64,000 bases of DNA from Escherichia coli (lineage in GTDB: Bacteria; Pseudomonadota; Gammaproteobacteria; Enterobacterales; Enterobacteriaceae), in the NCBI RefSeq assembly GCF_048403405.1, contig NZ_CP183129.1; one strand, written 5' to 3'. Shown here one piece after another: positions 1 to 64,000 of this stretch. The translations under genes and the position numbers were made by a program. The notes under the pieces are model-generated. The model worked only from the letters and a program-made list of their open reading frames with translations. It was not told the origin of the DNA and searched no databases. How positions within the stretch are numbered: the first letter of the stretch is position 1; each line of letters opens with the position of its first letter.

Positions 1-96
1 ATTAAAGGACCAAAGCAGATGAAGGCGCTGAATAAGATTTTCGGCTCGTTGTTTATGCTGGTGGGAGCGCTGTTAGCATCGGCGAGGCATGCGTGA
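1..96 (+). CDS. rhtB: Threonine/homoserine-lactone exporter RhtB, C-terminal fragment (5' end outside window)
   Basis: Frame 1 reads ...[24 protein letters not shown] then TGA at 94-96, matching the RhtB C-terminus as recalled. Confidence 0.8.
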
Positions 97-102
97 AAAA
101 TA

Positions 103-145
103 ATGTCGGATGCGGCGTAAACGCCTTATCCGACTTACTCTGATG
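103..145. repeat. REP (repetitive extragenic palindromic) element
   Basis: Imperfect palindrome GTCGGATGCGGCGTAAACGCCTTATCCGAC between convergent rhtB and rhtC. Confidence 0.6.
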
Positions 146-157
146 ACGCGTCTGGCA

Positions 158-778
158 TCAACGCGAAATAATCAAATGAATGCCAAATCCGGCAAATAAC
201 GCCCCGGCAAAACCATCAATCCACTTCGCCAGACGTTGATAACCACGGCGCATTTGCGGCAGGGCAAACAGGCTGGCAACGACGGTAAACCATGCCAGCG
301 TTTCGACAATAATCAGCGCGAAAATGCCCCAGCGCTCGGTGGTGCCGACGTTATCGCCGACAAACAATGAGAATACCGAACCAAAATAGATAATCGCTTT
401 CGGATTGGCGAGATTGGTCAGTAAGCCCTTAAGAAAACTACGCCCGCTTTTCGCCAGTTCGACTTGTGGCGCAGGGGCAGAAACAACCTCTTTTTTCAGT
501 GCACCACGTAGCATCTGGTAACCCATCCAGCAGAGATACAGGCCACCGCCCACCATAATCAGTGTATGCAGCCAGGCCATTTTTTCGATAATCAAATGCA
601 GGCCAAGCAACGCAATCCCAGCCCAAACCATTACGCCGCAGGTAATGCCCAGCACGCCCATCATCGCTTCTTTACGGGAACGACTGACAGCGGTCTGAGA
701 GACAAAAAAGAAATCGGGACCGGGGCTCATAAGCGCCACAATGTGCACCATGGCGACGGTGAGGAATAACATCAACAT
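158..778 (-). CDS. rhtC: Threonine exporter RhtC (LysE family)
   Basis: 206-aa ORF, multi-TM, matches RhtC sequence as recalled (MLMLFLTVAMVHIVALMSPGPDFF...). Confidence 0.93.
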   Translation of the reverse strand: MLMLFLTVAMVHIVALMSPGPDFFFVSQTAVSRSRKEAMMGVLGITCGVMVWAGIALLGLHLIIEKMAWLHTLIMVGGGLYLCWMGYQMLRGALKKEVVSAPAPQVELAKSGRSFLKGLLTNLANPKAIIYFGSVFSLFVGDNVGTTERWGIFALIIVETLAWFTVVASLFALPQMRRGYQRLAKWIDGFAGALFAGFGIHLIISR

Positions 779-841
779 ACATTAGACTCGCGGGGGAAAC
801 GTTTACGGAGTCTTCATCCTGGCACTTTTTTATCCTGCTGA

Positions 842-2671
842 CTACTCTTCGTCATCGCCATCAACATGTGCACGAATCAGCGCCATAAACGGTTTGCCAA
901 AGCGTTCCAGCTTGCGCATCCCAACGCCGTTAACGCTGAGCATTTCGCTGGCAGTGATCGGCATCTGTTCCGCCATCTCAATCAAGGTTGCGTCGTTAAA
1001 CACCACGTACGGCGGGACATTGCTTTCATCGGCAATCGATTTACGCAGTTTGCGTAATTTGACGAACAGTTTGCGATCGTAGTTGCCGCCGAAGGATTTC
1101 TGCATCGCTTTCGGTTTGAGCGCCACGATACGTGGCACGGCAAGTTGCAAAGAGGATTCGCCGCGCAGCACCGGACGCGCAGCCTCTGTCAGTTGTAGGG
1201 CAGAATGCTGGGCAATATTTTGCGTCACCAGGCCGAGGTGAATCAGCTGGCGGATCACGCTCACCCAATGTTCATGGCTTTTATCACGGCCCATGCCATA
1301 GACTTTCAGTTTGTCATGACCATAGTCGCGGATACGCTGGTTATTAGCGCCACGAATCACTTCCACCACATAACCCATCCCAAACCGCTGATTCACACGA
1401 CCAATGGAGGAAAGGGCAATCTGAGCATCGGTTGAACCATCGTATTGTTTCGGCGGATCGAGGCAGATATCGCAGTTCCCGCACGGCTCCTGCCGCCCTT
1501 CGCCAAAGTAGTTCAGCAGCACCAGACGACGGCAAGTTTGCGCTTCGGCAAACGCGCCCATCGCATTGAGTTTATGACGTTCGATATCCTGTAACTGCCC
1601 CTGCGGTTTCTCTTCCAGACAACGACGCAGCCACGCCATATCCGCCGGATCGTAAAACAGCATCGCTTCCGCGGGCAGGCCATCACGCCCGGCGCGTCCG
1701 GTTTCCTGATAATAGGATTCAATGTTGCGCGGAATATCAAAATGCACCACGAAGCGAACGTTTGGTTTATTGATGCCCATGCCGAACGCCACCGTCGCCA
1801 CCACAATTTGCAGGTCATCGCGCTGGAATTTCTCCTGCACATCAGCGCGAACATTATTTTCCAGCCCGGCATGATAGGCCGCCGCGCTAATTCCCTTGCT
1901 TTGCAGGCGCGCAGCGGTGTCTTCTACTTTCGCACGACTATTACAGTAAATAATCCCCGACTTACCGCGTTGTTCCTGTACATAACGCATCAACTGATCG
2001 AGCGGTTTGAATTTCTCCATCAGCATGTAGCGAATATTCGGACGGTCAAAACTGCTGATTTGAATCAGCGGATCGTTCAGCCCCAGCAGGCGCACGATAT
2101 CCTGGCGCGTGGTGTCATCGGCTGTGGCAGTCAGCGCCATAAACGGCAGCGTCGGAAAACGCTGACGCAGCTGACCGAGGGCAGCGTATTCCGGGCGGAA
2201 ATCGTGACCCCATTGGGAGATACAGTGCGCTTCATCAACGGCTAATAACACCGGATTCCAGTGCGCCAGATGCTCAAGAAAGTTATCCAGCATCAGACGT
2301 TCCGGCGCGATATAAAGCAGGCGGATTTGCCCGGTGCGACAGCCTGTCATAACTTCAAGTTGCTGCTCGCGGGTTTGCGTCGAGTTAAGGCACGCCGCCG
2401 CCACGCCGTTGGCTTGCAGTTGATCCACCTGATCTTTCATCAACGAAATCAGCGGTGAAACAACCACGGTAAGGCCGTTTAGCAATAAGGCAGGAATTTG
2501 ATAGCAAAGGGATTTTCCGCCACCAGTGGGCATGACGACGAGGCAATCGCGGCCGGAAAGCACAGTGTCGATAATTTCTTCCTGGCCGGGGCGAAACTGT
2601 TGGTAGCCAAAGGTTTCTTGTAAAACCTGTTTAGCTCCGGACTCCAGATTCAACACTTCCGCCTGCGCCAC
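842..2671 (-). CDS. recQ: ATP-dependent DNA helicase RecQ
   Basis: ORF 842..2677; helicase motifs (PTGGGKS, DEAH); likely GTG start two codons in, giving 609 aa ([10 protein letters not shown]...). Confidence 0.93.
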
Positions 2672-2803
2672 ATTCACCCCGATTGCCTGAAATAAAAACA
2701 GGCGCTATTTTCAGCGCCTGCGCGAGAAACTGCAATGCTTTTAGTCTCTGAGAGGGTAATCCTGGATACTGGATTCCAGATTTGCCAACCACTCAACCGT
2801 TCA

Positions 2804-3673
2804 TCAAAACAAGTCGTTTAGCATAACCCCTACACCAACGCGGGTCTGGTTGAAGTTATAGTCGATGAGCGATTCGCCGTAACCGCTGTAAACCTGAGTA
2901 TAAAGGCGCACATGTTTGGTGATCGGGTAACTTAAGCCTAACTCCGCGCCGCCGTAGCCCGTGTTCCAGTTGTACTGTCCTTTCGCACTCAACACCGCAT
3001 CACCGAGGTGATAGCCAATTTTAAGCTGGTAGTAACCCATATATTTGGTGATATCCGGGTTATCGTCAGTATTACCCACCACATACCACGGCTTCACCTC
3101 TACCAGCCAGTTACCGTTTTCTGCCATCAGGCGGGTATAAAGGCGGTTCCAGCTACGGGAGGTCGGGTCTGAACGCCCGTTAGAGTCGTGGTTATACCCC
3201 ATCTCCACATCGCGCAGCGTCCAACCTGCAAAACGGTAATCGGTAGCAAAACCGAGGAACAATTGCGGTTCGTAGTTGGTTTCACGAAACGGTGAAGACT
3301 CTTCGCTATTGGACAGTTGCCACCAGGATTTTTGCGTATAAGACGCACCCAATACCGAGTTCGGGCCTAAAATCCCACGCCACAGCGGAAATGCCAGGCT
3401 CAACTGAAACTTTACTTCATCCTTACGCGCATTTTCCGCCCAGTCGTAACTGGCAATCGCTTCTTTATTCAGATCGCTGGTTTGGGTATAGATGATGTAG
3501 TTGGTGTCATAAGGATAAAGGGTGAACGGATTGTCATGCTCCTGCAGCATATTGGCGATAATACTGCCACGCACCGCTGGCGCGTCATGCACCTCTTTCA
3601 CCGTTGCCTCTTGTGCATATACTGCCATAGGCAACATAAACACCGGCAACAACCAGCCCTGCAGAGTCCGCAT
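2804..3673 (-). CDS. pldA: Outer-membrane phospholipase A (OMPLA)
   Basis: 289-aa ORF with signal peptide MRTLQGWLLPVFMLPMAVYA; matches PldA as recalled. Confidence 0.93.
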   Translation of the reverse strand: MRTLQGWLLPVFMLPMAVYAQEATVKEVHDAPAVRGSIIANMLQEHDNPFTLYPYDTNYIIYTQTSDLNKEAIASYDWAENARKDEVKFQLSLAFPLWRGILGPNSVLGASYTQKSWWQLSNSEESSPFRETNYEPQLFLGFATDYRFAGWTLRDVEMGYNHDSNGRSDPTSRSWNRLYTRLMAENGNWLVEVKPWYVVGNTDDNPDITKYMGYYQLKIGYHLGDAVLSAKGQYNWNTGYGGAELGLSYPITKHVRLYTQVYSGYGESLIDYNFNQTRVGVGVMLNDLF

Positions 3674-3837
3674 CGCTCGTGTTCTCCGTAACGAATTATT
3701 GATAAGGTGAATATTTTTCTGCGGGCTATTTTACATACTTAACTCCATAGCCGTTAGTTATCCCTTCCTAAAGTAGAAACCAACAACAAAGAAGCATAAA
3801 ATCAACATTTCATTAACTAATGAAGTGTAAGGATGAT

Positions 3838-4305
3838 ATGTCTGCCGTACTGACCGCTGAACAAGCCCTGAAATTAGTGGGTGAGATGTTTGTTTATCAC
3901 ATGCCATTTAACCGCGCATTGGGGATGGAACTGGAGCGTTACGAAAAAGAGTTCGCACAGCTGGCCTTTAAAAATCAGCCAATGATGGTGGGTAACTGGG
4001 CGCAAAGCATTTTGCACGGCGGGGTCATTGCGTCGGCGCTGGATGTCGCCGCAGGTCTGGTGTGCGTGGGAAGTACCTTAACCCGCCACGAAACCATCAG
4101 TGAAGATGAACTACGTCAGCGGCTATCGCGAATGGGGACCATTGATCTTCGCGTCGATTATCTGCGCCCAGGCAGAGGCGAGCGTTTTACTGCTACCAGT
4201 AGCCTGTTACGTGCAGGCAATAAAGTCGCCGTCGCCCGCGTTGAATTACACAATGAAGAACAGCTTTATATTGCCAGTGCTACAGCCACCTATATGGTAG
4301 GTTGA
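3838..4305 (+). CDS. yigI: Hotdog-fold acyl-CoA thioesterase YigI
   Basis: ORF 3820..4305; start chosen at [13 protein letters not shown] (155 aa) to match K-12 YigI. Confidence 0.85.
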
Positions 4306-4356
4306 TAACGTAAAAGCAGGTAAACTGCTGTTACCAATTAAAAATGAGTATTCCCG

Positions 4357-5247
4357 ATGGATGCAAAACAAACGCGGCAGGGCGTATTACTCGCTCTTGC
4401 CGCTTATTTTATTTGGGGTATTGCGCCAGCGTACTTCAAGCTAATTTACTACGTGCCCGCCGATGAGATCCTGACGCATCGCGTGATCTGGTCGTTTTTC
4501 TTTATGGTGGTGCTGATGAGCATCTGCCGCCAGTGGTCCTATTTAAAAACGCTGATTCAGACGCCACAGAAAATTTTTATGCTGGCAGTCTCTGCCGTGC
4601 TGATTGGTGGCAACTGGCTACTGTTTATCTGGGCGGTGAACAATCACCATATGCTGGAAGCGAGCCTTGGTTACTTTATTAACCCGCTGGTGAACATTGT
4701 GCTAGGGATGATTTTCCTCGGCGAGCGATTCCGCCGGATGCAATGGCTGGCGGTGATTCTGGCGATATGTGGCGTGTTGGTTCAGTTGTGGACTTTTGGT
4801 TCACTACCGATTATCGCGCTGGGGCTGGCGTTTAGTTTTGCCTTCTACGGCCTGGTACGCAAGAAGATTGCTGTTGAAGCGCAAACCGGCATGTTAATCG
4901 AAACTATGTGGTTGCTGCCCGTGGCGGCGATTTACCTGTTTGCTATTGCCGACAGCGCAACCAGCCATATGGGGCAAAACCCGATGTCACTGAATTTACT
5001 GCTGATCGCCGCCGGGATTGTCACTACCGTACCGCTGTTGTGTTTTACTGCGGCTGCGACACGCCTGCGTCTCTCAACGTTAGGCTTTTTTCAGTACATT
5101 GGCCCGACGCTGATGTTCCTGCTGGCTGTGACGTTTTATGGTGAAAAACCGGGTGCCGATAAGATGGTGACCTTCGCCTTTATTTGGGTGGCGCTGGCAA
5201 TTTTTGTGATGGATGCGATTTATACGCAGCGTAGAACGTCCAAATAA
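4357..5247 (+). CDS. rarD: EamA/DMT-family transporter RarD
   Basis: 296-aa polytopic membrane ORF; matches RarD; SD upstream. Confidence 0.92.
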   Translation: MDAKQTRQGVLLALAAYFIWGIAPAYFKLIYYVPADEILTHRVIWSFFFMVVLMSICRQWSYLKTLIQTPQKIFMLAVSAVLIGGNWLLFIWAVNNHHMLEASLGYFINPLVNIVLGMIFLGERFRRMQWLAVILAICGVLVQLWTFGSLPIIALGLAFSFAFYGLVRKKIAVEAQTGMLIETMWLLPVAAIYLFAIADSATSHMGQNPMSLNLLLIAAGIVTTVPLLCFTAAATRLRLSTLGFFQYIGPTLMFLLAVTFYGEKPGADKMVTFAFIWVALAIFVMDAIYTQRRTSK

Positions 5248-5557
5248 AAAATAAATATATTCTGAAAAAATATGCCGACTCTTGCATGAGAGTGGGCATA
5301 TTGCCATGCTGACAGGAGACTCACATAAGGAAAGGCAGAATTTCCAGACGTCGTTGTATATTTTCATTTGCTTTAATAAATTTCATTTTTAGTAAATTCA
5401 GCATTATGTTATTAGCGATGAGCAAGACCAATCATTAACCAAGTTCTCTTCAGAATGTAATGAAAAATGTGAAGTGCATTTCTTTTTTAAAATTTTTTTA
5501 GCCTATTATTTCTTATCAAATTAACATTGCCCTTAATTATAAGAAAGGAGAATATAA

Positions 5558-6406
5558 ATGAACAACATATTAGGCTCATCAATTAATATGCCCTGTACAC
5601 TTTTCGAAACTATTACTTTATTCGATGATTTTTCTGCTGATGATATGCAATATGGGGATATGGAAGAACAAGATTTTCTCTCACTCGGCTTAAGCGACAT
5701 CTCTGCAAAAGTTGATCCTTACCGCCTCATTAAATACCATTTTCCTGGGCCGAATTCTACTTATGGTGCTTTTAGTGTTCCAACTTCTGGAACAAAAATA
5801 TCACAAAGTGAATGTATTGATATTTTATTTGCAGAAATGAAAGATCTGGCAAAAATGTTTTCCTTTTTTGGACAATACAAAACACTCATCCAGGATCTGA
5901 TTGATCATTTTAGATATGGAAATGGCAACAGTTTCCATAGCCAGGAATTGAACTTATCTTTTCATGAACGAATAAAAAAATATGATTATAATAGCCCAAT
6001 ACGTGTAATCAAAGAATGTATCGAAAATGATATTTCTTCAACACCTACGATAGGATACCGGCCTCTTCTCCTACAAAAGATTAAGATCGAATTACTTTCA
6101 TCAAGACTAAATAAATTCAATGATTTTAAAGATAATTTTAATGGCCTGGGAATCAGCATTCATGATATCTCAGCTCAAAAAATATCTCTTTTAAGTTTTC
6201 AAAAATACGCTATAGGATGGAGTGCAACAATTCATTTTGTAGCACAGGACCACTTCGGTCTTGATGTAACTGATATCAAAAACAAGACTTACAGCAAATA
6301 TAGATTTTTTCGCATATGGTTCTTTTTACAACGGCATAAAGACTTTGCTTTCAAACCTTTTTTCACCAATTTTAACACTATCGAAAGAATCGAAAATTAT
6401 CTATGA
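5558..6406 (+). CDS. Hypothetical protein, 282 aa, AT-rich accessory gene (islet gene 1); no recognisable family
   Basis: Intact ORF with AAGGAG SD 8 nt upstream of ATG; very low GC relative to flanks; no TM or signal peptide evident; stop overlaps start of next ORF. Confidence 0.7.
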   Translation: MNNILGSSINMPCTLFETITLFDDFSADDMQYGDMEEQDFLSLGLSDISAKVDPYRLIKYHFPGPNSTYGAFSVPTSGTKISQSECIDILFAEMKDLAKMFSFFGQYKTLIQDLIDHFRYGNGNSFHSQELNLSFHERIKKYDYNSPIRVIKECIENDISSTPTIGYRPLLLQKIKIELLSSRLNKFNDFKDNFNGLGISIHDISAQKISLLSFQKYAIGWSATIHFVAQDHFGLDVTDIKNKTYSKYRFFRIWFFLQRHKDFAFKPFFTNFNTIERIENYL

Positions 6407-6894
6407 AAAACAAACTCCAGAAAATTATATTATGTTTATTTCTTCTATGCTGCATCTATAATTTATGGACATTGCGTCCTGTACAGATTTTGTATACATA
6501 CTCTGATGCTGGCAATTCAGTCTTTCTGGTCGTTGATCATCTGCCATGGACTGACAGCGATAAAATAAATTGGTATCTGAAGCATCAGAATGAAATTAAA
6601 AATCAACATCCCCTACCAGAAGGTAGTTGGCATACCTGGTATGTCATTGATATCGGTAATGGCTTCACTGACTATAAAAAATATATCGAAGGGCCGTATG
6701 AAGATCTCTACTGTTTCCCGACAATTAAGAGCAATGATAATTGCATCGTGAAAAATTACTTAATGGTTATTAATGAATACCCTTATCGTAACACTCATAT
6801 TGGTATTAACGATTTTACTGAGTATCAATTAACACAAGAAAATAAAATAGAGCGAGTTTTCAATCCGCATGACTTTAAAAAAGACAATTTTTAG
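6403..6894 (+). CDS. Hypothetical protein, 163 aa, N-terminal hydrophobic anchor or signal (islet gene 2)
   Basis: ATG overlaps upstream stop (ATGA at 6403-6406); N-terminus MKNKLQKIILCLFLLCCIYNLW is hydrophobic; AT-rich; followed by hairpin 6900-6930. Confidence 0.7.
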   Translation: MKNKLQKIILCLFLLCCIYNLWTLRPVQILYTYSDAGNSVFLVVDHLPWTDSDKINWYLKHQNEIKNQHPLPEGSWHTWYVIDIGNGFTDYKKYIEGPYEDLYCFPTIKSNDNCIVKNYLMVINEYPYRNTHIGINDFTEYQLTQENKIERVFNPHDFKKDNF

Positions 6895-6899
6895 AAATA

Positions 6900-6930
6900 A
6901 GCCGGATAAAAAAATAGCTTTATCCGGCAC
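6900..6930. terminator. Bidirectional intrinsic terminator hairpin between islet gene 2 and corA
   Basis: GCCGGATAAAAAAATAGCTTTATCCGGC inverted repeat between convergent ORFs. Confidence 0.55.
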
Positions 6931-6935
6931 TCATA

Positions 6936-7886
6936 TTACAACCAGTTCTTCCGCTTAAAATACAGATACGGTGCCAGGCCCGCGAGGATCATAAAGATAA
7001 TCGCGCCAGGGTAGCCGAAACTCCACTTCAGTTCCGGCATAAACTCAAAGTTCATCCCGTAGCTGGAAGCAACCAGCGTTGGCGGCAGGAACACGACGGA
7101 TACCACCGAGAAGATTTTGATGATGCGGTTCTGCTCGATGTTGATAAAGCCCATCGCCGCCTGCATCAGGAAGTTCACCTTCTGGAACAGGGATTCGTTA
7201 TGCGGCAGCAGGGATTCGATATCTCGCAGGATTTCACGCGCCTGCTCCAGTTGACCACCCGGTAAACGCGCCTTGCGTACCAGGAAGTTGAGCGCACGCT
7301 GGGTATCCATCAGACACAGGCGAACTTTCCAGCCGATATCTTCCAGTTCCGCCAGCGTGGAGAGCGCCTCGTCGTACTCATCGCCCTGATGCCCTTCCAT
7401 AATTACCCGGCTCAACTGCTCCAGGTCGCTGTAGATATTTTCAATTTCATCTGCCAACTGTTCGATTTTGGTTTCGAACAGATCCAGCAGCAGCTCGTAG
7501 GCATTACCGTCTACCATCGACTGGCTACGGGCACGCATACGATATAGACGAAAAGCGGGCAGTTCACGCTCACGCAGAGTAAACAGACGACCATCACGGA
7601 TGGTAAATGCCACAGTGGAGTTACCGGCGTGATCTTCCGCATCTTCAAAGAAGAAGAAGGAGTGAATATGCAGGCCGTCATCGTCTTCAAAGAAACGTGC
7701 CGATGCTTCGATGTCTTCCAGTTCCGGGCGGGTTGCCAGGCTCTGGCCAAGTTCAGATTGTACGCGCAGTCGCTCGTCGTCGTCCGGTTCGACAAGATCA
7801 ATCCATACTGCATTTACAAGGGGTTGTGACTCTTCGACTTCCAGCCGGGTCAGTCGGTTATTTTCCAGTTGAAATGCGCTCAGCAT
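6936..7886 (-). CDS. corA: Magnesium/cobalt transport protein CorA
   Basis: ORF 6936..7901; start at [10 protein letters not shown] (316 aa); C-terminal [10 protein letters not shown] motif present. Confidence 0.93.
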
Positions 7887-8010
7887 GACCGGGACTCCCA
7901 ATGCTTAAAATATCGGACAGTTCGGTGGGCACACAGAAACAAATTGGGTTTCAGACCATTAAACAGCCTGACTCAGCGCGACGGGAAAAATTGAGGTCGC
8001 TGACAACCGC

Positions 8011-8043
8011 TAAGGCTATCAGCAAAAAGGGATAGCCTTAGGA
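8011..8043. promoter_or_regulatory. Stable hairpin in corA upstream/leader region
   Basis: Inverted repeat CTAAGGCTATC..(loop)..GATAGCCTTAG inside the 354-bp corA-yigE divergent region. Confidence 0.35.
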
Positions 8044-8255
8044 GTTGATCCTGGATGACAGGATAGTGAGCCAGTATCTACTGGGTGTGTCCAAGGCGAA
8101 TGTCCTCTTAGAGTGATCGTGCGCGCATGTTACGCCAGCAAAATTTTGCCGTCAACACGCAACAGAACACCACAGAACAATAGTTGAACTTCGCGCTTTT
8201 TGGTACTCGTCAAGGTCGCTAACAGGATAAAAAAATCCCACATCCAGGACCTATA

Positions 8256-9020
8256 ATGGCGCATCGGCTACTCATTGGTAAAGGAATGATCACCTTGAAT
8301 CTCAAACGGATTTTTCTCACCCTCACCTTACTTCCCTTGTTTGCTGTTGCCGCTGATGATTGCGCACTCTCAGATCCGGCGCTGACCGTACAGGCGTATA
8401 TCGTTAATCCTCAAACAGAGCGGGTGAAAATGTACTGGCAAAAAGCCAATGGCGAAGCGTGGGGAACGTTACATGCTCTGCTGGCGGATATTAATAGTCA
8501 GGGTCAGGTGCAGATGGCGATGAACGGCGGCATCTATGATGAAAGCTATGCGCCGCTCGGTTTGTACATCGAAAACGGTCAGCAGAAGGTGGCGTTAAAT
8601 CTCGCTTCAGGTGAAGGGAATTTCTTTATTCGTCCTGGCGGCGTGTTTTATGTCGCGGGAGATAAAGTCGGCATCGTTCGTCTGGATGCCTTTAAAACCA
8701 GTAAAGAGATTCAGTTTGCGGTGCAGTCAGGGCCAATGTTGATGGAAAACGGCGTAATTAATCCGCGTATTCATCCCAACGTCGCCTCACGTAAAATTCG
8801 TAACGGTGTTGGGATTAATAAACAAGGGAACGCCGTGTTTTTGTTGAGCCAGCAGGCGACAAATTTTTATGATTTTGCCTGTTATGCCAAAGCGAAACTG
8901 AACGTTGAGCAGCTGCTTTATCTTGATGGCACAATTTCACATATGTATATGAAAGGCTGGGCAATCCCGTGGCAACGCTATCCTTTTGTTACCATGATTT
9001 CCGTCGAGCGGAAAGGTTAA
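8256..9020 (+). CDS. yigE: DUF2233-family (phosphodiester glycosidase-like) secreted protein YigE
   Basis: 254-aa ORF; hydrophobic signal-like N-terminus (LTLTLLPLFAVAADD); matches YigE as recalled. Confidence 0.8.
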   Translation: MAHRLLIGKGMITLNLKRIFLTLTLLPLFAVAADDCALSDPALTVQAYIVNPQTERVKMYWQKANGEAWGTLHALLADINSQGQVQMAMNGGIYDESYAPLGLYIENGQQKVALNLASGEGNFFIRPGGVFYVAGDKVGIVRLDAFKTSKEIQFAVQSGPMLMENGVINPRIHPNVASRKIRNGVGINKQGNAVFLLSQQATNFYDFACYAKAKLNVEQLLYLDGTISHMYMKGWAIPWQRYPFVTMISVERKG

Positions 9021-9102
9021 GCATTGTACACTCGAGGAGGCCAGACAAACTGGGACTGGCTACACAGTTGGAAAATCATCAGATAAATGAAGGGAAACAA
9101 AA

Positions 9103-10005
9103 ATGAAAAAAACGCTCGCAACGTTATTTTTATTAACGTGTCTGGGATCATCATCCGCCTATGCAGATAACGCTTTGATTTTACAAACTGATTTTAGCCT
9201 GAAAGATGGTGCCGTCTCGGCGATGAAAGGGGTCGCATTCGGCGTTGACCATAATCTTAAAATCTTTGATTTAACACACGAAATTCCACCGTATAACATC
9301 TGGGAAGGCGCTTATCGCCTGTATCAGACTGCCAGTTACTGGCCGCAAGGTTCGGTGTTTGTTAGCGTGGTCGATCCGGGCGTAGGCACTGACCGTAAAT
9401 CGGTGGTGCTAAAAACCAAAAACGGTCAGTACTTCGTTTCACCAGATAACGGTACGCTCACTTTGGTGGCACAAACTCTGGGTATTGATAGCGTCCGGGA
9501 AATCGACGAAAAAGCTAACCGCCTGAAAGGTTCTGAAAAGTCATATACCTTCCACGGTCGTGACGTGTATGCCTACACCGGTGCGCGTCTGGCTTCCGGG
9601 GCGATTACGTTCGAACAGGTGGGGCCAGAGCTTCCTGCAAAAGTTGTCGAACTTTCTTATCAGAAAGCAAAAGCAACAAAAGGTGAAGTGAAGGGCAATA
9701 TCCCGATTCTCGATATTCAGTACGGCAACGTCTGGAGCAATATCAGCGACGAGTTGCTGAATCAGGCAGGAATCAAACTCAACGACACGTTGTGTGTGAC
9801 CATTTCCGAAGGTTCCCAGCAAAAATACGCAGGGAAAATGCCGTATGTCGCAAGCTTCGGCGATGTGCCGGAAGGCCAGCCGATGGTGTATCTGAACAGC
9901 TTATTGAATGTTTCCGTGGCGCTGAATATGGATAATTTTGCGCAGAAACATCAGGTTGCGTCTGGTGCTGACTGGAATATTGATGTGAAGAAGTGCGCTA
10001 AGTAA
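9103..10005 (+). CDS. SAM hydroxide adenosyltransferase (DUF62/fluorinase-chlorinase family)-like protein with N-terminal signal peptide
   Basis: 300-aa ORF; signal peptide MKKTLATLFLLTCLGSSSAYA; family-like motifs LQTDFSLKDGAVSAMKGV, VVDPGVGTDR, FVSPDNGTLT, TFHGRDVYAYTGARLASG. Confidence 0.75.
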   Translation: MKKTLATLFLLTCLGSSSAYADNALILQTDFSLKDGAVSAMKGVAFGVDHNLKIFDLTHEIPPYNIWEGAYRLYQTASYWPQGSVFVSVVDPGVGTDRKSVVLKTKNGQYFVSPDNGTLTLVAQTLGIDSVREIDEKANRLKGSEKSYTFHGRDVYAYTGARLASGAITFEQVGPELPAKVVELSYQKAKATKGEVKGNIPILDIQYGNVWSNISDELLNQAGIKLNDTLCVTISEGSQQKYAGKMPYVASFGDVPEGQPMVYLNSLLNVSVALNMDNFAQKHQVASGADWNIDVKKCAK

Positions 10006-10014
10006 GGTGCTGAT

Positions 10015-10046
10015 GCGGAATGCGGTGTGGCGCACCGCATTCCGCA
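10015..10046. terminator. Hairpin between convergent DUF62-like gene and uvrD
   Basis: GGAATGCGGTGTGGCGCACCGCATTCC palindrome. Confidence 0.5.
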
Positions 10047-10049
10047 ACG

Positions 10050-12212
10050 TCACACCGTCTCCAACCGGGCGTAAGCCGCCACCAGCCATTTAATACCCTG
10101 GCCCTGGAACGCCACCTGCAAACGGCTATGCTCACCGCTGCCTTCCATATTGACGATGGTGCCTTCACCAAACTTAGCGTGGCGTACGCGCTGGCCGAGC
10201 TTGTAGCCGCTGTCGTTCTCGACCATCGGCGTACCCATCCGTTGATGGCTGACCGGGCGGCTTACCGTGGCGCGCAGGCGCACCTCTTCCACACACTCTT
10301 CCGGCAGCTCGCCGATAAAGCGCGATGGGCGATGGTAAACCTCTTTGCCATACAGACGGCGGGTTTCCGCGTAGGTCAGCGTCAGTTTCTGCATCGCGCG
10401 GGTTACGCCAACGTAGGCCAGACGGCGTTCTTCTTCCAGACGTCCGCCTTCATCCAGCGACATCTGGCTTGGGAACATGCCCTCTTCCATACCGACGATA
10501 AACACCTGCGGGAACTCCAGCCCTTTCGCCGAGTGTAGCGTCATCAACTGCACCGCATCCTGCCAGGTATCCGCCTGCCCCTCGCCCGCTTCCAGTGCCG
10601 CATGGGAGAGGAACGCCTGCAGCGGCATTAAATCTTCGTCTTCTTCGTTGTAGCTGAACTGGCGCGTCGCCGTTACCAGTTCCTCTAAGTTTTCGATACG
10701 CGTCTGGCCTTTTTCGCCTTTCTCCTGCTCGTACATGGTGCGCAGGCCGGAGTCTTTAATTACCCGGTCAGTCTGTACATGCAGCGGCATATCGGCAGTT
10801 TCCTGCGCTAAGGCGTCGATCAGTTCCATAAACCGCTGTAAGGCACTGGCAGCACGTCCGGCGAGGGCTTTTTCCTGCAACAGTTCACGACATGCCTGCC
10901 AGAGTGTTAACTGGCGATCGCGCGATGTCTGACGTACCACGTCCAGCGTCCGGTCACCAATACCCCGCGTTGGTGTATTCACCACGCGCTCAAAGGCCGC
11001 GTCGTCATTACGGTTGGCAATCAGGCGCAGATACGAGAGCGCATCTTTGATTTCCTGGCGTTCGAAGAATCGCATCCCGCCGTAAATACGGTACGGCATA
11101 CTTGCCTGTAACAGTGCTTCTTCCAGCACACGCGACTGGGCGTTGCTGCGGTAGAGAATGGCGCACTCGGCAAGCGCCCCGCCGTTGTCCTGCCAGGTTT
11201 TGATACGGTTAACCACAAAACGCGCTTCATCGAGTTCGTTAAAAGCGCAATAGAGGGAAATAGGCTCACCATCCGCGCCATCGGTCCACAGTTTTTTACC
11301 CAAACGCCCGTTGTTGTTTTCAATCAGGGCGTTCGCGGCGCTCAGAATATTGCTGGTAGAGCGGTAGTTCTGCTCCAGACGGATAGTTTCAGCACCGGGG
11401 AAATCATTGAGGAAACGCTGAATATTCTCCACCTGCGCTCCACGCCAGCCGTAGATTGACTGATCGTCATCGCCAACGATCATCACTTTGCCGGTATCGC
11501 CCGCCAGCAGGCGGATCCACGCATACTGAATGTTGTTGGTATCCTGGAATTCGTCCACCAGGATATTGGTAAACCGTTCGCGATAGTGCTGAAGGATATG
11601 CGGCTTGTTAAGCCACAACTCGTGAGCACGTAGCAGCAGCTCGGCGAAGTCCACCAGGCCCGCGCGGTCACACGCTTCCTGATACGCCTGATACACCTTC
11701 TGCCAGGTCTGCTCCACCGGATTACCGTAGCTTTGAATATGATGTGGACGCAGGCCTTCATCTTTCTGGCTGTTGATGTACCACATTGCCTGGCGCGGCG
11801 GCCACTGCTTCTCGTCGAGGTTCATCGCCTTGATTAGGCGTTTGAGCAGGCGTAGCTGGTCCTCGCTGTCGAGGATCTGAAAATCCTGCGGCAGATTGGC
11901 GTCCATATGGTGCGCACGCAGCAGACGGTGCGCCAGCCCGTGGAAGGTGCCGACCCACATGCCGCCCTGGCTGGTGCCCATCAGCTGCCCGATACGATGA
12001 CGCATCTCCGCCGCCGCTTTGTTGGTAAACGTTACCGCCATAATCGAATATGGCGAGCAGTTTTCCACGCTCATCAGCCAGGCGATACGGTGCACCAGTA
12101 CGCGCGTCTTACCACTGCCCGCGCCCGCCAGCACCAGAAGGTTGCTGCGTGGCGCGGCCACCGCTTCGCGCTGTTTGTCATTAAGGCTGTCGAGCAGGTA
12201 AGAAACGTCCAT
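10050..12212 (-). CDS. uvrD: DNA helicase II UvrD
   Basis: ORF 10050..12401; true start at internal MDVSYLLDSLNDKQREAVAAP (720 aa); Walker A AGAGSGKT. Confidence 0.95.
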   Translation of the reverse strand: MDVSYLLDSLNDKQREAVAAPRSNLLVLAGAGSGKTRVLVHRIAWLMSVENCSPYSIMAVTFTNKAAAEMRHRIGQLMGTSQGGMWVGTFHGLAHRLLRAHHMDANLPQDFQILDSEDQLRLLKRLIKAMNLDEKQWPPRQAMWYINSQKDEGLRPHHIQSYGNPVEQTWQKVYQAYQEACDRAGLVDFAELLLRAHELWLNKPHILQHYRERFTNILVDEFQDTNNIQYAWIRLLAGDTGKVMIVGDDDQSIYGWRGAQVENIQRFLNDFPGAETIRLEQNYRSTSNILSAANALIENNNGRLGKKLWTDGADGEPISLYCAFNELDEARFVVNRIKTWQDNGGALAECAILYRSNAQSRVLEEALLQASMPYRIYGGMRFFERQEIKDALSYLRLIANRNDDAAFERVVNTPTRGIGDRTLDVVRQTSRDRQLTLWQACRELLQEKALAGRAASALQRFMELIDALAQETADMPLHVQTDRVIKDSGLRTMYEQEKGEKGQTRIENLEELVTATRQFSYNEEDEDLMPLQAFLSHAALEAGEGQADTWQDAVQLMTLHSAKGLEFPQVFIVGMEEGMFPSQMSLDEGGRLEEERRLAYVGVTRAMQKLTLTYAETRRLYGKEVYHRPSRFIGELPEECVEEVRLRATVSRPVSHQRMGTPMVENDSGYKLGQRVRHAKFGEGTIVNMEGSGEHSRLQVAFQGQGIKWLVAAYARLETV

Positions 12213-12295
12213 TGGCACCGCCGCGTAAAAATAGGTTGGGCGGAGAAGCGCAACGCCCTCCGCCAAAAAGCTGGGTATATATACAGATTTGCTGA

Positions 12296-13012
12296 TTATA
12301 TCAGCGAGGTCAGAGATGCCAACCGGGAAATTTCCAGATGCGGGAGTAAACGGCTGTCCCAGGTTTGCATCAGATCGCCATTTTCCGGTCTGATCCAACA
12401 AGCCTGCATTCCGCTGCGAATTGCCCCACCCACGTCAGTGGTGAGATCGTCCCCAACATGTAAGATCTCGCCGATCGGCACGTTGAGTTTTTCCGCAGCC
12501 AGAAAGTACATATCGCTGAACGGTTTTGAGCGCCCGTGCGGGCCAGCGCGCAGCACAAACTCAAAATAATCCCCCAAACCAAACAGTTCCGGCTGGGCGT
12601 TACCGTTGGTGATCGCCACCAGCGGCCATTTCTTCGCCAGCTGTTTTAAGGTGTCGTGGGTTTGCTGCGGGACATCGATTCGGCTGCGCCATTTGGCAAA
12701 GTTGATCATTGCCGCGTGTGCGCCTGCACTGGCTTCTTCGGCACTCAGCCCGGCGTCGAGCATGGCTTGTTCAATCGAACGAAAACGCCAGCGCGTCACG
12801 TCGTGATAAATCTCGGGTTCCGCTTCCCGTACCGCCTGGCGCAGGCGTTGCAGATCTTCATTCTGGAAGCTGCGCAGCGCCGGATGATAATTTTGCACAA
12901 AGGTAAGCGCCTCTCGCTCGGTGCGCAAAATCACCGGACGGTTATCGTAAAGGGTATCATCCAGGTCAAAGGTGAGCGCCGAGATGCGCCCCAAAGGCCG
13001 GTAAAAACGCAT
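12296..13012 (-). CDS. yigB: HAD-family phosphatase YigB
   Basis: 238-aa ORF with HAD motif ([11 protein letters not shown]); last gene of dapF-yigA-xerC-yigB operon. Confidence 0.9.
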
Positions 13013-13908
13013 TATTTCCCCCGTTTGGCGCGTGGATGCGCCGCATCGTACACCGAGGCAAGGTGTTGAAAATCAAGATGAGTATAGATTTGCGTGGTGG
13101 AGAGGTTGGCATGACCCAGCAGCTCCTGCACACCACGAAGATCGCCGCTCGACTCCAGCATATGCGTAGCGAACGAGTGACGTAATTTATGCGGGTGAAC
13201 GTGATTATTCAGCCCTTGTTTTATGCCCCATTCGGCAAAGCGTTTCTGCACATTACGCGCGGAGATACGCTTGCCCAGTTTCGACAGAAAAAGCGCGTCG
13301 TCTTCGCTACCAAACAGGTCGCGCAAATCAAGCCAGTGCTCAATCCACGCCACAGCGTTGCGACCAATCGGCAGGCGGCGCTCTTTGCTGCCTTTTCCCA
13401 TCACCCACACTTCGCCGGACTCCAGGTCGAGGTGTTTGATATCGAGCCCCACCAGTTCGGAAAGACGCAGACCCGCGCCGTACATCACTTCCAGCATTGC
13501 CCGATCGCGCACGGCGAGGGGATCGTTGATATCAATATCCAGCAGCCGATTCATATCATCGACGTCGATGTTTTTCGGCAGATGACGCGGCGCTTTCGGT
13601 GCCGAAACACCTTTCGCCGGGTTGGCTTTGAGCTCGTTCTGGCTGACCAGCCAGTCAAAAAAGCTACGTAGCGCAGAAAGCCGTAACGCCAGACTTGCAG
13701 CTCCCAGCCCTTTACGGCGACTGCGTACAGCGAAATTGCGCACCATCGTCACATCACATTGCTGCCAGCTTTGCAGGCCGTTTTCGCTGGCAAAATTGAT
13801 GATCGCCTCAAGCTGACGCTGGTAGTTAAGCAGGGTTATCGGGCTTAGCTGGCGCTCCACGCTCAGATAACGTAGGTAGCGTTCTACATCGGTGTGTAAA
13901 TCGGTCAT
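13012..13908 (-). CDS. xerC: Tyrosine site-specific recombinase XerC
   Basis: 298-aa ORF; C-terminal HxxR...Y catalytic region ([11 protein letters not shown]...TTQIYTHL). Confidence 0.95.
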
Positions 13909-14612
13909 ACGCGTTCAATCCAACGCTCCAGAAGCTCCGGCAACATCAGCGCAATTTCATGAAGTAACTGCGTTCCCTGCCCTTGTTGATAGTGACTGGC
14001 ATCGCGACTGGTAAACAGCACAACACCCAAATCAGCATCGCTTCCCAGCATCGACATCGCCACCGATCCCACCGCTTTCGCTTCAGGTAGCACCACCAGC
14101 AACTCCGGCCCGTTAAGCGGCCCAAGATAGTGCTGTTCCTGCCCCAGACGCTGAATACGCAGCGGTTCGAAAGACTGACGGCTTAATGCCAGATGAGTGT
14201 AGTTCGACGGTGCACCTAAACGCCAGCGATCCGGGAACAGGCGCAGACTCGCACCCGCCAGGCCGAGATCGCGCGCCCAGCGGTGAAAGCGCATCAGCAT
14301 ATCGTCGAGACTGCTGGCGGCGGTGAGACTACGCTGCAGGTAGAGTAAGCGATAAAACAGGCCTTCGTTGGCGATAGCCTGTTCCATCAACAGCGCCATG
14401 TTCTCTTCCAGAACATGAATATGATTACGTGCGCGGGCCATGTGCCATTCGACCAACGAAACGGTGCCGCGTACCGGATGCGGCACACGTATCGCTTCAA
14501 CTGCGCGCGCATTGCGGATAAAAAACTCAGGATTTTTAATCAGATAATCGACAACCGCCCGGTCATCAAGCTCCGTGAGTGTTTCCTGCAGTTCTTCCCC
14601 TGGTTGCTTCAT
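13905..14612 (-). CDS. yigA: DUF484-family protein YigA
   Basis: 235-aa ORF overlapping xerC start by 4 nt and dapF stop by 4 nt. Confidence 0.88.
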
Positions 14613-15433
14613 AGATGAATAAATCCGTCGTAGACATGTACCGCCGGGCCAGTCATATATAACGGGTGACCCGGACCTTTCCAGGCGATATCAAGACGAC
14701 CGCCGGGGAGTTCCACGCGTACTTCTTCGGCCAGCAAACCTTGCTGGATCCCTACCGCCACCGCCGCACATGCGCCGCTGCCGCAGGCCTGGGTTTCTCC
14801 TGCCCCACGCTCATAAACGCGTAAACGAATATGCTCGCGCTTAACCACTTGCATAAAACCGATATTGGCGCGCTCCGGAAAACGCTCATGGCTTTCCAGA
14901 ACAGGACCAAGCGTTTCTACCGCCGCAGTATCGACATCATCGACCTGAATCACGCAGTGCGGATTTCCCATCGACACCACGCCACATAAGATTGTCTGCT
15001 CGGCGGCGCGCATAATATAGGTCTTTTCCGCTTTGTTAGCGCGAAACGGCACAGCGGAAGGTTCGAAGTTGGGCTCGCCCATGTTTACGCGAACCAGATC
15101 ATCATCGGTGACGGTCAGAACCATCCGCCCGTTGGCGGTGCTGACGCGGATATCGCGCTTATTGGTCAGCCCTTTCAGACGCACAAAACGGGCAAAGCAG
15201 CGCGCGCCGTTGCCGCACTGCGCCACTTCACTGCCATCAGCATTGAAAATGCGATAGTGAAAATCCAGTTCAGGATCATACGGTGGCTCAACCACCAGCA
15301 GTTGGTCAAACCCTACCCCCAGGTGCCGATCCGCCAGGCGACGAATCAGCTCCGGTGAAAAAAAGACATTCTGCGTTACCGCGTCGACGACCATAAAATC
15401 GTTGCCAAGGCCATGCATTTTCGAGAACTGCAT
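14609..15433 (-). CDS. dapF: Diaminopimelate epimerase DapF
   Basis: ORF 14609..15436; start at second Met ([18 protein letters not shown]), 274 aa. Confidence 0.94.
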
Positions 15434-15469
15434 CATTTACTCCAATCACGCGGGTACAGAAACTGACTT

Positions 15470-15673
15470 TTAGTAATTCACCTGGGATGGACCATCGCCA
15501 GTGGCGCGGTCGTTTTTATCCGGCACTGTGGATTGCGTTTGCGTCTCTACCGGTTTGGTCGGCGGCGGTGCGTTTTTATCTGCAGGCGGGAAATAGAGCG
15601 GACCTTTCAGACCGCAGCCCGTCAGGCTGAAGAGAGTAAGTAATACAGTGAGTGCCTTAAACACGTTTTTCAT
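15470..15673 (-). CDS. yifL: Small lipoprotein YifL
   Basis: 67-aa ORF with lipobox LTGC (MKNVFKALTVLLTLFSLTGC). Confidence 0.85.
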   Translation of the reverse strand: MKNVFKALTVLLTLFSLTGCGLKGPLYFPPADKNAPPPTKPVETQTQSTVPDKNDRATGDGPSQVNY

Positions 15674-16138
15674 TATGGATTGCCTGTAAAGTTCATCGCT
15701 TTCTGCTTTCTATCATCGCAGGAGAAGGCGTAAAAGCAAGCGTTTAGCGACTCTTTATGAAGTCTGAAAAGTGAGGAAATGCTGCGAGTATAACGCTTAC
15801 TCGTGGCGATTTATGTTTTGCTGGTAGTTTCGTGATCGGCACCTCGCGCCAGGATGGCTTTATGCACTATCGCAATGTGGTTTGTTTGTTGGCTTGTTCG
15901 TTGTTTTTATCGTCGGCATGGGGATGTCGGCTTGATGAGCGGAACATAATATTTACCAGAAACAGGGAAAAGGCGTGGTGTATTTGCGCCCTTATGAAAA
16001 GACCAATCTTTCGCTATATAGAGACATTATTATTCCGTTGACGGATGAATCATGCCAGAACGCAGCAGACGAGCAAACTTTGAAGCCCTGACCCCATGCC
16101 GCTATACTGCCGCCATCACTTAAAAACAGGATACAACA

Positions 16139-16459
16139 ATGAACGACAGTGAATTTCATCGCCTGGCTGATCAACTGTGGCTGACCATTGAAGAGCGTCT
16201 GGACGACTGGGATGGCGACAGCGATATCGACTGTGAAATCAACGGCGGTGTACTAACCATTACCTTTGAGAACGGCAGCAAAATCATTATCAACCGCCAG
16301 GAACCGCTGCACCAGGTATGGCTGGCAACCAAACAGGGCGGCTACCATTTTGATCTGAAAGGCGATGAGTGGATTTGCGATCGTAGCGGCGAAACCTTCT
16401 GGGATTTGCTGGAACAGGCGGCAACGCAGCAAGCGGGTGAAACAGTCAGTTTCCGCTAA
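16139..16459 (+). CDS. cyaY: Frataxin homologue CyaY (iron-sulfur cluster assembly)
   Basis: 106-aa acidic ORF; matches CyaY as recalled. Confidence 0.93.
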
Positions 16460-16498
16460 GATTGCATGCCGGATAAGCCTCGCTTTCCGGCACGCTCA

Positions 16499-19045
16499 TC
16501 ACGAAAAATACTGCTGTAATAGCGGCGTGTCGTGATCCTGATTGGCAGGCGGCATGTTGCCAATCGATTTGGTGCGGAACGGAATCACCTGTTCACGACC
16601 ATCAACCTTCACAATCTGATAGAACTGCGGCAGGTTGAAGTTGATGAAGCTTGAGCCGTAGGTAAAACGGTCGTGCGATGACGAGTAGAAGCGACTGACG
16701 TCACGCACCAGCTCCTCTTTGCTGCCTTCGCAGTGGTGATACACCTCAACCCGGTTGCTTTCGTCGAGAATGTAGATATTAAAGCCATTTTCGTCTTGCG
16801 TTTCTTCGAAGAAGAACTGGATGATCCCTTCGCTGGCAAAGCCGTCCACCACCGCCGGTAATTTGACGTGATTGGTTTCAACCTGCACTGACAGGCCGTG
16901 CAGTTTGTTATGCGAAATAGCGCCATAAAACTCGATGGCATTTTCTAGTTTCTGTACCGATACATTCAGGCGCTCGAAGAATAAGCCCCAGGTTTGACCA
17001 GAAACGCGCAGCGCCTTGAAGCGCCCGGTTTCCTGGCGGGTGCTGGAAAGACGCAGTTCAATGCACTCAGAAACCAGTTGCTGCACGCGAGTACGGATTA
17101 ATCCGCGCAGATGCTGGCTGTAGCAGAAGACTTCCACGCTATCTGGCGGTGCTGCGTCCTGATGCATTTTACCGAGAATGGTTTTCAGGGCTTCGATCAT
17201 CGACTGCTCGCCGTTGAAGTGCAACGTACGCACTTCGTTCCACGAGTTGCGGTACAGCAGGTCCACGCTACCTACCAGGCAATTTTGATTCTCGCCAAAG
17301 CTGAAGACATCCAGCTTACGGAAATCGAAATGCACCACCTGATTGCGGAACGCAGCTGTCGGGTCATATTCCAGGTTAACGATAATCGCCAGATGGCGAA
17401 TTTCACACGGGCTGTAGAGCGCTTTTGGCGTCGGTGCAGGCAGGCGCAGCGGGAAATGGTGTGACACATCGGCGACCATCTCCTGCAACTTAGGCAAATC
17501 GACAATGCCGTTGCCTTTAATATACAAGCGGGTACGCGAGGTCAGCAGGCCGTTAAACCATGCCCACGCCACCAGTTTATTCAGGTAACGGTTATATTCC
17601 AGCGGCTGATGGCTGATGATCGACTCAATATTTGGCGCGCGGTTATACAGATACCAACCTGAACGGTTAGCCCGGCCCGGCGGCACATAAATAAAGGTCA
17701 GATTCGGTTCCGAGAGATCGGGCGAAATCTGCGGGTTTACCAGCGTCACTTTACCTGGCAATGCTTCAAACGCGGCGTACAGTTTACGCGTCAGCACGCC
17801 GATATCCTGCGGACTGGCGGAGACGCTAAGGTTATTGCGACGCGCAAAGCGGATCAGATTACGGTAGCTCTGCATCATCGCGTCGAGCAGCTCGTTGTGC
17901 GCCTCACGCACCTGATCAATCTTCCAGTTAGCGCGGTTATCGAGCATTGCCAGACGAGCTTCGTCCCAACCCCACTCGCTCACTAACTGGCTCAACACTG
18001 CGCGACGCCAGCCTACACAGGCGCGTTCACGGCTGAGTTTTTCGCACACTTTTAAATAGAAGCAGCGACGCACTAAATCCAGACGGGTGAAATCTTCAAT
18101 CGCCGTCAGGTATTCAGTAACACGCTCCAGCATCATGCAGTATGGATCGAGGCCAAACGATACAATCTCGCCGTCGTGCAAACGCTGTTTGATATCTTTC
18201 GCCAGCAGACGTGGGTTCGGGTATTCCCAGGAATAGGCTTCCAGCAGCAGTGTTTTCAGCACCGCTTTGTATGGGGAATCAATACTCTTGTAGAGCTGCC
18301 AAAGGCTGGCACCAAAGTACTCTTCAGCAGAAAGTGAGCTTAAACCACCGAGATCCAGCCATTCATTTGGCGTCAGCACGCCCTGCGCGTAAAGCGTCAT
18401 CACATAGTCGTCGTAATGCTCTTCTTCGTCGCACGGCACCATATTCCACAGAATACGCTTACCAGCGAGACGCACGGCGGTACGGTAAAATTCGTCAAGC
18501 AGCAGTATATGCTGGGTGGAGCCACAATCTTCGCCCCCCAGGCTGCCGCTTTCATTATGACGGAAGCGATTTTCATCAATCAGGAAGAAGCTAACTTCCA
18601 CGCCCAGCGAGGCGGCCCAGCTTTCCAGCAGACTGCATTTACGTTGTAGTAACTGGCGCTCTTCGCTATCAAGCCAGGATTGATGACAGACCCAGATATC
18701 CAGGTCAGAGGAACAACTTTGCCCTACGGACGAGGTGCTGCCCATGGTGTATACACCAGTAATTGGAAGCTCACCTTTCGGCGGATCCTGTACTGACATT
18801 CCACGATACAGTTCAAGCTCGTTCAGGTAGTGGCGTTGAGTTTCATCAGGCGTGTAAAGGCAAATGCCTTTGGGAACGTTACCATCAAGGTAACCCGGCA
18901 TTAGCGGATGGTGATAGTGCAACAATGTCGGCAGTAGACTGTAGACCTGTTGGAATGCAGGCCCCATAGCAGCAAGCGCGCGATCCACACGCAATTGATT
19001 TATGGCATCCAGTCTCTGTTTCAGAGTCTCAATATAGAGGTACAA
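16499..19045 (-). CDS. cyaA: Adenylate cyclase CyaA (class I)
   Basis: 848-aa ORF starting with TTG (revcomp of 19043-19045), as known for cyaA; N-terminus [19 protein letters not shown]. Confidence 0.95.
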
Positions 19046-19431
19046 GACGTATCGCCTGATTTGCTACCCGTCATGACTGTGATTCCGCCAACATCAACGG
19101 TAACACGCGGCATTCGGGATATTTCGTATGTCAAAGGTAACCGTTACCACTTTTCGCGCCTGGTTTTTTTAGTTTCACGACGAAAAAATGGTCTAAAACG
19201 TGATCAATTTAACACCTTGCTGATTGACCGTAAAGAAAGATGCGCTACATACAAGTGTAGCACCGTTTATTCTCTGTAAATTCCTTATTACGACGGCGTG
19301 AAACGCCTGTCAGGATCCACTGCCAGACCTCATTTTACGGTTTGCGCAGGCGTCTACGTTTCACCACAACACTGACATCGCTCTGGCAAGGATGTTAGGA
19401 TGGACCACGGATGATAATGACGGTAACAAGC

Positions 19432-20373
19432 ATGTTAGACAATGTTTTAAGAATTGCCACACGCCAAAGCCCACTTGCACTCTGGCAGGCACACTATGTC
19501 AAAGACAAGTTGATGGCGAGCCATCCGGGCCTGGTCGTTGAACTGGTACCGATGGTGACGCGCGGCGATGTGATTCTTGATACGCCGCTGGCGAAAGTAG
19601 GCGGAAAAGGCTTATTTGTAAAAGAGCTGGAAGTCGCGCTCCTCGAAAATCGCGCCGATATCGCCGTACATTCAATGAAAGATGTGCCGGTTGAATTCCC
19701 GCAAGGTCTGGGGCTGGTCACTATTTGTGAGCGTGAAGATCCTCGCGATGCCTTTGTGTCCAATAACTATGACAGTCTGGATGCGTTACCGGCAGGCAGT
19801 ATCGTCGGGACGTCCAGTTTACGTCGCCAGTGCCAACTGGCTGAACGCCGCCCGGATCTGATTATCCGCTCCCTGCGCGGCAACGTCGGCACTCGCCTGA
19901 GCAAACTGGATAACGGCGAATACGATGCCATCATTCTTGCCGTAGCCGGACTAAAACGTTTAGGTCTGGAGTCACGCATTCGCGCCGCGTTGCCACCCGA
20001 GATTTCTCTTCCGGCGGTAGGACAAGGTGCGGTGGGCATTGAATGCCGCCTTGATGATACACGCACTCGCGAGCTGCTTGCCGCGCTGAATCACCACGAA
20101 ACTGCACTGCGCGTTACCGCAGAACGCGCCATGAATACCCGTCTCGAAGGCGGATGTCAGGTACCAATTGGTAGCTACGCCGAGCTTATTGATGGCGAAA
20201 TCTGGCTGCGTGCGCTGGTCGGCGCGCCGGACGGTTCGCAGATTATTCGCGGTGAACGCCGCGGTGCGCCGCAAGATGCCGAACAAATGGGGATTTCGCT
20301 GGCAGAAGAGCTACTGAATAACGGCGCGCGCGAGATCCTTGCTGAAGTCTATAACGGAGACGCCCCGGCATGA
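19432..20373 (+). CDS. hemC: Porphobilinogen deaminase HemC
   Basis: ORF 19411..20373; start set at [19 protein letters not shown] (313 aa). Confidence 0.93.
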
Positions 20374-21110
20374 GTATCTTGGTCACCCGCCCGTCTCCCG
20401 CTGGAGAAGAGTTAGTGAGCCGTCTGCGCACACTGGGGCAGGTGGCCTGGCATTTTCCGCTGATTGAGTTTTCTCCGGGTCGACAATTACCGCAACTTGC
20501 TGATCAACTTGCAGCGCTGGGGGAGAGGGATCTGTTGTTTGCCCTCTCGCAACACGCGGTTGCTTTTGCCCAATCACAGCTGCATCAGCAAGATCGTAAA
20601 TGGCCCCGACTACCTGATTATTTCGCCATTGGACGCACCACCGCACTGGCGCTACATACCGTAAGCGGACAGAAGATTCTCTACCCGCAGGATCGGGAAA
20701 TCAGCGAAGTCTTGCTACAATTACCTGAATTACAAAATATTGCGGGCAAACGTGCGCTGATATTACGTGGCAATGGCGGTCGTGAGCTAATTGGGGATAC
20801 CCTGACGGCGCGCGGTGCTGAGGTCACTTTTTGTGAATGTTATCAACGATGCGCAATCCATTACGATGGTGCAGAAGAAGCGATGCGCTGGCAATCCCGC
20901 GAGGTGACGACGGTCGTTGTTACCAGCGGTGAAATGTTGCAGCAACTCTGGTCGCTGATCCCACAATGGTATCGTGAGCACTGGTTACTACACTGTCGAC
21001 TATTGGTCGTCAGTGAGCGTTTGGCGAAACTCGCCCGGGAACTGGGCTGGCAAGACATTAAGGTCGCCGATAACGCTGACAACGATGCGCTTTTACGGGC
21101 ATTACAATAA
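20370..21110 (+). CDS. hemD: Uroporphyrinogen-III synthase HemD
   Basis: 246-aa ORF overlapping hemC stop by 4 nt. Confidence 0.93.
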
Positions 21111-21131
21111 CTCTCATAACAGGAAGCCATA

Positions 21132-22325
21132 ATGACGGAACAAGAAAAAACCTCCGCCGTGGTTGAAGAGACCAGGGAGGCCGTGGACACCACGTCACAA
21201 CCTGTCGCAACAGAAAAAAAGAGTAAGAACAATACCGCATTGATTCTCAGCGCGGTGGCTATTGCTATTGCTCTGGCGGCGGGCGTCGGTTTGTATGGCT
21301 GGGGTAAACAACAGGCCGTCAATCAGACTGCCACCAGCGATGCCCTGGCTAATCAACTGACGGCACTGCAAAAAGCCCAGGAGAGCCAAAAAGCTGAGCT
21401 GGAAGGCATTATCAAGCAACAAGCTGTACAGCTTGAGCAGGCGAATCGTCAGCAAGAAACGCTGGCAAAACAGTTGGATGAAGTCCAACAAAAGGTCGCC
21501 ACCATTTCCGGCAGCGATGCTAAAACCTGGCTGCTGGCTCAGGCCGATTTTCTGGTGAAACTCGCAGGACGGAAGCTGTGGAGCGATCAAGACGTCACGA
21601 CCGCTGCAGCGTTGCTGAAAAGTGCAGATGCCAGCCTGGCGGATATGAATGACCCGAGTCTGATTACCGTTCGTCGGGCAATTACCGATGATATCGCCAG
21701 CCTTTCTGCGGTATCGCAGGTGGATTATGACGGCATCATCCTTAAGCTTAATCAGCTTTCAAATCAGGTAGATAACCTGCGTCTGGCCGATAATGACAGC
21801 GATGGTTCGCCGATGGATTCCGACGGTGAAGAGCTTTCCAGTTCCATCAGCGAATGGCGTATCAATCTACAAAAAAGCTGGCAGAATTTTATGGACAACT
21901 TCATTACGATTCGCCGTCGTGATGACACCGCCGTACCGCTGTTAGCGCCAAATCAGGATATCTATCTGCGCGAAAATATTCGCTCTCGCCTGCTGGTCGC
22001 AGCACAAGCTGTACCGCGTCACCAGCAAGAGACTTATCGCCAGGCGCTGGAGAACGTCTCCACCTGGGTACGTGCTTACTACGATACTGATGATGCCACC
22101 ACCAAAGCGTTCCTCGACGAGGTGGACCAGTTAAGCCAGCAAAATATCTCGATGGATCTTCCGGAAACCCTGCAAAGCCAGGCGATGCTGGAAAAACTGA
22201 TGCAGACTCGCGTGCGTAACCTGCTGGCACAACCGGCAGCGGGGACAACGGAAGCTAAACCTGCACCTGCACCTGCACCTGCACCGCAAGCTGATACTCC
22301 GGCAGCCGCGCCGCAAGGAGAATAA
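21132..22325 (+). CDS. hemX: HemX (putative uroporphyrinogen-III C-methyltransferase-like membrane protein)
   Basis: 397-aa ORF; Q/A-rich coiled region; C-terminal (PA)n encoded by CCTGCA tandem repeats at about 22260-22290. Confidence 0.9.
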
Positions 22326-22327
22326 CC

Positions 22328-23524
22328 ATGCTAAAAGTGTTATTGCTCTTTGTTTTGCTGATTGCGGGGATAGTGGTTGGCCCGATGATTGCCGGTCATC
22401 AGGGTTACGTGCTGATCCAGACCGACAACTACAATATCGAAACCAGCGTCACTGGCCTGGCGATTATTTTGATTCTGGCGATGGTAGTGCTGTTTGCCAT
22501 TGAGTGGCTACTGCGGCGGATCTTCCGCACAGGCGCACACACCCGTGGGTGGTTTGTCGGACGTAAGCGTCGCCGTGCCCGTAAGCAGACCGAGCAGGCG
22601 CTGCTGAAACTAGCGGAAGGCGATTATCAGCAAGTTGAAAAGCTGATGGCGAAAAATGCCGATCACGCTGAACAACCGGTGGTGAACTATCTACTGGCTG
22701 CCGAAGCCGCGCAACAACGTGGTGATGAAGCACGCGCCAACCAACATCTGGAACGTGCAGCGGAGCTGGCCGGCAACGACACCATTCCGGTAGAAATCAC
22801 CCGTGTACGTCTTCAACTGGCCCGTAATGAAAACCATGCTGCACGCCACGGCGTGGATAAGCTGCTGGAAGTTACGCCACGCCATCCGGAAGTATTACGT
22901 CTGGCGGAACAGGCGTATATCCGCACAGGTGCATGGAGTTCGCTGCTGGATATCATCCCATCAATGGCGAAAGCCCACGTTGGCGATGAAGAACATCGTG
23001 CAATGCTGGAACAACAGGCATGGATTGGCCTGATGGATCAGGCGCGCGCCGATGACGGTAGCGAAGGTTTGCGAAACTGGTGGAAAAACCAAAGCCGGAA
23101 AACGCGTCATCAGGTGGCGTTACAGGTGGCAATGGCGGAACATCTTATTGAATGTGACGATCATGATACTGCTCAGCAAATTATCATCGACGGCCTGAAA
23201 CGCCAGTATGATGATCGTCTGCTGCTGCCGATCCCGCGTCTGAAAACCAATAACCCGGAACAGCTGGAAAAAGTGCTACGCCAGCAAATCAAAAACGTCG
23301 GTGATCGCCCGCTGTTGTGGAGCACATTGGGTCAGTCACTGATGAAGCACGGTGAATGGCAGGAAGCATCGCTCGCCTTCCGCGCGGCGCTGAAACAACG
23401 TCCGGACGCCTACGATTACGCATGGCTCGCCGACGCGCTGGACAGACTGCACAAACCAGAAGAAGCTGCAGCGATGCGCCGCGACGGTTTGATGTTAACG
23501 TTGCAGAACAACCCGCCACAGTAG
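22328..23524 (+). CDS. hemY: HemY (TPR-containing inner membrane protein)
   Basis: 398-aa ORF with N-terminal TMs; immediately follows hemX. Confidence 0.9.
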   Translation: MLKVLLLFVLLIAGIVVGPMIAGHQGYVLIQTDNYNIETSVTGLAIILILAMVVLFAIEWLLRRIFRTGAHTRGWFVGRKRRRARKQTEQALLKLAEGDYQQVEKLMAKNADHAEQPVVNYLLAAEAAQQRGDEARANQHLERAAELAGNDTIPVEITRVRLQLARNENHAARHGVDKLLEVTPRHPEVLRLAEQAYIRTGAWSSLLDIIPSMAKAHVGDEEHRAMLEQQAWIGLMDQARADDGSEGLRNWWKNQSRKTRHQVALQVAMAEHLIECDDHDTAQQIIIDGLKRQYDDRLLLPIPRLKTNNPEQLEKVLRQQIKNVGDRPLLWSTLGQSLMKHGEWQEASLAFRAALKQRPDAYDYAWLADALDRLHKPEEAAAMRRDGLMLTLQNNPPQ

Positions 23525-23535
23525 TTCTTTCTCAC

Positions 23536-23607
23536 CCGGAGGCAAGCACCTCCGGGACCTTTCTGATACATAAAAAAACGCCTGCTCTTATTACGGAGCA
23601 GGCGTTA
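23536..23607 (+). terminator. Tandem hairpins downstream of hemY (hem operon terminator)
   Basis: CCGGAGGCAAGCACCTCCGG and AAACGCCTGCTC..GAGCAGGCGTT inverted repeats. Confidence 0.5.
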
Positions 23608-24202
23608 AAACAGGTCTGTATGACAACAAGTGGGTGCTTCACTCAACGTTGTGTCCATGGTGTCTGATGAGGCATAAGCGACATCTGTCAGTGGACGATA
23701 AGCACCGTAAACGGCTCTGCGTCATTCCGGAGTTTATGAGGCACTAAGGCGAACATAAGAGATGGAATGAGCATCTACTCGTTTATTATGCCACAGAGAA
23801 CCGGGAAATAACATCCCTTAACACTTTTTATGAGATAATTCTGTAATCCTCTTTGCTTCCTGAGTAATAACTTCCTGAGTGAATATTTCTCCTGCGCACG
23901 ATTCTACACATATATATAATGAATAATAAAAGTCATTCAATTAATAACATATATATTAATTGCCGTTAAAACTAAAAACAGCATCAATAATCAACGCGAT
24001 ATAACATCACCGCCTTACATATCACCTGCGCCAGAGGTAGGATTGAAAACGCTCTCCTGATTTTCCAATTCATTATCTGGATAAATAAATAATTTATTTT
24101 CATCACTATTATTTATGCAATCATCCTGTCAGGGAGAGGGATCTCAATTATCAATGCTTAATTACGTCAACATTTTGACGACATGAAACCGGAGCATTTT
24201 GC

Positions 24203-25858
24203 ATGGAATTTTCGTTTTCACCCAAACTTCTTGTTGTGGCTGTCGCCGCCGCTCTTCCACTCATGGCCAACGCAGCAGATACCCCGTCAACCGCCACCGC
24301 ACGCAAAGGCTTTGCCGGATACGATCACCCAAACCAGTATCTGGTTAAACCGGCGACCACTATTGCCGACAACATGATGCCGGTGATGCAGCATCCTGCA
24401 CAAGACAAAGAAACCCAGCAGAAGCTGGCAGAACTTGAGAAAAAAACCGGTAAGAAACCGAACGTGGTTGTTTTCTTGCTGGATGATGTGGGCTGGATGG
24501 ATGTTGGCTTTAACGGCGGCGGCGTGGCGGTGGGTAATCCTACACCAGATATCGACGCCGTTGCCAGCCAGGGGCTGATTTTAACTTCGGCGTATTCTCA
24601 ACCGAGTTCTTCCCCAACCCGCGCCACGATTCTTACCGGACAATACTCCATCCACCACGGCATTCTGATGCCGCCAATGTACGGGCAACCGGGCGGTCTG
24701 CAAGGGTTAACCACTCTGCCGCAGTTGCTGCACGATCAGGGCTACGTCACTCAGGCCATCGGGAAATGGCATATGGGGGAAAACAAAGAGTCGCAGCCGC
24801 AGAACGTTGGCTTTGATGATTTCCGCGGCTTTAACTCGGTATCCGATATGTATACCGAATGGCGTGATGTTCACGTCAACCCGGAAGTCGCCCTGAGCCC
24901 GGATCGTTCTGAATACATCCAAAAACTGCCGTTCAGCAAAGATGACGTTCATGCCGTGCGCGGCGGTGAACAGGAAGCCATTGCCGACATTACGCCGAAA
25001 TATATGGAAGACCTGGATCAACGCTGGATGGAATATGGCGTTAAGTTCCTCGACAAGATGGCGAAGAGCGATAAGCCTTTCTTCCTCTACTACGGCACTC
25101 GCGGCTGTCACTTCGATAACTACCCAAATGCGAAATATGCGGGTAGCTCTCCGGCGCGCACCTCTTACGGCGACTGCATGGTGGAGATGAACGATATCTT
25201 CGCCAATCTGTATAAAGCACTGGAGAAAAACGGTCAGCTTGATAACACGCTGATTGTGTTCACCTCTGATAACGGTCCGGAAGCCGAAGTTCCGCCACAC
25301 GGTCGCACGCCGTTCCGCGGTGCGAAAGGTTCTACATGGGAAGGCGGCGTTCGTGTGCCAACCTTCGTTTACTGGAAAGGCATGATCCAACCGCGTAAAT
25401 CTGACGGCATTGTCGATCTGGCGGATCTCTTCCCTACGGCGCTGGATCTGGCGGGGCATCCTGGGGCGAAAGTAGCGAATTTAGTACCGAAAACCACCTT
25501 TATCGATGGTGTGGACCAGACATCTTTCTTCCTGGGAACAAATGGTCAGTCTAACCGTAAGGCCGAGCACTACTTCCTCAACGGTAAACTTTCTGCTGTG
25601 CGTATGGATGAGTTCAAGTATCACGTCCTGATCCAGCAACCGTACGCGTATACCCAGAGCGGGTATCAGGGTGGATTCACCGGCACAGTAATGCAAACGG
25701 CGGGATCGTCGGTGTTTAACCTGTACACCGATCCGCAGGAAAGCGACTCCATCGGCGTGCGCCATATCCCAATGGGTGTACCGCTACAGACCGAAATGCA
25801 CGCGTATATGGAGATCCTGAAAAAATATCCACCACGCGCGCAGATTAAATCTGATTAA
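24203..25858 (+). CDS. aslA: Arylsulfatase AslA
   Basis: 551-aa ORF with signal peptide; sulfatase region ([11 protein letters not shown]: Cys-x-Pro-x-Arg). Confidence 0.92.
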
Positions 25859-25869
25859 GCCGGCGCTAT

Positions 25870-25930
25870 CGCTACATCGGGCCACACTGACCTTGCCGGA
25901 TGCGACGTGAACGCCTTATCCGGCAATTAA
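25870..25930. repeat. REP element(s) between aslA and aslB
   Basis: GCCGGATGCGACGTGAACGCCTTATCCGGC canonical REP palindrome. Confidence 0.65.
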
Positions 25931-25959
25931 CCGCAGGCGGCCACAAAATGGCCGCTTTT

Positions 25960-27195
25960 TTACTTATTCACCACCATCAAATGCGCCTGCATAATGTCGC
26001 TGGCCGGACGACCGTGCGCCAGCAAATCAGCCATTGCTTTAAGATATGGCGGTAGATGGCGGAAATAACGCTGATACCCGGCACACAAATAATTCAGCCC
26101 GGGTTTGCCGCTGGCATCGAGCATAAAGCGGTGTTTCGGACAGCCTCCCCAGCACGCTTTTAACACGTTGCAACTGCGACACTGCGCCGGTAACTGCTTA
26201 AATTTATCTTCACCAAACACCTGCTGTTGCGGGGAATCTACCATTTCTGCAATTGTTTGCTGGTGCATATTCCCCAGTCGATATTGCGGATAAACATAGT
26301 GATCGCAGGCGTAAACGTCGCCGTTGTGTTCAACAATCACCGAGCGCCCACAGGTTGGCTGATGATGGCAAACCGCACCTGGCGCACCAACAAAATTGGC
26401 AAACGCCCATTCGATATTCATCACGAAAATCTTGCCGACGTCGCGTTTGATCCAGTGGTCGAATATCGCCACCAAAAATTCACCGAACTCATCGGGGCGT
26501 ACCGACCATTCCGTCAGTTCGCCCTGAATATCGCCGGGAGCATGTAGCTTAAGTCCAGCATGAGCAGCCGTTTCATCAGCCAGGCGCTCGACCACCGGAA
26601 TAAACTGGATGAACTCAGCGCCTGCATCACACAGAAAATCATAGACTTGCAAAGGTTGTAACGCACTGGTGCGATTAACGCAGACCAGCACGTTATAGTC
26701 GACATGATGTTTTTGCAGGAGCGTCAGGGCACGCATCACCAGCTTATGCGTTGGTCTGCCGCCTTTGGTCACGCGATATTGATTGTGGATCTCAGCCGGA
26801 CCATCCAGCGATAACCCTACAAGAAAATGATTTTCTGCCAGAAATGCACACCATTCGTCATCAAGCAGAACGCCGTTAGTCTGGAAGCTGTTACTTATCT
26901 TCCTGCCAGCACCATATTTCGCCTGTAGCGCCACGGCACGGCGGTAAAAATCCAGCCCGAGTAACGTTGGTTCGCCGCCCTGCCAGGTAAAAGCCACTTC
27001 GTTTTGGGTTTCGCTGGCAGCGATATAGTGACGGACATACGCTTCCAGCGTGTCATCGTCCATATGCGTGACTGGCTTTTCGCGGTAAAGGGATTGTTTT
27101 TCGAGATAAAAACAGTAGTCACAGTTCAGATTACAATCGGAACCGCTCGGTTTCGCCATCACATGAAAAGCACGCGTTGGAACCTGTTGCAGCAT
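25960..27195 (-). CDS. aslB: Anaerobic sulfatase-maturating radical-SAM enzyme AslB
   Basis: ORF 25960..27225; start at MLQQVPTRAF (411 aa); CxxxCxxC radical-SAM motif (CNLNCDYC). Confidence 0.9.
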   Translation of the reverse strand: MLQQVPTRAFHVMAKPSGSDCNLNCDYCFYLEKQSLYREKPVTHMDDDTLEAYVRHYIAASETQNEVAFTWQGGEPTLLGLDFYRRAVALQAKYGAGRKISNSFQTNGVLLDDEWCAFLAENHFLVGLSLDGPAEIHNQYRVTKGGRPTHKLVMRALTLLQKHHVDYNVLVCVNRTSALQPLQVYDFLCDAGAEFIQFIPVVERLADETAAHAGLKLHAPGDIQGELTEWSVRPDEFGEFLVAIFDHWIKRDVGKIFVMNIEWAFANFVGAPGAVCHHQPTCGRSVIVEHNGDVYACDHYVYPQYRLGNMHQQTIAEMVDSPQQQVFGEDKFKQLPAQCRSCNVLKACWGGCPKHRFMLDASGKPGLNYLCAGYQRYFRHLPPYLKAMADLLAHGRPASDIMQAHLMVVNK

Positions 27196-27310
27196 GGTCG
27201 CTCCTTGCCTGAAGTCATCCTTCAATAAGTTAAGGGCGAAATCATACCGTGGCGCAATGAGTTATTACGGGCGTTTATTGCGAAGGGAAAGAGACGAAAT
27301 GCACAGAAAA

Positions 27311-27340
27311 CAAAAAACCCCGCCGAAGCGGGGTTCAAAA
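27311..27340 (-). terminator. Intrinsic terminator of the argX-hisR-leuT-proM tRNA operon
   Basis: Minus strand reads AACCCCGCTTCGGCGGGGTTTTTTG immediately after proM. Confidence 0.8.
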
Positions 27341-27341
27341 T

Positions 27342-27418
27342 TGGTCGGCGAGAGAGGATTCGAACCTCCGACCCACTGGTCCCAAACCAGTTGCGCTACC
27401 AAGCTGCGCTACTCGCCG
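27342..27418 (-). tRNA. proM: tRNA-Pro
   Basis: Revcomp matches E. coli tRNA-Pro (CGGCGAGTAGCGCAGCTTGGTAGCGCAACTGGTTTGGGACC...CCA). Confidence 0.95.
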
Positions 27419-27460
27419 AAATACTGCTTTTTGAATTTTTAGTTCAATTCTTTAAAGTCG

Positions 27461-27547
27461 TGGTGCGAGGGGGGGACTTGAACCCCCACGTCCGTAAGGA
27501 CACTAACACCTGAAGCTAGCGCGTCTACCAATTCCGCCACCTTCGCA
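27461..27547 (-). tRNA. leuT: tRNA-Leu (CAG)
   Basis: Revcomp matches tRNA-Leu (GCGAAGGTGGCGGAATTGGTAGACGCGCTAGCTTCAGGTG...); ends approximate to 1 nt. Confidence 0.93.
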
Positions 27548-27566
27548 TTGTCACAACTTCTAATAA

Positions 27567-27643
27567 TGGGGTGGCTAATGGGATTCGAACCCACGACAAC
27601 TGGAATCACAATCCAGGGCTCTACCAACTGAGCTATAGCCACC
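27567..27643 (-). tRNA. hisR: tRNA-His
   Basis: Revcomp matches tRNA-His (GGTGGCTATAGCTCAGTTGGTAGAGCCCTGGATTGTGATTCC...). Confidence 0.95.
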
Positions 27644-27700
27644 ACTACAAATCTTGTTACGCGGTATTACTACCACCGCAGCTCAAGCGCCGGGACTAAA

Positions 27701-27777
<77 letters not shown>

Positions 27778-27798
27778 TTAGCGCCGTTGCGGGGGTGG

Positions 27799-27827
27799 AT
27801 AATACGGACTTCCCACCCCTCTGTCTA
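27799..27827 (-). promoter_or_regulatory. sigma70 promoter of the tRNA operon
   Basis: Minus strand: -35 TAGACA, 17-nt spacer, -10 TATTAT, then GC-rich discriminator CCACCCCCGC before argX. Confidence 0.6.
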
Positions 27828-27879
27828 GTCCCTTTTTAAATAAATTGCGCGTTTGGTTACGGTTTGTGCGTTTTGCTGC

Positions 27880-29265
27880 TTATTCCTCCAGTTTATGCGC
27901 TTTCCCGTGGCGATTAAGCCCAAAAACTTTATAAATCGCCGTCACCGCCAGCATAAAGATGATGCCGACAAACAGCGACATACGCGTATCTTCATTAAAG
28001 TACATGCCGATCAAAACGCAAATCAGGAATGCCATTGTTACGTAGTTGGCCCACGGGAACAGGATTGAGCGGAACGGATGGCTGGCAATCGCCGCTTTAT
28101 GCGCACGACGAAAACGCAGCTGGCTTATCAATATCACAAACCATGGCACCATCCCCGGAAGCACGCTGGCACTGTAGACGTAGACAAACACACGCTGCGG
28201 ATTGGGAATGATGTAGTTCAGGCATGAGCCAATTAACAGGATAGCAATAGATACTGCCACACCCGCAACCGGTACGCCGTGACGGGAAACTTTCGCCATC
28301 GCCGTCGGTAACTGACGGTTTTTCGCCAGTGCGTAGAGCATACGTCCGCAACTGTACATGCCGCTGTTACAGCCAGAGAGCGCAGCCGTCAGCACCACAA
28401 AGTTGATAATGCCCGCCGCTGCGGTAATGCCGATTTTGGCGAAAGTCAGTACGAACGGGCTGCCGTTACTGCCTATTTCATTCCACGGGAAGATAGTAAC
28501 GATAACGAAAATCGCGCCTACGTAGAAAATCAGGATCCTCCACAGCACTTTGCCTACTGCACTGCGCAGCGTCACCTGCGGATTCTTCGCTTCACCAGCG
28601 GTAATGCCAATCAGCTCCACGCCCTGGTAGGACGCCACCACAATACACAATGCGGTCAGGAACCCTTTCCAGCCCCCCGCAAAGAAACCGCCATGCTCTG
28701 TGAGATTGCTAAAACCAATCGACTGCCCGCCATTGCCAAAACCAAAGAAAATCACGCCCAGGCCAATGACAATCATCACGATAATCGTGGTGACTTTGAT
28801 CATCGCGAACCAGAACTCGATTTCGCCGTACAACCTCACCGCAGTCAGATTCGCCAACGCCACCAGCGCCACCGCGATTAATGCGGGTATCCACTGCGCC
28901 ATCTCCGGGAACCAGAACTGGACATAAACGCCAATGGCGGTGATTTCTGAGATCCCCACCGCCATCCACATAAACCAGTAAGACCAGGCGGTGAGATAGC
29001 CAAAGAACGGGCTCATATAACGATGCGCATAAACGGCGAACGAACCGGTAACCGGTTCGAGGAATAACATTTCGCCCATTGAACGCATGATGAAAAAGAC
29101 GAACAGCCCGGCGATGATATAGGCCAACAATACGGATGGCCCGGCCCATTTCAGGGTACTGGCGGCCCCCATAAACAGGCCGACGCCAATGGTGCCCCCC
29201 AGGGCGATGAGTTCGATATGTCGAGCTTCCAGCCCACGCTGTAGCTCTGGTTTGTTATCTGCCAT
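27880..29265 (-). CDS. yifK: Amino-acid permease (APC family) YifK
   Basis: 461-aa 12-TM ORF; matches YifK as recalled. Confidence 0.92.
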
Positions 29266-29455
29266 AAATCCTCGTGTTGTGTTTGCATGCTTTCCGGTGT
29301 TACCGGTTATCGTTATGGGTACATCGAGTGTTGCGAATGTTTTCGTAATTCAGGAGAAATGGCAAATAAAGCATTAAAAATTTGAATGCTTTGTGTAATA
29401 AAAAAGCAGGAAGGCGACGAAGTGACCACTCCGTCGCTTTACAGAGAGAGGAAAA

Positions 29456-30196
29456 TCAGAGGTTGCCGGTGTAATGCCAGCGTAAATAACGCAGCAAACG
29501 AAGCTGACGCTTAATGCGGCTCGGCTGCGAAAGCAGGCGGTAGAGCCACTCCAGCCCCAGCGTTTGCCAGATTTTCGGTGCGCGTTTCACGTGACCGGTG
29601 AAAACATCGTAGGTCCCGCCAACGCCCATATACAGCGCATCTGGATGCACCAGACGGCAGTCGCGCATGAAGATCTCCTGCTTTGGCGATCCCATCGCAA
29701 CGGTGACGATTTGCGCTCCGCTGGCATGAATGCGTTCAAACAGCGCCTGACGCTGCTCGGGTTTAAAATAACCATCCTGGCTGCCAACGATATTCACATT
29801 CCACTGGTTGTGCAGTTTAGCTTCAGTTTGCGCCAGCACTTCAGGTTTACCGCCCACAAGAAATACCGGTGTCCCTTCTTTGCCTGCGCGCGCCATCAGC
29901 TCTTCCCAGAGATCGGCCCCTGCAACGCGGGAAACCTGCGCCTGCGGGTACTTTTTACGTACTGAACGTACAACGCTGATGCCATCCGCATATTTAAATT
30001 CGGCAGCGTTAATTAACTCCCGGACCTCGGCGTTATCTTCAATGGTCAGCATTTTTTCGGCATTAATGGCAACCAGCGTTCCCTGCTTAAGCTTCCCGTC
30101 AGCGAACAGATAATCGAGGGCGTGCTGCATATCACGCCAACCTATCAACTGTAAGCCACGCAGCGTATAGGTCGGTGCCGTGGTGTTGTTATTCAT
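29456..30196 (-). CDS. wecG: UDP-ManNAcA transferase WecG (ECA biosynthesis)
   Basis: 246-aa ORF, last gene of the wec cluster. Confidence 0.92.
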
Positions 30197-30198
30197 TG

Positions 30199-31551
30199 TT
30201 ATCCTTCAACCTGCGTCCGGAGCGATGATTTTGTTCGTTTATGAATGAGTCCGGCGCTTTCAAAAAGCCAGTACAACAGTTTTGCGATCATCAGACATGC
30301 GCCGAAGACCACGATAAAAAAGACCACGCGTGAGACAAACGAATCCAGCCCTTCACGCGCCAGCACGATCATATTGAAGATCGCCCCGAAGCAGAAACTG
30401 TGCAATATCGCAGCTTTATAGCGATTAGGCTCGCGGTTGCCCAGCTCATACAGCCAGTCGAACCATTTGATGATCAGTCCAACAACAATCGCCCCGAGCG
30501 GGATGAACAACGCGCCGCCCATCACCACCAGTGAGCCTATAAGCGTAGGCGAGATCGCCAGTCCGGAGTGGTTATTCAGCACTTCCCAGGTAAAGTAGTT
30601 GGCGGAGTTCAGCACCATACTCGGGCGACCCGGCCACAGCCAGGAAGGGATAAAGACATAGAAATCGCGGACAATGGGAGCCAGGCCCTGGAAGTCGATG
30701 TTGTCGTAGTTCTGCAACAGCAATGCCAGATTCTCCCACGGCGAAAAGGTATCGCGGGTGAGATAGAGAAACGTATAGAACGCTTCATCACCGCTCACAT
30801 TCATTCCATAGCGTTTTAGCGCCAGCCAGAACATGCCAACAATCCCCAGCACGCCCGCTGCCGCCAGCATCCACAACGAAATCCAGCCGCGAATAATGCC
30901 AATAAACAGGAAGATAGCGAATGCGATAATGATATTGGCGCGAGTGCCGCCGACAATCATATAAGTCAGCAAGCCAAAAGCGACCGTGCTGACGAGGAAA
31001 AACAGCCACGCTTTGCTGTCCTGGCGCAGAAAGTAGACCACCAGCATCGCCGGGATGAAAAAGTAAAAGAAGCGTTTTAACGCCACGCCGGAGACTTCAC
31101 TGGAGAAGATCTGACTGTAGGAGTTAAGCCGGAACAGCAAAAAGCCGTTGTGCATGAAGAAGATGCCGACGCTTACCAGCGCGATGCCCATCAGGATCAC
31201 CCACGTGAGATTGGTCTCCACGCGGTTCATGGTAAACAGCGGACGGCGCGGTACATCGGCAACGCGTTTGCGTAGGCGGGTTTTGTAGGTGACGTAGTAA
31301 ACCGCGTAGAAGCAGCCCGCAGAAAGCAACGCCTGCAACAAGATTTCTGGCGGCGCGACACCAACATCAAAGCGAAATACCAGCACGCTGGTCAGCGGGA
31401 AGCCGAAGAAAAAGGTGAGCAAAAACAGCAATGAAAAGAAGACATTGAAGTTAAAACGCACACGGCGAAACTCAAACCAGGTCAGCGTGGCAATAAACAG
31501 CGTGCAGAGCAGCCAGACAATAAACAGGCCACTGAATTGCAGCAGACTCAT
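30199..31551 (-). CDS. wzyE: ECA polymerase WzyE
   Basis: 450-aa polytopic membrane ORF. Confidence 0.92.
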
Positions 31552-32627
31552 GCAACCTCCCCGGCGGCAATCGCCAACGCCCGCTGCCAGCCTTGCAGAT
31601 AGTTCGGGCTAAAGAAGGCAATGGTGTTTTTATCCACCGACGCCAACTGGCGCTGCGCTTCACGCACAATATCCTCGTTGAGATCGTCGGTAGTAAACAG
31701 TACTGGCAAATGCTGTTCCGTCATATCCTGCCAGAACGGATTTTCCCGGTTAAGCACACAAGGAATGCCCGCCTGAATCAGTAAGCAAAGCGTACCAATG
31801 CCCTGCTGGCGGGCAAAAATAAAGTAACCAAGATCGCACTGACGAAGTAGCGCCAGATAGGCGTCAAATTCCAGTTTTTCGTTCAGAATTTGCAGATTTT
31901 CTTCGCTGAATAACTCCAGCCCCGCCTGACGAACTTCCTCAATGTACGCTTCGTTATTAGGCGGATATCCCATCGGCACCACCACTTTTACCGTATCGCC
32001 AAATTGCTGATGAACGGCACGTAAAGCGGCGACATGCTCATTGCTGCGGTCGCCGGAGTTCCCCACCAGAATGGTCATTTTTCCTTCACGTTGCCGATCG
32101 TTCGCCATCGTATTGAGAGAAGGGTCCATCCGCGTCGGGAAGTACAGCAGTTCTCCCCGCACCTTTGGGTGCGTTTTGGCAAAAAAGCTCAAATCGCCGC
32201 GGGTGGCAAATACACAGCCGACTCGCTTTTGCGCCAGGCGACGTAGTGGGTAAAAAAGCTTATATCTCAAGCCACTGGAAAGCTCATACAGGTCTGCCCC
32301 CCAGATATGCCAGAAAAACTGGCTGGGCTTAATGCCACCACTCAGCAGAGCCAGCCACAGTGTGGGATTGAACTGACCGTGGAAAAAAAATCGCTGCTGA
32401 CGGTTAGCTTTTGCTTTCGCGATGACCGCTTCCGCCAGCGATTTTTTCCCAGGGAAAAATTGCACAGAAAGCGCCGGACAGCTATCACTTAAGCCGTCGT
32501 CCTTGCCAACAACCATAAACTCGCGCGCGTGCTCGCTCGTCGCAGCCAGCGCGTCATTGAAAAACCGCAAAACGGTTCGGTTATGGTGAGGGATATCCGA
32601 TCCCAGTACGTGAATCAGTACAGTCAT
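31548..32627 (-). CDS. wecF: TDP-Fuc4NAc:lipid II transferase WecF
   Basis: 359-aa ORF; 4-nt overlaps with both neighbours. Confidence 0.92.
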
Positions 32628-33874
32628 GCCCGCCTACGCCAGAGTAAAAACACGCCACAACAAAGAGAAAAATAGACGATATAGGTTGCCATATAGGCCT
32701 GCGCCGCGCCCAGTGCACCATGCGCAGGGATTAGCCAGTGGGCAAATACCATCAATAAAGTGAACTGGCTGACTTCCGCCAGAATATAAAACCGCAGTGA
32801 CGCTTTGGCGATCACCAGATAACCAAAGACATAAGCGCCCACTTTTAACACATCACCCACTAACTGCCAGGCAAAGAGATCGCGCATAGCGGTAAATTTA
32901 TTCGACAACAGCAGCCAGATAGCAAAATCACGCAGCAACCAGACGGTAAAACTCGCCGCCGCCACTGCCGGTAAGACAAATTTCAGCGATTTAACCACTT
33001 CCCGGGTGATATCGCGCTTTTCCGTTAGCCGCGACAACGTGGGCAGCAAATATACGCTGAACGATGCCGTAATAAATTGCAGGTAGGCATCGGAAATACT
33101 ACTCACCCCTTGCCAGATCCCCACTTCATCCCAGCTATACTGCGCCGCCAGCAGTTTACGCATCATGATGTAAGCAACGGGCAAGGTCACCGACGTAATC
33201 AACGCCATGAGCGTAAATTTGCTCAACTGCCCTGCCAGGCCGTTATCCCAGCTGGGTTTCAGATAGCTTAACGGGATTGCACCACGCTTAATTAGCATGA
33301 TGACGGCAGGAATCACCACCAGCGCGGGAATCAACGCCAGCCCCAGCAACGCCCCTTCATAACCGCCCAAACGGTAACTGACGTAGTACGCGAGAACGCC
33401 AATCAGGCTGCCGACAATCAGGGATAACGCATTACCTGCGGCATCGCGAAAGCCTTTCATCAACGCCAGTAACAGGTTGCCCCAGGCAATCCCCATTTGC
33501 ACCAGCGCCACTAAACGCACCAGTCCCTGATAGTCGGTATTACCAAACAATCCCTGGCTGATTGGCGCTGCTGCCAGCACAAAAACCAGCGCCATTAGCG
33601 TAGAGAAGCCAAGTACCATCGCTGATGAAGTGCCGACCACGCGGCGCAGCTGTTGGGGATTATCATGGTACTGAGCAACGTATTTGGTTACGCCATTAAA
33701 GATGCCAGCCCCGGCAAGCACGCCGAGCACGGTAATCAACTGGCGGAAATTTGCCGCCAGCCCAAGCCCCGCCGGACCAAATGACACCGCCAGCAACTTA
33801 CCGACCAGTAACCCGGCACCAATCTTGACCAGTGTACTGGCCGCCGTCCACAAGGACGCTTTTGCCAACGACAT
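32624..33874 (-). CDS. wzxE: Lipid III flippase WzxE
   Basis: 416-aa polytopic membrane ORF. Confidence 0.92.
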
Positions 33875-33875
33875 A

Positions 33876-35006
33876 TCAGGAGAAGTAGTTCAACAAAGTC
33901 GCAATTACCGTACGCTGATTGACGGGCGACAGGTTGTAGAACAGCGGCAGGCGCAGCAGGCGCTCACTCTCTTTGGTGGTGTAGCGATCTTCACCGTGGA
34001 ACTCACCAAAGCGTTCCCCCGCAGGGCAACCGTGCAGCGGAATGTAATGGAACACCGCCATGATTTCCGCTTCTTTCAGAAAGTTAATCAACGCGCTCCG
34101 GTCATCAATATCCCGCAGTTTAATGTAGAACATATGCGCGTTCTGCACGCAGCCATCGGGAATCGACGGCAGCTCGATACGCCCGGCTTTCGCCAGAGGT
34201 GCTAACGCATCGTAGTAGTTTTGCCACAGCGCCAGACGTTGCTGATTGATACGATCTGCTGCTTCCAGTTGCGCCCACAGGTACGCAGCTTGCAGATCGG
34301 ACATCAAATAGCTGGAGCCGATATCGCGCCAGGTATATTTATCGACCTGACCACGGAAGAACTGGCTGCGGTTTGTGCCTTTTTCACGGATGATCTCGGC
34401 TCGTTCGATCAACGCTTTATCGTTAATCAGCGTCGCGCCGCCTTCACCGCCCGCCGTGTAGTTTTTGGTTTCATGGAAGCTAAAGCAGCCAATATGACCA
34501 ATGGTTCCCAGTGCACGCCCTTTGTAAGTGGACATCACGCCCTGAGCAGCATCTTCCACCACAAACAGATTATGCTTTTTCGCCAACGCCATAATGGTGT
34601 CCATTTCGCAGGCCACACCCGCGTAATGGACCGGCACGATAACGCGCGTTTTGTCGGTGATCGCTGCTTCAATCAACGTTTCGTCGATGTTCATGGTGTC
34701 CGGGCGAACATCCACAAAAACGATTTTTGCGCCACGCAGCACAAAGGCATTGGCAGTGGAGACAAAGGTGTAGCTCGGCATGATCACTTCATCGCCAGGC
34801 TGGATATCGAGCAGCAGCGCCGCCATCTCCAGCGAAGCGGTGCAGGACGGCGTCAGTAACACTTTGGCGCTGCCAAAACGTTGCTCCAGCCACTGCTGGC
34901 AGCGACGGGTAAAACCGCCATCGCCACACAGTTTGCCACTACCCATTGCCGACTGCATATAGTCGAGTTCGGTTCCCACCACCGGCGGTGCGTTAAATGG
35001 AATCAT
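33876..35006 (-). CDS. wecE: TDP-4-keto-6-deoxy-D-glucose transaminase WecE (DegT family)
   Basis: 376-aa ORF; PLP-aminotransferase features. Confidence 0.92.
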   Translation of the reverse strand: MIPFNAPPVVGTELDYMQSAMGSGKLCGDGGFTRRCQQWLEQRFGSAKVLLTPSCTASLEMAALLLDIQPGDEVIMPSYTFVSTANAFVLRGAKIVFVDVRPDTMNIDETLIEAAITDKTRVIVPVHYAGVACEMDTIMALAKKHNLFVVEDAAQGVMSTYKGRALGTIGHIGCFSFHETKNYTAGGEGGATLINDKALIERAEIIREKGTNRSQFFRGQVDKYTWRDIGSSYLMSDLQAAYLWAQLEAADRINQQRLALWQNYYDALAPLAKAGRIELPSIPDGCVQNAHMFYIKLRDIDDRSALINFLKEAEIMAVFHYIPLHGCPAGERFGEFHGEDRYTTKESERLLRLPLFYNLSPVNQRTVIATLLNYFS

Positions 35007-35010
35007 GTGA

Positions 35011-35685
35011 TCACCTGTATAACCAGTACGCGGTGCTTTCTACATTCGCACCACTTTGTATGTATCGTTTTAGCGCGGCGGTGTTGCCCATTTGGGTCGC
35101 CACCCGCAAAGTTGTTTTACCGCGAGCATACGCCCAGTTTAGCGCCGTTTGCATCAGCTCAGCACCTGCACCTCGTCCAGCCAGCAGGCCAATTCGCGCA
35201 TCTGTCGCATTGAGTTCCCGTAAAGAGACATAGCCGCGAATATCGCCGGACGCCGCACGTAAAATCAGACATTGATGATCAAAGGTGCCGCGCACGGCAT
35301 TTTCAATCCACTGTGCATAAAAGCGTCCGCTGGCGTCAGGCGCATACCACGGCGCACGAAAACGGCTTTGCGCAAATGCGGCGCTGGCTAACTGACGTAA
35401 TGCGGGAATATCGGTCTCTTGTGCCACTACAGCACCACTATCACTGACATTGTTCACGGGTAGCGCCAAATCAACTTCACCTTCTACCAGGGAGAATCCC
35501 AGCTGTTGCAGGGCATCCAGTTCACCCGTATTTGATGCCGCAATTTTGGCCTGTACCCGTGACCACGGCGCTAAGGCGTCTGACGTCAGGAGCGGTGCTT
35601 CAGGCGTGATGCGCACGATGGCGCTGTTAACACCAAAGAAGGCGTTTTCCCAGGTTAGTGGCTCAATACTGGCGCGGAAGGGCAC
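35011..35685 (-). CDS. wecD: TDP-fucosamine acetyltransferase WecD (GNAT)
   Basis: ORF of 224 aa; true start may be further downstream; overlaps rffH 3' end. Confidence 0.85.
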
Positions 35686-36544
35686 GAAGTAACTCCAGCA
35701 GATATTGGCCGTAGCCAGTTTTCGCCAGCGAGCTGGCGGCGCGCTTCACGCCTTCGTCATCAAGCCAGCCGTTACGCCAGGCGATCTCTTCCAGGCAGGC
35801 AATCTTAAAGCCCTGGCGTTTTTCCACCGTCTGTACAAAGGTGCTGGCTTCAATCAGGCTGTCGTGAGTGCCAGTATCCAGCCAGGCAAATCCGCGCCCG
35901 AGCAGTTCAACGGTCAGGTTGCCCGCCTCGAGGTACATCTGGTTGATGGAGGTAATCTCCAGTTCACCACGCTCCGACGGCTTCACCAGCTTTGCGTACT
36001 CCACGACTTTACTGTCGTAGAAATAAAGCCCGGTCACCGCCCAGTTTGACTTCGGCTGTTTTGGCTTTTCTTCCAGCGAGATAGCGCGGAAATTGTCGTC
36101 AAACTCCACGACGCCAAAGCGTTCCGGATCCATCACCTGATAGCCAAATACCGTCGCGCCTTGCGTGCGCGCCGCAACATGACGCAACTTCGGACTGAAG
36201 CCCTGTCCGAAGAAGATGTTATCGCCCAGCACCAGACAAGAAGGTTCACCGTTGAGGAAGGTTTCACCGATGATAAAGGCCTGCGCCAGACCGTCCGGAC
36301 TGGGCTGTTCGGCATATTCCAGCTGGATACCGAACTCACTACCATCGCCCAGCAGGCGCTGGAAATAACCTTTATCTTCCGGCGTAGTGATGATGAGAAT
36401 TTCGCGGATACCGGCCAGCATCAGCACCGACAGCGGATAGTAAATCATTGGCTTATCGTAAATCGGCAACAGTTGCTTCGATACGCCGCGCGTAATCGGA
36501 TGCAATCGGGTGCCGGAACCGCCCGCCAGGATAATACCTTTCAT
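35663..36544 (-). CDS. rffH: Glucose-1-phosphate thymidylyltransferase RffH
   Basis: 293-aa ORF; N-terminus [18 protein letters not shown]. Confidence 0.94.
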
Positions 36545-36562
36545 GTTTGCCTCCGCTGAAAA

Positions 36563-37630
36563 TTAGCCTTTCAGACCTAAACGCTCGCCCTGATAGCTGC
36601 CGTCCTGCACCTGCTTCCACCAGCTTTCATTAGCCAGATACCACTGCACCGTTTTACGCATTCCACTTTCAAAGGTTTCCTGCGGCAGCCAGCCAAGTTC
36701 ATGGACAATTTTCGAAGCATCAATGGCATAACGCAGATCATGCCCCGGACGGTCAGCGACAAAGGTGATCAGGTCACGATAGTGCGCCACGCCGTGCGGC
36801 TTGTTCGGAGCCAGTTCTTCCAGCAGCTCGCAAATGGTTTCCACAACATCGAGATTCTTACGCTCGTTGTGACCACCAATATTATAGGTTTCACCGACTT
36901 TCCCGGTGGTCGCTACGCAATACAGCGCACGGGCGTGATCTTCAACATACAGCCAGTCACGGATTTGCTGCCCGTTGCCATATACCGGCAGCGGTTTACC
37001 CGCCAGCGCGTTGAGGATCATCAGCGGGATCAGTTTTTCCGGAAAGTGGTAAGGGCCGTAGTTATTCGAGCAGTTGGTGATAAGCGTCGGCAGACCATAG
37101 GTCCGCAGCCAGGCGCGTACCAGATGGTCGCTGCTGGCTTTTGAAGCGGAATAAGGGCTGCTCGGCGCATACGGCGTGGTTTCGGTGAAGAAATCATCCG
37201 TCGAGTGCAGGTCACCATATACTTCGTCGGTGGAAATATGATGAAAACGGAACGCTGATTTTTTATCTTCCGTCAGCGCATTCCAGTAAGTCCGCGCCGC
37301 TTCAAGCAATGTATAAGTCCCGACAATGTTGGTTTCAATAAACGCTGCCGGGCCGTCAATAGAACGGTCAACATGGCTTTCGGCTGCCAGATGCATGACA
37401 CAGTCTGGCTGATGCTCAGTGAATACGCGCGCCAGTTCTGCCCGACCGCAGATATCAACTTTCTCAAAGGCAAAGCGCTCGCTTTGCGCGACCGGTGCCA
37501 GCGACATCAGATTTCCGGCGTAGGTCAGCTTATCGACCACTATCACCGCGTCGCTCGTTTCGTTGATGATATAACGCACCAGCGCTGAGCCAATAAACCC
37601 GGCACCACCTGTTATCAGAATCTTTCTCAT
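36563..37630 (-). CDS. rffG: dTDP-glucose 4,6-dehydratase RffG
   Basis: ORF 36563..37639; start set at [15 protein letters not shown] (355 aa); Rossmann GxxGxxG. Confidence 0.92.
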
Positions 37631-38892
37631 CAGCGCCAAACTCCTTTGGCATCGACGACATACTGCTGATGGACATTGTCGCCATTGATAACTTTGAACT
37701 GACTATGATCGACCAGCATCACCAGCACGTCTGCCGTTGCCAGCGCCTCGTCAAGCTGCGCCAGTGTACAAAGCCCGGTCAGTTTTTTCGGCAACTGGTG
37801 GATGTTAGGCTCAACAACCAGCGTTTCGCCGCTGTGCCACTGGGCGATCAGTTCAGCGATTTCCATCGCCGGGCTTTCGCGCAGGTCATCAATATTCGGT
37901 TTAAACGCCAGACCAAAGCAGGCGATTTTCAGTTCACTGGCGCGTTTATCGGTAGCAGCAAGGCAGTCGGCAACCGCCGCTTTCACCTGATCGATAACCC
38001 AGAACGGTTTGTGATCGTTCACTTCGCGCGCAGTACGGATAAGCCGCGCCTGCTGGGGGTTCTGTGCCACGATAAACCACGGATCAACAGCGATGCAGTG
38101 ACCGCCCACGCCAGGGCCAGGCTGAAGAATATTGACGCGAGGGTGGCGATTCGCCAGGCGAATCAGTTCCCAGACGTTAATTCCCTGATCGGCACAAATC
38201 AGCGACAGTTCGTTAGCAAAAGCGATATTCACATCGCGGAAGCTGTTTTCGGTGAGCTTACACATTTCCGCCGTCCGCGAGTTAGTGACGACACACTCAC
38301 CTTCGAGGAAAATTTTGTACAGTTCGCTGGCGCGGGCCGAACAAACCGGCGTCATACCACCAATCACGCGATCGTTTTTAATCAGCTCGACCATTACCTG
38401 GCCCGGTAACACGCGTTCCGGGCAGTAAGCAATGTTGACGTCCGCCTGCTCGCCCACCTGCTGCGGGAAAGTGAGATCTGGACGCATCTCTGCTAACCAT
38501 TCTGCCATCTTCTCGGTTGACCCCACCGGCGAGGTGGATTCAAGGATCACCAGCGCGCCTTTTTTCAGCACTGGCGCAATGGAGCGAGCAGCCGATTCAA
38601 CGTAGGTCATATCTGGCTCATGATCGCCTTTAAACGGCGTGGGTACAGCAATCAGCCAGGCATCCGCTTCAACTGGCGTCGTGCTCGCTCGTAAAAAACC
38701 GCCTTCTACGGCAGTTTTTACTACGCTCGCCAAATCAGGTTCGACGATATGGATTTCGCCACGATTGATGGTATCAACCGCATGTTTGTTGATATCGACA
38801 CCAATCACCTGTTTTTGCCGAGAGGCAAACGCAGCTGCTGTAGGCAGCCCGATGTAACCCAGTCCGATAACAGAAATGGTCGCAAAACTCAT
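37630..38892 (-). CDS. wecC: UDP-ManNAc dehydrogenase WecC
   Basis: 420-aa ORF; N-terminal NAD-binding GLGYIG. Confidence 0.93.
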
Positions 38893-40019
38893 AGTGATAT
38901 CCGATTATTTTTTAACGCTTCCAGAATGCGAGAGCATGCCTGACCATCACCATACGGGTTATGGGCGCGGCTCATAGCTTGATATTCGTTTTCGTCTTTT
39001 AAAAGACGCGTCACTTCCTCGACAATTCGCTGCTTATCCGTGCCTACCAGACGCACCGTACCCGCCGTCACCGCTTCCGGACGCTCAGTGGTATCGCGCA
39101 TTACCAGCACCGGTTTCCCCAGCGAAGGCGCTTCTTCCTGAATGCCGCCTGAGTCGGTCAAAATCAGCCAGGCGTGGTTCATCAGCCAGACAAACGGTAA
39201 ATACTCCTGGGGATCGATCAGAATGACATTTTTCACGTGCCCCAGAATGCGATTGACCGGCTCTCTGACGTTCGGGTTGAGATGCACTGGATAGACAATC
39301 TGGATGTCCTGGTGCGTGGTGGCGATGTCTGCCAGCGCATGGCAGATTTCTTCAAAGCCACGACCGAAGCTCTCACGCCTGTGACCGGTCACCAGAATCA
39401 TTTTTTTATTGGGGTCGATAAACGGGTAATTTGCCGCCAGTTCTGAACGCAGCGTATCGCTGCTCATCACCTGGTCACGCACCCATAACAGTGCATCAAT
39501 AACTGTATTACCGGTAATGAAGATTCGGCTGTCAGCAACATTTTCACGCAGCAAGTTTTGCCGGGAAGTTTCGGTTGGAGAGAAGTGATACATCGCCAGA
39601 TGCCCGGTCAATGTACGGTTAGCCTCTTCCGGCCACGGCGAATAGAGATCGCCCGTGCGCAGACCAGCCTCAACGTGACCAACAGGAATACGCTGATAAA
39701 ACGCCGCCAGGCTGGTTGCCAGCGTCGTCGTAGTATCGCCGTGAACCAGCACGACGTCTGGTTTGAACTCGGCAAGAATTGGTTTTAGCCCTTCCAGAAT
39801 CCGACAGGTTATCTCTGTCAGGCCCTGTCCTGGCTGCATTATGTTGAGATCGTAGTCAGGTACAATGGAAAAGAGTTTCAGCACCTGATCGAGCATCTCC
39901 CGATGCTGCGCAGTGACGCAAACTTTAGCCTCAAAAAAAGGATCTTTTGCCAACGCATGCACCAACGGAGCCATCTTGATGGCTTCCGGGCGCGTACCAA
40001 ATACAGTCAGTACTTTCAC
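38889..40019 (-). CDS. wecB: UDP-GlcNAc 2-epimerase WecB
   Basis: ORF 38889..40061; GTG start at 40019 ([15 protein letters not shown]) gives 376 aa as in K-12. Confidence 0.92.
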
Positions 40020-40074
40020 ATCGATTCTCTTCGAATAAGCGGCGAGCGCCTTTGCGCTCACCGCAGCAGTGTTG

Positions 40075-41121
40075 CTATTTCGAGCAACGGCGGGTTAATG
40101 CGACACCAGCCCCGATCAGCCCCCCGACAATGCCCCACATAATCATCAGGAAGGCACGACGTGGGCTATCGCGTTTTACCGGTTCTTCCGGCGTACGCAA
40201 ATAGCGATAGGTCTGAAAACGCGGATCCAGGGTTGGACCAACATTCAGGGTGTTTAACATGGCCCGATTCTGATCATAGTCGAGATCAAAGGCCGGACCG
40301 ACGGCCTGTAAATTTTCCAGTCGAGCCTGGAGCATTGGACGCCCAAGCAGGAACATTTCTGAATCAGGCAATTCCTCGGCAGGCACATCTGTCGCACTGC
40401 GCGAAATATTATGCTGCTCAGCAATTTTCAGCGCCTGTTCAATACTGTTCATCCGGCGGTCGTAGATGGCTTTCGCCACCTCTTCCTGACGCTTCACCTG
40501 TGCTTTCATCTGGATGGTACGCGCCGCCCATGCGCCTTTCAGCTCATCATTCAGATGGCTGGCTGCACGCTGGCTGGCAAAAGCAACATACTGACGTAAC
40601 AGGTTATTAGCGTCAGGCGCGGTTTCGGCAATCAGCTTCACGCTGTCATTGATCGCGCGGGTAAAGTCTCCGGGGATAAACTGGATGTTGTTGATCATTT
40701 CATCCAGCAACGCCGCATCGGCTTTGCTGTTGCCCACCATCCGCTGCTTGTAATAGTCGGTTTGCAGCCAGAACTCTCTGCGGGTATCCCACGAGGCCAG
40801 TTGCATAACAAACTCTTTATAGGCTTCGTCCATGACCGATGGTTGGTCGGCAGAAGCCATGTTTGAACGGACATCCAGGTTACGCAAAAATTGCTGCTGT
40901 GAGTAATATCCCCCCAGCATATTCACCGTTGGACGATCGGTAATCGCCGTCGAGCTCCACTCCTGACGAGCAAAAAAAGTATACGCCAGCGCGATTAACG
41001 CAAACGCCAGCCCCATGCCAATAATCCATAGCTTCCCAGCCCACAAGGTACGAAACAACCCACGAATATCCAGTTCATTTTCAGCGTCTTCGGCCGGTTT
41101 CCCAGGCATTGGTTGTGTCAT
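40075..41121 (-). CDS. wzzE: ECA chain-length regulator WzzE
   Basis: ORF 40075..41124; start at second Met ([14 protein letters not shown]), 348 aa. Confidence 0.92.
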
Positions 41122-41132
41122 CACATCCTCAT

Positions 41133-42236
41133 TTATTTGGTTAAATTGGGGCTGCCACCACGATTTCTACGCAGTCTGCGTTTTACGCGCTTAATAAAGC
41201 GAGCAACTTTCCAGGCACGCTTAATGCAATATCCATAGAGGAAGAATGCTAGCAAAAAGAGCACCAGCATGACCCACTCCGGGACAAAATGAGAATATTC
41301 TGCCAGCACCCCAATGGAGGCGAGCAGAGCTGCGGCAAGGGTAATCAGCACAAACGCCTGGCGGGAAGTAAACCCGGCACGCATGATCAAATGGTGAATA
41401 TGCTGGCGATCAGGAGAGAACGGACTCATGCCTTTACGCAGGCGACGGTACATAATCGCCACCATATCCATTAGCGGAATGGCGATTATCCACAAAGCGG
41501 TAACCGGGCTGATGGGATGGGTTTTGCCCTGGGTCGTTTCGAGCAGGATCCAGATAACGGTAAAACCAATCAGCGTACTGCCCGCATCACCCATAAAGAC
41601 TTTGTAGCGGCGACCCAGGATACCAAGGTTAAGCATGATGTATGGCAGGATGGCGGCGATCATCGCAAAACACCAGATTGCAAGGCTGGTTTGCCCGTCG
41701 AACCACAAAATCATACCGATTGCTGCAAACGAGACGCAGGACAACCCGCCCAGCAAGCCATCAATGCCATCAACCATGTTGAACGCATTAATGGCCGCCC
41801 AGACGGCAAATAGCGTCAGGAAGTAGCCAAACGGTCCGAGCACCATCTCCCAGGAGCCAAAGATATAACCCAGGCTACTGAGATAAAGTTTGCCGAACAC
41901 CATCATAACAATGCCAACAGCGGCCTGTATGGTGGCACGGATTTTTACGCTGATATCAAAACGGTCATCCAGCGCGCCAATGAAAACAAGCACACCGGCA
42001 CAAGCGAGATAGAGAGATGCATGCGGAATATAGTAATCGACAATTCCGAACGTGAAGCAAATCCCTGCGTAGACCGAAATCCCCCCAACGAGAGGTATCA
42101 ATCCCTGGTGACGTTTGCGGAAGTTAGGTTTATCCACTAAACCGACTTTTTTTGCCACCTTACGGGCAAAAAACAGAAACAGTGTCGTGAATAAAAAAAT
42201 ACTGATGAGATCAGTACTCACTGTCAGTAAATTCAC
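41133..42236 (-). CDS. wecA: UDP-GlcNAc:undecaprenyl-phosphate GlcNAc-1-phosphate transferase WecA (Rfe)
   Basis: 367-aa polytopic membrane ORF. Confidence 0.93.
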   Translation of the reverse strand: MNLLTVSTDLISIFLFTTLFLFFARKVAKKVGLVDKPNFRKRHQGLIPLVGGISVYAGICFTFGIVDYYIPHASLYLACAGVLVFIGALDDRFDISVKIRATIQAAVGIVMMVFGKLYLSSLGYIFGSWEMVLGPFGYFLTLFAVWAAINAFNMVDGIDGLLGGLSCVSFAAIGMILWFDGQTSLAIWCFAMIAAILPYIMLNLGILGRRYKVFMGDAGSTLIGFTVIWILLETTQGKTHPISPVTALWIIAIPLMDMVAIMYRRLRKGMSPFSPDRQHIHHLIMRAGFTSRQAFVLITLAAALLASIGVLAEYSHFVPEWVMLVLFLLAFFLYGYCIKRAWKVARFIKRVKRRLRRNRGGSPNLTK

Positions 42237-42418
42237 AATGCATGCTCTCAGAGAAAAATATTAGCAGAAGTATAACCACGAAGGCCATTATTCAGAAGGG
42301 AAACTCTGCTCTGAACCCACCAACCTTGTGCAAAAAAAAACCACGTGATTCGTGTTATGCGCAATAAACAAACATAACTCGTATTTGTTATAACGCCGTT
42401 AAGATTACAGATATAAAA

Positions 42419-42448
42419 ACAAAACGCCACGTAAACACGTGGCGTTTT
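42419..42448 (-). terminator. rho intrinsic terminator
   Basis: AAAACGCCACGTAAACACGTGGCGTTTTT palindrome just downstream of rho stop. Confidence 0.7.
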
Positions 42449-42463
42449 TGGCATAAGACAAAT

Positions 42464-43723
42464 TTATGAGCGTTTCATCATTTCGAAGAAATCGTCATTG
42501 GTCTTGGTCATTGCCAGTTTATTAATGAGGAATTCCATTGCATCGATTTCGCCCATCGGGTGAATGATTTTGCGCAGGATCCACATTTTCTGCAGTTCTT
42601 CCTGAGTAGTGAGCAGCTCTTCTTTACGGGTACCGGAACGGTTGTAGTCGATTGCCGGGAAGACGCGTTTTTCAGCGATCTTACGAGAGAGGTGCAGTTC
42701 CATGTTGCCTGTACCTTTAAACTCTTCGTAGATAACTTCGTCCATCTTGGAACCGGTATCGATAAGCGCGGTAGCGATGATGGTCAGGCTGCCGCCCTCT
42801 TCCACGTTACGCGCCGCACCGAAGAAGCGTTTCGGACGATGCAGGGCGTTGGCATCCACACCACCGGTCAGCACTTTACCTGACGCCGGAACAACGGTGT
42901 TGTAAGCGCGCGCCAGACGAGTGATGGAGTCGAGCAGAATGATAACGTCTTTCTTGTGCTCAACCAGGCGTTTCGCCTTCTCGATCACCATTTCCGCAAC
43001 CTGAACGTGGCGAGATGCGGGTTCGTCAAAGGTAGAAGCAACAACTTCACCTTTAACCAGACGCTGCATCTCGGTTACTTCTTCCGGACGTTCGTCGATC
43101 AGCAGAACCATCAGTACGCAATCCGGGTGGTTGTAAGCAATGCTCTGAGCAATGTTCTGCAGCAGCATGGTTTTACCGGCTTTCGGCGGTGCCACAATCA
43201 GACCACGCTGACCACGACCGATAGGTGATGCCAGATCCAGTACGCGAGCGGTTAAATCTTCCGTAGAACCGTTACCACGTTCCATACGCAGACGAGAGTT
43301 TGCGTGCAGCGGGGTTAAGTTCTCAAAGAGGATTTTGTTGCGGGCGTTTTCAGGTTTGTCGAAGTTAACTTCGTTAACTTTCAGCAGCGCAAAATAGCGT
43401 TCACCTTCTTTCGGCGGGCGAATCTTACCAGAGATGGTATCACCAGTGCGGAGGTTGAAACGGCGGATTTGGCTAGGGGAAACGTAGATGTCATCAGGAC
43501 CGGCGAGGTAGGAGCTGTCTGCGGAACGGAGGAAACCAAATCCATCCTGCAATATCTCCAGTACGCCATCACCAAAGATATCTTCGCCACTCTTTGCGTG
43601 CTGCTTCAGGATGGCAAAAATAATGTCCTGCTTACGCATACGAGCCAGGTTTTCCAGCCCCATATTTTCGCCGAGAGTGATCAGCTCAGAAACCGGCGTA
43701 TTCTTTAATTCGGTAAGATTCAT
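42464..43723 (-). CDS. rho: Transcription termination factor Rho
   Basis: ORF 42464..43795; start at [14 protein letters not shown] (419 aa). Confidence 0.97.
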
Positions 43724-43807
43724 AGTGGTGTGAGTTCTTAAACTTGGGGTAAATCTCGAACTTAATGTTGTGAATGGTATGGCAGGATCATCCATGCCTG
43801 TTTACGG

Positions 43808-43909
43808 TCATCGACTCATGTCTTTTCGCTGCCTGGTCACAGGAGAGTACGCAGAACTGAAACGACAAGACGGATTGAGTGACAAACCAGAAATCTGTTC
43901 ACTTCGCAT
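43808..43909 (-). CDS. rhoL: rho operon leader peptide RhoL
   Basis: Revcomp translates MRSEQISGLSLNPSCRFSSAYSPVTRQRKDMSR (33 aa) upstream of rho. Confidence 0.8.
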   Translation of the reverse strand: MRSEQISGLSLNPSCRFSSAYSPVTRQRKDMSR

Positions 43910-44047
43910 TAGATAAAACGGGAAGCGTTGGATATTACAAGATTCAAACTTAATAAGGTAAGTTTAATACGAAGTCAACATTAAGTTAGCATGGCTCACG
44001 CCGGGCGTCCAGTTTTTAGCGACGGGGCACCCGAACATGAAATTCCC

Positions 44048-44377
44048 TTACGCCAGATTAGCGTCGAGGAACTCTTTCAACTGACCTTTAGACAGTGCGC
44101 CCACTTTGGTTGCCGCCACTTCACCGTTTTTGAACAGTAGCAGAGTCGGGATACCGCGGATGCCATATTTCGGCGCAGTGCCAGGGTTTTGATCGATGTT
44201 CAGTTTTGCAACGGTCAGTTTGCCCTGATATTCGTCAGCGATTTCATCCAGAATCGGGGCGATCATTTTGCACGGACCGCACCACTCTGCCCAGAAATCG
44301 ACGAGGATCGCCCCGTCCGCTTTGAGTACATCCGTGTCAAAACTGTCGTCAGTCAGGTGAATAATTTTATCGCTCAT
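44048..44377 (-). CDS. trxA: Thioredoxin 1
   Basis: ORF 44048..44482; start at [13 protein letters not shown] (109 aa); WCGPC active site. Confidence 0.97.
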
Positions 44378-44507
44378 ATTTAACTCCACAGGAATAAGCC
44401 TGGCGTGTTGGTTTCGTTGTTGGTGTAACATTAACCAACTAAAGGTTGACTTTATTTCACCGGATACGCTTTCGTAAAGCAATAGTAAGCTGATATTCTA
44501 CCACACT

Positions 44508-45773
44508 ATGAGCAAAACACATTTAACAGAACAGAAGTTTTCCGACTTCGCCCTGCATCCGAAGGTTGTAGAAGCCCTTGAAAAAAAAGGGTTTCATAAC
44601 TGTACGCCCATTCAGGCACTGGCCCTTCCGCTGACGCTGGCGGGTCGTGACGTAGCCGGGCAGGCGCAAACCGGTACCGGAAAAACGATGGCGTTTCTTA
44701 CGTCAACGTTTCATTATCTTCTCTCTCATCCCGCGATTGCCGATCGCAAGGTGAATCAACCGCGTGCCTTAATTATGGCACCGACGCGTGAACTTGCCGT
44801 GCAGATCCATGCCGACGCAGAACCGCTGGCGGAAGCTACTGGCCTGAAGCTGGGTCTGGCTTACGGTGGTGATGGCTACGACAAACAGCTGAAAGTGCTG
44901 GAAAGCGGCGTTGACATTCTGATTGGCACCACGGGTCGTTTAATTGACTACGCCAAGCAGAACCACATTAACCTCGGTGCCATTCAGGTAGTGGTACTGG
45001 ACGAAGCCGATCGTATGTACGATCTGGGCTTTATTAAAGATATCCGCTGGCTGTTCCGCCGTATGCCGCCTGCAAACCAGCGCCTCAACATGCTGTTCTC
45101 CGCCACGCTTTCGTACCGGGTACGTGAACTGGCGTTCGAGCAGATGAACAATGCCGAATATATTGAAGTGGAACCGGAACAGAAAACGGGCCACCGTATT
45201 AAAGAAGAGCTTTTCTACCCTTCTAACGAAGAAAAAATGCGTTTGCTGCAAACGCTGATCGAAGAAGAGTGGCCAGACAGAGCGATTATTTTCGCCAACA
45301 CCAAACACCGTTGTGAAGAGATCTGGGGCCACCTGGCGGCAGATGGTCATCGTGTCGGTTTGTTGACAGGCGATGTCGCGCAGAAAAAACGTCTGCGTAT
45401 TCTTGATGAATTTACCCGTGGGGATCTGGATATTCTGGTTGCCACCGACGTTGCCGCGCGTGGCCTGCATATCCCGGCTGTGACGCACGTCTTTAACTAC
45501 GATTTACCCGATGACTGTGAAGATTACGTTCACCGTATTGGTCGTACAGGTCGTGCAGGCGCAAGTGGTCATTCCATCAGCCTGGCATGTGAAGAGTATG
45601 CATTGAATTTGCCTGCTATTGAGACCTATATTGGTCACTCAATTCCGGTAAGCAAATACAATCCGGACGCATTGATGACCGATCTGCCTAAACCGCTGCG
45701 CCTCACGCGCCCGCGCACAGGCAATGGTCCGCGTCGTACTGGCGCTCCGCGTAATCGTCGTCGTTCAGGTTAA
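44508..45773 (+). CDS. rhlB: ATP-dependent RNA helicase RhlB (DEAD-box)
   Basis: 421-aa ORF; motifs [15 protein letters not shown]; C-terminal R-rich tail. Confidence 0.95.
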
Positions 45774-45908
45774 ATAAAAAATGTCATACTCAAAATCATT
45801 CAAACTGTATCAAGATGGCCAGAGAATGAACCCCGATGAGCTTACTGTAGTAAGTGATTCAGGTGAAAGAATGCAGCCAACACAGAGACAGATTGAAGGA
45901 TGAAGAGT

Positions 45909-47393
45909 ATGGGTTCCACCTCGTCGCTGTATGCAGCCATTGATCTCGGTTCGAATAGTTTTCATATGCTGGTTGTGCGCGAGGTGGCTGGAAGCATCCA
46001 GACGCTGACGCGAATTAAACGCAAAGTGCGTCTGGCTGCTGGCCTGAATAGCGAAAATGCCCTCTCTAATGAAGCAATGGAGCGCGGTTGGCAATGTCTG
46101 CGCCTGTTTGCTGAACGTCTGCAAGATATCCCTCCCTCGCAAATTCGCGTTGTCGCTACGGCGACATTACGACTTGCCGTCAATGCGGGTGATTTTATTG
46201 CCAAAGCACAGGAAATCCTCGGTTGTCCGGTACAGGTGATCAGCGGTGAAGAGGAAGCACGTCTGATTTATCAGGGCGTTGCTCACACAACTGGCGGTGC
46301 CGATCAGCGCCTGGTGGTGGATATAGGCGGTGCCAGTACTGAACTGGTAACCGGCACGGGTGCACAAACCACCTCGTTGTTCAGCCTGTCGATGGGCTGT
46401 GTCACCTGGCTGGAACGCTATTTTGCCGATCGTAATCTGGGGCAGGAAAATTTTGATGCTGCAGAAAAAGCGGCACGCGAAGTGTTACGTCCGGTTGCCG
46501 ATGAATTACGGTATCACGGCTGGAAAGTGTGCGTTGGCGCTTCCGGCACCGTGCAGGCGTTACAGGAAATCATGATGGCACAGGGGATGGATGAACGCAT
46601 TACCCTGGAAAAGTTGCAGCAACTGAAACAGCGAGCCATTCATTGCGGTCGGCTGGAGGAACTGGAGATTGACGGGCTGACGCTGGAACGTGCGTTAGTG
46701 TTCCCGAGTGGTCTGGCAATCCTGATAGCCATTTTTACCGAACTGAATATTCAGTGTATGACCCTGGCGGGTGGTGCGCTGCGTGAAGGCCTGGTCTACG
46801 GCATGTTGCATCTGACCGTCGAGCAGGATATTCGCAGCCGTACGCTGCGTAATATTCAGCGCCGCTTTATGATCGATATTGATCAGGCACAGCGCGTAGC
46901 CAAAGTTGCGGCTAACTTCTTCGATCAGGTGAAAAACGAATGGCATCTTGAAGCAATAAGCCGCGATTTGCTCATCAGCGCCTGCCAGCTTCATGAAATC
47001 GGCCTGAGCGTTGACTTCAAACAAGCGCCGCAACACGCTGCTTATCTGGTACGTAATCTGGATCTTCCCGGTTTTACCCCCGCACAGAAAAAACTGCTGG
47101 CGACGCTACTGCTCAACCAGACGAATCCGGTCGATCTCTCATCGCTGCATCAGCAAAATGCCGTACCGCCGCGCGTCGCAGAACAACTCTGCCGCTTACT
47201 TCGCCTGGCCATCATTTTTGCCAGCCGTCGCCGTGACGATCTCGTGCCAGAGATGACATTACAGGCTAACCATGAACTGTTGACCTTGACGCTTCCGCAA
47301 GGTTGGCTAACCCAACATCCGCTCGGTAAAGAGATTATTGCTCAGGAAAGCCAGTGGCAGAGCTATGTCCACTGGCCGCTGGAAGTGCATTAA
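45909..47393 (+). CDS. gppA: Guanosine pentaphosphate phosphohydrolase GppA
   Basis: ORF 45900..47393; start at [19 protein letters not shown] (494 aa). Confidence 0.94.
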
Positions 47394-47399
47394 TGAGTA

Positions 47400-60025: not shown

Positions 60026-61546
60026 ATGTCACTGTCAATTGTTCATACCCGCGCAGCCCTGGGAGTAAATGCGCCCCCAATCACTGTTGAGGTACATATC
60101 AGTAAAGGTCTACCCGGCTTAACGATGGTGGGCTTACCAGAAACAACGGTAAAAGAAGCCCGCGATCGCGTGCGCAGCGCCATTATCAATAGCGGATATG
60201 AATATCCGGCGAAAAAAATCACCATCAATCTGGCTCCAGCCGATCTGCCAAAAGAAGGGGGACGATATGATTTACCTATCGCCATTGCGTTGCTGGCGGC
60301 CTCAGAACAGCTTACAGCCAATAAATTAGATGAATATGAATTAGTCGGAGAACTAGCGCTTACAGGCGCTCTGCGTGGCGTTCCCGGCGCAATCTCCAGT
60401 GCAACTGAAGCTATTAAGTCGGGCAGAAAAATTATCGTCGCGAAAGATAACGAAGATGAAGTGGGGCTAATTAACGGTGAAGGATGCCTGATAGCCGATC
60501 ATCTGCAGGCTGTCTGTGCGTTTCTGGAGGGTAAGCACGCTCTCGAACGCCCGAAACCAACTGATGCAGTATCCCGGGCGCTACAACATGATCTCAGTGA
60601 TGTTGTCGGTCAGGAGCAAGGAAAGCGAGGACTGGAAATTACCGCCGCTGGCGGGCACAACCTTTTACTGATTGGGCCGCCGGGAACAGGTAAAACAATG
60701 CTCGCCAGCCGTATTAATGGCCTTTTGCCAGATTTAAGCAATGAAGAGGCACTGGAGAGCGCTGCGATATTAAGTCTGGTAAATGCTGAATCAGTACAAA
60801 AACAATGGCGGCAGCGCCCATTCCGCTCACCGCATCACAGTGCGTCGTTAACTGCGATGGTGGGCGGTGGTGCAATTCCAGGGCCAGGTGAAATTTCGCT
60901 GGCGCATAACGGCGTGCTTTTTCTTGATGAGCTACCTGAATTTGAACGGCGTACACTGGATGCCTTGCGAGAGCCGATTGAATCCGGGCAGATCCATCTT
61001 TCACGCACACGAGCAAAAATAACCTATCCAGCCCGTTTCCAGCTTGTTGCGGCGATGAATCCCAGCCCTACCGGACATTATCAGGGAAACCATAACCGCT
61101 GCACGCCAGAACAGACATTACGTTATCTCAACCGGCTCTCGGGGCCCTTTCTCGACCGCTTCGATCTCTCACTGGAGATCCCATTACCGCCCCCCGGCAT
61201 TTTGAGTAAAACGGTAGTGCCGGGAGAAAACAGCACCACCGTTAAACAACGTGTAATGGCCGCCAGAGAGCGCCAATTTAAGCGGCAGAATAAACTGAAC
61301 GCCTGGCTGGATAATCCGGAAATACGCCAATTCTGCAAGCTTGAGAGCGAAGATGCGCAGTGGCTGGAAGAAACGCTGATCCATCTGGGGTTATCGATTC
61401 GTGCCTGGCAGCGGTTATTGAAAGTTGCACGAACAATTGCTGATATTGATCAGTCTGACATTATCACACGTCAGCATTTGCAGGAGGCAGTTAGCTATCG
61501 TGCGATTGACCGTTTGCTCATCCATCTGCAAAAACTACTGACATAA
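60026..61546 (+). CDS. comM: Mg-chelatase-like AAA+ ATPase ComM (YifB)
   Basis: ORF 59996..61546; start at MSLSIVHTRAALGVNAPPI (506 aa); Walker A GPPGTGKT. Confidence 0.92.
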   Translation: MSLSIVHTRAALGVNAPPITVEVHISKGLPGLTMVGLPETTVKEARDRVRSAIINSGYEYPAKKITINLAPADLPKEGGRYDLPIAIALLAASEQLTANKLDEYELVGELALTGALRGVPGAISSATEAIKSGRKIIVAKDNEDEVGLINGEGCLIADHLQAVCAFLEGKHALERPKPTDAVSRALQHDLSDVVGQEQGKRGLEITAAGGHNLLLIGPPGTGKTMLASRINGLLPDLSNEEALESAAILSLVNAESVQKQWRQRPFRSPHHSASLTAMVGGGAIPGPGEISLAHNGVLFLDELPEFERRTLDALREPIESGQIHLSRTRAKITYPARFQLVAAMNPSPTGHYQGNHNRCTPEQTLRYLNRLSGPFLDRFDLSLEIPLPPPGILSKTVVPGENSTTVKQRVMAARERQFKRQNKLNAWLDNPEIRQFCKLESEDAQWLEETLIHLGLSIRAWQRLLKVARTIADIDQSDIITRQHLQEAVSYRAIDRLLIHLQKLLT

Positions 61547-61570
61547 AAAAAGGGCATTTCGCCCTTTTTA

Positions 61571-61909
61571 TTAATCGTCAGAATCGGTGTAGTCTTCAGC
61601 ACCTTCAACCTGCGGTTTACCGCCGGAAAGGGTGTGAAAACGTTTTGGACGCTTGATACGCGTCATATACTTGGACCACACGCGTTCTGCTTCTGTCACT
61701 GGCTCACGTTCGCCACGGCATACTGCTACGAAGAGTTTCTCTTCCTCGGTAACCGGCTCGCGTTTGCCAAGATCCAACTCATTGAAGGCATAACCATGAC
61801 GCTCAAGCAGTTGTGCCTCTTTGATGGTGAAGTCACCATGACGAGAGAATCCACGTGGATAATGTTTATTGTCGAAATATCGATTAGTCGTCGTAAAGCT
61901 TTCCGCCAT
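61571..61909 (-). CDS. maoP: Macrodomain Ori protein MaoP (YifE)
   Basis: 112-aa ORF; matches YifE as recalled ([27 protein letters not shown]...). Confidence 0.9.
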
Positions 61910-62027
61910 CCTGCACGCTCCTAATTCTTTGACCGAGCTAGTTATGGCGCGGAGTATTAGTTACGCTTGACAGAGTGTAAAACAAAACATTTAAATCATA
62001 ACGACAAATAATTTTGCGGAGAGCACT

Positions 62028-62867
62028 GTGGATACGGAATTGTTAAAAACTTTCCTGGAAGTTAGCCGAACGCGTCACTTTGGTCGAGCGGCTGAATCGC
62101 TCTATCTGACCCAATCAGCCGTGAGCTTTCGAATCAGACAACTGGAAAATCAACTGGGTGTGAATCTTTTCACCCGCCACAGAAACAATATCCGTTTAAC
62201 CGCTGCCGGTGAAAAACTACTGCCTTATGCAGAAACGCTCATGAGCACCTGGCAGGCCGCCCGTAAGGAGGTGGCGCATACCTCACGACATAACGAGTTT
62301 TCTATCGGTGCCAGCGCCTCATTGTGGGAATGTATGCTTAATCAGTGGCTGGGACGTTTGTATAAAAATCAGGATGCCCATACAGGCTTACAGTTCGAAG
62401 CGCGAATTGCCCAACGGCAGTCTCTGGTAAAACAGCTGCATGAACGCCAGCTTGATCTTCTTATTACTACTGAAGCGCCCAAAATGGACGAATTTAGCAG
62501 TCAGTTGCTCGGGTATTTCACTTTAGCGCTTTATACCAGTGCCCCTTCCAAACTAAAGGGAGATCTTAACTATCTGCGACTGGAATGGGGGCCAGATTTT
62601 CAACAGCATGAGGCAGGTTTGATCGGTGCTGACGAAGTTCCCATTCTGACAACCAGTTCTGCTGAACTGGCACAGCAACAGATTGCGACGCTTAATGGTT
62701 GCACCTGGCTACCCGTCAGTTGGGCGCGTAAAAAGGGCGGCCTGCATACCGTTGTCGATAGCACAACACTTTCACGGCCGCTTTATGCCATATGGCTGCA
62801 AAATAGCGATAAAAATGCGTTGATTCGCGATCTATTGAAAATTAACGTGCTGGATGAAGTGTATTAA
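62028..62867 (+). CDS. hdfR: LysR-family transcriptional regulator HdfR
   Basis: 279-aa ORF with N-terminal wHTH ([40 protein letters not shown]). Confidence 0.92.
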
Positions 62868-62925
62868 TCTGAATGGCTGGCAAGGATGCCGGTAGAAGGA
62901 TTTACTTCGGAGAGGTTATTTCAGA

Positions 62926-62951
62926 TAAATAAATATCCTCCGGCATAGCCG
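62926..62951 (+). terminator. Probable hdfR intrinsic terminator
   Basis: CCTCCGGCATAGCCGGAGG followed by TTTTT. Confidence 0.55.
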
Positions 62952-63636
62952 GAGGTTTTTCAAATGCGCCTATAAGGCTCTCTTACCAGCCGCGCCCTAA
63001 CAGGCGCACACGATCTGACATTTGCATCCAACTTCGTTACTTACGGCCCGTAAACGGGCTGCCCGGATAGGGAATCGATAACTGCTCTCCCATTTTATCC
63101 TCTTCAAGCTGGTGCTTTATGTAATCCTGTATCTTCGCCGTGTTCTTACCCACCGTATCGACGTAGTACCCTCTGCACCAGAACTCCCTGTTCCTGTATT
63201 TGAATTTCAAATCACCAAACTGCTCGTAAAGCATCAGACTGCTTTTCCCTTTCAGATATCCCATAAAGCCGGATACGCTCATTTTGGGCGGGATCTCCAC
63301 AAGCATATGGATATGATCTGCACAGCATTCAGCTTCCAGAATCCGTACACTTTTCCACTCACACAGCTTTCTCAAAATACTGCCTATTGCTCTACGCTTC
63401 TCTCTGTAGAACACCTGTCTTCGGTATTTTGGCGCAAAAACTATGTGATATTTACAGTTCCATCGGGTGTGCGCTAAGCTCTTTTCGTTCCCCATTGGGA
63501 CCCCCTTTTGATTTCTTGTTTGACACTTGCAGTTGCCAGACCGCAAGGTGTTTTAACAAATCAAAAGGGGTTTTAATAACTGGCTTAAAGCTGAAAGCTT
63601 TCCGGAACCCCCAGCCTAGCTGGGGGTTTTCTGTGC
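62952..63636 (-). mobile_element. IS200 insertion sequence (IS200/IS605 family); boundaries approximate to about 30 bp
   Basis: Contains Y1/HuH transposase gene; upstream (minus strand) shows the characteristic IS200 left-end structures: terminator-like hairpin AACCCCCAGCCTAGCTGGGGGTT (63607-63629) and an RBS-sequestering stem (CCCCTTTTGA / TCAAAAGGGG) ahead of the tnpA start. Confidence 0.8.
63037..63495 (-). CDS. tnpA: IS200 transposase TnpA (HuH Y1 single-strand transposase)
   Basis: ORF 63037..63546; start at MGNEKSLAHTRWNCKYHIVFAPKYRR (152 aa); HuH motif HIHMLV; near-identical to Salmonella IS200 TnpA as recalled. Confidence 0.92.
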   Translation of the reverse strand: MGNEKSLAHTRWNCKYHIVFAPKYRRQVFYREKRRAIGSILRKLCEWKSVRILEAECCADHIHMLVEIPPKMSVSGFMGYLKGKSSLMLYEQFGDLKFKYRNREFWCRGYYVDTVGKNTAKIQDYIKHQLEEDKMGEQLSIPYPGSPFTGRK

Positions 63637-63637
63637 A

Positions 63638-63666
63638 CAAAAAAATCCTTAGCTTTCGCTAAGGAT
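63638..63666 (-). terminator. rrnC operon intrinsic terminator
   Basis: Minus strand after trpT: CCTTAGCGAAAGCTAAGG hairpin followed by TTTTTTT. Confidence 0.75.
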
Positions 63667-63672
63667 GATTTC

Positions 63673-63748
63673 TGGCAGGGGCGGAGAGACTCGAACTCCC
63701 AACACCCGGTTTTGGAGACCGGTGCTCTACCAATTGAACTACGCCCCT
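63673..63748 (-). tRNA. trpT: tRNA-Trp
   Basis: Revcomp matches AGGGGCGTAGTTCAATTGGTAGAGCACCGGTCTCCAAAACCGGGTGTTGGGAGTTCGAGTCTCTCCGCCCCTGCCA. Confidence 0.95.
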
Positions 63749-63756
63749 AATTAGGG

Positions 63757-63833
63757 TGGCGGAACGGACGGGACTCGAACCCGCGACCCCCTGCGTGACA
63801 GGCAGGTATTCTAACCGACTGAACTACCGCTCC
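63757..63833 (-). tRNA. aspT: tRNA-Asp
   Basis: Revcomp matches GGAGCGGTAGTTCAGTCGGTTAGAATACCTGCCTGTCACGCAGGGGGTCGCGGGTTCGAGTCCCGTCCGTTCCGCCA. Confidence 0.95.
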
Positions 63834-63885
63834 ACCGAATTCTTTTACAACCACCGGTTTTATGACCGGCTTACTGCTAAATTTG

Positions 63886-64000
63886 ATGCCTGGCAGTTCC
63901 CTACTCTCGCATGGGGAGACCCCACACTACCATCGGCGCTACGGCGTTTCACTTCTGAGTTCGGCATGGGGTCAGGTGGGACCACCGCGCTAAGGCCGCC
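63886..64000 (-). rRNA. rrfC: 5S ribosomal RNA, 3' portion (5' end beyond window edge)
   Basis: Revcomp matches E. coli 5S rRNA from its 3' end (ATGCCTGGCAGTTCCCTACTCTCGCATGGGGAGACCCCACACTACCATCGGCGCTACGGCG...). Confidence 0.93.

Follow-up and report, generated by a model that had tools for sequence, protein, structure and literature searches.

An AT-rich islet beside corA in Escherichia coli encodes a probable orphan DUF3289/DUF943 effector-immunity pair

Two AT-rich genes occupy the interval between rarD and corA in the 64,000-nucleotide stretch of E. coli DNA analyzed here (the window), raising the question of what they encode and how they came to lie there. Both open reading frames are on the plus strand and encode proteins of 282 and 163 aa (Table 1), at the coordinates given by a first-pass annotation made from the sequence alone. 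That annotation had estimated the G+C content of the block by eye at about one third, and windowed values agreed: 0.297 in the upstream spacer (5248-5557), 0.327 in gene 1, and 0.333 in gene 2, compared with 0.507 in rarD, 0.527 in corA, and 0.519 over the whole window. Third codon positions differed likewise (GC3 of 0.27 in gene 1 and 0.34 in gene 2, versus 0.62 in corA). The strong Shine-Dalgarno sequence and the coupled start that it had described were also confirmed. The former (AAGGAG, 5545-5550) lies 7 nt 5' of the gene 1 ATG, and the gene 1 stop codon overlaps the gene 2 start within ATGA (6403-6406), which implies translational coupling. A promoter scan of the islet scored no better than shuffled sequence, and no promoter is claimed.

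Hairpins were said to bracket the block, and both of them folded far below shuffled sequences. The hairpin 3' of rarD has a calculated dG of -20.0 kcal/mol (shuffles -9.0, sd 2.7). It is without a T-tract on the plus strand; a T-run follows it on the minus strand. The hairpin between gene 2 and corA, which converge, has a calculated dG of -15.5 kcal/mol (shuffles -2.9, sd 1.8). A T-rich tail follows it on the minus strand, and the terminator scan called it terminator-like on that strand.

Table 1. Coordinates of features in and around the rarD-corA islet (window positions; L001, L002, and L003 are comparison loci, L002 being K-12)
Feature	Position	Strand	Basis or remark
rarD-yigG intergenic spacer	5248..5330	+	near base-for-base alignment to K-12 (L002 3001-3083)
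Hairpin 3' of rarD	5269..5302	.	stem of 13-14 bp, one mismatch
yigG internal remnant (about codons 10-29)	5331..5390	+	pairwise alignment with K-12
AT-rich leader of the cassette, including the Shine-Dalgarno AAGGAG	5392..5557	+	sequence; 84.7% identity to the equivalent L001/L003 region
Putative toxin gene (gene 1), stand-alone DUF3289/YPO3983-family protein, 282 aa, without signal peptide or TM	5558..6406	+	
Recombination breakpoint in the toxin gene, about codon 204	6160..6180	+	sliding-window mismatches versus L001 and L003
Conserved polar motif QDHFGLDVTD, codons 230-239	6245..6274	+	conserved family-wide; candidate active site
Putative immunity gene (gene 2), DUF943, 163 aa	6403..6894	+	TM anchor at residues about 6-27 (nt 6418-6483)
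Hairpin common to the converging immunity gene and corA	6901..6928	.	terminator scan; folding
Final 147 nt of corA	6936..7082	-	second, decayed copy 5' of the toxin gene in many other E. coli genomes

Although the first-pass annotation recognized no family in either protein and considered both uncharacterized, profile searches gave strong assignments. The gene 1 product matched TIGR03034 ("YPO3983 family") along the whole profile, positions 1-274 (399.6 bits, where the curated cutoff is 156.45; E = 7e-120) and PF11692 (DUF3289) over positions 2-270 of 272 (E = 3.5e-82), with DUF3289 the sole family reported from Pfam. The gene 2 product matched PF06092 (DUF943) over positions 1-150 of 151 (E = 2.1e-26). 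RefSeq names both proteins, and the family pair is experimentally supported (see below); public annotation is still limited to placeholder names for the two. The predicted topologies were as first described. The gene 1 product has no hydrophobic segment (highest 19-residue Kyte-Doolittle mean of 1.17), whereas the gene 2 product has one at residues 6-27 (1.79), corresponding to a helix at residues 2-23 of the predicted model. Two cysteines of the latter, C104 (nt 6712-6714) and C114 (nt 6742-6744), were invariant in 132 sequences, and the alpha/beta domain that carries them is predicted to face the periplasm.

The two families travel together. Across 73 related loci from different species, a DUF943 gene sits 3' of 103 of the 105 full-length DUF3289 genes, often in tandem arrays, and 160 DUF943 ORFs occur in all. 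Selection and co-conservation had been put forward on first pass as a check on whether the pair is maintained, and both spoke in its favor, with dN/dS values versus Salmonella of 0.135 (toxin) and 0.152 (immunity gene).

Conservation within DUF3289 was concentrated in a polar motif near the C-terminus. Among 52 sequences, H232, F233, G234, and D239 were invariant, while Q230, D231, L235, and D236 were at least 90% conserved. W254, L257, and Q258 were likewise invariant, giving the pattern QDHFGLDxxD ... W..LQ at residues 230-239 and 254-258. The motif was also conserved in 28 multidomain fusions and in BtpeA, a family member from Bacteroides fragilis. This pattern, which lies in the C-terminal beta-sheet domain, is likely the catalytic site. 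An R-x4-H sequence in gene 1 (RLIKYH) had been mentioned as a lead to HEPN and rightly dismissed as too weak; we rejected it since gene 1 is a full-length DUF3289 protein with a different conserved motif.

Predicted-structure comparison showed that the gene 1 fold agrees with a solved member of the DUF3289 family. The best match was BtpeA, which forms an effector-immunity complex with BtpiA and whose structures are reportedly the work of Li et al., published in Cell Host Microbe in 2025. They are deposited as PDB 9jdi, 9jg8, and 9jg9, where the entry labels the DUF3289 chain as the effector and the DUF943-like chain as the immunity protein. The window toxin and BtpeA are about 20-22% identical and the two immunity proteins 11%, and BtpiA was not detected as DUF943 at the sequence level. 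BtpeA is 608 aa long, and its extended N-terminal region acts together with an adaptor in the Bacteroidota T6SS. Three citing papers (PMC13402684, PMC13035841, PMC13008689) do not state its activity.

The next structural matches to the toxin were four colicin M-like bacteriocins (colicin M, PaeM, syringacin M, and pectocin M1), which are lipid II phosphoesterases, with a TM-score of only ~0.29. Profile searching against PDB sequences, run to E values of 10, returned no colicin M-like chain. The colicin M motif is DxYDx5HR, while the window protein carries QDHFGLDxxD. Unlike these bacteriocins, the toxin has no evident receptor-binding or TonB-dependent uptake domain.

How the pair came to lie beside corA was revealed by comparison with other E. 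coli genomes. The islet had been read as a replacement of the K-12 genes yigF and yigG. Instead, the cassette inserted beside the corA 3' end, a remnant of yigG persists in the window, and yigG-yigF co-occur with the islet in other E. coli genomes. By blastn, window positions 4357-5390 corresponded to L002 (K-12) 2110-3181, and positions from 5392 onward corresponded to L001 from 4074 onward, placing a large deletion junction at 5390/5392. The spacer directly 3' of rarD is core DNA common with K-12; it lies outside the acquired cassette and contains the first hairpin. Genomes that are free of the islet matched only the first 84 nt of 5248-6935. Alignment with K-12 further showed that the yigG remnant lost its start codon through a 38-nt deletion.

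Pseudogene fragments of corA at L001 3910-4056 and L003 2337-2483 shared 92-95% identity with functional corA 3' ends. This duplicated 147-bp fragment in other genomes is the footprint of cassette insertion beside the corA 3' end. A later deletion of ~0.9 kb in the lineage of the window took most of yigG, all of yigF, and the corA fragment. Of 5426 complete E. coli genomes, 2626 (about half) carry the islet pair, with O157:H7 among the carriers, and its chromosomal site is fixed. The cassette accounts for the AT-rich presence/absence polymorphism adjoining corA. The original view of a horizontally acquired toxin-immunity module at a variable rarD-corA site, in which a soluble toxin is coupled to a smaller, membrane-anchored partner, therefore stands in its main lines.

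Alleles of the toxin gene have a mosaic structure. On the 5' side of the breakpoint the window allele diverges by ~13-15% from other E. coli alleles, whereas the 3' side is near-identical; dS was 0.30 for the toxin gene versus about 0 for the immunity gene. The immunity gene and the C-terminal third of the toxin are near-identical among E. coli lineages with differing flanking genes. It is conceivable, if rather unlikely, that stand-alone enterobacterial DUF3289 toxins are modular, with the first ~200 residues serving as an exchangeable delivery or targeting region and the last ~80 residues forming a fixed unit with the immunity gene. Such a unit would combine catalysis and neutralization, and its near-identity between lineages could reflect recent spread by recombination. 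Should the N-terminal alleles turn out to determine which T6SS carrier is used, or to direct a T6SS-independent route, this common locus would provide a natural system for the matching of orphan effectors to delivery machines.

Association of the family with the T6SS was apparent from domain fusions. Of 28 DUF3289 fusion proteins, 9 carry PAAR, 2 carry Hcp/TssD, and 1 carries DUF4280; the remaining fusions contain M23, PG_binding_1, LysM, SH3b, or M14 domains. PIX-class T6SS effectors have also been listed with DUF3289 as one of their toxic C-termini. There were no T6SS genes within the 64-kb window and no PAAR or Hcp matches within 8 kb of the 73 related loci, and none of the sampled large ORFs near those loci was a VgrG by NCBIfam. 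With no linked T6SS gene found in the window or among the neighbors covered at these loci, the connection draws on the fusions and on what homologues did in experiments. Missing linkage does not exclude an effector function, since orphan effectors are recognized as a class. As a separate observation, 282 aa is large for cargo of the Hcp lumen, and no adjacent adaptor is encoded.

Homologues of the pair have been characterized experimentally. The PAAR-DUF3289 protein T6EC1 of Y. pseudotuberculosis IP32881 is toxic in the E. coli periplasm, causing cells to round, and its DUF943 partner rescues them (PMC11148199). The DUF3289 effector WP_042032936.1 of A. jandaei DSM 7311 is encoded outside the main T6SS cluster and is called an orphan in the Discussion of that study (PMC12135965). 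It was detected in the T6SS-dependent secretome, and sister cells without the pair were killed in a T6SS-dependent manner that the downstream gene blocked (PMC12135965). What is documented for these relatives is toxicity in the periplasm, its rescue by DUF943, and delivery that depends on a T6SS; for the E. coli pair, activity, T6SS delivery, and the substrate are inferred.

Our data suggest that the islet is probably an orphan antibacterial DUF3289/DUF943 effector-immunity pair, targeted to the periplasm and most probably delivered by a T6SS. Family membership, fold matches, co-conservation, purifying selection, and locus history were all established in the present analysis. In the proposed mechanism, the DUF3289 protein, which lacks an export signal, would be synthesized in the cytoplasm and should do no harm there. 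It would then be injected into the periplasm of neighboring Gram-negative cells, most probably by a T6SS encoded elsewhere in the genome. Once there, it would harm cell-wall synthesis or integrity and give rise to rounded cells. Colicin M-like cleavage of the lipid-linked peptidoglycan precursor is a published proposal for how this might occur; we found no report of lipid II cleavage or other DUF3289 biochemistry in the accessible literature. DUF943 would be anchored in the inner membrane through one N-terminal helix, with its disulfide-bonded domain on the periplasmic side, and would bind and block toxin arriving from sister cells.

Other explanations were weighed against these data. An unlikely one is that the toxin is bacteriocin-like and T6SS-independent, being released by lysis, vesicles, or leakage and entering cells by itself in the style of colicin M, with DUF943 acting as Cmi. 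Colicin M enters via FhuA/TonB, and Cmi has an N-terminal anchor and a periplasmic domain, a topology that the predicted one of DUF943 resembles. The colicin M-like structural matches ranking directly after BtpeA, the lack of linked T6SS genes in the window or among the neighbors covered at the 73 loci, and the position of toxin residues 1-85 outside the minimal domain seen in long fusions would all fit this route. However, PAAR is fused to the full 280-aa module with residues 8-85 included, so that the N-terminus belongs to the domain rather than serving for uptake. Its N-terminal strand is confidently packed in the predicted model, a lysis gene is absent, and a stand-alone orphan homologue proved to be T6SS-dependent. 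Residues 17-22 (ETITLF) were considered as a colicin M-like TonB box and rejected, as they fall within that packed strand and are kept in the PAAR fusions. The locus might also be kept chiefly for its immunity gene, as protection against the DUF3289 toxins of competitors, with the toxin carried along or little used. The surplus of DUF943 ORFs over full-length toxins (160 versus 105), intact immunity genes after toxin fragments, and the near-identical 3' portion shared between lineages with differing flanks point in this direction. Yet purifying selection acts on the toxin (dN/dS of 0.11-0.23), its conserved motif is preserved, and its ORF is intact in the window, as is the annotated protein in all genomes sampled, making this explanation quite improbable.

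The first-pass annotation had also suggested abortive infection or another defense function, and a classical intracellular toxin-antitoxin addiction pair may be considered alongside it. A small AT-rich two-gene cassette with translational coupling at a variable site is compatible with both, and some related loci lie near a P4-type primase and a helicase weakly matching anti-phage models. Neither protein, however, had a PADLOC match (E up to 1) or a PHROGs match. One homologue was toxic once sent to the periplasm, another was reported to be non-toxic in its cytoplasmic form, and gene 1 has no export signal; killing of the producer upon infection is therefore implausible. The partner is membrane-anchored and predicted to be periplasmic, with a conserved cysteine pair, rather than a labile cytoplasmic antitoxin. 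For this reason, and given that a homologous toxin was reported to be non-toxic in the cytoplasm, a type II toxin-antitoxin module was rejected, and we regard defense or addiction as very improbable. Equally remote is the reversal of roles proposed in 2021, which casts DUF943 as the toxic effector and DUF3289 as a T6SS adaptor or chaperone. This came from a preprint in which Aeromonas DUF943 proved toxic to E. coli on overexpression, while cytoplasmic DUF3289 did not. Against it, DUF3289 has an invariant polar motif of the enzyme kind and is found C-terminal to PAAR and Hcp, a typical position for a toxin, and the assignment of chains in the PDB entry is the opposite. Overexpression of membrane proteins is also often toxic for unrelated reasons. 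Indeed, the group behind the preprint later switched the assignment after periplasmic targeting (PMC11148199).

As a probable effector-immunity pair, the islet adds a widespread candidate factor for interbacterial competition to the E. coli repertoire. It does not represent a new kind of system, as the family, the toxin-immunity logic, T6SS delivery of a homologue, and the crystal structure of a homologous complex have already been published or deposited. Like WP_042032936.1, the window toxin is a stand-alone DUF3289 protein, but immunity in A. jandaei comes from a 95-aa protein that has a signal peptide and three TM helices and is not DUF943 (PMC12135965), whereas that of the window is. T6EC1 differs in being PAAR-fused and encoded inside a T6SS operon, whereas the window protein is stand-alone with no T6SS gene within 64 kb; the study established the periplasmic toxicity of T6EC1 rather than its T6SS-dependent secretion (PMC11148199). 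The islet nevertheless shares with T6EC1/T6IC1 (Geller et al. 2024, PMC11148199) both Pfam families and their order. The predicted layout of its immunity protein also follows T6IC1, with an N-terminal TM helix and the rest periplasmic, at 163 aa in the window compared with 157 aa there (PMC11148199).

Family searches placed both products of the islet between rarD and corA in named families. The gene 1 product is a full-length member of TIGR03034, the "YPO3983 family" (399.6 bits against a curated cutoff of 156.45), and of Pfam DUF3289 (E 3.5e-82), while the gene 2 product belongs to Pfam DUF943 (E 2.1e-26). RefSeq names for the E. coli copies of both proteins already give these families. The first-pass annotation had seen no recognisable family and had proposed an uncharacterised toxin-immunity or defence module. 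The toxin-immunity guess was correct in its general nature, and the toxin-immunity logic of the family is already published. Neither product matched a PADLOC defence model or a PHROGs family. The islet is thus a recognisable member of a published toxin-immunity family, neither a new class of system nor a defence module. The new details, of modest interest, are the history of the locus and a mosaic within the toxin gene.

The physical description in that annotation held throughout, beginning with the two ORFs, which the ORF list confirmed. An AAGGAG motif at 5545-5550 ends 7 nt ahead of the gene 1 ATG, and the ATGA at 6403-6406 couples the two genes. The block is AT-rich (G+C 0.297 in the spacer, 0.327 in gene 1, and 0.333 in gene 2) compared with rarD (0.507), corA (0.527), and the whole window (0.519); third-position G+C was 0.27 and 0.34 for genes 1 and 2, against 0.62 for corA. 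Both bracketing hairpins are far more stable than shuffled sequence: -20.0 kcal/mol at 5269-5302 (shuffles -9.0, sd 2.7) and -15.5 kcal/mol at 6901-6928 (shuffles -2.9, sd 1.8), the latter terminator-like on the corA strand. The gene 1 product has no hydrophobic segment, and the gene 2 product has one (residues 6-27).

Coordinates of features in the window and in related loci
Feature	Location	Strand	Remark
rarD	4357..5247	+	ORF list
K-12-type rarD-yigG spacer	5248-5330		
Internal yigG remnant	5331-5390		start codon lost
Gene 1 (toxin, DUF3289), 282 aa	5558..6406	+	ORF list
Gene 2 (immunity, DUF943), 163 aa	6403..6894	+	ORF list
corA	6936..7886	-	in the ORF list it extends upstream to a TTG at 7901
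SAM hydrolase/SAM-dependent halogenase family gene (DUF62-type), 300 aa	9103-10005	+	between yigE and uvrD
"DKNYY family protein" pseudogene, frameshifted and truncated	about 15860-16020		beside cyaY; approximate, mapped from the record of a near-identical genome, where it is annotated
Type II toxin-antitoxin PemK/MazF family toxin ORF	49636-50127	+	between ppiC and rep; annotated in the near-identical genome
corA 3' pseudogene fragment, 147 bp	L001 3910-4056; L003 2337-2483		direct duplicate of the functional corA end
DNA replacing yigG-yigF in O157:H7, about 970 nt	L003 1365-2336		unrelated sequence
225-aa DUF3289 ORF with its own DUF943 gene	L006 4499-5829		Enterobacter contig

A confident AlphaFold2 model of the gene 1 product (pLDDT 86.4, pTM 0.83) was built from 52 diverse homologues. 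Searching 1.84 billion representative proteins returned 472 relatives, which occur as stand-alone proteins of about 280 aa, as 400-450 aa forms, and as fusions of 500-1300 aa that hold only the region equivalent to gene 1 residues 85-280. Fusion partners included PAAR (9 of 28), Hcp/TssD (2 of 28), and DUF4280 (1 of 28), which are hallmarks of specialised T6SS effectors, as well as cell-wall modules (Peptidase_M23, PG_binding_1, LysM, SH3_3, and Peptidase_M14 or glycoside-hydrolase-like domains). These architectures support T6SS delivery for the DUF3289 family and a cell-wall target. Ten toxin residues were invariant (D29, F91, H232, F233, G234, D239, W254, L257, Q258, and P267) and six nearly so (H202, D203, Q230, D231, L235, and D236), making the QDHFGLDxxD cluster the obvious candidate active site. 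In DUF943, P48, W57, C104, and C114 were invariant across 132 sequences, 120 of which have exactly two cysteines past residue 30. Together with the N-terminal transmembrane helix of the gene 2 product, the cysteine pattern fits a disulfide-bonded periplasmic domain.

Toxin and immunity genes travel together. One genome per species was scanned, giving 381 relatives; 73 loci were kept, nearly all from Enterobacterales, with several genomes contributing more than one locus. A DUF943 ORF lay downstream on the same strand, usually overlapping, for 103 of 105 full-length DUF3289 ORFs; the two others were both at contig or locus ends. Tandem arrays were common, with six full toxins at a Rosenbergiella locus (L030), as were toxin fragments lying ahead of intact immunity genes (160 DUF943 ORFs in total), a typical polymorphic toxin-immunity pattern. 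Against Salmonella orthologues, dN/dS was 0.135 (toxin) and 0.152 (immunity gene); neither gene is decaying. Non-enterica subspecies of Salmonella also have the pair between rarD and corA, and in Enterobacter two tandem pairs occupy another site.

Several related loci were distinctive. In L030 (R. gaditana), L025 and L042 (Tatumella), L037, and L063, each 16-kb locus held a long tandem array of DUF3289-DUF943 pairs with four to six full toxins, among which lay toxin fragments preceding intact immunity genes; single genomes had up to seven separate loci (Kosakonia oryziphila). The shorter DUF3289 ORF of L006, whose DUF943 gene is more divergent, immediately precedes a full pair; fadH-like and lsrK-like genes flank the region. 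A P4-family primase gene lies a few kb from the pair in four species (L048, L051, L052, and L075), suggesting that some lineages carry the pair on satellite or integrative elements. A predicted JGI metagenome protein of 216 aa (P0138) carries both a DUF943 and a CorA Pfam domain; in E. coli the corresponding genes are convergent, and the combination is probably a gene-calling or assembly artefact.

The first-pass annotation had read the islet as replacing yigF/yigG. Of 5426 complete E. coli genomes, 2626 contained the islet (coverage of at least 80%) and 2408 contained yigG-yigF. Both occurred together in roughly 2 of 40 evenly spaced matches, a rough estimate. One such locus, L001, has the order rarD, yigG, yigF, corA 3' fragment, DUF3289, DUF943, corA. 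In other E. coli genomes, about 187 nt separate the fragment from the toxin gene downstream of it; its identity to functional corA 3' ends is 92-95%. This duplicate indicates that the cassette inserted beside or into the corA 3' end with duplication; no integrase is present. In the window, the yigG remnant switches at 5390/5392 to the cassette leader. A deletion of about 0.9 kb in a locus of the "both" type thus produced the arrangement seen here, whose junction recurs in 930 genomes.

O157:H7 genomes (L003) represent a fourth state, in which the corA fragment is kept and the DNA standing in place of yigG-yigF includes an oppositely oriented hypothetical ORF of 99 aa (WP_000526425.1). All of the top-listed E. 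coli yigG-yigF matches (H61-H65) have an IS1 element within the region, making the interval an IS insertion target as well. The SAM hydrolase-family gene, a few kb away from the islet, is likewise variable: it also follows yigE in O157:H7 and is missing from strain 2021CK-01361, where uvrD comes directly after yigE. No antitoxin is annotated beside the PemK/MazF ORF.

Compared with other E. coli alleles, the toxin of the window is 86% identical (dS 0.30) and the immunity gene 99.4% identical (dS about 0). Divergence ends abruptly near 6170, at toxin codon 204. Positions 5392-6168 usually show 6-13 mismatches per 60 nt (about 13-15% differing), and 6169-6948 show 0-2, fewer than parts of adjacent corA. 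This sharp drop indicates that the C-terminal third of the toxin, the candidate catalytic part, forms with the immunity gene a unit common to the lineages, while the leader and N-terminal two-thirds exist as deeply diverged alleles. We attribute the mosaic to a recombination event.

Our literature search found no paper in which the accessions of the E. coli islet proteins appear. Homologues have been studied. In Geller et al. 2024 (PMC11148199), a PAAR-DUF3289 protein encoded in a T6SS operon of Yersinia pseudotuberculosis was toxic to E. coli when directed to the periplasm and rounded the cells; the neighbouring DUF943 protein (TM 7-26, remainder periplasmic) neutralised it. The authors proposed DUF3289 as a colicin M homologue from a Foldseek match to PaeM (4G76) and stated that T6SS-dependent secretion was not shown. 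A 2021 preprint from the same group had the toxin and immunity roles reversed. A DUF3289 protein of Aeromonas jandaei, termed an orphan effector, is in the T6SS-dependent secretome (2025 PLoS Biology, PMC12135965); cells lacking the pair are killed T6SS-dependently, and the downstream gene restores protection. DUF3289 is also one of the toxic C-terminal domains of orphan PIX-class effectors and occurs in T6SS-associated gene clusters of Klebsiella and Enterobacter.

From these data we propose a mechanism. The toxin, made without an export signal, would be harmless in the cytoplasm, a behaviour reported for a single homologue in the 2021 preprint, the interpretation of which was subsequently revised. 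A T6SS would then deliver it into neighbouring cells, as demonstrated in Aeromonas and implied in Bacteroides fragilis; for E. coli we infer this step, and the case is weaker because no T6SS genes are linked to the islet. None lies in the 64-kb window, the remainder of which is core chromosome from rhtB to an rRNA operon. Neighbourhoods of related loci were heterogeneous housekeeping or mobile DNA, with no PAAR or Hcp within 8 kb of the 73 loci and no VgrG among the large neighbouring ORFs sampled. In the periplasm the toxin would act on the cell wall, as the cell-wall fusions support and as the rounding by the Yersinia homologue showed, and may cleave a lipid-linked precursor in the manner of colicin M, a proposal for which our structural evidence was weak. 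DUF943, anchored in the inner membrane, would bind the toxin there. In support of this step, the Yersinia immunity protein rescues cells from its toxin, and the structure of a complex of the Bacteroides homologues has been solved. The protective gene of A. jandaei is not a DUF943, unlike gene 2 of the window. In our fold comparison, each modelled protein of the window pair matches its counterpart in a single solved T6SS effector-immunity complex, BtpeA-BtpiA of B. fragilis.

Follow-up and report, generated by a model that had tools for sequence, protein, structure and literature searches.

The DNA that separates rarD from a two-gene islet in the E. coli chromosome analyzed here raises the question of whether this short, AT-rich stretch contains the promoter of the islet and, if so, whether H-NS keeps that promoter silent. 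The window, by which we mean the entire 64-kb stretch of E. coli chromosomal DNA that was analyzed, is 100% identical to strain TUM14771 over positions 4900-7100. The local gene order is rhtC, recQ, pldA, yigI, rarD, a 310-bp gap (positions 5248-5557), a gene encoding a 282-aa protein, a gene encoding a 163-aa protein, and corA, with the last of these on the minus strand (Table 1). A sequence-only reading had described the gap as a likely H-NS-silenced promoter, and such a reading is plausible. The explanation that we favor, at a probability of roughly 0.55, is that the gap is a mosaic with a conserved sigma-70 promoter that is predicted to initiate transcription near position 5516, and that an expected coating of H-NS would hold expression at a low level.

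Table 1. Features of the rarD-corA interval and their positions in the 64-kb window.
Feature	Position	Strand	Basis or remark
rarD	4357-5247	+	296-aa open reading frame; Annotated in NZ_CP128875, a record with 100% identity, as the EamA family transporter RarD
Backbone spacer in common with the K-12 rarD-yigG intergenic region	5248-5331		Pairwise alignment; not islet DNA
Hairpin AAUAUGCC.GACUCU-UGCA-AGAGU.GGGCAUAUU	5269-5302		Centroid energy of -20 kcal/mol
yigG remnant, codons 10-30, without start codon	5331-5393	+	DNA alignment and tblastn
Continuous tract of ~32% GC (yigG remnant and cassette), 1.6 kb; predicted H-NS-coated domain	5334-6935		Composition
Native 5' regulatory region of the cassette (promoter and leader)	5392-5557	+	Long-haplotype identity; alignment with other genera
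Conserved TGTGA; candidate activator half-site	5468-5472	+	Spans -48 to -44, counted from the predicted start
T6-A4-T7 tract	5483-5499	+	T7 (5493-5499) at -23 to -17, followed by AGCC and then the hexamer
Predicted sigma-70 -10 hexamer TATTAT	5504-5509	+	Alignment columns T50, A51, and T55 invariant in 9 lineages
Predicted transcription start	5516 (within 2 nt)	+	From the position of the -10; leader of about 42 nt
Leader motif TTAATTATAA, the E. coli version of TTGATTATTAA	5533-5542	+	Comparison with other genera
Shine-Dalgarno AAGGAG	5545-5550	+	7 nt before the ATG at 5558; purine-rich block aligned in all lineages
DUF3289 / YPO3983-family gene, putative colicin-M-like type VI effector	5558-6406	+	282 aa; PF11692, TIGR03034, PMC11148199
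DUF943 gene, putative cognate immunity protein	6403-6894	+	163 aa; PF06092, PMC11148199
corA terminator, specific to the cassette haplotype	6901-6928	-	Terminator scan; sequence unlike the K-12 corA terminator
corA	From 6936 (stop codon at 6936)	-	Right neighbor of the cassette

The islet at positions 5558-6894 is, as judged from domain matches and gene order, a putative effector-immunity cassette of the DUF3289-DUF943 type. The product of the first gene matched Pfam family PF11692 (E = 3e-82) and TIGR03034 (E = 7e-120), and the product of the second matched PF06092 (E = 2e-26) and contains a single N-terminal hydrophobic segment. Genes for both Pfam domains are thus direct neighbors on the same strand, with the DUF943 open reading frame overlapping the effector stop codon by 4 nt. 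In a study published in 2024, a DUF3289 protein was toxic in the periplasm of E. coli and caused cells to become round (PMC11148199; also PMC12469244); this protein has a structural likeness to colicin M and was neutralized by its DUF943 partner (PMC11148199). The two were proposed to act as effector and immunity protein of a type VI system, although the authors of that study state that secretion is still to be demonstrated (PMC11148199). The cassette described here is an orphan pair, with no type VI cluster nearby in the window.

The taxonomic distribution of the cassette was evaluated in 5426 complete E. coli genomes, among which about 2360 (~44%) carry it in place of yigG-yigF; most of the others carry yigG-yigF. 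The presence of the cassette therefore varies among strains, as is characteristic of accessory DNA. The form identified in the window, as recognized by its exact junction, was detected in 930 genomes, ATCC 25922 among them, while a longer form was detected in 1433 genomes that include O157:H7 Sakai (DUF3289 and DUF943 encoded by ECs4747 and ECs_5766, respectively). The K-12 form, in which yigG-yigF lies between rarD and corA, accounts for about 2290 genomes, a figure obtained by subtracting the 930 window-form genomes from the 3220 genomes with the rarD-proximal spacer. Between rarD and the cassette, the long form contains, in this order, a minus-strand gene of 99 aa, ~630 bp of DNA at 30% GC, and 147 bp derived from the 3' end of corA. 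No relationship was found between the left part of this long haplotype and yigG-yigF, and comparison of YigG, YigF, the 99-aa protein, and DUF943 revealed no mutual similarity.

The 147-bp corA fragment of the long form (positions 1818-1964 of locus L002), which is missing from the window, is 93% identical to the resident corA end and resembles a scar that an insertion or duplication left where corA ends. When the two E. coli cassettes themselves were compared (window positions 5558-6894 versus 2151-3487 of L002), the effector genes were 90.0% identical (92.9, 92.2, and 84.8% at codon positions 1, 2, and 3, respectively) and the immunity genes were 99.8% identical. This disparity could reflect either a breakpoint of recombination within the cassette or an effector that is diversifying against a fixed immunity gene.

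The gene order rarD-DUF3289-DUF943-corA was also identified in Salmonella enterica subsp. diarizonae, salamae, and arizonae, in another S. enterica record, and in one metagenomic contig (rarD-corA order conserved in loci L010, L014, L015, L016, and L019). Further genomes that encode the Salmonella cassette protein or its near relatives are named subsp. houtenae. Since the same locus is occupied in Salmonella subspecies, the cassette is an old occupant of the rarD-corA slot rather than a recent arrival. The sequence-only reading had treated the pair as a horizontally acquired islet, which is too simple a description of DNA that is located between rarD and corA in S. enterica subsp. salamae, arizonae, diarizonae, and houtenae as well. 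In the type strain of diarizonae, the effector gene is broken into two open reading frames (2995-3489 and 3513-3845) and, judging from this, may be a pseudogene. Two contigs labeled 'uncultured Alistipes sp.' (L006) and 'uncultured Clostridium sp.' (L007) carry the cassette of the E. coli long haplotype together with the corA fragment, and these are probably mis-binned Escherichia DNA.

Alignment of the 310-bp gap with the K-12 locus and with the long haplotype reveals that it is a mosaic of three parts, namely a backbone spacer, a remnant of yigG, and upstream DNA that belongs to the cassette. Positions 5200-5331, which span the end of rarD and the spacer and include a hairpin, have 3 mismatches to the corresponding K-12 segment (L001, 801-932), with a 62-base match to a spacer segment present in K-12-type genomes. 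The adjoining positions 5334-5390 are 94% identical to K-12 yigG (L001, 973-1029), and tblastn placed YigG residues 10-30 at window positions 5331-5393 (E = 1.4e-5); a deletion of about 38 bp took out the yigG ATG and the first codons. The remaining DNA, at positions 5392-5557, is 84.6% identical to the long haplotype (L002, 1982-2150) and can also be aligned with the regions that precede homologs in other genera. At the right junction, K-12 homology picks up exactly at the corA stop codon. The gap had been treated as a single 310-bp unit, a view that these alignments overturn, given that its left 46% (143 bp) is backbone and gene remnant rather than islet DNA and only the segment from 5392 onward belongs to the cassette. 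The yigG fragment would have been left behind when the toxin-immunity cassette displaced most of yigG-yigF.

The gap is non-coding throughout its 310 bp, with stop codons in every frame. Seven open reading frames of 31-95 aa that overlap it were considered as small genes and set aside, none having a convincing context. Rfam scans (positions 4000-8500 at E values up to 1 and the whole window at gathering scores) identified no RNA family in the region.

A hairpin downstream of rarD had been noted in the sequence-only reading, and its presence was verified by folding. A 91-nt plus-strand segment that contains it yielded a z-score of -3.35, and none of 200 shuffled sequences was as stable. The tail of the hairpin reads AUAUUGCC on the plus strand and UUUUUUCAG on the minus strand, such that U6 follows on the minus strand only. 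The combination of a stable hairpin and a U-tract that defines an intrinsic terminator is thus incomplete on the rarD strand, and a consensus terminator scan made no call at the hairpin. It is probably a weak terminator for rarD that works better for antisense transcripts, and its main role may be to stop antisense transcripts that leave the AT-rich block.

With respect to base composition, the gap is as extreme as had been claimed, with a GC content of 29.7% that is equaled by just 0.13% of the 310-bp windows in the 64 kb. Low GC content is not confined to the intergenic part; it is ~32% throughout positions 5326-6935, versus 51-53% in the flanks. AT richness that so exceeds the genomic average, sustained for several hundred bp or more, is typical of H-NS-silenced DNA. 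Elsewhere in the window, segments with a GC content of 36% or less were limited to positions 23681-24240, which adjoin the GlmZ sRNA gene (23572-23778, minus strand), and 59651-59980, which overlap an Rfam match to 'Rev39 5' UTR' (59455-59744, minus strand) in a divergent intergenic region.

Both A/T-rich strings quoted in the sequence-only reading are present, with AAATAAAAAATAAATATATT at 5243-5262, where it overlaps the rarD stop codon (5245-5247), and TTTTTTAAAATTTTTTTAGCCTATTATTTC at 5483-5512, ahead of the start of the next gene. The descriptions 'tract-rich' and 'curved', however, were not upheld. The numbers of bases in A/T runs of at least 4, 5, and 6 were 41, 29, and 19 in the 310-bp region and 40.6, 19.7, and 9.1 in dinucleotide shuffles of it (p = 0.50, 0.16, and 0.10, respectively), indicating no excess over composition in positions 5248-5557; the cassette coding sequence had similar means of 45, 21, and 10 bases. 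Likewise, the Bolshoy-Trifonov wedge model, which as applied here yields approximate figures, predicted no unusual curvature; relative to the window, the region ranked at the 50th percentile in mean curvature and at the 91st in peak curvature.

The location of the gap directly upstream of a variable two-gene cassette is as first described, and the suggestion that a promoter resides there is well supported by comparison across genera. We compared the regions upstream of homologs with 49-64% protein identity from Salmonella, Enterobacter (two loci), Huaxiibacter, Trabulsiella, Lelliottia, and a metagenome, which together with two Escherichia sequences comprised nine lineages in a MAFFT alignment. 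Very few columns of this alignment were invariant, and these comprised T.TGA (5468-5472), two T of a T-run (5484-5485), T at 5499, and T, A, and T at 5504, 5505, and 5509. The last three are the -12T, -11A, and -7T of the -10 hexamer TATTAT, the bases expected at the diagnostic positions of such an element, and their invariance across genera indicates that the region almost certainly contains the cassette promoter. This hexamer scored 6.5 bits in a position weight matrix (PWM) scan and is associated with a weak -35 and an upstream tract with 7 of 7 bases A or T. With the -12 at 5504, the start of transcription is predicted to be near 5516.

Additional elements flank the predicted -10. In 10 of the 13 upstream regions, the TGTGA motif precedes the annotated start by 86-101 nt, and all lineages have 36-37 nt between this motif and the hexamer. 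Within the leader, the 11-nt motif TTGATTATTAA is identical in eight non-Escherichia loci (L008-L011, L014, and L016-L018), where it lies at about +16 to +26 and 66-68 nt after TGTGA. With respect to leader RNA structure, folding of the single sequence was no better than that of shuffled sequences (z = -0.58), and RNAalifold detected no conserved pairs in the leader among the nine lineages. The TATTAA within the leader motif was considered as an alternative -10 and rejected, since it ends in A and its use would result in hardly any leader. A comparison by eye with consensus sequences revealed no convincing or conserved sites of the Fur, ArcA, PhoP, or MarA type.

The architecture of TGTGA, -10, and leader is not tied to rarD. 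In Huaxiibacter, Trabulsiella guamensis, and Lelliottia, the upstream neighbor is a divergent fadH-like gene, and one Enterobacter cassette follows the immunity gene of another such pair. The retention of the same architecture where the neighbor is not rarD argues that the promoter is autonomous. Several observations nevertheless count against the promoter proposed here. A consensus promoter scan identified no plus-strand promoter in positions 5248-5557, and the PWM scan identified several weak candidates of comparable score on both strands, although this is expected since the DNA is so AT-rich. Moreover, the upstream region is 84.6% identical between the E. coli haplotypes, which is close to the 84.8% identity at third codon positions of the effector gene and hence provides no overall sign of constraint within E. 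coli. The top raw PWM score was that of a minus-strand site (TTGTTC-18-TATAAT, with the -10 at 5541-5536 and the -35 at 5565-5560) that is not conserved outside E. coli; a leftward transcript from this site would meet the hairpin and U6 at 5302-5263.

We propose that transcription of the pair would begin from a sigma-70 promoter that comprises TATTAT and is devoid of a usable -35, with T7 predicted to substitute for the -35 and TGTGA as a possible binding site for an activator. In AT-tract promoters (Warman et al. 2020, PMC7229825), an element located at -17 to -23, 5 bp upstream of the -10, activates a -10 without a -35 through sigma-70 residue R451. The cassette promoter resembles these in its good -10, its lack of a -35, and a T7 tract (5493-5499) that consists of A/T bases only and is positioned exactly at -23 to -17. 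One of the A/T runs noted in the sequence-only reading thus probably has a direct promoter role. The cassette promoter differs in that the T7 tract, present in both E. coli haplotypes, is absent from other genera and hence specific to E. coli. Furthermore, the AT-tract promoters of PMC7229825 are spurious and mostly intragenic, whereas that of the cassette is intergenic, precedes a gene with a Shine-Dalgarno sequence, and has a -10 that is kept across genera.

The lack of a usable -35 also fits an activator-dependent promoter of the class II CRP-like type, in which TGTGA would be the strong half of a site centered near -41.5, a physiological signal would turn the cassette on, and the activator would also counter H-NS. 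TGTGA with an A-rich 5' flank was observed in 8 of the 9 aligned lineages (Lelliottia has TTTGA), the T-run that follows it fits the TTT flank of the 22-bp CRP consensus, and the interval of 36-37 nt from its T to the first base of the -10 is the geometry of a site centered at -41.5. In addition, CRP targets another type VI-associated gene in EAEC 042 at TGTGAGCCGCATCACA (PMC12360894). The cassette promoter shares a perfect TGTGA, an A-rich flank, and the absence of a -35 hexamer with class II CRP-dependent promoters, and the placement of its TGTGA would suit a site centered at -41.5, but it differs from these in that the second half-site is missing or degenerate. Relative to the two halves of TGTGA-N6-TCACA, the left half is perfect and the right half in E. 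coli is TTTCT (2/5), while the right halves across the alignment are poor and variable (TTTCT, CTTCT, ACTGT, CTCCG, GCCAC, GCGTG, ACCTG, and GCGCA versus TCACA). The ChIP-validated sites of PMC12360894, in contrast, mostly have two recognizable halves, and the -41.5 centering, while compatible with the predicted -10, depends on a start site that is itself predicted. We consider a CRP-like mode of control unlikely, although it is the strongest of the alternatives to the promoter and H-NS model favored here.

The indirect evidence for the H-NS component of the favored model is good and includes a comparison with the allele that occupies the same slot in K-12. There, yigG-yigF is a promoter island that is H-NS-bound 'according to all studies' (PMC3661553, Table 1), yigF-yigG-rarD is a small silenced extended protein occupancy domain (EPOD) (PMC8282354, Fig 7C), and an H-NS-repressed, AT-tract-dependent promoter resides inside yigG (PMC7229825). 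The K-12 island and the cassette tract are alike in their location between rarD and corA, in their GC content (34% there and 32% here), in 143 bp of orthologous DNA, and in the density of promoter-like sites on both strands. The orthologous DNA (window positions 5248-5390) corresponds to the rarD-proximal edge of the H-NS-bound domain of K-12. However, the DNA to the right of 5391 is cassette DNA that is unrelated to the K-12 island, and H-NS binding was measured for the K-12 allele only. The cassette tract is longer than the AT-rich allele of K-12, and its length of 1.6 kb is close to the mean of 1643 bp for H-NS-bound regions in O157 Sakai (PMC4764244).

Matches resembling the H-NS motif TCGATAAATT occur at a density of 6.5 per kb over positions 5248-6935 versus 1.0 per kb elsewhere, a difference that base composition by itself would produce. 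In the 310-bp gap, there is one match at 8 of 10 positions (TTAATAAATT at 5373), and it lies within the yigG remnant. H-NS also silences type VI genes (PMC10899749), and these resemble the cassette in being AT-rich, type VI-associated, and located in an enterobacterial genome; they differ in that the cassette is an orphan, with no type VI cluster of the window in its vicinity. We consider it likely that H-NS occupies the cassette tract, and a meaningful repression of the cassette promoter by H-NS is probable as well, if somewhat less so. H-NS would coat the tract around the promoter and result in low expression in ordinary laboratory culture. Complete silence, which the sequence-only reading had entertained, is less likely than low expression because an immunity gene usually needs some expression.

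Published data on H-NS come from strains with the alternative allele. The strains with H-NS or CRP ChIP-seq data that we checked (K-12, EAEC 042, and ETEC H10407) all have yigG-yigF, and the data from EAEC 042 and ETEC H10407 are therefore uninformative for the cassette. Our survey of the literature yielded no ChIP, start-site, or expression results for the cassette in any strain. Full-text searches by locus tag (ECs4747, ECs4748, and the guessed EDL933 tags Z5337-Z5339) returned nothing on the cassette, and the locus is not listed in the supplements of PMC4720273 and PMC4764244.

Whether H-NS matters at all to the cassette is the point on which a further alternative differs, in that the -10 and the AT-tract would drive steady, low transcription with H-NS unbound or irrelevant. 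Protection against sister cells requires that immunity genes be expressed, AT-tract promoters need no additional factors for constitutive activity (PMC7229825), and the core is conserved across genera in which the upstream GC content is only 39-46% and which are thus not obvious H-NS targets. The E. coli version, in contrast, has a GC content of 24-29% and lies within 1.6 kb of DNA at 32% GC, the K-12 allele, which has the same composition, is both occupied by H-NS and silent, and H-NS-repressed promoters of exactly the same type are documented within yigG. An unsilenced promoter is accordingly improbable in our estimation, a little more so than control by a CRP-like activator. Finally, the idea that the cassette of the window haplotype is without a promoter of its own and is transcribed by read-through from rarD, with the AT-rich DNA a mere spacer, gains something from the lack of a sense-strand U-tract after the rarD hairpin (tail AUAUUGCC), from the silence of the terminator scan there, and from the location of rarD and both cassette genes on the same strand, but it is very improbable given that TGTGA, -10, and leader are kept upstream of homologs that lie behind a divergent fadH-like gene or another immunity gene, that rarD and the effector gene are separated by 310 non-coding bp in which every frame is interrupted by stop codons, and that the long haplotype has 1.3 kb and an opposite-strand gene between rarD and the cassette.

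Under the favored model, the finding is largely ordinary, and the general understanding of H-NS would be unchanged even if the model were confirmed. Confirmation would, however, provide a defined promoter and a simple regulatory model, in which H-NS silencing is superimposed on a core promoter that is old and conserved, for an orphan toxin-immunity pair that is widespread, being carried by roughly four in ten of the E. coli sequenced (O157:H7 and B2 strains among them). The analysis also documents that yigG-yigF and the cassette have long been exchanged for one another in the rarD-corA gap, which is useful in strain typing and helps in interpreting K-12 H-NS data in other strains. Only tentatively can it be suggested that the orphan DUF3289-DUF943 modules of Enterobacteriaceae share an unnamed regulatory system, consisting of a TGTGA activator site and TTGATTATTAA, that has drifted AT-rich in E. 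coli with the addition of an H-NS layer that the activator must overcome. In an Enterobacter contig (L017, positions 1-2819), two DUF3289-DUF943 pairs are arranged in tandem, and the second pair has its own TGTGA/-10/leader architecture within a 171-bp gap.

Follow-up and report, generated by a model that had tools for sequence, protein, structure and literature searches.

The inverted repeat between corA and yigE in the 64,000-nt stretch of Escherichia coli DNA that we analyzed (contig NZ_CP183129.1, hereafter the window) is very probably stem-loop C of the corA 5′ leader mRNA, the ON (anti-termination) helix in an RNA switch made up of four segments. This stem-loop is already known from Salmonella enterica (Kriner & Groisman 2015, 2016/17) and from E. 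coli K-12 (Vezina Bedard et al. 2024). In both organisms the corA leader has been described as a Rho-dependent attenuator that alternates between stems A+B (OFF) and stems C+D (ON), with a further stem E and the upstream open reading frame (uORF) corL (PMC5314796, PMC11552253, PMC12360218). As stem C, the hairpin would be a riboregulatory helix in an attenuator that ties the synthesis of a Mg2+ channel to the translation of an 18-codon uORF, and the set of 80 Enterobacterales species compared here shows how tightly the layout with the uORF stop codon inside one arm of the helix is kept. Our assignment is based on two papers, the Salmonella follow-up of 2016 and the E. coli study of 2024, and on the oligonucleotide table that accompanies the latter. 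The preliminary description of this region recognized the hairpin itself, but it overlooked corL with its stop codon in the 5′ arm, the competing helices A and B and the Rho-dependent mechanism, all of which are published.

The regulated gene, corA, occupies positions 6936..7886 on the minus strand (316 codons plus stop; ATG at 7886, stop at 6936), and its divergent neighbour yigE starts at 8256 on the plus strand. The true intergenic region is therefore 7887-8255, that is, 369 bp. It had earlier been given as 354 bp (7902-8255) because the boundary at 7902 followed a mechanical TTG-extended ORF and not the real corA start. Together with the corA ATG (372 aligned nt), the region is 100% identical to that of E. 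coli K-12 MG1655, and 5433 E. coli records match it at 99% identity or more. The only differences between this strain and K-12 are in the accessory genes around the corA-corL-yigE core. Among the E. coli records, the intergenic region gave a median of one match per genome, and we ruled out a dispersed repeat element on the basis of this median of one place per genome.

The repeat consists of two 11-nt arms, CTAAGGCTATC at 8010-8020 and GATAGCCTTAG at 8031-8041, which are perfectly complementary (11/11) and enclose a 10-nt loop (8021-8030). Its existence had been noted correctly, whereas its position, given as 8011-8043, should read 8010-8041, and the arms are perfect and not ‘near-perfect’. 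The repeat continues outward to 17-nt arms (8004-8020 and 8031-8047) that are 88% complementary; as RNA, this extended stem C has 5 + 11 bp with one mismatch (16 bp). In dinucleotide-preserving shuffles of the 369-nt intergenic region, a perfect stem of at least 11 bp with a loop of 3-20 nt appeared in 3 of 2000 cases (0.15%). The 44-nt hairpin has a folding energy of about −20.4 to −20.5 kcal/mol on either strand, with a z-score of −6.0 against shuffled sequences.

Using a consensus scan, we found a sigma-70-like corA promoter on the minus strand at 8127..8155, with the −35 hexamer TTGACG at 8155-8150, a 17-nt spacer and the −10 hexamer TAACAT at 8132-8127. Among the 80 Enterobacterales, hardly any variation is seen in the −10 hexamer and its flanks. 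This promoter predicts a +1 near 8120, and with A 8120 as +1 (Salmonella-equivalent numbering, used for all leader nucleotides below) the corA 5′ leader mRNA spans 7887..8120 on the minus strand, a length of about 234 nt. The numbering of the K-12 paper equals the present leader numbering minus 2, with the leader of the K-12 constructs beginning at G 8118, as read from oligos oFM4, corA41-71txR and corA68-99txR. Given this 2-nt offset between the Salmonella-equivalent and K-12 numbering, the corA transcription start is fixed only to within 2 nt. The hairpin corresponds to leader nt 80-111 on the corA sense strand. It is thus part of the 5′ UTR, some 80 nt downstream of where corA transcription starts, which bears out the leader structure that had been named among the options for this hairpin.

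With +1 at 8120, all Salmonella mutations quoted in PMC5314796 match the stated base. M1 is located at G84G85C86 (8037-8035) in the 5′ arm of stem C and M2 at G105C106C107 (8016-8014) in the 3′ arm. M1* at G24C25C26 (8097-8095) pairs with G84G85C86, and M7 at T97 and C99 (8024 and 8022) pairs with M5 at G121 and G123 (8000 and 7998). In Salmonella, M1 breaks stems A and C, M2 breaks stems B and C, and M1 and M2 together restore stem C; the C, B and D pairings were demonstrated there by compensatory mutants (PMC5314796). In the window, GGC at 8037-8035 is opposite GCC at 8016-8014, and the two triplets are paired at the centre of the repeat. Given that M1 and M2 face each other in the middle of the hairpin, we therefore equate the hairpin with stem-loop C.

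The K-12 mutants could be placed on the window through their oligonucleotides, which bear out this identification independently. The ON mutant (corAON1F, corAON1F-reamp) swaps CAACUC (8047-8042) with GGUUG (8008-8004), by which the extension of stem C is kept and stem B is destroyed; the authors anticipated that it would make stem C more stable (PMC11552253). The OFF mutant (corAOFF1F) rewrites the 3′ arm and stem B, creating a new self-complementary stem B that is unable to pair with the 5′ arm. In K-12, corA-lacZ expression was ‘severely decreased’ by the OFF mutant, and expression from the ON mutant was not raised as the simple model predicts (PMC11552253). Rho dependence, the effects of the corL start codon and the ON and OFF mutants were all shown in K-12, whose sequence is identical to that of the window (PMC11552253).

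All elements of the switch can be located on the minus strand of the window. The 5′ arm of stem C, CUAAGGCUAUC (8031..8041, nt 80-90), holds the corL stop codon and alternatively serves as the 3′ arm of stem A. The loop, CCUUUUUGCU (8021..8030), is pyrimidine-rich and part of the published rut region upstream of stem B, and the 3′ arm, GAUAGCCUUAG (8010..8020, nt 101-111), is alternatively part of the 5′ arm of stem B. The extension of stem C is formed by CAACU (8043..8047, nt 74-78), which makes 5 bp with GGUUG (8004..8008, nt 113-117), and the latter strand is common to the 3′ arm of stem B. Stem-loop B (7997..8025, nt 96-124), the OFF-state alternative to stem C, has 12 bp (nt 96-107 with 113-124; UUGCUGAUAGCC / GGUUGUCAGCGA) and the loop UUAGC, and its folding energy is −16.7 to −17.4 kcal/mol. 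The 5′ arm of stem A, GCCUUGG (8091..8097, nt 24-30), covers the corL start codon and pairs with CUAAGGC at nt 80-86 (8041-8035) in a constrained fold. Stem-loop D (7978..8000, nt 121-143) is formed by GCGAC and GUCGC (nt 121-125 with 139-143) around a pyrimidine-rich loop, and is present in the minimum free energy (MFE) structure together with stem C. Stem-loop E (7952..7970, nt 151-169), which we mapped from PMC5314796, is formed by CAGGCU and GGUCUG (nt 151-156 with 164-169); in Salmonella, stem E spans nt 152-172 (PMC5314796), so that the E. coli version is two nt shorter. For stem D we also considered the register 119-123 / 143-147, given that E. coli also has C at 143 and 145. This register was rejected by covariation (GCAGC/GCUGC and GCGAU/AUCGC) and by the 2-nt length difference from Salmonella, and the conserved register is 121-125 / 139-143.

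The uORF corL (8038..8094, minus strand) has a UUG start, 18 codons (MDTPSRYWLTILSSRINS) and a UAA stop at 8040-8038, and is annotated at this position in RefSeq as ysgD, ‘YsgD/CorL family protein’. Its UAA forms positions 2-4 of the 5′ arm of the hairpin in the corA sense. Translation of corL has been documented (10.1101/511675, PMC12350097). The UUG start is found in all 80 Enterobacterales loci, the stop lies at this same position inside the 5′ arm of the hairpin in 79 of the 80, and the N-terminus of CorL is kept across the loci as MD(T/A)PS(R/K/T)(Y/C)WL. We also considered alternative frames crossing the hairpin as candidates for ‘CDS177’ (PMC12350097), starting at AUC (nt 4 or nt 65) or at AUA/AUG (nt 44). 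These frames are open in many species and truncated to 1-12 codons in many others, and we did not include them in the mechanism.

Folding of the predicted leader from +1 at 8120, one of the checks suggested with the preliminary description, gave an MFE structure that contains stem C and stem D. The whole corA leader has an MFE of −76.4 kcal/mol (z = −4.15), and both its unconstrained MFE structure and that of nt 1-150 contain C and D. Stem C is mutually exclusive with stem B, with which it has a common 3′ arm, and with stem A, with which it has a common 5′ arm; it co-occurs with stem D. For nt 1-150, the C+D structure was calculated at −46.5 kcal/mol and the A+B structure at −42.7 kcal/mol, so that forcing stem B costs 3.8 kcal/mol. 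When nt 66-95 were blocked, as a proxy for a ribosome at the corL stop codon, the constrained fold turned to stem B, and when nt 15-50 were blocked, as a proxy for a ribosome early in corL, it contained C and D. Along the growing transcript, the MFE structure contained C at 111-118 nt, changed to A+B at 125-130 nt and returned to C+D at 145 nt and longer. The calculated folds thus reproduce the published switch logic.

Conservation of the palindrome had likewise been suggested as a check, and we examined it in 80 loci from species-representative genomes, obtained by a scan anchored on the CorA protein. The 260 nt upstream of corA were aligned, giving 77 distinct sequences from genera that include Escherichia, Citrobacter, Enterobacter, Klebsiella, Serratia, Yersinia, Pectobacterium, Dickeya, Erwinia, Pantoea, Edwardsiella and Hafnia. 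The pairing of stem C is kept throughout this set and compensatory substitutions are present. Of all sequence-by-pair cells of stem C, 96.7% are paired, and at least nine of the 11 core pairs are kept in every one of the 77 distinct sequences. Both sides have changed in four pairs, with C-G replaced by U-A in the extension and U-A by C-G at two positions of the core. The second pair of the stem (U81-A110) is broken in 23 of the 77. Most stem C positions are invariant, which is neutral on pairing and may partly reflect the overlap with stem A, stem B and corL. The other helices gave comparable evidence: stem D is paired in 100% of cells, with compensatory changes at three of its five pairs (for example, GCAGC/GCUGC in Yersinia aldovae and GCGAU/AUCGC in Lonsdalea), stem B is paired in 93.8% of cells, and per position stem A is paired in 95-100% and stem E in 83-100%, the latter with A-U/G-U/C-G substitutions. 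In a shuffle control, the observed values were reached in none of 500 shuffles on four of five measures and in one of 500 on the fifth, and a control with slid registers gave 12-48% paired. Serratia sp. Ag1 (L072) initially seemed to be a leaderless outlier; it has the leader, and in addition an insertion of about 80 nt before corA.

The loops of the two ON-state helices are conserved in composition. The stem C loop occurs in 39 variants with a mean of 80% pyrimidine and 12% G, compared with 57% pyrimidine in the whole leader, and the stem D loop is 81% pyrimidine and G-poor. The rut site has been described as pyrimidine-rich stretches flanking stem B (PMC11552253), and the pyrimidine-rich, G-poor loops of C and D fit this description.

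The same alignment bears on the possibility that the palindrome is a DNA operator, at which a dimeric transcription factor would control the divergent corA and yigE promoters; a protein-binding palindrome had also been among the earlier suggestions. A perfect inverted repeat of 11 bp between divergent genes is what might be expected of such a site, and 92.8% of the core cells are Watson-Crick symmetric across species. However, the variation among the 77 distinct sequences loses DNA symmetry and keeps RNA pairing: much of it consists of G-U wobbles, with U-A changed to U-G in 23 sequences and a U-G in the extension in 71, and together with the compensatory changes it preserves pairing in the corA sense-strand RNA. 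Pairing of stem C reaches 96.7% on the sense strand compared with 89.0% on the antisense strand and 88.7% under strict complementarity, and the difference between sense and antisense is larger for stem B (93.8% versus 68.0%). The better pairing of the corA sense strand points to an RNA of the minus strand and not to a DNA site. In addition, the repeat covers neither promoter, being about 80-111 nt downstream of that of corA and about 215 nt upstream of the yigE ATG, and a 10-nt spacer that is variable in sequence yet pyrimidine-rich is atypical of operators. In K-12, the regulation of corA is promoter-independent and needs only the transcribed 5′ region (PMC11552253). We therefore regard a DNA operator as highly improbable, and favor stem C of the leader mRNA.

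It has also been suggested that the hairpin terminates read-through. In this case it would be an intrinsic terminator or barrier against transcription from upstream (yigE antisense), or would mark the end of a short leader transcript. The strength of the hairpin on both strands is in line with this idea, and the consensus scan flagged terminator-like sites nearby on the minus strand. However, the flagged sites are stem B and a smaller helix, and stem C was not called. No U-run follows stem C, the next bases being GCGGUUGUCAGCG (minus strand) and GAGUUGAUCCUGG (plus strand), and on neither strand does stem C combine a G+C-rich stem with an immediate U-run as expected of an intrinsic terminator. 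The base of the stem is A/U-rich, and the 10-nt loop is long for a terminator. Moreover, the published termination of corA takes place about 100 nt downstream of stem C and is stimulated by Rho and NusG (PMC5314796, PMC11552253). The termination bases reported for K-12, U211 and G216-U220 (PMC11552253), map approximately to 7899..7910 on the minus strand, uncertain by 1-2 nt, and no single +1 matches all of them. An intrinsic terminator at the repeat is thus highly improbable, and we favor the anti-termination helix C.

The mechanism that these results best support is the published one. The expression of corA in K-12 is inverse to intracellular Mg2+ (PMC11552253), and the formation of stem C blocks Rho loading and termination in the leader (PMC5314796, PMC11552253). 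If corL is poorly translated, or if the ribosome stalls early, nt 80-90 would be free to pair with nt 101-111 and to form stem C, which would exclude stem B and permit stem D. The C/U-rich Rho utilisation (rut) stretches would then be sequestered in the C and D hairpins, RNA polymerase would pause less at the corA start, and transcription would proceed into corA. If corL is efficiently translated, the footprint of a ribosome at its stop codon would be expected to cover the 5′ arm. The 3′ arm would then form stem B, rut would be exposed, and Rho with NusG would terminate transcription inside the leader, some 20 nt ahead of the corA start codon. Each arm of stem C has an alternative partner, the 5′ arm upstream in the corL start region (stem A) and the 3′ arm downstream (stem B). 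Mg2+ might enter this switch either through the translation of corL or by acting directly on the RNA.

A further role may be considered for the same duplex. RNase III reportedly controls the decay of corA mRNA via sites in the 5′ UTR (Lim et al. 2012, as cited elsewhere). The extended stem C, or the long-range helices around it, might therefore also be an RNase III cleavage site that sets the half-life of corA mRNA. No other local duplex in the leader is as long as stem C (16 bp with one mismatch), but these 16 interrupted bp fall short of the minimum of about 22 bp quoted by the same laboratory, and the leader MFE structure has longer composite helices, joining nt 3-50 with nt 150-233, that are equally good candidates. 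We consider this additional function of the anti-termination helix unlikely.

As for known systems, the closest is the published corA stem-loop C itself, from which the window shows no substantive difference: the G84-86 / G105-107 pairs, the competitors A and B, the partner D, corL and the Rho-dependent output are the same. We also searched the region with Rfam models. On the hairpin itself only noise was obtained; a mir-76 match (20.9 bits against a gathering score of 75) was discarded as a generic hairpin match, and the enteric corA leader is covered by no Rfam family. One sub-threshold match was recorded for the leader, on the minus strand at 7996-8135 from the −10 region to stem B, namely RF02899 (AaHKsRNA54, Aggregatibacter sRNA 54), with 17.4 bits against a gathering score of 37. 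The two have in common GCG-(T/C)AACAT-GCGC, the SD AAGAGGACA and UUGGACA. The E. coli corA leader is thus probably a distant homologue of RF02899, although by its score it is not a member of the family.

In a metagenome scan we found seven loci with the RF02899 consensus pattern. Four of these were scanned with the model and scored 135 bits in three cases and 83 bits in the remaining one, above the gathering score of 37. Six of the loci have downstream sequence, and in each of them a corA homologue, 72% identical to E. coli CorA, starts about 315 nt downstream on the same strand. Loci of this type carry the same TTGACG and TAACAT hexamers as the E. coli corA promoter. Their uORF has a UUG start and 13 codons (MDSHSRYRIEFSL, MDSHSRY...), its UAA falls within the 5′ arm of a hairpin of 10 bp whose loop is pyrimidine-rich, and the 3′ arm of this hairpin alternatively forms a 12-bp, B-like hairpin downstream. 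Differences from E. coli are the length of the uORF (13 versus 18 codons), the sequences of the helices, and the fact that RF02899 is catalogued as a stand-alone sRNA and not as a cis-regulatory leader. Given the uORF stop codon in a hairpin arm and the B-like alternative in these loci, the C/B topology appears to be conserved beyond Enterobacterales. From these sequence comparisons we lean towards the view that the corA/corL switch is older and more widespread than the enteric bacteria, and that an equivalent leader upstream of corA in Pasteurellaceae-type genomes, with a common SD, UUG-GAC start and MDxxSRY peptide, has been filed as RF02899. RF02899 would then probably be the corA leader or its attenuated product and not a free-standing sRNA, the 118-nt ‘sRNA’ representing either the 5′ portion of the corA leader or a product of its premature termination, and it probably needs to be re-annotated as such. 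We found no statement of a link between RF02899 and the corA leader in the searchable literature.

The corA leader works like the mgtA leader with its uORF mgtL. In both, a Mg2+ transporter gene is preceded by a long leader with a short uORF in stem A and mutually exclusive A+B and C structures, and attenuation is Rho-dependent in Salmonella. However, it is not a member of the Mg_sensor family: the Mg_sensor (RF01056) covariance model gave no match at E ≤ 10 in 7700-8400 or 7880-8160, and by this search the two leaders have no detectable homology in sequence or structure. In addition, mgtL is rich in proline and acidic residues, whereas corL has one proline, and holding the rut site takes a second helix (D) in corA, unlike in mgtA. 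The mgtA promoter is under PhoPQ control, whereas that of corA is unregulated (PMC11552253).

The corA leader also resembles the trp and his attenuators and the tnaC and speFL uORF-controlled Rho terminators, in all of which the position of a ribosome on the leader peptide selects between overlapping helices, and the upstream anti-terminator arm is masked once a ribosome reaches the stop codon. To our knowledge, no ligand-induced arrest occurs at the corL stop codon, unlike in tnaC and speFL. The output of the trp and his leaders is an intrinsic terminator, whereas that of the corA leader is the exposure of rut to Rho.

In E. coli, the corA leader matched the Rfam family RF02899 (AaHKsRNA54, Aggregatibacter sRNA 54) at 7996-8135 on the minus strand, and this match was weak (17.4 bits). 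Four of the metagenomic loci recovered by a pattern scan for the RF02899 consensus were scanned with the family, which scored 135 bits in all but one of them; that one gave 83 bits. Where RF02899 reaches full score in these Pasteurellaceae-type contigs (L083-L089), corA homologues lie directly downstream of it; at locus L088, for example, RF02899 lies at L088:383-500 and corA starts at L088:709. The RF02899 leader of these contigs also contains a uORF, MDSHSRYRIEFSL, that resembles corL (ysgD), as well as two alternative hairpins similar to stem-loop C and its alternative helix B. RF02899 is probably a corA leader wrongly catalogued as an sRNA. The RF02899 model opens with a 5-bp hairpin corresponding to a small palindrome, GCG-UAACAU-GCGC (8121-8135, minus strand), which encloses the corA -10 hexamer TAACAT and is near-invariant among the Enterobacterales. 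Either transcription in Aggregatibacter begins at a point further upstream, or promoter DNA was included within the sRNA boundary.

Besides corL, reading frames at 8077-7973, 8117-8019 and 8056-7973 on the minus strand pass through hairpin C. It has been reported from PIRT-seq that an AUC-initiated 'CDS177' overlaps ysgD, with ribosome density continuing past its stop (PMC12350097). Furthermore, in 32 of the 80 Enterobacterales, an A-to-G substitution at leader nt 46 (counted from +1 at 8120) gives an AUG at nt 44 in the +2 frame. Conservation of the hairpin-crossing frames as coding sequence is nevertheless doubtful, because they are shortened to 1-12 codons in many species.

Serratia sp. Ag1 (L072:850-1203) was considered as a case lacking the leader, and this was rejected: the promoter, corL and stems C, B and D (D being the helix that forms with C) are all present. 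The leader seemed absent in a fixed-distance comparison because approximately 80 extra nucleotides separate it from the corA ATG.

Elsewhere in the window, a perfect 14-bp inverted repeat, TGCGGAATGCGGTG...CACCGCATTCCGCA, at 10014-10046 separates the convergent ends of a SAM-hydrolase-family gene and uvrD, and is probably a bidirectional terminator. Further perfect stems of at least 11 bp occur at 23577-23606, 42421-42448, 50564-50590 and 56545-56572, the first of which sits at the 3' end of the match to GlmZ (23572-23778). Like GlmZ, the other known RNAs are on the minus strand: the trxA 5' UTR thermometer (44348-44447), STnc490 (63505-63628), a four-tRNA cluster (27345-27777), and two tRNAs with the end of a 5S rRNA at the window edge (63676-64000). 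The family RF02744 (Soft rot Enterobacteriaceae Rev 39 5'UTR) also has a match on this strand, at 59455-59744. Although its name points to plant pathogens, RF02744 matches this E. coli window at 158.8 bits (Rfam), and therefore its distribution is evidently broader than the name implies.

Accessory genes absent from K-12 flank the corA-corL-yigE core on both sides (5558-6894 and 9103-10005), with a SAM hydrolase/halogenase-family gene between yigE and uvrD. Among 5426 complete E. coli genomes, coverage of 5400-10100 reaches 80% in only 1483. Downstream of corA, the window has DUF3289 and DUF943 family genes, whereas K-12 has yigF and yigG there.

Follow-up and report, generated by a model that had tools for sequence, protein, structure and literature searches.

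Organization of the locus

The window analysed here is a 64,000-nucleotide (nt) stretch of Escherichia coli DNA (contig NZ_CP183129.1). Between yigE and uvrD, this window contains an open reading frame (ORF) for a 300-amino acid (aa) protein, the product of which is named 'SAM hydrolase/SAM-dependent halogenase family protein' in RefSeq. The coordinates of the features at this locus are listed in Table 1. An initial annotation, made from the sequence alone, had described this ORF as a DUF62-like gene encoding a signal peptide and lying 82 nt downstream of yigE; its statements about the sequence (the ORF, its motifs, the 82-nt spacing and the signal-like N-termini of both proteins) all hold.

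Table 1. Features of the yigE-uvrD junction (positions in the window).
Feature	Position	Strand	Basis or remark
yigE, phosphodiester glycosidase/NAGPA family, signal-like N-terminus	8256..9020	+	Neighbour, not a demonstrated partner
82-nt spacer between yigE and the DUF62 gene	9021..9102	+	Shine-Dalgarno-like motif at 9090-9095
Segment common to H. pylori HP0709, transferred unit	9093..10011	+	blastn of the window against the HP0709 locus (L002), 84.7% nucleotide identity
Putatively exported DUF62/SAM-hydrolase-like gene	9103..10005	+	ORF list; ATG at 9103, stop at 10003-10005; 300 aa
Predicted Sec signal peptide MKKTLATLFLLTCLGSSSAYA, codons 1-21, predicted cleavage after A21	9103..9165	+	n/h/c architecture, A-x-A site
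Predicted mature enzyme domain, residues 22-300	9166..10002	+	Pfam coverage of residues 26-291
Codon D91, triad Asp (PH0463 D68)	9373..9375	+	Alignment with the verified PH0463 sequence
Codon R98, triad Arg (PH0463 R75)	9394..9396	+	Alignment with PH0463
Codon H151, triad His (PH0463 H127)	9553..9555	+	Alignment with PH0463
Codon C231, putative disulfide partner	9793..9795	+	Covariation with C298; within strand 229-236 (AF2)
Codon C298, putative disulfide partner	9994..9996	+	Covariation with C231; after the last beta-strand, 288-297 (AF2)
13-bp perfect inverted repeat, 5-nt loop	10015..10045		Between the convergent stops of the gene and uvrD

YigE has a signal-like N-terminal segment (..MITLNLKRIFLTLTLLPLFAVA/ADD; here and below, a slash marks the putative cleavage point) and matches the Pfam NAGPA/phosphodiester glycosidase profile (PF09992, E = 2e-18). 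The GC contents of the yigE/DUF62 gene pair are 0.475 and 0.476, compared to 0.52 for the window. A consensus scan of positions 7850-10150, in which promoter and terminator counts were overall no better than those of shuffled sequence, found neither a sigma-70 promoter nor an intrinsic terminator in the spacer (9021..9102), so the gene may possibly be co-transcribed with yigE. The scan recognised no regulatory site upstream of the gene in E. coli, and an Rfam search gave no match in this region of the window. The inverted repeat downstream lacks a T-run and was therefore not called as a terminator; homology to K-12 picks up again at approximately position 10027. PADLOC defence-system protein models had no match at E ≤ 0.01 to the 300-aa protein or its neighbours.

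Family membership and catalytic residues

The 300-aa protein belongs to the DUF62 (SAM hydroxide adenosyltransferase) family, as the initial annotation had proposed. It matches both Pfam domains of the family, SAM_HAT_N (PF01887, E = 4.9e-53, residues 26-174) and SAM_HAT_C (PF20257, E = 3.9e-18, residues 198-291), and contains the DUF62 motifs TDFS..DGAVSAMKGV, VVDPGVGT, PDNGTLT and TFHGRDVYAYTGA. Sequence matches in the PDB (E = 1e-43 to 1e-33) include both DUF62 hydrolases and chlorinases. The AF2 model (pLDDT 91.4) has the two-domain fluorinase-like fold: Foldseek gives target-normalised TM scores of 0.85-0.90 against 2zbu, SalL, ClA1 and PH0463, with E = 2e-30 to 2zbu.

In DUF62 hydrolases, a strictly conserved Asp-Arg-His triad activates water; this triad is missing from the halogenases (PMC10491745). 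The corresponding residues of the E. coli protein (D91, R98 and H151), along with the ribose-binding D30, are invariant or nearly so in our alignments A1 and A2. Among 60 relatives, D91 and R98 do not vary and H151 hardly does; in relatives with at least 55% identity, D91 and R98 are kept in all, and H151 is kept except in Synergistota-type loci (L043, L050, L055, L056 and L063), where it is replaced by Phe. Some exported relatives (P0146, P0154, P0187 and P0191-P0193) have lost the triad. In the chlorinase ClA1, Tyr, Thr and Tyr stand in place of the triad. The intact triad of the E. coli protein is best explained by an enzyme that would be of the hydrolase type rather than the halogenase type.

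Two further residues, D35 and D204, are nearly invariant among relatives and match by spacing what we take to be the fluorinase residues that bind the methionine amino group. The conserved positions presumably correspond to the ribose, adenine and methionine amino group sites of the fluorinase and SalL structures. It had been suggested that export to the periplasm, where SAM is not expected, points to a different substrate. Such a change is neither required nor supported: conservation with PH0463 of the triad and of these presumed ligand-contact positions argues for SAM or a very close analogue as the probable substrate. The protein scores far below the NCBIfam (R)-SAM hydrolase equivalog cut-offs (131.5 bits versus 350 for NF058624 and 116.9 versus 470 for NF053629), so equivalence with the characterised (R)-SAM hydrolases is not established, and it is likewise outside the fluorinase family TIGR04507 (83.9 bits versus a cut-off of 400).

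The low (R)-SAM hydrolase scores would fit an exported protein with another substrate or nucleophile: decarboxylated SAM, 5'-halo-5'-deoxyadenosine, SAH, MTA, an adenosyl-cofactor fragment or, in a chlorinase-like reaction, chloride, which is plentiful in the stomach and gut. In sequence, the protein is as close to the chlorinases SalL and ClA1 (E approximately 1e-35) as to several hydrolases, and the exported relatives without a triad indicate chemical diversity within the clade. SAH, MTA and other thioethers are, however, poor leaving groups for SN2 chemistry of this kind, and the retention of the triad described above, its absence from halogenases and the near invariance of D35 and D204 all count against this explanation. 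We consider it unlikely.

Distribution in E. coli and Helicobacter pylori

The gene was correctly suspected to be accessory and absent from K-12. In MG1655, the yigE-uvrD interval spans 146 bp, with a REP element and no trace of the gene. Of 5426 complete E. coli genomes, 2413 (44%) have the gene, single-copy and chromosomal, and 3012 have the K-12-type junction with the REP element; the two states together explain 5425 of the 5426. Since the gene is missing from over half of E. coli genomes, its benefit is presumably conditional. A comparison of two E. coli strains shows the gene to be only slightly more diverged than its flanks, and local hyper-divergence was therefore rejected. An E. coli match of 81% identity (strain HS-02) carries a frameshift and is a pseudogene; the assembly has a second pseudogene close by. 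Plasmid carriage was also rejected: close matches among E. coli and Aeromonas plasmids are chromosome-sized records of approximately 4.9 Mb, presumably mislabelled, and the remaining plasmid matches have less than 50% identity.

A near-identical gene is found in H. pylori. HP0709 (jhp0648, UniProt O25413) encodes a protein of 300 aa with 90% amino acid identity to the E. coli protein (85% at the nucleotide level), and has the same signal architecture (MKKTILALFLSTCIGLSSVHA/DN), triad and Cys pair (discussed below). The segment common to both species comprises the DUF62 gene without yigE; approximately 10 nt upstream of the ATG are also similar. HP0709 has a GC content of 0.43 and lies in the order rsmH-HP0708-HP0709-homA, beside a prophage integration hotspot. 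A single cluster at 90% identity has 2579 member sequences, and HP0709 is apparently widespread in H. pylori. The nearest relatives of HP0709 are gammaproteobacterial, which indicates inter-phylum transfer: H. pylori/H. acinonychis appear to have acquired the gene from an Escherichia-like gammaproteobacterium. With a dN/dS of approximately 0.06 between the E. coli and H. pylori copies, HP0709 is under strong purifying selection. Carriage by Helicobacter phages was considered and rejected, as the one close match (PQ159899.1) extends into flanking chromosomal genes (its genes are a topoisomerase-annotated gene, flgR, uvrA, rsmH and HP0709). A second Helicobacter phage record has a partial match of 54% identity.

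A literature search for HP0709, jhp0648 and O25413 found no functional study, and only poorly annotated mentions in GWAS, OMV and serology work. HP0709 was detected in an H. pylori OMV proteome that also includes ribosomal proteins (PMC8756444), so this detection is no proof of an envelope location. A serum antibody response against HP0709 has been reported (PMC11394471) and, like the OMV detection, points to expression in H. pylori. A non-synonymous SNP, D49N, is linked to gastric cancer in a bacterial GWAS (PMC6090961). H. pylori lacks purine synthesis and relies on purine salvage (PMC13328217).

These reports, together with purifying selection in a host-restricted pathogen, could be read as signs of an exported effector that acts on other cells, depleting SAM or raising adenosine around host cells or competitors, possibly via H. 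pylori OMVs. The support is circumstantial: OMV proteomes hold many cytoplasmic contaminants, and GWAS in H. pylori is prone to linkage and population-structure effects. Members of the exported clade are, moreover, common in free-living soil and water bacteria (Chitinophaga, Verrucomicrobia and Aeromonas), a spread that favours a general function in housekeeping or salvage. An effector function therefore seems highly improbable to us.

Predicted N-terminal export signal

The assignment of a signal peptide combines a rule-based reading with comparative evidence. Under the Sec/SPase I rules used, the n-region should carry positive charge, the h-region should consist of 8-15 hydrophobic residues without charge, and positions -3 and -1 should be occupied by small residues. 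The N-terminus (MKKTLATLFLLTCLGSSSAYA/DN) reads accordingly as MKK (+2), TLATLFLLTCLG and SSSAYA/D, with an uncharged h-region (T4-G15; best-window Kyte-Doolittle mean 2.47) and Ala at both -3 and -1. Crystallised homologues begin to align at residues 23-29 and none has the 21-residue extension. In the AF2 model, residues 2-14 form a lone helix of low confidence (pLDDT 58-66) and the domain starts at residue 24. Relative to the H. pylori copy, the signal region evolves about six times faster than the mature part (dN 0.23 and 0.039, respectively), yet is still constrained, as both values are well under dS (approximately 0.8; 0.79 for the signal region).

All of the approximately 80 relatives with at least 55% identity, from at least eight phyla, have a hydrophobic N-terminal extension with an AXA-type or lipobox-type end, and this supports export. 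More widely, 52 of the nearest 94 near-full-length 50%-cluster representatives are signal-like. The signal state is phylogenetically clumped (9 changes over 84 taxa), and the E. coli protein falls within an all-signal clade. The E. coli sequence does not fit the SPase II lipobox ([LVI][ASTVI][GAS]C): its residues up to Cys13 read L-L-T-C13, with Thr at -1. H. pylori SA213A has Gln in place of this Cys, which Aeromonas and Edwardsiella lack. True lipoboxes are present in some distant relatives, such as L053 (LLTAC) and P0195 (LALAGC). The E. coli DUF62 protein is thus predicted to carry a Sec export signal with a probable cleavage site after AYA. This agrees with the original proposal of an export signal, a feature that is unusual for the family according to the literature.

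A second feature of the mature protein is consistent with an extracytoplasmic location. Of 82 sequences, 36 have Cys at positions 231 and 298 alike and 46 have it at neither; none has just one of the two. The 36 bearers are from Escherichia, Helicobacter, Aeromonas, Edwardsiella, Pasteurellaceae, Neisseriales, Thorsellia and one Desulfobacterales MAG, so that the pair is restricted to a proteobacterial subclade. This all-or-none covariation suggests a periplasmic Cys231-Cys298 disulfide.

The characterised SAM hydrolases share a cytoplasmic location, from which the E. coli protein departs by its predicted cleaved signal peptide. Their proposed task is removal of the inactive (R,S)-SAM epimer (PMC10491745). 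The catalytic residues are the same, and the E. coli protein might be an ordinary cytoplasmic (R)-SAM repair hydrolase whose hydrophobic N-terminus results from a wrongly called start or forms a helix that does not direct export. The start appears sound: a Shine-Dalgarno-like AAGGGA (9090-9095) lies 7 nt upstream of the ATG at 9103, and the sole in-frame alternative start, M41, is within the conserved domain. As the extension is also conserved in kind in about 80 species (lipobox versions included) and under purifying selection, and as the covarying Cys pair occurs only in this subclade, a cytoplasmic repair enzyme is very unlikely. Our search of the literature on DUF62 proteins or SAM hydrolases with a signal peptide or periplasmic location found no exported DUF62 protein and no functional study, in agreement with the earlier statement that the function is uncharacterised. 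The exported DUF62 clade is large and unstudied.

Genomic context and relationship to yigE

All-against-all clustering of ORFs within 6 kb at 81 loci revealed no conserved cross-phylum neighbour of the gene; what recurs is synteny within the genus Aeromonas and ubiquitous families such as LysR regulators and DEAD-box helicases. Some neighbours have a salvage flavour, which we regard as anecdotal: in 17 species of Aeromonas the homologue has an RNase T2-like gene nearby, Neisseriales MAGs have deoB there and a Synergistaceae MAG has an NCS1 permease. A Fervidobacterium homologue is fused to a phosphatase domain. No SAM, purine or T-box riboswitch was found in 20 non-proteobacterial loci (Firmicutes, Fusobacteria, Thermotogota, Synergistota and Bacteroidota), searched over the gene and up to 6 kb on each side. 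With no conserved neighbour across phyla, and as the only gene common to this locus and that of H. pylori, the gene is a stand-alone unit that moves horizontally.

The initial annotation also envisaged a two-enzyme periplasmic pathway with YigE, and the two genes do lie on the same strand, 82 nt apart, with no recognisable promoter or terminator between them, with signal-like N-termini in both products and with similar, atypical GC contents. A YigE/DUF2233 homologue within 6 kb of the gene was found at only two of 80 species loci, both from Escherichia, so that an operon or pathway partnership is not supported by a conserved neighbourhood. Furthermore, yigE occupies the K-12-type junction in the sampled gene-negative genomes, H. 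pylori received the gene without yigE, and strain C325 has an intact DUF62 gene beside a frameshifted yigE. A two-step pathway on a shared nucleoside-derived substrate is thus largely refuted by distribution and scarcely credible.

Proposed function

With a probability of roughly 0.45, we infer that the E. coli gene encodes a Sec-exported, hydrolase-type DUF62 enzyme that would hydrolyse extracytoplasmic SAM to adenosine and methionine for salvage. The 21-residue signal peptide would be removed after AYA and the 279-residue domain would fold in the periplasm, steadied in the proteobacterial subclade by the putative Cys231-Cys298 disulfide and probably assembled as a trimer like other family members. 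The Asp91-Arg98-His151 triad would then activate water for SN2 attack on C5' of an adenosyl-sulfonium substrate. The simplest such substrate would be SAM, as either sulfonium epimer, and the products, adenosine and L-methionine, could be taken up by existing nucleoside and methionine transporters. The protein would in this way do periplasmic salvage much as UshA and CpdB do, turning a compound that the cell cannot import into ones that it can. The proposal presupposes that SAM reaches a useful concentration in the periplasm or gut lumen. The low equivalog scores, the lack of a SAM, purine or T-box riboswitch in the 20 loci searched and the lack of a recognised upstream regulatory site in E. 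coli count against it.

A broader version of the salvage proposal, which we regard as quite improbable, is that exported DUF62 proteins form a widespread, previously unrecognised system for harvesting extracellular SAM or sulfonium nucleosides, in which HP0709 would feed the purine and methionine needs of H. pylori from host SAM. On this reading, HP0709 would use up methyl donor and release adenosine at the gastric epithelium and could so contribute to host methylation and immune changes linked to gastric cancer, which the D49N signal would fit.

Discussion of SAM-cleaving DUF62 enzymes has been confined to cytoplasmic proteins, namely halogenases and repair enzymes for the inactive epimer. 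A large exported clade would imply that extracellular SAM, or a close analogue, is a meaningful nutrient or signal, or that there is an undiscovered extracytoplasmic substrate. The E. coli gene is a tractable model for the near-identical HP0709, an unexplained gastric-cancer GWAS match and antibody target, and the pair is a clear instance of a gene passing between a gammaproteobacterium of the gut and an epsilonproteobacterium of the stomach while keeping its function. As the gene is cleanly present or absent among E. coli genomes (2413 versus 3012), natural isogenic-like comparisons are available.

Comparison with known systems

The closest characterised proteins are the DUF62 hydrolases (PH0463 of P. 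horikoshii, SaDUF62/StDUF62 of Salinispora, MJ1651 and T. maritima 2zbu), which have the same two-domain fold (Foldseek target-normalised TM 0.85-0.89), sequence matches of E = 1e-43 to 1e-33, and an identical Asp-Arg-His triad and ribose-binding Asp. In contrast to the E. coli protein with its 21-residue predicted export signal, these enzymes start at the catalytic domain and are cytoplasmic. The E. coli protein further differs in having a C-terminal tail with the covarying Cys pair and in scoring far below the equivalog cut-offs, and a cytoplasmic role in (R,S)-SAM repair makes no sense for an exported protein. The SAM-dependent halogenases (fluorinase FlA and chlorinases SalL, ClA1 and ClA2) share the fold and the chemistry of adenosyl transfer from SAM, and the triad His of the E. 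coli protein is followed by G152, as in chlorinases. Unlike the E. coli protein, however, the halogenases lack the triad, are cytoplasmic and are encoded in natural-product gene clusters, whereas the E. coli gene stands alone. HP0709 is an orthologous copy of the E. coli gene, related through horizontal transfer, and differs in genomic setting. In physiological terms, the nearest analogues may be UshA (5'-nucleotidase/UDP-sugar hydrolase), CpdB and AphA, the periplasmic nucleotide-salvage hydrolases of Enterobacteria: these have unrelated folds and hydrolyse phosphoesters rather than cleaving a C5'-S bond, but the salvage logic would be the same, with a soluble, Sec-exported hydrolase turning a charged compound that is not taken up into a nucleoside that is.

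Family assignment and active site

The accessory gene between yigE and uvrD probably (roughly 0.8, judged from sequence) encodes an exported, catalytically competent DUF62 hydrolase. Its product matches Pfam SAM_HAT_N (E 4.9e-53, residues 26-174) and SAM_HAT_C (E 3.9e-18, residues 198-291), in agreement with the DUF62 assignment of the initial annotation, and every DUF62 motif quoted there is found in the protein. The best solved-structure match by sequence is T. maritima 2zbu (E 1e-43), with PH0463, MJ1651, SalL and ClA1 structures at E about 1e-33 to 1e-36. For an AlphaFold2 model made from 60 relatives (pLDDT 91.4), the top PDB matches are DUF62, SalL and ClA1 structures (target-normalised TM 0.85-0.90). 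Scores against the NCBIfam curated (R)-SAM hydrolase equivalogs (131 vs a cut-off of 350 bits; 117 vs 470 bits) and the fluorinase model (84 vs 400 bits) fall far under the cut-offs, placing the protein within the family but among none of the characterised equivalogs.

The sequence of PH0463, a characterised P. horikoshii DUF62 hydrolase, was checked against PDB 1wu8 and aligned with the window protein: D91/R98/H151 correspond to the PH0463 triad D68/R75/H127. This triad is strictly conserved in DUF62 hydrolases, activates the water nucleophile and is missing in halogenases (PMC10491745). With Asp, Arg and His where the chlorinase ClA1 has Tyr, Thr and Tyr, the protein is of predicted hydrolase type, not halogenase type. 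In alignments of relatives, the TDF-motif Asp that binds ribose (D30) never varies, and D35, D204, N209 and S266 are invariant or near-invariant. By spacing, we take the latter four to match fluorinase D21, D210, N215 and S269, which presumably contact the methionine amino group and adenine.

The triad is lost in the signal-bearing 50%-identity cluster representatives P0146, P0154, P0187, P0191, P0192, P0193, P0231, P0255 and P0263 (replaced by GSY, DTL, NDA and DEY, among others); some exported members may thus differ in chemistry or be non-catalytic.

Evidence for export

The export argument comprises five independent lines, all sequence- or model-based. The signal peptide predicted in the initial annotation is supported: the N-terminus (MKK, TLATLFLLTCLG, then SSSAYA with DN following the predicted cleavage site) has n-h-c architecture, satisfies the -3/-1 rules and reaches a top-window hydropathy of 2.47 in its h-region, and the extension is conserved in kind among relatives. 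Residues 1-21 are an add-on, as crystallised cytoplasmic homologues align only from residues 23-29; in the model, the signal residues form a detached, low-confidence helix (pLDDT 58-66), with the domain beginning at residue 24.

When one genome per species was scanned, every one of approximately 80 relatives at ≥55% identity had a hydrophobic N-terminal extension directly ahead of the conserved '..AL(V/I)xQTDF' domain start, ending in an A-x-A-like site or a lipobox such as LLTAC (at locus L038 the ORF call is truncated, yet the tblastn match spans residues 1-298). Extension-bearing relatives occur in Proteobacteria, Bacteroidota, Verrucomicrobiota, Planctomycetota, Synergistota, Firmicutes (Tissierellia), Fusobacteriota and Thermotogota. 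Of the 94 near-full-length representatives of 50%-identity clusters nearest the query, 52 have a signal-like N-terminus and 40 are domain-first. On a neighbour-joining tree of 84 taxa, the signal state is clumped (minimum 9 changes) and the query falls within an all-signal clade.

When the E. coli copy is compared with that of H. pylori, dN is 0.23 in the signal region and 0.039 in the mature part, with dS ~0.8 for both, as would be expected if the signal region is translated under loose sequence constraint. Cys231 and Cys298 are all-or-none, with both present in 36/82 sequences and neither in 46/82. The 36, from Escherichia, Helicobacter, Aeromonas, Edwardsiella, Pasteurellaceae, Neisseriales, Thorsellia and one Desulfobacterales MAG, constitute the whole of the proteobacterial subclade; Cys residues that covary in this way fit a putative disulfide made in an oxidising compartment. 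A lipoprotein lipobox in E. coli ('LLTC13') was rejected: it is poor, with Thr at -1, and Cys13 is unconserved (Gln in H. pylori SA213A, missing in Aeromonas), making SPase I cleavage the likelier route.

Locus and distribution

The locus reads pldA-yigI-rarD-[YPO3983 family]-[DUF943]-corA-ysgD-yigE-[window gene]-uvrD-yigB-xerC. The order is the same in E. coli TUM14771, where RefSeq labels the gene 'SAM hydrolase/SAM-dependent halogenase family protein'. GC content of the window gene is 0.476 and its GC3 0.515; GC3 in adjoining core genes is higher (0.61-0.69).

Coordinates of the window gene, its surroundings and homologous loci
Feature	Position	Strand	Remarks
Window gene, DUF62/SAM-hydrolase-like	9103..10005	+	ORF list, 300 aa
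Shine-Dalgarno-like motif AAGGGA	7 nt 5' of window-gene ATG	+	sequence reading
yigE	8256..9020	+	82 nt between yigE and window gene
TATAAT hexamer	8252-8257		overlaps annotated yigE start codon
Downstream yigE ATG	8286		Met11
uvrD	stop at 10050		convergent with window gene
Inverted repeat	10015-10045		perfect 13 bp, 5-nt loop; between convergent stops of window gene and uvrD
YPO3983/DUF943 cassette	5558-6894		between rarD and corA
Helicobacter copies	L002-L005 8001-8903; L009 4814-5710 (H. pylori)		counterpart of window 9093-10011
Edwardsiella piscicida orthologue and flanks	L061 5183-10736
E. coli HS-02 copy	L087 3915-4772		frameshifted
E. coli C325 yigE	L088 1734-2500		frameshifted
Fervidobacterium MAG fusions	L073 5971-7890; L080 5953-7875		~640 aa
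Haemophilus paracuniculus MBL-fold protein	L025 4742-5749		directly 5' of exported DUF62 gene

The gene had been thought accessory and absent from K-12, and a survey of the yigE-uvrD junction agrees. The 1029-bp yigE-uvrD interval is present in 2413/5426 complete E. coli genomes, always with one chromosomal copy, and the K-12-type junction in 3012; the two states together account for 5425/5426. The K-12 spacer (146 bp) holds no remnant of the gene, homology stopping exactly at the yigE stop and restarting at about window position 10027. It carries a REP element. The corresponding spacer in the window holds the inverted repeat, which lacks a T-run and for that reason was not scored as an intrinsic terminator. 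A low-GC (0.33) cassette of two genes, for a member of the YPO3983 family (TIGR03034, E 7e-120) and for a DUF943 protein, with no match among defence-system models, forms a second presence/alternative polymorphism only ~2 kb from the window gene; yigF-yigG occupy its site in K-12.

Allele depth within E. coli is fairly large (dS about 0.23), and divergence is only slightly above that of the flanks. Among species representatives, the only carriers found in the Enterobacteriaceae are E. coli and a cryptic Escherichia clade; other Enterobacterales carriers are Edwardsiella piscicida (73%) and Thorsellia anophelis (69%). The Edwardsiella orthologue is flanked by a LysE/RhtB-like gene and recQ, with rarD near. 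Its slot differs but the broad neighbourhood (rarD...uvrD, recQ) is shared with E. coli, which hints at an old, rearranged Enterobacterales residence. The frameshifted HS-02 copy has 81% identity; yigF in that strain is likewise interrupted by a stop codon, which may reflect a poor assembly.

Relationship to Helicobacter pylori HP0709

Hundreds of H. pylori and H. acinonychis proteins, each exactly 300 aa long and 89-91% identical, came up in a protein database search. The H. pylori gene order (flgR-uvrA-hopE-rsmH-HP0708-[gene]-homA-HD protein-rpoN) identifies the gene as HP0709/jhp0648, confirmed through primer names (PMC6083042). Nucleotide identity with the window gene is 85%, with similarity confined to window 9093-10011, and HP0709 has a GC content of 0.43 in a locus of 0.38. 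Between the two species, dS is 0.85-1.4 and dN about 0.05-0.07 (dN/dS about 0.05-0.06); the deepest pair of H. pylori copies sampled has dS 0.52. The next relatives are in ~20 Aeromonas species (72-76%) and, at 65-75%, in Edwardsiella, Pasteurellaceae, Thorsellia and Neisseriales MAGs; no other Campylobacterota with the gene were found in the one-genome-per-species survey and a further search. Most simply read, the data point to one non-recent event in which the H. pylori/H. acinonychis lineage received the gene by itself from an Escherichia-like gammaproteobacterium, with purifying selection acting since.

Plasmid carriage was rejected, as the plasmid records that match closely have the size of a chromosome (about 4.9 Mb) and the remainder have <50% identity. 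Phage carriage was likewise rejected: the close Helicobacter 'phage' record contains chromosomal flank beside a known prophage hotspot, the HP0709/homA region (PMC11321410). This record, 'Helicobacter phage Pt11444_1' (PQ159899.1, L089), takes in ~12 kb that belong to the ordinary H. pylori chromosome, with a gene annotated as topoisomerase, flgR, uvrA, hopE, rsmH, HP0708, HP0709 and homA, so its prophage boundaries are over-extended.

In a limited literature search, HP0709 appeared in three contexts only: a poorly annotated gastric-cancer GWAS match (D49N; PMC6090961), an OMV proteome in which ribosomal proteins also appear (PMC8756444) and serum antibody targets (PMC11394471). Signal peptide, export and the E. 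coli relationship were unmentioned in the papers found.

Proposed function

Neighbourhoods of homologue loci contained no partner gene conserved across phyla, the window protein and its neighbours showed no defence-system signature, and no SAM, purine or T-box riboswitches were found in 20 loci scanned; the gene appears to behave as a self-contained exported enzyme. With an intact hydrolase active site, the mechanism that needs fewest assumptions would be extracytoplasmic hydrolysis of an adenosyl-sulfonium compound. SAM would be the obvious candidate, yielding adenosine and methionine, each importable. H. pylori requires methionine. It also lacks de novo purine synthesis and relies on salvage (PMC13328217); purine (and methionine) need would account for retention of HP0709.

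Scattered neighbours match a nucleoside-salvage theme anecdotally: 17 Aeromonas species have an RNase T2-like gene nearby, Neisseriales MAGs have deoB (phosphopentomutase) and one Synergistaceae MAG has an NCS1 nucleobase permease. So do the signal-bearing Fervidobacterium proteins, in which DUF62 is fused with an extra SAM_HAT_C and Y_phosphatase3 (a tyrosine-phosphatase family, HCxxGxxR motif), a possible clue that exported enzymes act on phosphorylated nucleoside substrates. In a single case (Haemophilus paracuniculus), the adjacent signal-bearing MBL-fold protein resembles AidB-type N-acyl-homoserine-lactone lactonases (E 5e-47, under the cut-off). Homoserine lactone also arises by spontaneous SAM breakdown.

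A specific role in SAM salvage is a tentative proposal, somewhat short of even odds. Less likely rivals are action on another substrate or nucleophile, an effector aimed at host or competitors, a cytoplasmic repair enzyme and a pathway shared with YigE.

The two-enzyme periplasmic pathway with YigE suggested in the initial annotation is not supported: a yigE homologue lies close to the gene in 2/80 loci (both Escherichia), yigE stands at the K-12-type junction without the gene, the gene reached H. pylori without yigE, and in strain C325 the DUF62 gene is intact next to a yigE that carries a frameshift. YigE (NAGPA/phosphodiester-glycosidase family) does have the signal-like N-terminal segment noted there, but the pairing is positional only. 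A scan of the 82-nt spacer found no promoter or terminator consensus, so co-transcription in E. coli is possible and would be a local arrangement. A TATAAT hexamer overlaps the annotated yigE start codon; the signal-like segment starts only at Met11, and this downstream ATG may be the real start.

The DUF62 family and its chemistry are already known, and the window gene is annotated at family level. The large, phylogenetically coherent exported clade, its putative disulfide and the gene sharing between E. coli and H. pylori appear undescribed; the observation is solid and open to simple experiments. UshA and CpdB are periplasmic salvage enzymes, and the likeness proposed for the window protein would be one of salvage logic only.

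Follow-up and report, generated by a model that had tools for sequence, protein, structure and literature searches.

The long intergenic stretch between the divergent genes lptM (yifL) and cyaY described here for Escherichia coli has several annotated counterparts. The closest is a RefSeq/PGAP pseudogene named 'DKNYY family protein' (H7K50_RS23165 in NZ_AP022221.1; VEGS_RS22510), which has the same locus, strand and sequence and which PGAP calls incomplete, with a missing C-terminus, in genomes 90–100% identical to ours (99.4% in AP022221). Full-length versions are found at this site in other strains, either as the pair WP_022581283.1 and WP_000678262.1 of O145 RM9873 or as a gene triplet in YF-1. 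In E. coli 536 the locus is annotated as ECP_4001 and in O25b:H4 ST131 as a 'putative exported protein', a hypothetical lipoprotein of 77–87 aa, whereas in K-12 MG1655 the opposite strand of the same gap is annotated as yzcX (b3808). Our literature searches found 'DKNYY' in one unrelated paper only, 'yzcX' only in gene lists and one excludon table, and no paper on the promoters of lptM or cyaY.

The DNA analyzed here (hereafter, the window) is a stretch of 64,000 nucleotides from E. coli contig NZ_CP183129.1, to which all coordinates refer unless stated otherwise. We conclude with high confidence that its lptM–cyaY gap is the scar of a deletion that removed about 2.6 kb from a strain-variable pair of exported 'DKNYY' genes, and that it is bordered on each side by the normal promoter region of the neighboring gene. 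On this reading, the length of the gap stems from gene decay rather than from hidden regulation, and matters little in itself.

Gap size and the conserved flanks

The start codon of lptM (15470..15673, minus strand; left flank, identified from the open reading frame [ORF] list and a matching RefSeq lptM annotation), the first gene of the lptM-dapF-yigA-xerC-yigB cluster, ends at position 15673, and the ATG of cyaY (16139..16459, plus strand; right flank, from the ORF list) lies at 16139, leaving a divergent gap of 465 bp (15674–16138). The initial annotation had singled out this gap as unusually long, which comparison with other genomes bears out. Of 84 loci obtained from different Enterobacteriaceae species with a degenerate DNA pattern for a conserved motif of CyaY, 71 captured both genes; in 62 of these 71 species, the gap measures only 109–185 bp, with a median of 138 bp, so that the gap in the window is 3.4 times as long as the median of these 62 other species. 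Within the 40-kb annotated neighborhood of a 99.4%-identical genome, it ranks as the second-longest, the sole longer one being hemY–aslA (678 bp).

The ancestral parts of the gap were told apart by comparison with Salmonella, Citrobacter and Klebsiella and with a pair of Pseudocitrobacter species. The lptM-proximal block (15674..15750, minus strand) aligns base for base with the 138-bp gap of the former 3 genera and is near-invariant across Enterobacteriaceae, with >95% column identity over most columns in the 62 species. At the other end, the cyaY-proximal block (16101..16138, plus strand), which appears to hold the −10 element, 5′ untranslated region (UTR) and Shine–Dalgarno sequence (SD) of cyaY, aligns with the species in which the site is empty. 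Comparison of Pseudocitrobacter faecalis, with an empty site of 138 bp, and P. vendiensis, with an occupied site of 2,261 bp, delimits conserved flanks of 73 bp and 39 bp. The ends of the gap can thus be read as ancestral regulatory flanks of ~75 bp next to lptM and ~38 bp next to cyaY, which stand back to back in the 138-bp gap of most Enterobacteriaceae.

Judging from its conservation, the lptM-proximal block presumably represents the promoter and leader of the lptM-dapF-yigA-xerC-yigB cluster, possibly together with a regulator site. A putative lptM promoter within it (15707..15734, minus strand) consists of a −35 element TTTACG (15734–15729), a 16-nt spacer and an extended −10 element TGaTAGAAA (15715–15707); it coincides with columns invariant among the 62 species and failed a stricter consensus scan. 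Across about 60 Enterobacteriaceae species, the block is better conserved than the coding sequence of lptM itself. We also considered a 7-codon upstream ORF in the lptM leader and rejected it: Salmonella conserves neither its frame nor its length, no SD precedes it, and it overlaps with the putative −10 element.

Fused ends of two DKNYY-like genes

The remaining ~350 bp (15751–16100) correspond to a leader and 2 fused coding ends of a DKNYY gene pair. The leader (15751..15861, plus strand; 111 bp) is the sequence found upstream of gene 1 in long-form E. coli, Escherichia albertii, P. vendiensis and Superficieibacter; it is absent from genera with an empty site and was not found at the empty sites of P. 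faecalis and Salmonella. It contains a 20-mer, TCTTTATGAAGTCTGAAAAG (15752–15771, plus strand), conserved in the cassettes of 3 genera, as well as the SD of gene 1, AGGA (15851–15854, plus strand). Codons 1 to 52 of gene 1 follow (15862..16016, plus strand), encoding a signal-peptide-like N-terminus with a lipobox-like LSSAWGC, and match the start of the full-length gene at 98.5% identity in APEC 16-1068 and at 94% in O145 RM9873. Next come a junction codon TAT (16017–19, plus strand) and, through 16091, the last 23 codons of the DKNYY-like gene 2 (RDIIIPLTDESCQNAADEQTLKP; plus strand) with the stop codon TGA at 16089–91, a remnant that shares 94% identity with the 3′ end of the long-form gene 2. 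Consistently, BLAST places positions 1–343 of the gap on the left end of the long forms (94–98.5% identity), covering the lptM-proximal spacer, the leader and gene 1 codons 1–52, and positions 347–465 on their right end (94%), covering the last 24 codons of gene 2 and the 47 bp preceding cyaY. Thus, the gap shows nucleotide homology, with clear breakpoints, to the two outer ends of the full-length genes found at this locus, and relative to them the intact frame is lost, with ~860 codons deleted and a 1-bp frameshift at 15939/15940.

How common each form is was assessed by searching 5,426 complete E. coli genomes by megablast with the gap as query, and 5,425 of them matched. The short form, taken as at least 80% query coverage, occurs in 3,836 of the genomes, and 1,584 (29%) contain the 2,570 bp that the window lacks, in every case on the chromosome; the genomes with partial matches to the gap are those carrying long forms, in which 2 or 3 intact genes lie between lptM and cyaY. 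The two-gene form encodes a 492-aa DKNYY-family protein followed by a 441-aa protein (O145 RM9873, APEC 16-1068), and in the three-gene form (YF-1, E21845), a gene for a 184-aa DUF3304 protein stands in front of this pair. The 2 genes of the pair are paralogous (36% identity, E = 3e-62), each encoding a signal-peptide-like N-terminus. With 29% of genomes in the long form, 71% in the scar form and an old junction common to Escherichia species, the locus offers a handy presence/absence marker.

The same exact site is occupied in some Escherichia and a few other genera, and the ~350 bp between the flanks are what is left there of an accessory cassette after an old internal deletion of ~2.57 kb, by which gene 1 was fused after codon 52, with the frame kept, to the last 24 codons of gene 2. 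Every scar allele examined, namely those of the window type, the K-12 type, E. whittamii and Escherichia sp. E1V33, has one junction, CTTTCGCTA[C/T]A[C/T]AGAGA, and the K-12-type scar is ~95% identical to the scars of the latter 2. The simplest reading of a junction shared by three Escherichia species is a single old deletion, the product of which has spread or persisted. Independent, recurrent deletions were considered and rejected, given that the junction offers no useful microhomology and is identical in all alleles. A search of the gap for repeats turned up nothing beyond chance repeats of 10–12 nt, with neither a REP/ERIC-type element nor an IS end among them.

Comparison of the window with K-12 reveals a strongly uneven pattern of divergence. 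The gene 1 remnant differs by 19.4% and the gene 2 remnant by 10.7%, compared with 1–4% for the flanking genes and 0–1.3% for the ancestral blocks (1 of 77 positions in the lptM-proximal and 0 of 38 in the cyaY-proximal block). The coding remnants are thus under relaxed constraint relative to their surroundings, as expected of unconstrained remnant DNA enclosed by constrained promoters. A difference of 19% in gene 1 despite a shared junction suggests that, if there was a single deletion, scars must later have recombined with long-form alleles; in its gene 1 remnant, the window type resembles the long-form allele found today in APEC.

The predicted cyaY promoter spans the boundary between remnant and ancestral DNA. 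A promoter-like site, TTGAAG-17-TATACT (16080..16108, plus strand), was the sole consensus-level match for cyaY in the promoter/terminator scan; its −35 element lies within the last codons of the gene 2 remnant and its −10 element in ancestral sequence, where TATACT (16103–16108) is conserved in all genera compared. If the site is used, the −35 element of E. coli cyaY derives from the 3′ end of a defunct gene and illustrates, on a small scale, how insertion and deletion bring about promoter turnover.

Several observations bear on the diversity of the cassette. In three-gene forms, the DUF3304 gene is flanked on each side by a copy of the leader together with the first ~62 nt of the DKNYY gene (positions 5001–6430 of locus L006 and 3846–5264 of L007), and Escherichia sp. 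MOD1-EC7003 (L075) has a 5-kb gap holding a larger array with 2 copies of the leader. Such a layout suggests that the array is modular and that recombination between its repeated 5′ modules has shuffled it. E. albertii (L013, 8462–10486) and P. vendiensis (L077, 3349–5376) each carry a single gene for a 674-aa DKNYY protein at the same lptM–cyaY site. The right flank of P. vendiensis is more similar to that of E. coli than is the flank of P. faecalis, suggesting transfer by homologous recombination through the flanking genes.

Searches with the parent proteins returned little about their family or function. Against Pfam PF13644 (DKNYY family), the 2 parents score 24.2 and 24.8 bits, just under the gathering cut-off of 25, and the ORF in the window has no match; the DKNYY name is the one given by PGAP, so that the parents count as borderline members of the family. 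The DUF3304 protein similarly scores 21 against a Pfam cut-off of 22, and reaches 18.3 bits (E = 0.0017) with NCBIfam NF053804, the type VI secretion system (T6SS) immunity protein Tli1a, for which the cut-off is 110. The 2 DKNYY proteins have no NCBIfam match, the parent genes have no PADLOC match, and a sequence search of the PDB with the parent proteins gave nothing better than E = 0.1. An AlphaFold2 model made in this search for a function, for which 11 sequences were aligned, is all-beta (mean pLDDT 62), and a Foldseek search of the PDB with this model yielded nothing at E ≤ 0.001, with TM-scores of about 0.1 and a vague resemblance to beta-propellers. The tblastn matches to 'plasmids' were confined to chromosomes mislabelled as plasmids and to short N-terminal stretches.

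Two observations concern strain variation nearby. In NZ_CM195844.1 (locus L002, in which the gap matches at 100%), there are 2 identical copies of cyaY 579 bp apart (1966–2865), which represent either a tandem duplication or an assembly artefact. In the 99.4%-identical genome, the rarD–corA interval (L096, 9887–11223) holds an annotated accessory pair, a YPO3983 family protein and a DUF943 protein, near which yigE is frameshifted; the pair and yigE may be other strain-variable spots of the region.

Open reading frames within the gap

The initial annotation found no convincing ORF in the gap and set aside a 69-aa ORF (15832..16041, plus strand) for its odd composition and its lack of an SD. Indeed, nothing in the gap is intact and this ORF is probably non-functional, but it is the frameshifted remnant of a real gene, the true start of which, the ATG at 15862, is preceded by the AGGA described above. 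Alignment of alleles revealed that a single C is missing from the window between 15939 and 15940 (CC to C), which shifts the frame after ...CRLDE and leads to the stop at 16041. The 69-aa ORF looks odd and lacks an SD because it is read from an upstream GTG at 15832, first in the frame of gene 1 and then, past the 1-bp deletion, in the shifted frame.

Without this mutation, the fusion of gene 1 to gene 2 is in frame. It is intact, at 76–77 aa, in strains WP8-S17-ESBL-08, SK1144 and KN12-1, where the product reads MHYRNVVCLLACSLFLSSAWGCRLDEPEHNIYQKQGKGVVYLRPYEKTNLSLY followed directly by RDIIIPLTD...QTLKP. An exact-sequence look-up found intact chimeric ORFs of 76–87 aa in >1000 contigs, including those of E. 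coli 536 (ECP_4001) and O25b:H4 ST131, and the exact 69-aa product in 11 contigs only, including those of E. coli MS 198-1 and 908616. The K-12 allele is far more decayed: it is interrupted by an in-frame stop and a frameshift and has a deletion of 6 bp. The internal deletion generated a chimeric ORF of ~77 aa that stayed intact in many strains, decayed heavily in K-12 and was apparently inactivated in the window by the loss of 1 bp. An un-shifted version of the exact window allele exists as well (P0005, 25 contigs). The change at 15939/15940 is a very recent mutation or possibly a sequencing error.

It is conceivable that the chimeric ORF of 76–87 aa is a functional small exported lipoprotein that was born from the deletion and only just lost by the window strain. 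Besides being intact in >1000 contigs, where source labels read 'lipoprotein' or 'putative exported protein', it retains the native SD, ATG and leader, and its residues are well conserved among 23 variants. However, the window carries a frameshifted copy, and the ORF is disrupted at several points in K-12, E. whittamii and Escherichia sp. E1V33; the C-terminal part differs among variants by several non-synonymous changes and a codon indel, a recent common origin can explain the conservation among intact alleles, and the lipobox (A-W-G-C) is atypical. The window itself retains the signal-like N-terminus and LSSAWG-C, but its reading frame is lost 4 codons past the Cys. We consider a functional lipoprotein quite improbable. 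A broader scenario, to which we likewise give little credence, treats the lptM–cyaY spacer as a recombination hot spot with a modular array of exported DKNYY/DUF3304 genes, in which each module opens with the same leader and signal-peptide cassette; presence/absence forms, among them one ancient scar allele, would persist across Escherichia, with strains of the B2/ST131 type keeping the 77-aa ORF as a new lipoprotein and the window strain having just lost the putative small lipoprotein.

The minus strand deserves separate mention, because RefSeq annotates in K-12 a yzcX of 161 aa, which lies partly antisense to cyaY and reaches into the gap, raising the possibility that a YzcX protein is encoded there. 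The homologous stretch of the window (15860..16348, minus strand), however, is not an intact ORF: read from 16348 to 15860, it contains 3 in-frame stops, one of them within the part antisense to cyaY. Moreover, half of yzcX is the antisense of the pseudogene remnants, and in long-form strains its ORF would run into different sequence. A genuine yzcX gene is thus extremely improbable, and the annotation, apparently spurious, is best seen as a chance ORF specific to K-12. Neither the 69-aa ORF nor K-12 yzcX should be treated as a gene.

Regulatory and RNA readings of the extra length

The initial annotation had also proposed that the gap holds extended promoter or regulatory sequence for the dapF operon and cyaY, or an unannotated small RNA. 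The first proposal holds in so far as the probable promoter regions of the lptM operon and cyaY coincide with the 2 short end blocks conserved across genera, but the extra length consists of the leader and the fused coding ends of the deleted DKNYY pair. A regulatory role for part of that length is nevertheless compatible with the scar: the retained leader could act as a second, distal cyaY promoter with a long 5′ UTR, or provide upstream elements for the lptM promoter. Across Escherichia, the diversity of the leader (15751–15861) is 0.03 compared with 0.08–0.14 at third codon positions of lptM and cyaY, that is, 2.7–4.7 times lower than at synonymous sites of the flanking genes; the ungapped figure for the gene 2 remnant, inflated by codon indels, was left out of this comparison. 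In addition, the 20-mer at the start of the leader, conserved in the cassettes of three genera, abuts the lptM −35 region, and a second promoter-like site lies on the minus strand (16058–16029). Within E. coli, however, diversity of the leader (0.023) equals that of lptM third codon positions (0.020), which speaks for no clear constraint and against a distal promoter. Furthermore, the leader contains no consensus sigma-70 promoter on the plus strand, the promoter/terminator scan of the region gave counts at chance level, and the genera with an empty 138-bp site express both genes without the cassette leader. Residual constraint on the leader is thus hinted at across Escherichia and not clear within E. 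coli, and we regard a regulatory function of the leader as unlikely.

The proposal of a small RNA, or of a structured cis-regulatory RNA, fared worse. In its favor, a hairpin followed by a T-run in the leader (15780..15818, plus strand), detected in the promoter/terminator scan, resembles an intrinsic terminator, and in at least half of 58 K-12 RNA-seq samples, cyaY/yzcX was classed as a 'divergent excludon' (PMC12288877), a call which implies read coverage of both strands around the gap. The excludon call is nearly automatic and non-specific, however, because the yzcX annotation already overlaps cyaY. The best matches in an Rfam scan of positions 15000–17000 (E up to 10) score 9–17 bits, compared with gathering scores of 35–100, and folds of the whole region are no more stable than those of shuffled sequences on either strand (z = +0.37 and +0.35). 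An alignment fold of the cassette leader has a covariation term of −0.07, essentially none, and the hairpin stem is broken without compensation in the alleles of L006, L013 (E. albertii) and L075 and absent in other genera. No consensus promoter precedes the hairpin on the plus strand, and most of the extra sequence is fast-evolving coding remnant. With 2 terminator-like matches found and 1.3 expected by chance, the hairpin is probably a chance match, and an RNA gene in the gap appears highly improbable. Outside the gap, the short convergent spacer between cyaY and cyaA (16460–16498) contains a GC-rich hairpin, GCCGGATAAGCC...GGCTTTCCGGC, which is probably a shared terminator and which underlies a far sub-threshold Rfam match to Ysr276 (13 bits against a gathering score of 100).

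We therefore return to a deletion scar bordered by the promoter regions of its neighbors. As far as can be judged from sequence comparison, the only working elements in the gap today would be the 2 flanking promoters: the ~75-bp flank would carry the promoter and 5′ UTR of lptM-dapF-yigA-xerC-yigB, and the ~38-bp flank the −10 element, 5′ UTR and SD of cyaY. The middle of the gap is best described as non-functional remnant DNA.

The feature is, then, an ordinary deletion scar, already known as a RefSeq-annotated pseudogene, and what the present analysis adds emerges from comparison with the described counterparts. The PGAP pseudogene, which sits right under the 69-aa ORF, covers the gene 1 part only, omitting both the 3′ end of gene 2 (the downstream 75 bp) and the in-frame fusion, and the window allele carries an extra 1-bp frameshift relative to it. 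ECP_4001 of E. coli 536 and its ST131 equivalent are the same chimeric ORF at the same locus, intact in those strains and frameshifted after codon 26 in the window, whereas yzcX of K-12 occupies the same gap on the opposite strand and has no ORF in the window. The pair of O145 RM9873, or the triplet of YF-1, represents the parent genes of the window remnant, with which they share the leader, SD, start codon, first 52 and last 24 codons; the parents are intact at 492 and 441 aa, whereas the window is without the internal 2.57 kb. New here are the exact partition of the gap, the in-frame fusion of 2 genes, the frameshift behind the 69-aa ORF, the junction common to the scar alleles and the ancestral gap of 138 bp.

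Follow-up and report, generated by a model that had tools for sequence, protein, structure and literature searches.

A CCTGCA hexanucleotide repeat encoding (Pro-Ala)n at the 3' end of Escherichia coli hemX is the typing locus CVN014/EHC-1 and varies in length among strains

The hemX gene in a 64,000-nucleotide stretch of Escherichia coli DNA (here called the window) carries, close to its 3' end, a run of CCTGCA units that encodes alternating proline and alanine. The initial annotation of this DNA proposed that the run expands and contracts in frame by slipped-strand mispairing and gives a linker of strain-variable length. The question is whether the number of units does vary among strains, by what process it changes, and whether the length has any consequence for HemX or for the downstream gene hemY.

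The window carries a 4-unit allele, which occupies the last 5% of hemX. The repeat string given for it earlier, CCTGCACCTGCACCTGCACCTGCACCG, and the translation PAPAPAPAP were both exact. Residues 377 to 384 of the 397-residue HemX read PAPAPAPA and are followed by P385, which is encoded by CCG. On its 5' side the array is flanked by ACGGAAGCTAAA, and on its 3' side by CCG CAA GCT GAT ACT CCG GCA GCC GCG CCG CAA GGA GAA TAA CC ATG. Period-6 identity was perfect over positions 22259-22285 (Tandem Repeats Finder: period 6, 4.5 copies, 100% matches, score 54), and these 27 nt formed the longest perfect period-6 tract of the window. When 300 composition-matched sequences of 64 kb were simulated with a first-order Markov model, the longest period-6 tract had a mean length of 13.9 nt (sd 1.0) and a maximum of 18 nt, and a length of 27 nt was reached in 0 of the 300. 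Chance does not account for the CCTGCA tract of hemX. The second-longest perfect hexamer repeat of the window, (TCGCTT)x3 at positions 54236-54253, measures 18 nt, which equals the simulation maximum, and probably arose by chance.

We then analyzed the gene and the protein in which the tract lies. The gene order in the window is hemD, hemX, hemY (Table 1). A Pfam scan of the hemX open reading frame identified the HemX family over residues 130-363 (PF04375, E = 3.9e-108, 361 bits against a cut-off of 25.9), and the repeat, at residues 377-385, lies outside this domain. A hydrophobic helix is found at about residues 35-57, and the tract sits in a C-terminal tail of residues 366-397. An AlphaFold2 model built on a 12-sequence alignment was of low quality (mean pLDDT 43.6, pTM 0.32); in this low-confidence model, helices were placed at residues 35-57, in a long stretch at residues 69-123 and at further positions up to residue 365, with no structure after residue 365. 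The C-terminal tail is apparently disordered, which a model of this quality is too poor to prove. A periplasmic location of the tail is probable, judging from the one hydrophobic helix near the N terminus and from the analogy with Mic60. HemX has been called "poorly characterized" (PMC2704936), and in a preprint it is regarded as a distant homologue of Mic60 that has no mitofilin domain (bioRxiv 10.1101/2022.06.14.496148). Of the linker proposed in the initial annotation, the variable length stands, but the tract is part of a C-terminal tail and joins no two domains. An inter-domain Pro-Ala linker was therefore rejected, as the tract is followed by 12 residues and the protein has no Pfam domain past residue 363.

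The gene was annotated as hemX in every RefSeq genome that matched, and in all genomes seen its RefSeq product name was uroporphyrinogen-III C-methyltransferase. The Pfam scan found no methyltransferase domain in HemX, its matches being PF04375 and a sub-threshold match to Tweety, and the product name is apparently a misnomer of historical origin. Elsewhere in the window, the program-called hemC open reading frame at positions 19411-20373 comprises 320 aa; the accepted start of hemC is probably an internal Met, and the 320-aa reading frame is likely over-extended.

The boundary between hemX and hemY was conserved in 24 Enterobacteriaceae loci, where hemX ends in PQGE and a stop codon, with the DNA reading CA(A/G)GGAGA(A/G)TAA and ATG following within 2-3 nt. 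This conserved arrangement of PQGE, AGGAG and ATG suggests that hemX and hemY are translationally coupled, and the conservation of the PQGE end may reflect the ribosome-binding site of hemY and not a function of the protein end.

Table 1. Positions in the window of the hemX repeat, the surrounding genes and the matching primer sites
Feature	Position	Strand	Remarks
hemD	20370-21110		
hemX ORF, 397 aa	21132..22325	+	Pfam PF04375; stop codon 22323-22325
EHC-1 forward primer site GTGCGTAACCTGCTGGCACA	22212..22231	+	single exact match; primer from PMC10062581 S5 Table
CVN014 reverse primer site GCAGCRGGGACAACGGAAGC	22236..22255	+	single exact match; primer from PMC8143711 Table 1
Array of 4 perfect CCTGCA units	22260-22283	+	window sequence; encodes P377-A384 of HemX
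EHC-1 reverse primer site CGCGGCTGCCGGAGTATC	22293..22310	-	single exact match; primer from PMC10062581 S5 Table
AGGAG, likely hemY ribosome-binding site	22316..22320	+	within the last hemX codons CAA GGA GAA TAA; putative role
hemY ORF, 398 aa	22328..23524	+	PF07219 HemY_N and TPR repeats; begins 2 nt past the hemX stop
CVN014 forward primer site TCCCCGCAATCAGCAAMACAAAGA	22347..22370	-	inside hemY; single exact match; primer from PMC8143711

The tract was compared with that of K-12. The hemX gene of K-12 DH10B is annotated at 1182 nt, that is, 393 aa and a stop codon, which is the K-12 length that the initial annotation had given. BLASTP of the window HemX against the K-12 HemX gave 388/397 identities with one gap only, of 4 aa, which falls inside the Pro-Ala tract. 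Between identical immediate flanks, the DNA reads (CCTGCA)2 in K-12 and (CCTGCA)4 in the window. The difference between 397 and 393 aa, which had been tentatively attributed to repeat number, corresponds to exactly two units.

To extend the comparison, we searched 5,426 complete E. coli genomes with a 291-bp query spanning the tract (window positions 22130-22420), and 5,425 of them matched. The 3' end of hemX was without a match in one of the 5,426 genomes; one genome matched in two places, and one match was on a plasmid. Among 60 systematically sampled records, the matched lengths were 252, 272, 279, 285, 291, 297, 303, 309, 315, 321, 327, 333, 339, 351, 357 and 362 bp, which, two special cases apart, are 6-bp steps. 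Over two samples, 118 of the 120 listed matches differed from the query length by multiples of 6 bp, and the remaining two were a deletion of the tract in strain NCTC11023 and an error-ridden record, P276M. When 18 of these loci were read, the tracts made up a series of uninterrupted (CCTGCA)n, with n = 1, 2, 3, 5-12, 14, 15, 16 and 25, to which the 4 units of the window are added. When the search was run with a synthetic query of 25 units, the matched lengths pointed to alleles of 12-20 and 25 units, the values 13 and 17-20 being deduced from length only. The reading frame and the PQGE end with its stop codon were intact in 17/17 E. coli alleles and 6/6 alleles of Escherichia species that were read. 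The strain-variable, in-frame length proposed for the tract was thus borne out over the 5,425 genomes; the count is not invariant, and the length differences among E. coli alleles map to the tract, which is the opposite of the outcome named beforehand as speaking against the proposal, namely a constant repeat count with length differences elsewhere.

The two special cases were read individually. NCTC11023 (NZ_LS483297.1, positions 400-460 of locus L003) has a natural hemX allele without the array and the following five codons CCGCAAGCTGATACT, and the tract is dispensable in at least this one strain. In P276M (NZ_CP044293.1, positions 1660-1790 of locus L054), 7 units are followed by CCTGCT GCACCTGCA CCA and then by 4 units; the sequence is noisy there, and the annotation gives the neighbouring hemY a frameshift and an internal stop. 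The interrupted array of P276M is probably an assembly error, and it was not counted as a variant.

Allele frequencies were taken from two systematic samples out of the 5,425 genomes (combined n = 119). Since RefSeq complete genomes are enriched for laboratory K-12 derivatives and clinical clones, the shares describe the database and not the species: 2 units, 17%; 3 units, 5%; 4 units, 7.6%; 5 units, 14%; 6 units, 15%; 7 units, 10%; 8 units, 9%; 9 units, 6%; 10, 11 and 12 units, about 4% each; and 14, 15 and 16 units, about 1% each. The allelic diversity at the tract in these 119 genomes was about 0.90.

We also compared the number of units with the sequence on both sides of it. Four genomes with identical 867-bp flanks had 7, 8, 9 and 14 units, and two genomes with identical O157-type flanks had 5 and 10. 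Flanks that were one SNP apart over 867 bp carried 1 and 16 units in one pair of genomes and 3 and 15 units in another. Counts of 5, 7, 8, 10 and 12 units were found among the genomes labelled O157:H7 in the two samples, and a count of 2 in an O55:H7 strain. Because different counts occur on identical flanks, the count changes locally and far faster than point mutation.

For the distribution beyond E. coli, one genome per species was scanned for the conserved end of hemX, AAAPQGE and a stop, which gave the 24 Enterobacteriaceae loci. Pure CCTGCA arrays were present in E. albertii (6 units), E. whittamii (6 units), Escherichia sp. E1V33 (7 units), SCPM-O-B-8794 (7 units), Escherichia sp. MOD1-EC7003 (2 units) and strain E69 (1 unit). 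In the same scan, the array was absent in Salmonella, Kluyvera, Yokenella, Trabulsiella, Pluralibacter and Enterobacter, and the hemX tails of Citrobacter had short Pro/Ala-rich stretches in mixed codons and no CCTGCA array. Across the loci scanned, the array is restricted to Escherichia. The initial annotation had suggested counting repeat units in an alignment that included Salmonella; Salmonella hemX is without a repeat at the position of the tract. In the 12-sequence alignment across genera, HemX was nearly invariant up to P368 and in its last residues, and residues 369-389 were the sole poorly conserved stretch.

Other length variants of HemX were seen in the course of the comparison. Three HemX sequences of Citrobacter sedlakii (P0033, P0010 and P0025; 394, 397 and 400 aa) have 1, 2 or 3 Ala-Ala-Pro copies, respectively, at the orthologous position, which looks like an independent 9-bp VNTR. 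A HemX of Salmonella Berta (P0063, 413 aa) has a 24-aa tandem duplication across the end of the membrane helix, and a HemX from an ENA metagenome (P0001, 485 aa) contains an internal duplication of 88 aa together with a tract that a single Thr interrupts, PAPAPAPTPAPAPAP. Each of these two duplications is either real or an assembly artefact.

Primers of published multiple-locus VNTR analysis (MLVA) schemes were matched to the window. Both CVN014 primers had sites there, with 0 matches expected by chance, and they face each other across the repeat. The predicted CVN014 amplicon, 22236-22370, measures 135 bp, and with the published formula, repeats = (PS-111)/6 (PMC8143711), we obtained (135-111)/6 = 4, the number of units that was read. 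The EHC-1 primers also face each other across the repeat, as a tighter pair than those of CVN014. The primers of the other nine GECM loci and of EHC-2 and EHC-5 had no match in the window. The hemX tract, CVN014 and EHC-1 are one locus, and this locus has already been published. CVN014 is a generic E. coli MLVA locus (GECM-7/GECM-10) of Lindstedt et al. 2007, as cited in PMC3407997, PMC3877011, PMC5217547 and PMC8143711, and EHC-1 is a locus of the Japanese MLVA scheme for enterohemorrhagic E. coli O157/O26/O111 of Izumiya et al. 2010, as cited in PMC10062581. In the MLVA literature, CVN014 is called the most variable locus of its assay, and within ST131, where isolates differing at CVN014 only were found, it was the commonest single-locus difference (PMC3407997). 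Searches of the literature gave no paper that ties hemX to a VNTR, and the link came from primer matching alone. The open-access papers on CVN014, as distinct from the original 2007 description, mention neither a location in hemX nor (Pro-Ala)n.

Taken together, the results favor the reading that the tract is a coding VNTR, CVN014/EHC-1, with a slippage-driven, near-neutral length polymorphism in an unstructured C-terminal tail, to which we give a probability of about 90%. At replication, the nascent and template strands would misalign by whole 6-bp units; the unit has a self-complementary TGCA core, so a looped-out strand could fold back, which may aid the misalignment. Pro-Ala dipeptides would then be gained or lost with the reading frame kept. 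Since the tail past the HemX domain is poorly conserved and apparently unstructured, most length changes would be tolerated, and alleles of 0 to at least 25 units could coexist as a near-neutral, fast-evolving polymorphism.

Replication slippage is the accepted mechanism for short tandem-repeat loci. It is also the most likely mechanism here, as it fits the exact 6-bp steps, the pure arrays, the differing counts on identical flanks and the uniform CCT/GCA codons. Slipped-strand mispairing, as put forward in the initial annotation, therefore stands as the standard explanation for such an array, although the event itself was not observed. The codon usage points the same way: proline is encoded by CCT in every unit, while elsewhere in hemX the proline codons are CCG (9 times), CCT (once) and CCA (once), which indicates that the array grew by copying of DNA units and not through selection of a Pro-Ala peptide with free choice of codons. 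For single strands of 10 units, folding energies of -11.3 and -13.7 kcal/mol were predicted (z-scores against shuffled sequences, -4.4 and -3.0), and folding of the single strands of 4 units was not significant against shuffles (z = -2.1 and -1.3). Hairpins could, speculatively, stabilise slipped intermediates in longer alleles. A hairpin-forming unit was rejected as the main cause of the hypervariability, given the modest energies and the lack of significance at 4 units, and was kept as a possible contributor.

The tract-less allele, the sister genera without a tract and the within-clone differences in count are read most simply as a tolerated, near-neutral length polymorphism. A point against neutrality is that at least five Escherichia lineages besides E. 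coli have retained a pure array, which fits either selection for a long Pro-Ala tail or ongoing slippage.

It is conceivable that the number of units changes by homologous recombination instead of slippage, through unequal sister-chromosome exchange or import of a foreign hemX. Between strains, up to 18 SNPs in 867 bp separate the flank haplotypes at hemX-hemY, so allelic exchange does take place at the locus over long time scales. However, a count that differs on identical flanks indicates a change local to the array, and 6-bp units in arrays of 12-150 bp offer little length for RecA-dependent exchange, which counts against recombination; we regard it as unlikely. The variation could also have been produced by sequencing or assembly errors in repeat DNA, as the interrupted array of P276M next to its frameshifted hemY might suggest. 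This explanation is effectively refuted, since the matches are off by whole 6-bp multiples in all but two cases, arrays of up to 150 bp are readily spanned by reads, and independent laboratories see the same polymorphism by PCR fragment sizing.

The length of the tail could also be functional and under selection, a stiff Pro-Ala spacer in a single-pass inner-membrane protein setting the reach of the conserved C-terminal peptide, probably in the periplasm, so that lineages have become tuned or diversified. The retention of a pure array in E. albertii, E. whittamii and three more Escherichia lineages, the conservation of the terminal PAAAPQGE across genera and the reported distant homology of HemX to Mic60 are in line with such a function. 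Yet one natural allele has no tract, alleles of 1 to 25 units coexist, and sister genera do without the tract; counts that differ on identical flanks and within single clones behave as a mutational clock and not as a tuned trait, and the overlap of the terminal codons with the hemY ribosome-binding site can explain their conservation. We consider a selected tail length quite improbable. The related proposal that Pro-Ala length is non-neutral, with a hypervariable spacer adjusting either how far the C-terminal end of HemX, as a Mic60-like inner-membrane protein, extends across the periplasm or the expression of hemY, is in our estimate very improbable; if true, the tract would be a length-tuning locus giving heritable, rapidly adjustable variation, and not an on/off contingency locus. 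An action at the RNA level, in which array length alters the mRNA structure upstream of the hemY ribosome-binding site and tunes hemY translation, would draw on the short distances involved, the array ending 33 nt upstream of the hemY AGGAG and hemY starting 2 nt past the hemX stop, and on the predicted self-folding of the array RNA, whose minimum free energy drops by about 2.6 kcal/mol per unit. In partition-function folding with 0 to 25 units, however, the predicted pairing of the Shine-Dalgarno sequence and of the AUG was unchanged, the pairing probability between the Shine-Dalgarno sequence and the tract was zero at every length, and ribosomes finishing hemX would be expected to unwind the region. 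With no effect of tract length in the predicted folding, accessibility of the hemY ribosome-binding site was rejected as the main explanation, and an RNA-level action is highly improbable.

As a discovery, the tract matters little, since it has been a fingerprinting marker of E. coli since 2007-2010, also for ST131 and O157 outbreak strains. What is made explicit here is that CVN014 and EHC-1 are a single locus at hemX codons 377 onward, encoding (Pro-Ala)n. We add the spectrum of alleles in 5,425 complete genomes, which runs from 0 to 25 units with all arrays pure, and the observation that the array is genus-wide in Escherichia and absent from Salmonella and Citrobacter. For annotation, repeat number explains the strain differences in HemX length without functional implication.

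Among known repeat systems, the simple-sequence contingency loci of Haemophilus, Neisseria and Campylobacter switch genes on and off by frameshift or by promoter spacing. They share with the hemX tract a presumed slippage in a short tandem repeat. The hemX tract was rejected as a phase-variable contingency locus, as its 6-bp unit lies in an open reading frame and all alleles read keep hemX intact. Pro-rich spacers of envelope proteins and enzymes include the OmpA hinge APAPAPAP, the (EP)n/(KP)n region of TonB and the Ala-Pro linkers of pyruvate dehydrogenase E2. Like the hemX tract, they alternate Pro-X and are expected to be extended and unstructured. They join two folded domains and have an essentially fixed length in each species, whereas the hemX tract comprises 0 to 50 residues and is followed by 12. 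STTR5 in yohM of Salmonella Typhimurium is another in-frame 6-bp coding VNTR used for typing. VNTRs like STTR5 have in common with the hemX tract a hexamer in an open reading frame, a frame that is kept, a fast and mostly stepwise change and use as an epidemiological clock, although gene, unit sequence and genus all differ between the two and Salmonella hemX is without the repeat. The STTR loci in general are covered in PMC5183578. The comparison with the two typing loci themselves is one of identity. CVN014 is the same locus with the same 6-bp unit and an amplicon that fits its size formula, and the 2-12 repeats published for Swedish ESBL isolates (PMC5217547 Table 3) agree with the genome counts. 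EHC-1 is likewise the same locus with its primers aside, and its published values of 4-13 within O157, which differ between O157 clades (PMC10062581), match the counts found in the O157:H7 genomes.

Follow-up and report, generated by a model that had tools for sequence, protein, structure and literature searches.

An IS200C element at the rrnC terminator of Escherichia coli and the hairpin-plus-T-run context of IS200-group insertion junctions

Introduction

Insertion sequences of the IS200/IS605 family transpose as single-stranded DNA and insert 3' of a short target without duplicating it (PMC3333891, PMC2806898). IS200 of Salmonella enterica has a single gene, tnpA, encoding a 152-aa Y1 HUH transposase (PMC4513863), and lacks both terminal inverted repeats and a target duplication. 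Its left-end hairpin, located approximately 10 nt from the tip, is a bidirectional terminator that acts against impinging transcription with ∼85% termination, and repression by a stem-loop, the antisense RNA art200 and Hfq has been shown for the same element (PMC4513863, PMC5435999). The left-end hairpin is the same in IS1541 of Yersinia pestis and Yersinia pseudotuberculosis. IS608 of Helicobacter pylori and ISDra2 of Deinococcus radiodurans encode homologous TnpA proteins and have subterminal hairpins at both ends, with a left end that abuts a short conserved target, but they also carry tnpB and use targets of 4 to 5 nt (TTAC and TTGAT, respectively) (PMC2806898). In the IS200 group, by comparison, the target is a T-run ending in TT, nearly always after a hairpin.

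The ends and insertion sites of IS200 and IS1541 were reportedly described by Odaert (1998) and by Beuzon and Casadesus (1997), and the 1998 study is said to have noted IS1541 insertions beside terminator-like hairpins. An external upstream terminator is present for 40.21% of 20,314 IS200-family copies, a stronger signal than that of every other family (preprint 10.1101/2025.07.22.666184). In the searchable literature, outside which the 1997-98 IS200/IS1541 papers fall, no explicit target rule, nucleotide-exact junction or right-end mimicry was found, save the family-level statistics of that preprint.

Here, an element of this kind is characterized in a 64,000-nt stretch of E. coli DNA, referred to below as the window. 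Positions 62928-63638 on the minus strand are interpreted as a complete, probably transposition-competent IS200C of the IS200 group, inserted 3' of the rrnC terminator T-run, and we place the probability of this whole explanation, judged from the DNA sequence, at roughly 0.93. Every testable defining feature of the IS200 group of the IS200/IS605 family is found in the element, which shares with Salmonella IS200 the single tnpA gene, the 152-aa Y1 HUH transposase, the left-end terminator hairpin approximately 10 nt from the tip and the lack of terminal inverted repeats and target duplication. The two do not differ substantially; the length is 709 to 711 bp here, depending on the assignment of a terminal TT, versus the 707 bp quoted for Salmonella IS200 (PMC4513863). 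The element is thus a known insertion sequence (IS) at a rare but unremarkable site, and the association with terminators is already known. What is added is the exact ends, a corrected anatomy, an independent double insertion into the rrnC terminator and a nucleotide-level junction rule, together with a resemblance between the target and the right end of the element.

Results and Discussion

The insertion site and the exact ends of the element

The end of the window has the E. coli gene order comM (yifB)-maoP-hdfR, after which the 3' end of rrnC (trpT-aspT-rrfC) lies on the opposite strand. In the open reading frame (ORF) listing, hdfR (279 aa) occupies 62028-62867 on the plus strand and is convergent with rrnC. 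The last gene of rrnC is trpT (tRNA-Trp; 63673-63748, minus strand), next to aspT (tRNA-Asp; 63757-63833, minus strand), both located with ARAGORN, and to rrfC (5S rRNA; Rfam), which runs on the minus strand from 63888 past the window end. The intrinsic terminator of trpT/rrnC, recognized by terminator scan and folding at 63639-63666 on the minus strand, is the target of the insertion and lies outside the IS; it consists of a stem at 63666-63645 and a T7 run at 63645-63639. The IS is located immediately 3' of this T-run, in the same orientation as rrnC, and its right end is 61 nt from the hdfR stop codon. The closest database match is E. coli FDAARGOS_448 (99.8%), in which the RefSeq gene set is identical and the tnpA ORF is named “IS200/IS605-like element IS200C family transposase”.

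The uninterrupted hdfR-trpT junction, represented by a K-12-like genome (L001) and a second one (L133), reads CAGAT-A8-TCCTTAGCTTTCGCTAAGGA and contains a single hairpin between hdfR and trpT. In silico excision of 62928-63638, whose top strand reads GTGCACAGAA...GGAGGATATTTATT, yields CAGAT-A8-TCCTTAGC, an exact match to both empty sites with zero duplicated bases. The ends were set by this explicit deletion test, as a MAFFT alignment of the occupied and empty sites misplaced the gap inside the hairpins. No terminal inverted repeats pairing the two IS termini were found in a repeat search of the element, and the empty-site test in two genomes indicated no target-site duplication, both as stated for IS200 in the first-pass annotation. 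The comparison with an uninterrupted junction had been proposed there, together with the view that exact ends cannot be set by repeats; the deletion test fixes them to within 2 nt.

Other parts of that earlier description require correction. The element had been placed at 62952-63670, a start 24 nt inside the IS and an end 32 nt beyond it that takes in the whole rrnC terminator hairpin, since it is 62928-63638 whose removal rebuilds the empty site. A supposed hdfR terminator at 62937-62955 is the right-end hairpin of the IS, which recurs in every copy of IS200C and IS1541 checked at other loci and is absent from the empty hdfR-trpT site. The insertion consequently does not lie between an hdfR and an rrnC terminator: the junction has only one native hairpin, whose T-run is where the IS is located. 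The statement that the IS adjoins the rrnC terminator hairpin was right (stem 63645-63666). For annotation in general, the IS200 right-end hairpin looks exactly like a host terminator, for which it had been taken here.

Two small sequence differences were observed in the flanks. The lineage of the window has one G fewer in the hdfR 3' flank (GAGAGG versus GAGAGGG in K-12). The homopolymer at the right end (62927-62930) is one T shorter in the window than in its closest relatives, the reconstructed empty site having T8 versus T9 in FDAARGOS_448, and this difference could be due to slippage or sequencing error.

Transposase

The sole gene-like ORF of the 711-bp element is tnpA (63037-63495 including the stop codon, minus strand; 459 nt), and there is no tnpB, which 711 bp is too short to hold. 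The 152-aa product contains the motif HIHMLV at residues 61-66, with the HUH histidines at H61 and H63, and a putative catalytic tyrosine, Y125, that aligns with the conserved tyrosine of the structures 2ec2 and 2f4f. In family searches it reaches 147.7 bits with the NCBIfam equivalog transpos_IS200 (cutoff, 55) and 4.4e-38 with Pfam Y1_Tnp, and it matches Y1 transposases in the PDB at 4e-23 to 1e-14 (2ec2, 4e-23; IS608 TnpA 2a6m, 4e-19; 2xm3, 2e-16). Over its full length, the inner 709 bp of the element is 100% identical to copies that other E. coli strains carry at different loci and that are annotated as IS200C by RefSeq. The first-pass identification of a 152-aa Y1 HUH ORF with HIHMLV in an intact IS200-family element, rather than a tnpA remnant, is borne out by the family scores, the presence of both ends and this identity.

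Hairpins and regulatory structures

The left-end hairpin (63606-63628, minus strand) has a perfect 10-bp stem and a 3-nt loop, AACCCCCAGC-CTA-GCTGGGGGTT, the loop reading TAG on the minus strand. The window contains it a single time and 100 shuffles not at all, and it is presumably the hairpin bound by TnpA. Between it and the cleavage point lies the 10-nt left-end tip, GTGCACAGAA (63629-63638, minus strand); by analogy with IS608, its A-rich 3' part may act as the guide to the T-rich target. The tip pattern (G/A)T.....GAA is kept in nearly all of the junctions among the matches listed from the scan described below.

A second stem-loop, at 63502-63570 on the minus strand, was detected as an inverted repeat and by RNA folding (-40 kcal/mol; z = -4.2); it ends just before the AUG and would hide the ribosome-binding site (RBS). 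Both structures, which had been recognized earlier as the two IS200 left-end stem-loops on the tnpA strand, lie inside a full-length match to Rfam STnc490 at 63505-63628 on the minus strand (146 bits; gathering score, 56). A putative art200 region was assigned approximately to 63487-63576 on the plus strand, by homology with the published description (PMC4513863); complementarity to the tnpA strand is implicit in the sequence there. No sigma-70-like promoter was detected for either tnpA or art200 in a consensus scan of the window, a negative result that agrees with the weak and undefined promoter reported but has no confirming power.

The strand of STnc490 differs between sources: the Rfam model matches the tnpA-sense strand, whereas STnc490 is equated with the antisense art200 in the literature (PMC4513863, PMC5435999), and the name appears to refer to opposite strands in the two. 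Weaker Rfam matches below the gathering score (YrlA, 29 bits; NsiR1, 20.8; plus-strand STnc490, 22) were dismissed as chance or as the opposite-strand reading of a palindrome.

The right-end hairpin (62937-62955, minus strand), found by folding, terminator scan and inverted-repeat search, reads CCTCCGGC-TAT-GCCGGAGG (i.e., CCTCCGGCATAGCCGGAGG) and is followed on the top strand by a 9-nt tail, ATATTTATT (62936-62928), while the plus strand reads the hairpin followed by TTTTTC. Its region is 78% identical to that of the left-end hairpin in direct orientation, as expected of the two TnpA-binding hairpins of this family, and on the top strand of IS200C each of the two has GAAAA on its 5' side.

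Proposed transposition, silencing and effects on neighboring genes

By analogy with the family, the element would move by single-strand “peel and paste,” in which the top strand is excised as a circle and pasted into a single-stranded lagging-strand template, 3' of a T-rich target ending in TT. The GAAAA 5' of both hairpins may pair with the T-rich cleavage sites, like the guide tetranucleotides of IS608. Terminators on the lagging-strand template would offer a folded hairpin and T-run resembling the right end, that is, a hairpin and 9-nt AT-rich tail ending in TT. The GC skew of the plus strand of the window is -0.031, a measure that across 64 kb points only weakly to the direction of replication, and on the K-12 map rrnC is co-directional with replication. 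On these two grounds the top strand of the IS, which is the rrnC sense strand, would be the lagging-strand template, and the orientation is consistent with the lagging-strand-template bias of the family.

Expression of tnpA may be kept low by the upstream host terminator and the left-end terminator hairpin, with the RBS-hiding stem-loop, art200 and Hfq predicted to add to the silencing. On the other side of the element, the hdfR transcript would meet the right-end hairpin and TTTTTC as a new terminator-like 3' end. This combination was called by the terminator scan, whereas the native hdfR-trpT hairpin has a T-poor tail on the plus strand and gave no terminator-like call. The IS probably provides hdfR with a new 3' end and places further obstacles in the way of antisense read-through out of rrnC. 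The rrnC terminator hairpin and T7 were left intact by the insertion and two further terminator-like hairpins were added in the same direction (scan; PMC5435999), so that read-through towards hdfR is more likely to have been reduced than increased. The insertion is probably close to neutral for the host.

Distribution in E. coli

Among 5,426 complete E. coli genomes, 2,063 contain IS200C at ≥80% coverage; the number of places per genome reaches 35, and its median is 1. Copies 100% identical to the inner 709 bp occur at sites that include lacZ/lacY, pqqU/mcbR, fdnI/yddM, soxR, exbD/yghA and a prophage lom gene. A second rrn operon is affected in other strains, where IS200C follows the terminator of aspU. 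Only 6 of the 5,426 genomes have an insertion at hdfR-trpT, and in 5,420 the site is empty; the insertion is a lineage marker. Five of the six carriers are near-identical to the window and have 21 to 25 matching places each, which corresponds to roughly 20 IS200C copies in each of these closest genomes. The sixth carrier is the poultry strain MB20, which has a K-12-type hdfR allele and an IS that differs at five positions and is located 1 nt further into the T-run (T8|IS versus T7|IS); the allele, the five differences and the offset indicate that MB20 represents an independent insertion into the rrnC terminator.

The earlier suggestion that IS200 is absent from K-12 fits the data. The K-12-like strain AML001_ev03 and a BL21 derivative have only three places each for a query containing tRNA-Asp, which we take to be the three tRNA-Asp genes of K-12; this is consistent with the absence of IS200 from both.

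IS200 is usually described as dormant. The ∼20 near-identical copies in the genomes closest to the window, compared with a median of 1 place among carriers, and the presence of 100% identical copies in several strains show a lineage-specific expansion of IS200C in the relatives of the window. In E. coli strain 7/2 (L003, positions 401-1109), the intergenic region of lacZ and lacY holds a copy that is oriented antisense to the operon and might have a polar effect on lacY. The hairpin preceding the left end of this copy has a T-poor tail (GGTTATT), and the target is thus atypical.

Insertion junctions of IS200-group elements

In all E. coli copies examined, the left end lies directly after a GC-rich hairpin and T-rich tail. 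The wider occurrence of this arrangement was assessed in a scan of one genome per species (GTDB) with the exact 23-mer of the left-end hairpin (20 bases specified), which returned at least 120 loci. These included Y. pestis (IS1541), Vibrio ruber, Mailhella, Enterococcus, Ruminococcus, metagenome-assembled genomes (MAGs) of other Firmicutes, Oxalobacter and Saccharibacteria; no E. coli or Salmonella record was present among the matches listed. A filter on the bases flanking the hairpin kept unrelated hairpins out of the junction counts. All counts in the next paragraph refer to 112 distinct left-end junctions, which include those of E. coli together with those of Y. pestis IS1541, Vibrio, Mailhella, Enterococcus and Ruminococcus among the matches listed. 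Some 23-mer matches were rejected as ordinary terminators without an IS, in Pseudomonas (L057, L059 and L094), Pantoea (L022) and Clostridia (L017 and L065).

A perfect hairpin and T-tail ends exactly at the IS in 87 of the 112 junctions, compared with 1.0% of random positions and 6.2% of positions after TT. With a fold-based test, 107 of 112 junctions fall directly after a hairpin and T-tract (2.6% for random positions), and in 81 of these 107 the last G:C pair of the stem is 6 to 9 nt from the junction. T is found at each of positions -7 to -1 in 72 to 106 junctions, and TT occupies -2/-1 in 91. The right end of the IS is laid out in the same way, its hairpin being followed by 9 nt of which the last two are TT.

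One proposal is that IS200-group transposases target intrinsic terminators by structure and sequence together (a hairpin, 6 to 9 nt and a terminal TT on the lagging-strand template), so that the target mimics the right end of the element itself (hairpin and ATATTTATT). The preference would be built into the chemistry and conserved from Enterobacteria to Firmicutes, rather than produced by selection. We consider the odds of this proposal to be even, and the mimicry of the right end is a geometric resemblance only. Such a rule (hairpin, T-run, TT, IS) predicts the landing sites of IS200, IS1541 and their relatives and would also explain how IS200-type elements stay silent and harmless.

The strongest competing explanation is that the transposase reads only the T-run, through the A-rich bases 5' of the left-end hairpin, and that the target hairpin is incidental, long T-runs being found mostly in terminators. 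IS608 chooses its target through a 4-nt guide beside the hairpin, and the GAAAA preceding both IS200C hairpins could play such a part. Other occurrences of the same T-rich hexamers are also already terminator-like in 41% of cases. However, 96% of the IS junctions counted above are terminator-like, and a T-run alone is thus insufficient as an explanation given the 41% in hexamer-matched controls. The hairpin is enriched beyond the effect of the T-run, to which selection could add, and recognition of the T-run alone appears doubtful, if possible.

A less probable explanation is survivorship, in which insertion is widespread and only harmless, silent copies located after terminators persist. A position behind a terminator is neutral to the host and protects tnpA against read-through, and upstream terminators have been interpreted as a persistence niche (preprint 10.1101/2025.07.22.666184). 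Persistence does not account well for junctions that are precise to the nucleotide, as reflected, among the junctions counted above, in the TT at -2/-1, the dominance of T from -7 to -1 and the 6- to 9-nt spacing from the stem. Furthermore, the two independent insertions into the rrnC T-run are just 1 nt apart, other neutral intergenic positions are almost never used, and head-to-tail copies lie exactly at the right end of another copy. Survivorship as the source of the association is accordingly considered improbable.

Assignment of the terminal TT

The boundaries of the element slide by 2 nt: TT is present at both flanks, before the left end and after ATATTTA at the right end. The cleavage points are consequently not fixed exactly by sequence. 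The alternative to the 711-bp element is one of 709 bp (62930-63638) with a 2-bp TT target duplication, which is formally possible. It satisfies the empty-site arithmetic equally well, and TT is found at both ends in 35 of 36 complete copies. In the remaining copy (L116), the left end is preceded by CT, yet TT still follows the right end, as it does in all 36. This single copy speaks for TT as the terminal dinucleotide of the element and against a duplication, and the family makes no target duplication (PMC3333891), so that a 709-bp element with duplicated TT is regarded as quite unlikely.

The 711-bp element could, finally, be a domesticated REP-associated tyrosine transposase (RAYT) or a decayed remnant rather than a mobile IS200, but this is rejected as next to impossible: the match to NCBIfam REP_Tyr_transpos is weak (32.2 bits) and falls far short of its cutoff (80), the element retains both ends, which show 100% identity to those of many copies at different loci, the closest genomes hold ∼20 copies, and a sequence found at many loci, in up to 35 places per genome, is missing from hdfR-trpT in nearly all genomes (5,420 of 5,426). 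No REP sequences were seen by eye in the IS flanks in the window.

Related elements

The ends of IS1541 resemble those of IS200C: the tip (GTGCCCAGAA) differs from GTGCACAGAA by one base, and the right end, CCGGAGGATATTTATT, is the same. Measured from the tip to ATATTTA, copies of IS1541 span 708 bp, versus 709 bp here, and in the junctions examined in Y. pestis NCTC5923 they likewise follow a hairpin and T-run.

Hairpin conservation extends far beyond the Enterobacteria. In the exact-match scan, the 20 hairpin bases were identical in IS200-like elements of MAGs from Firmicutes, Saccharibacteria, Elusimicrobiaceae and Desulfovibrionaceae (L013-L016, L031-L043, L058, L066-L072, L093 and L106), while the neighboring IS sequence was too diverged to align with IS200C. 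Such identity across phyla suggests either strong constraint or horizontal spread.

A solo left-end hairpin was observed in Dickeya undicola 2B12 (L097, positions ∼650-760), flanked by inverted copies of the tip (GTCTATAGAA ... TTCTATAGAC) and without tnpA. It is bordered on each side by a terminator-like hairpin and may represent either a MITE-like derivative or a palindromic remnant.

In Y. pestis NCTC5923, IS1541 also forms head-to-tail tandems (L108, positions ∼336-346; L109 and L111), joined as ...CCGGAGGATATTTATT|GTGCCCAGAA, that is, ...ATATTTATT|GTGCCC. This joint equals the right-end/left-end joint expected of the excised circle, and either the right end of one IS1541 was used as a target by another copy or the pair arose as a tandem junction.
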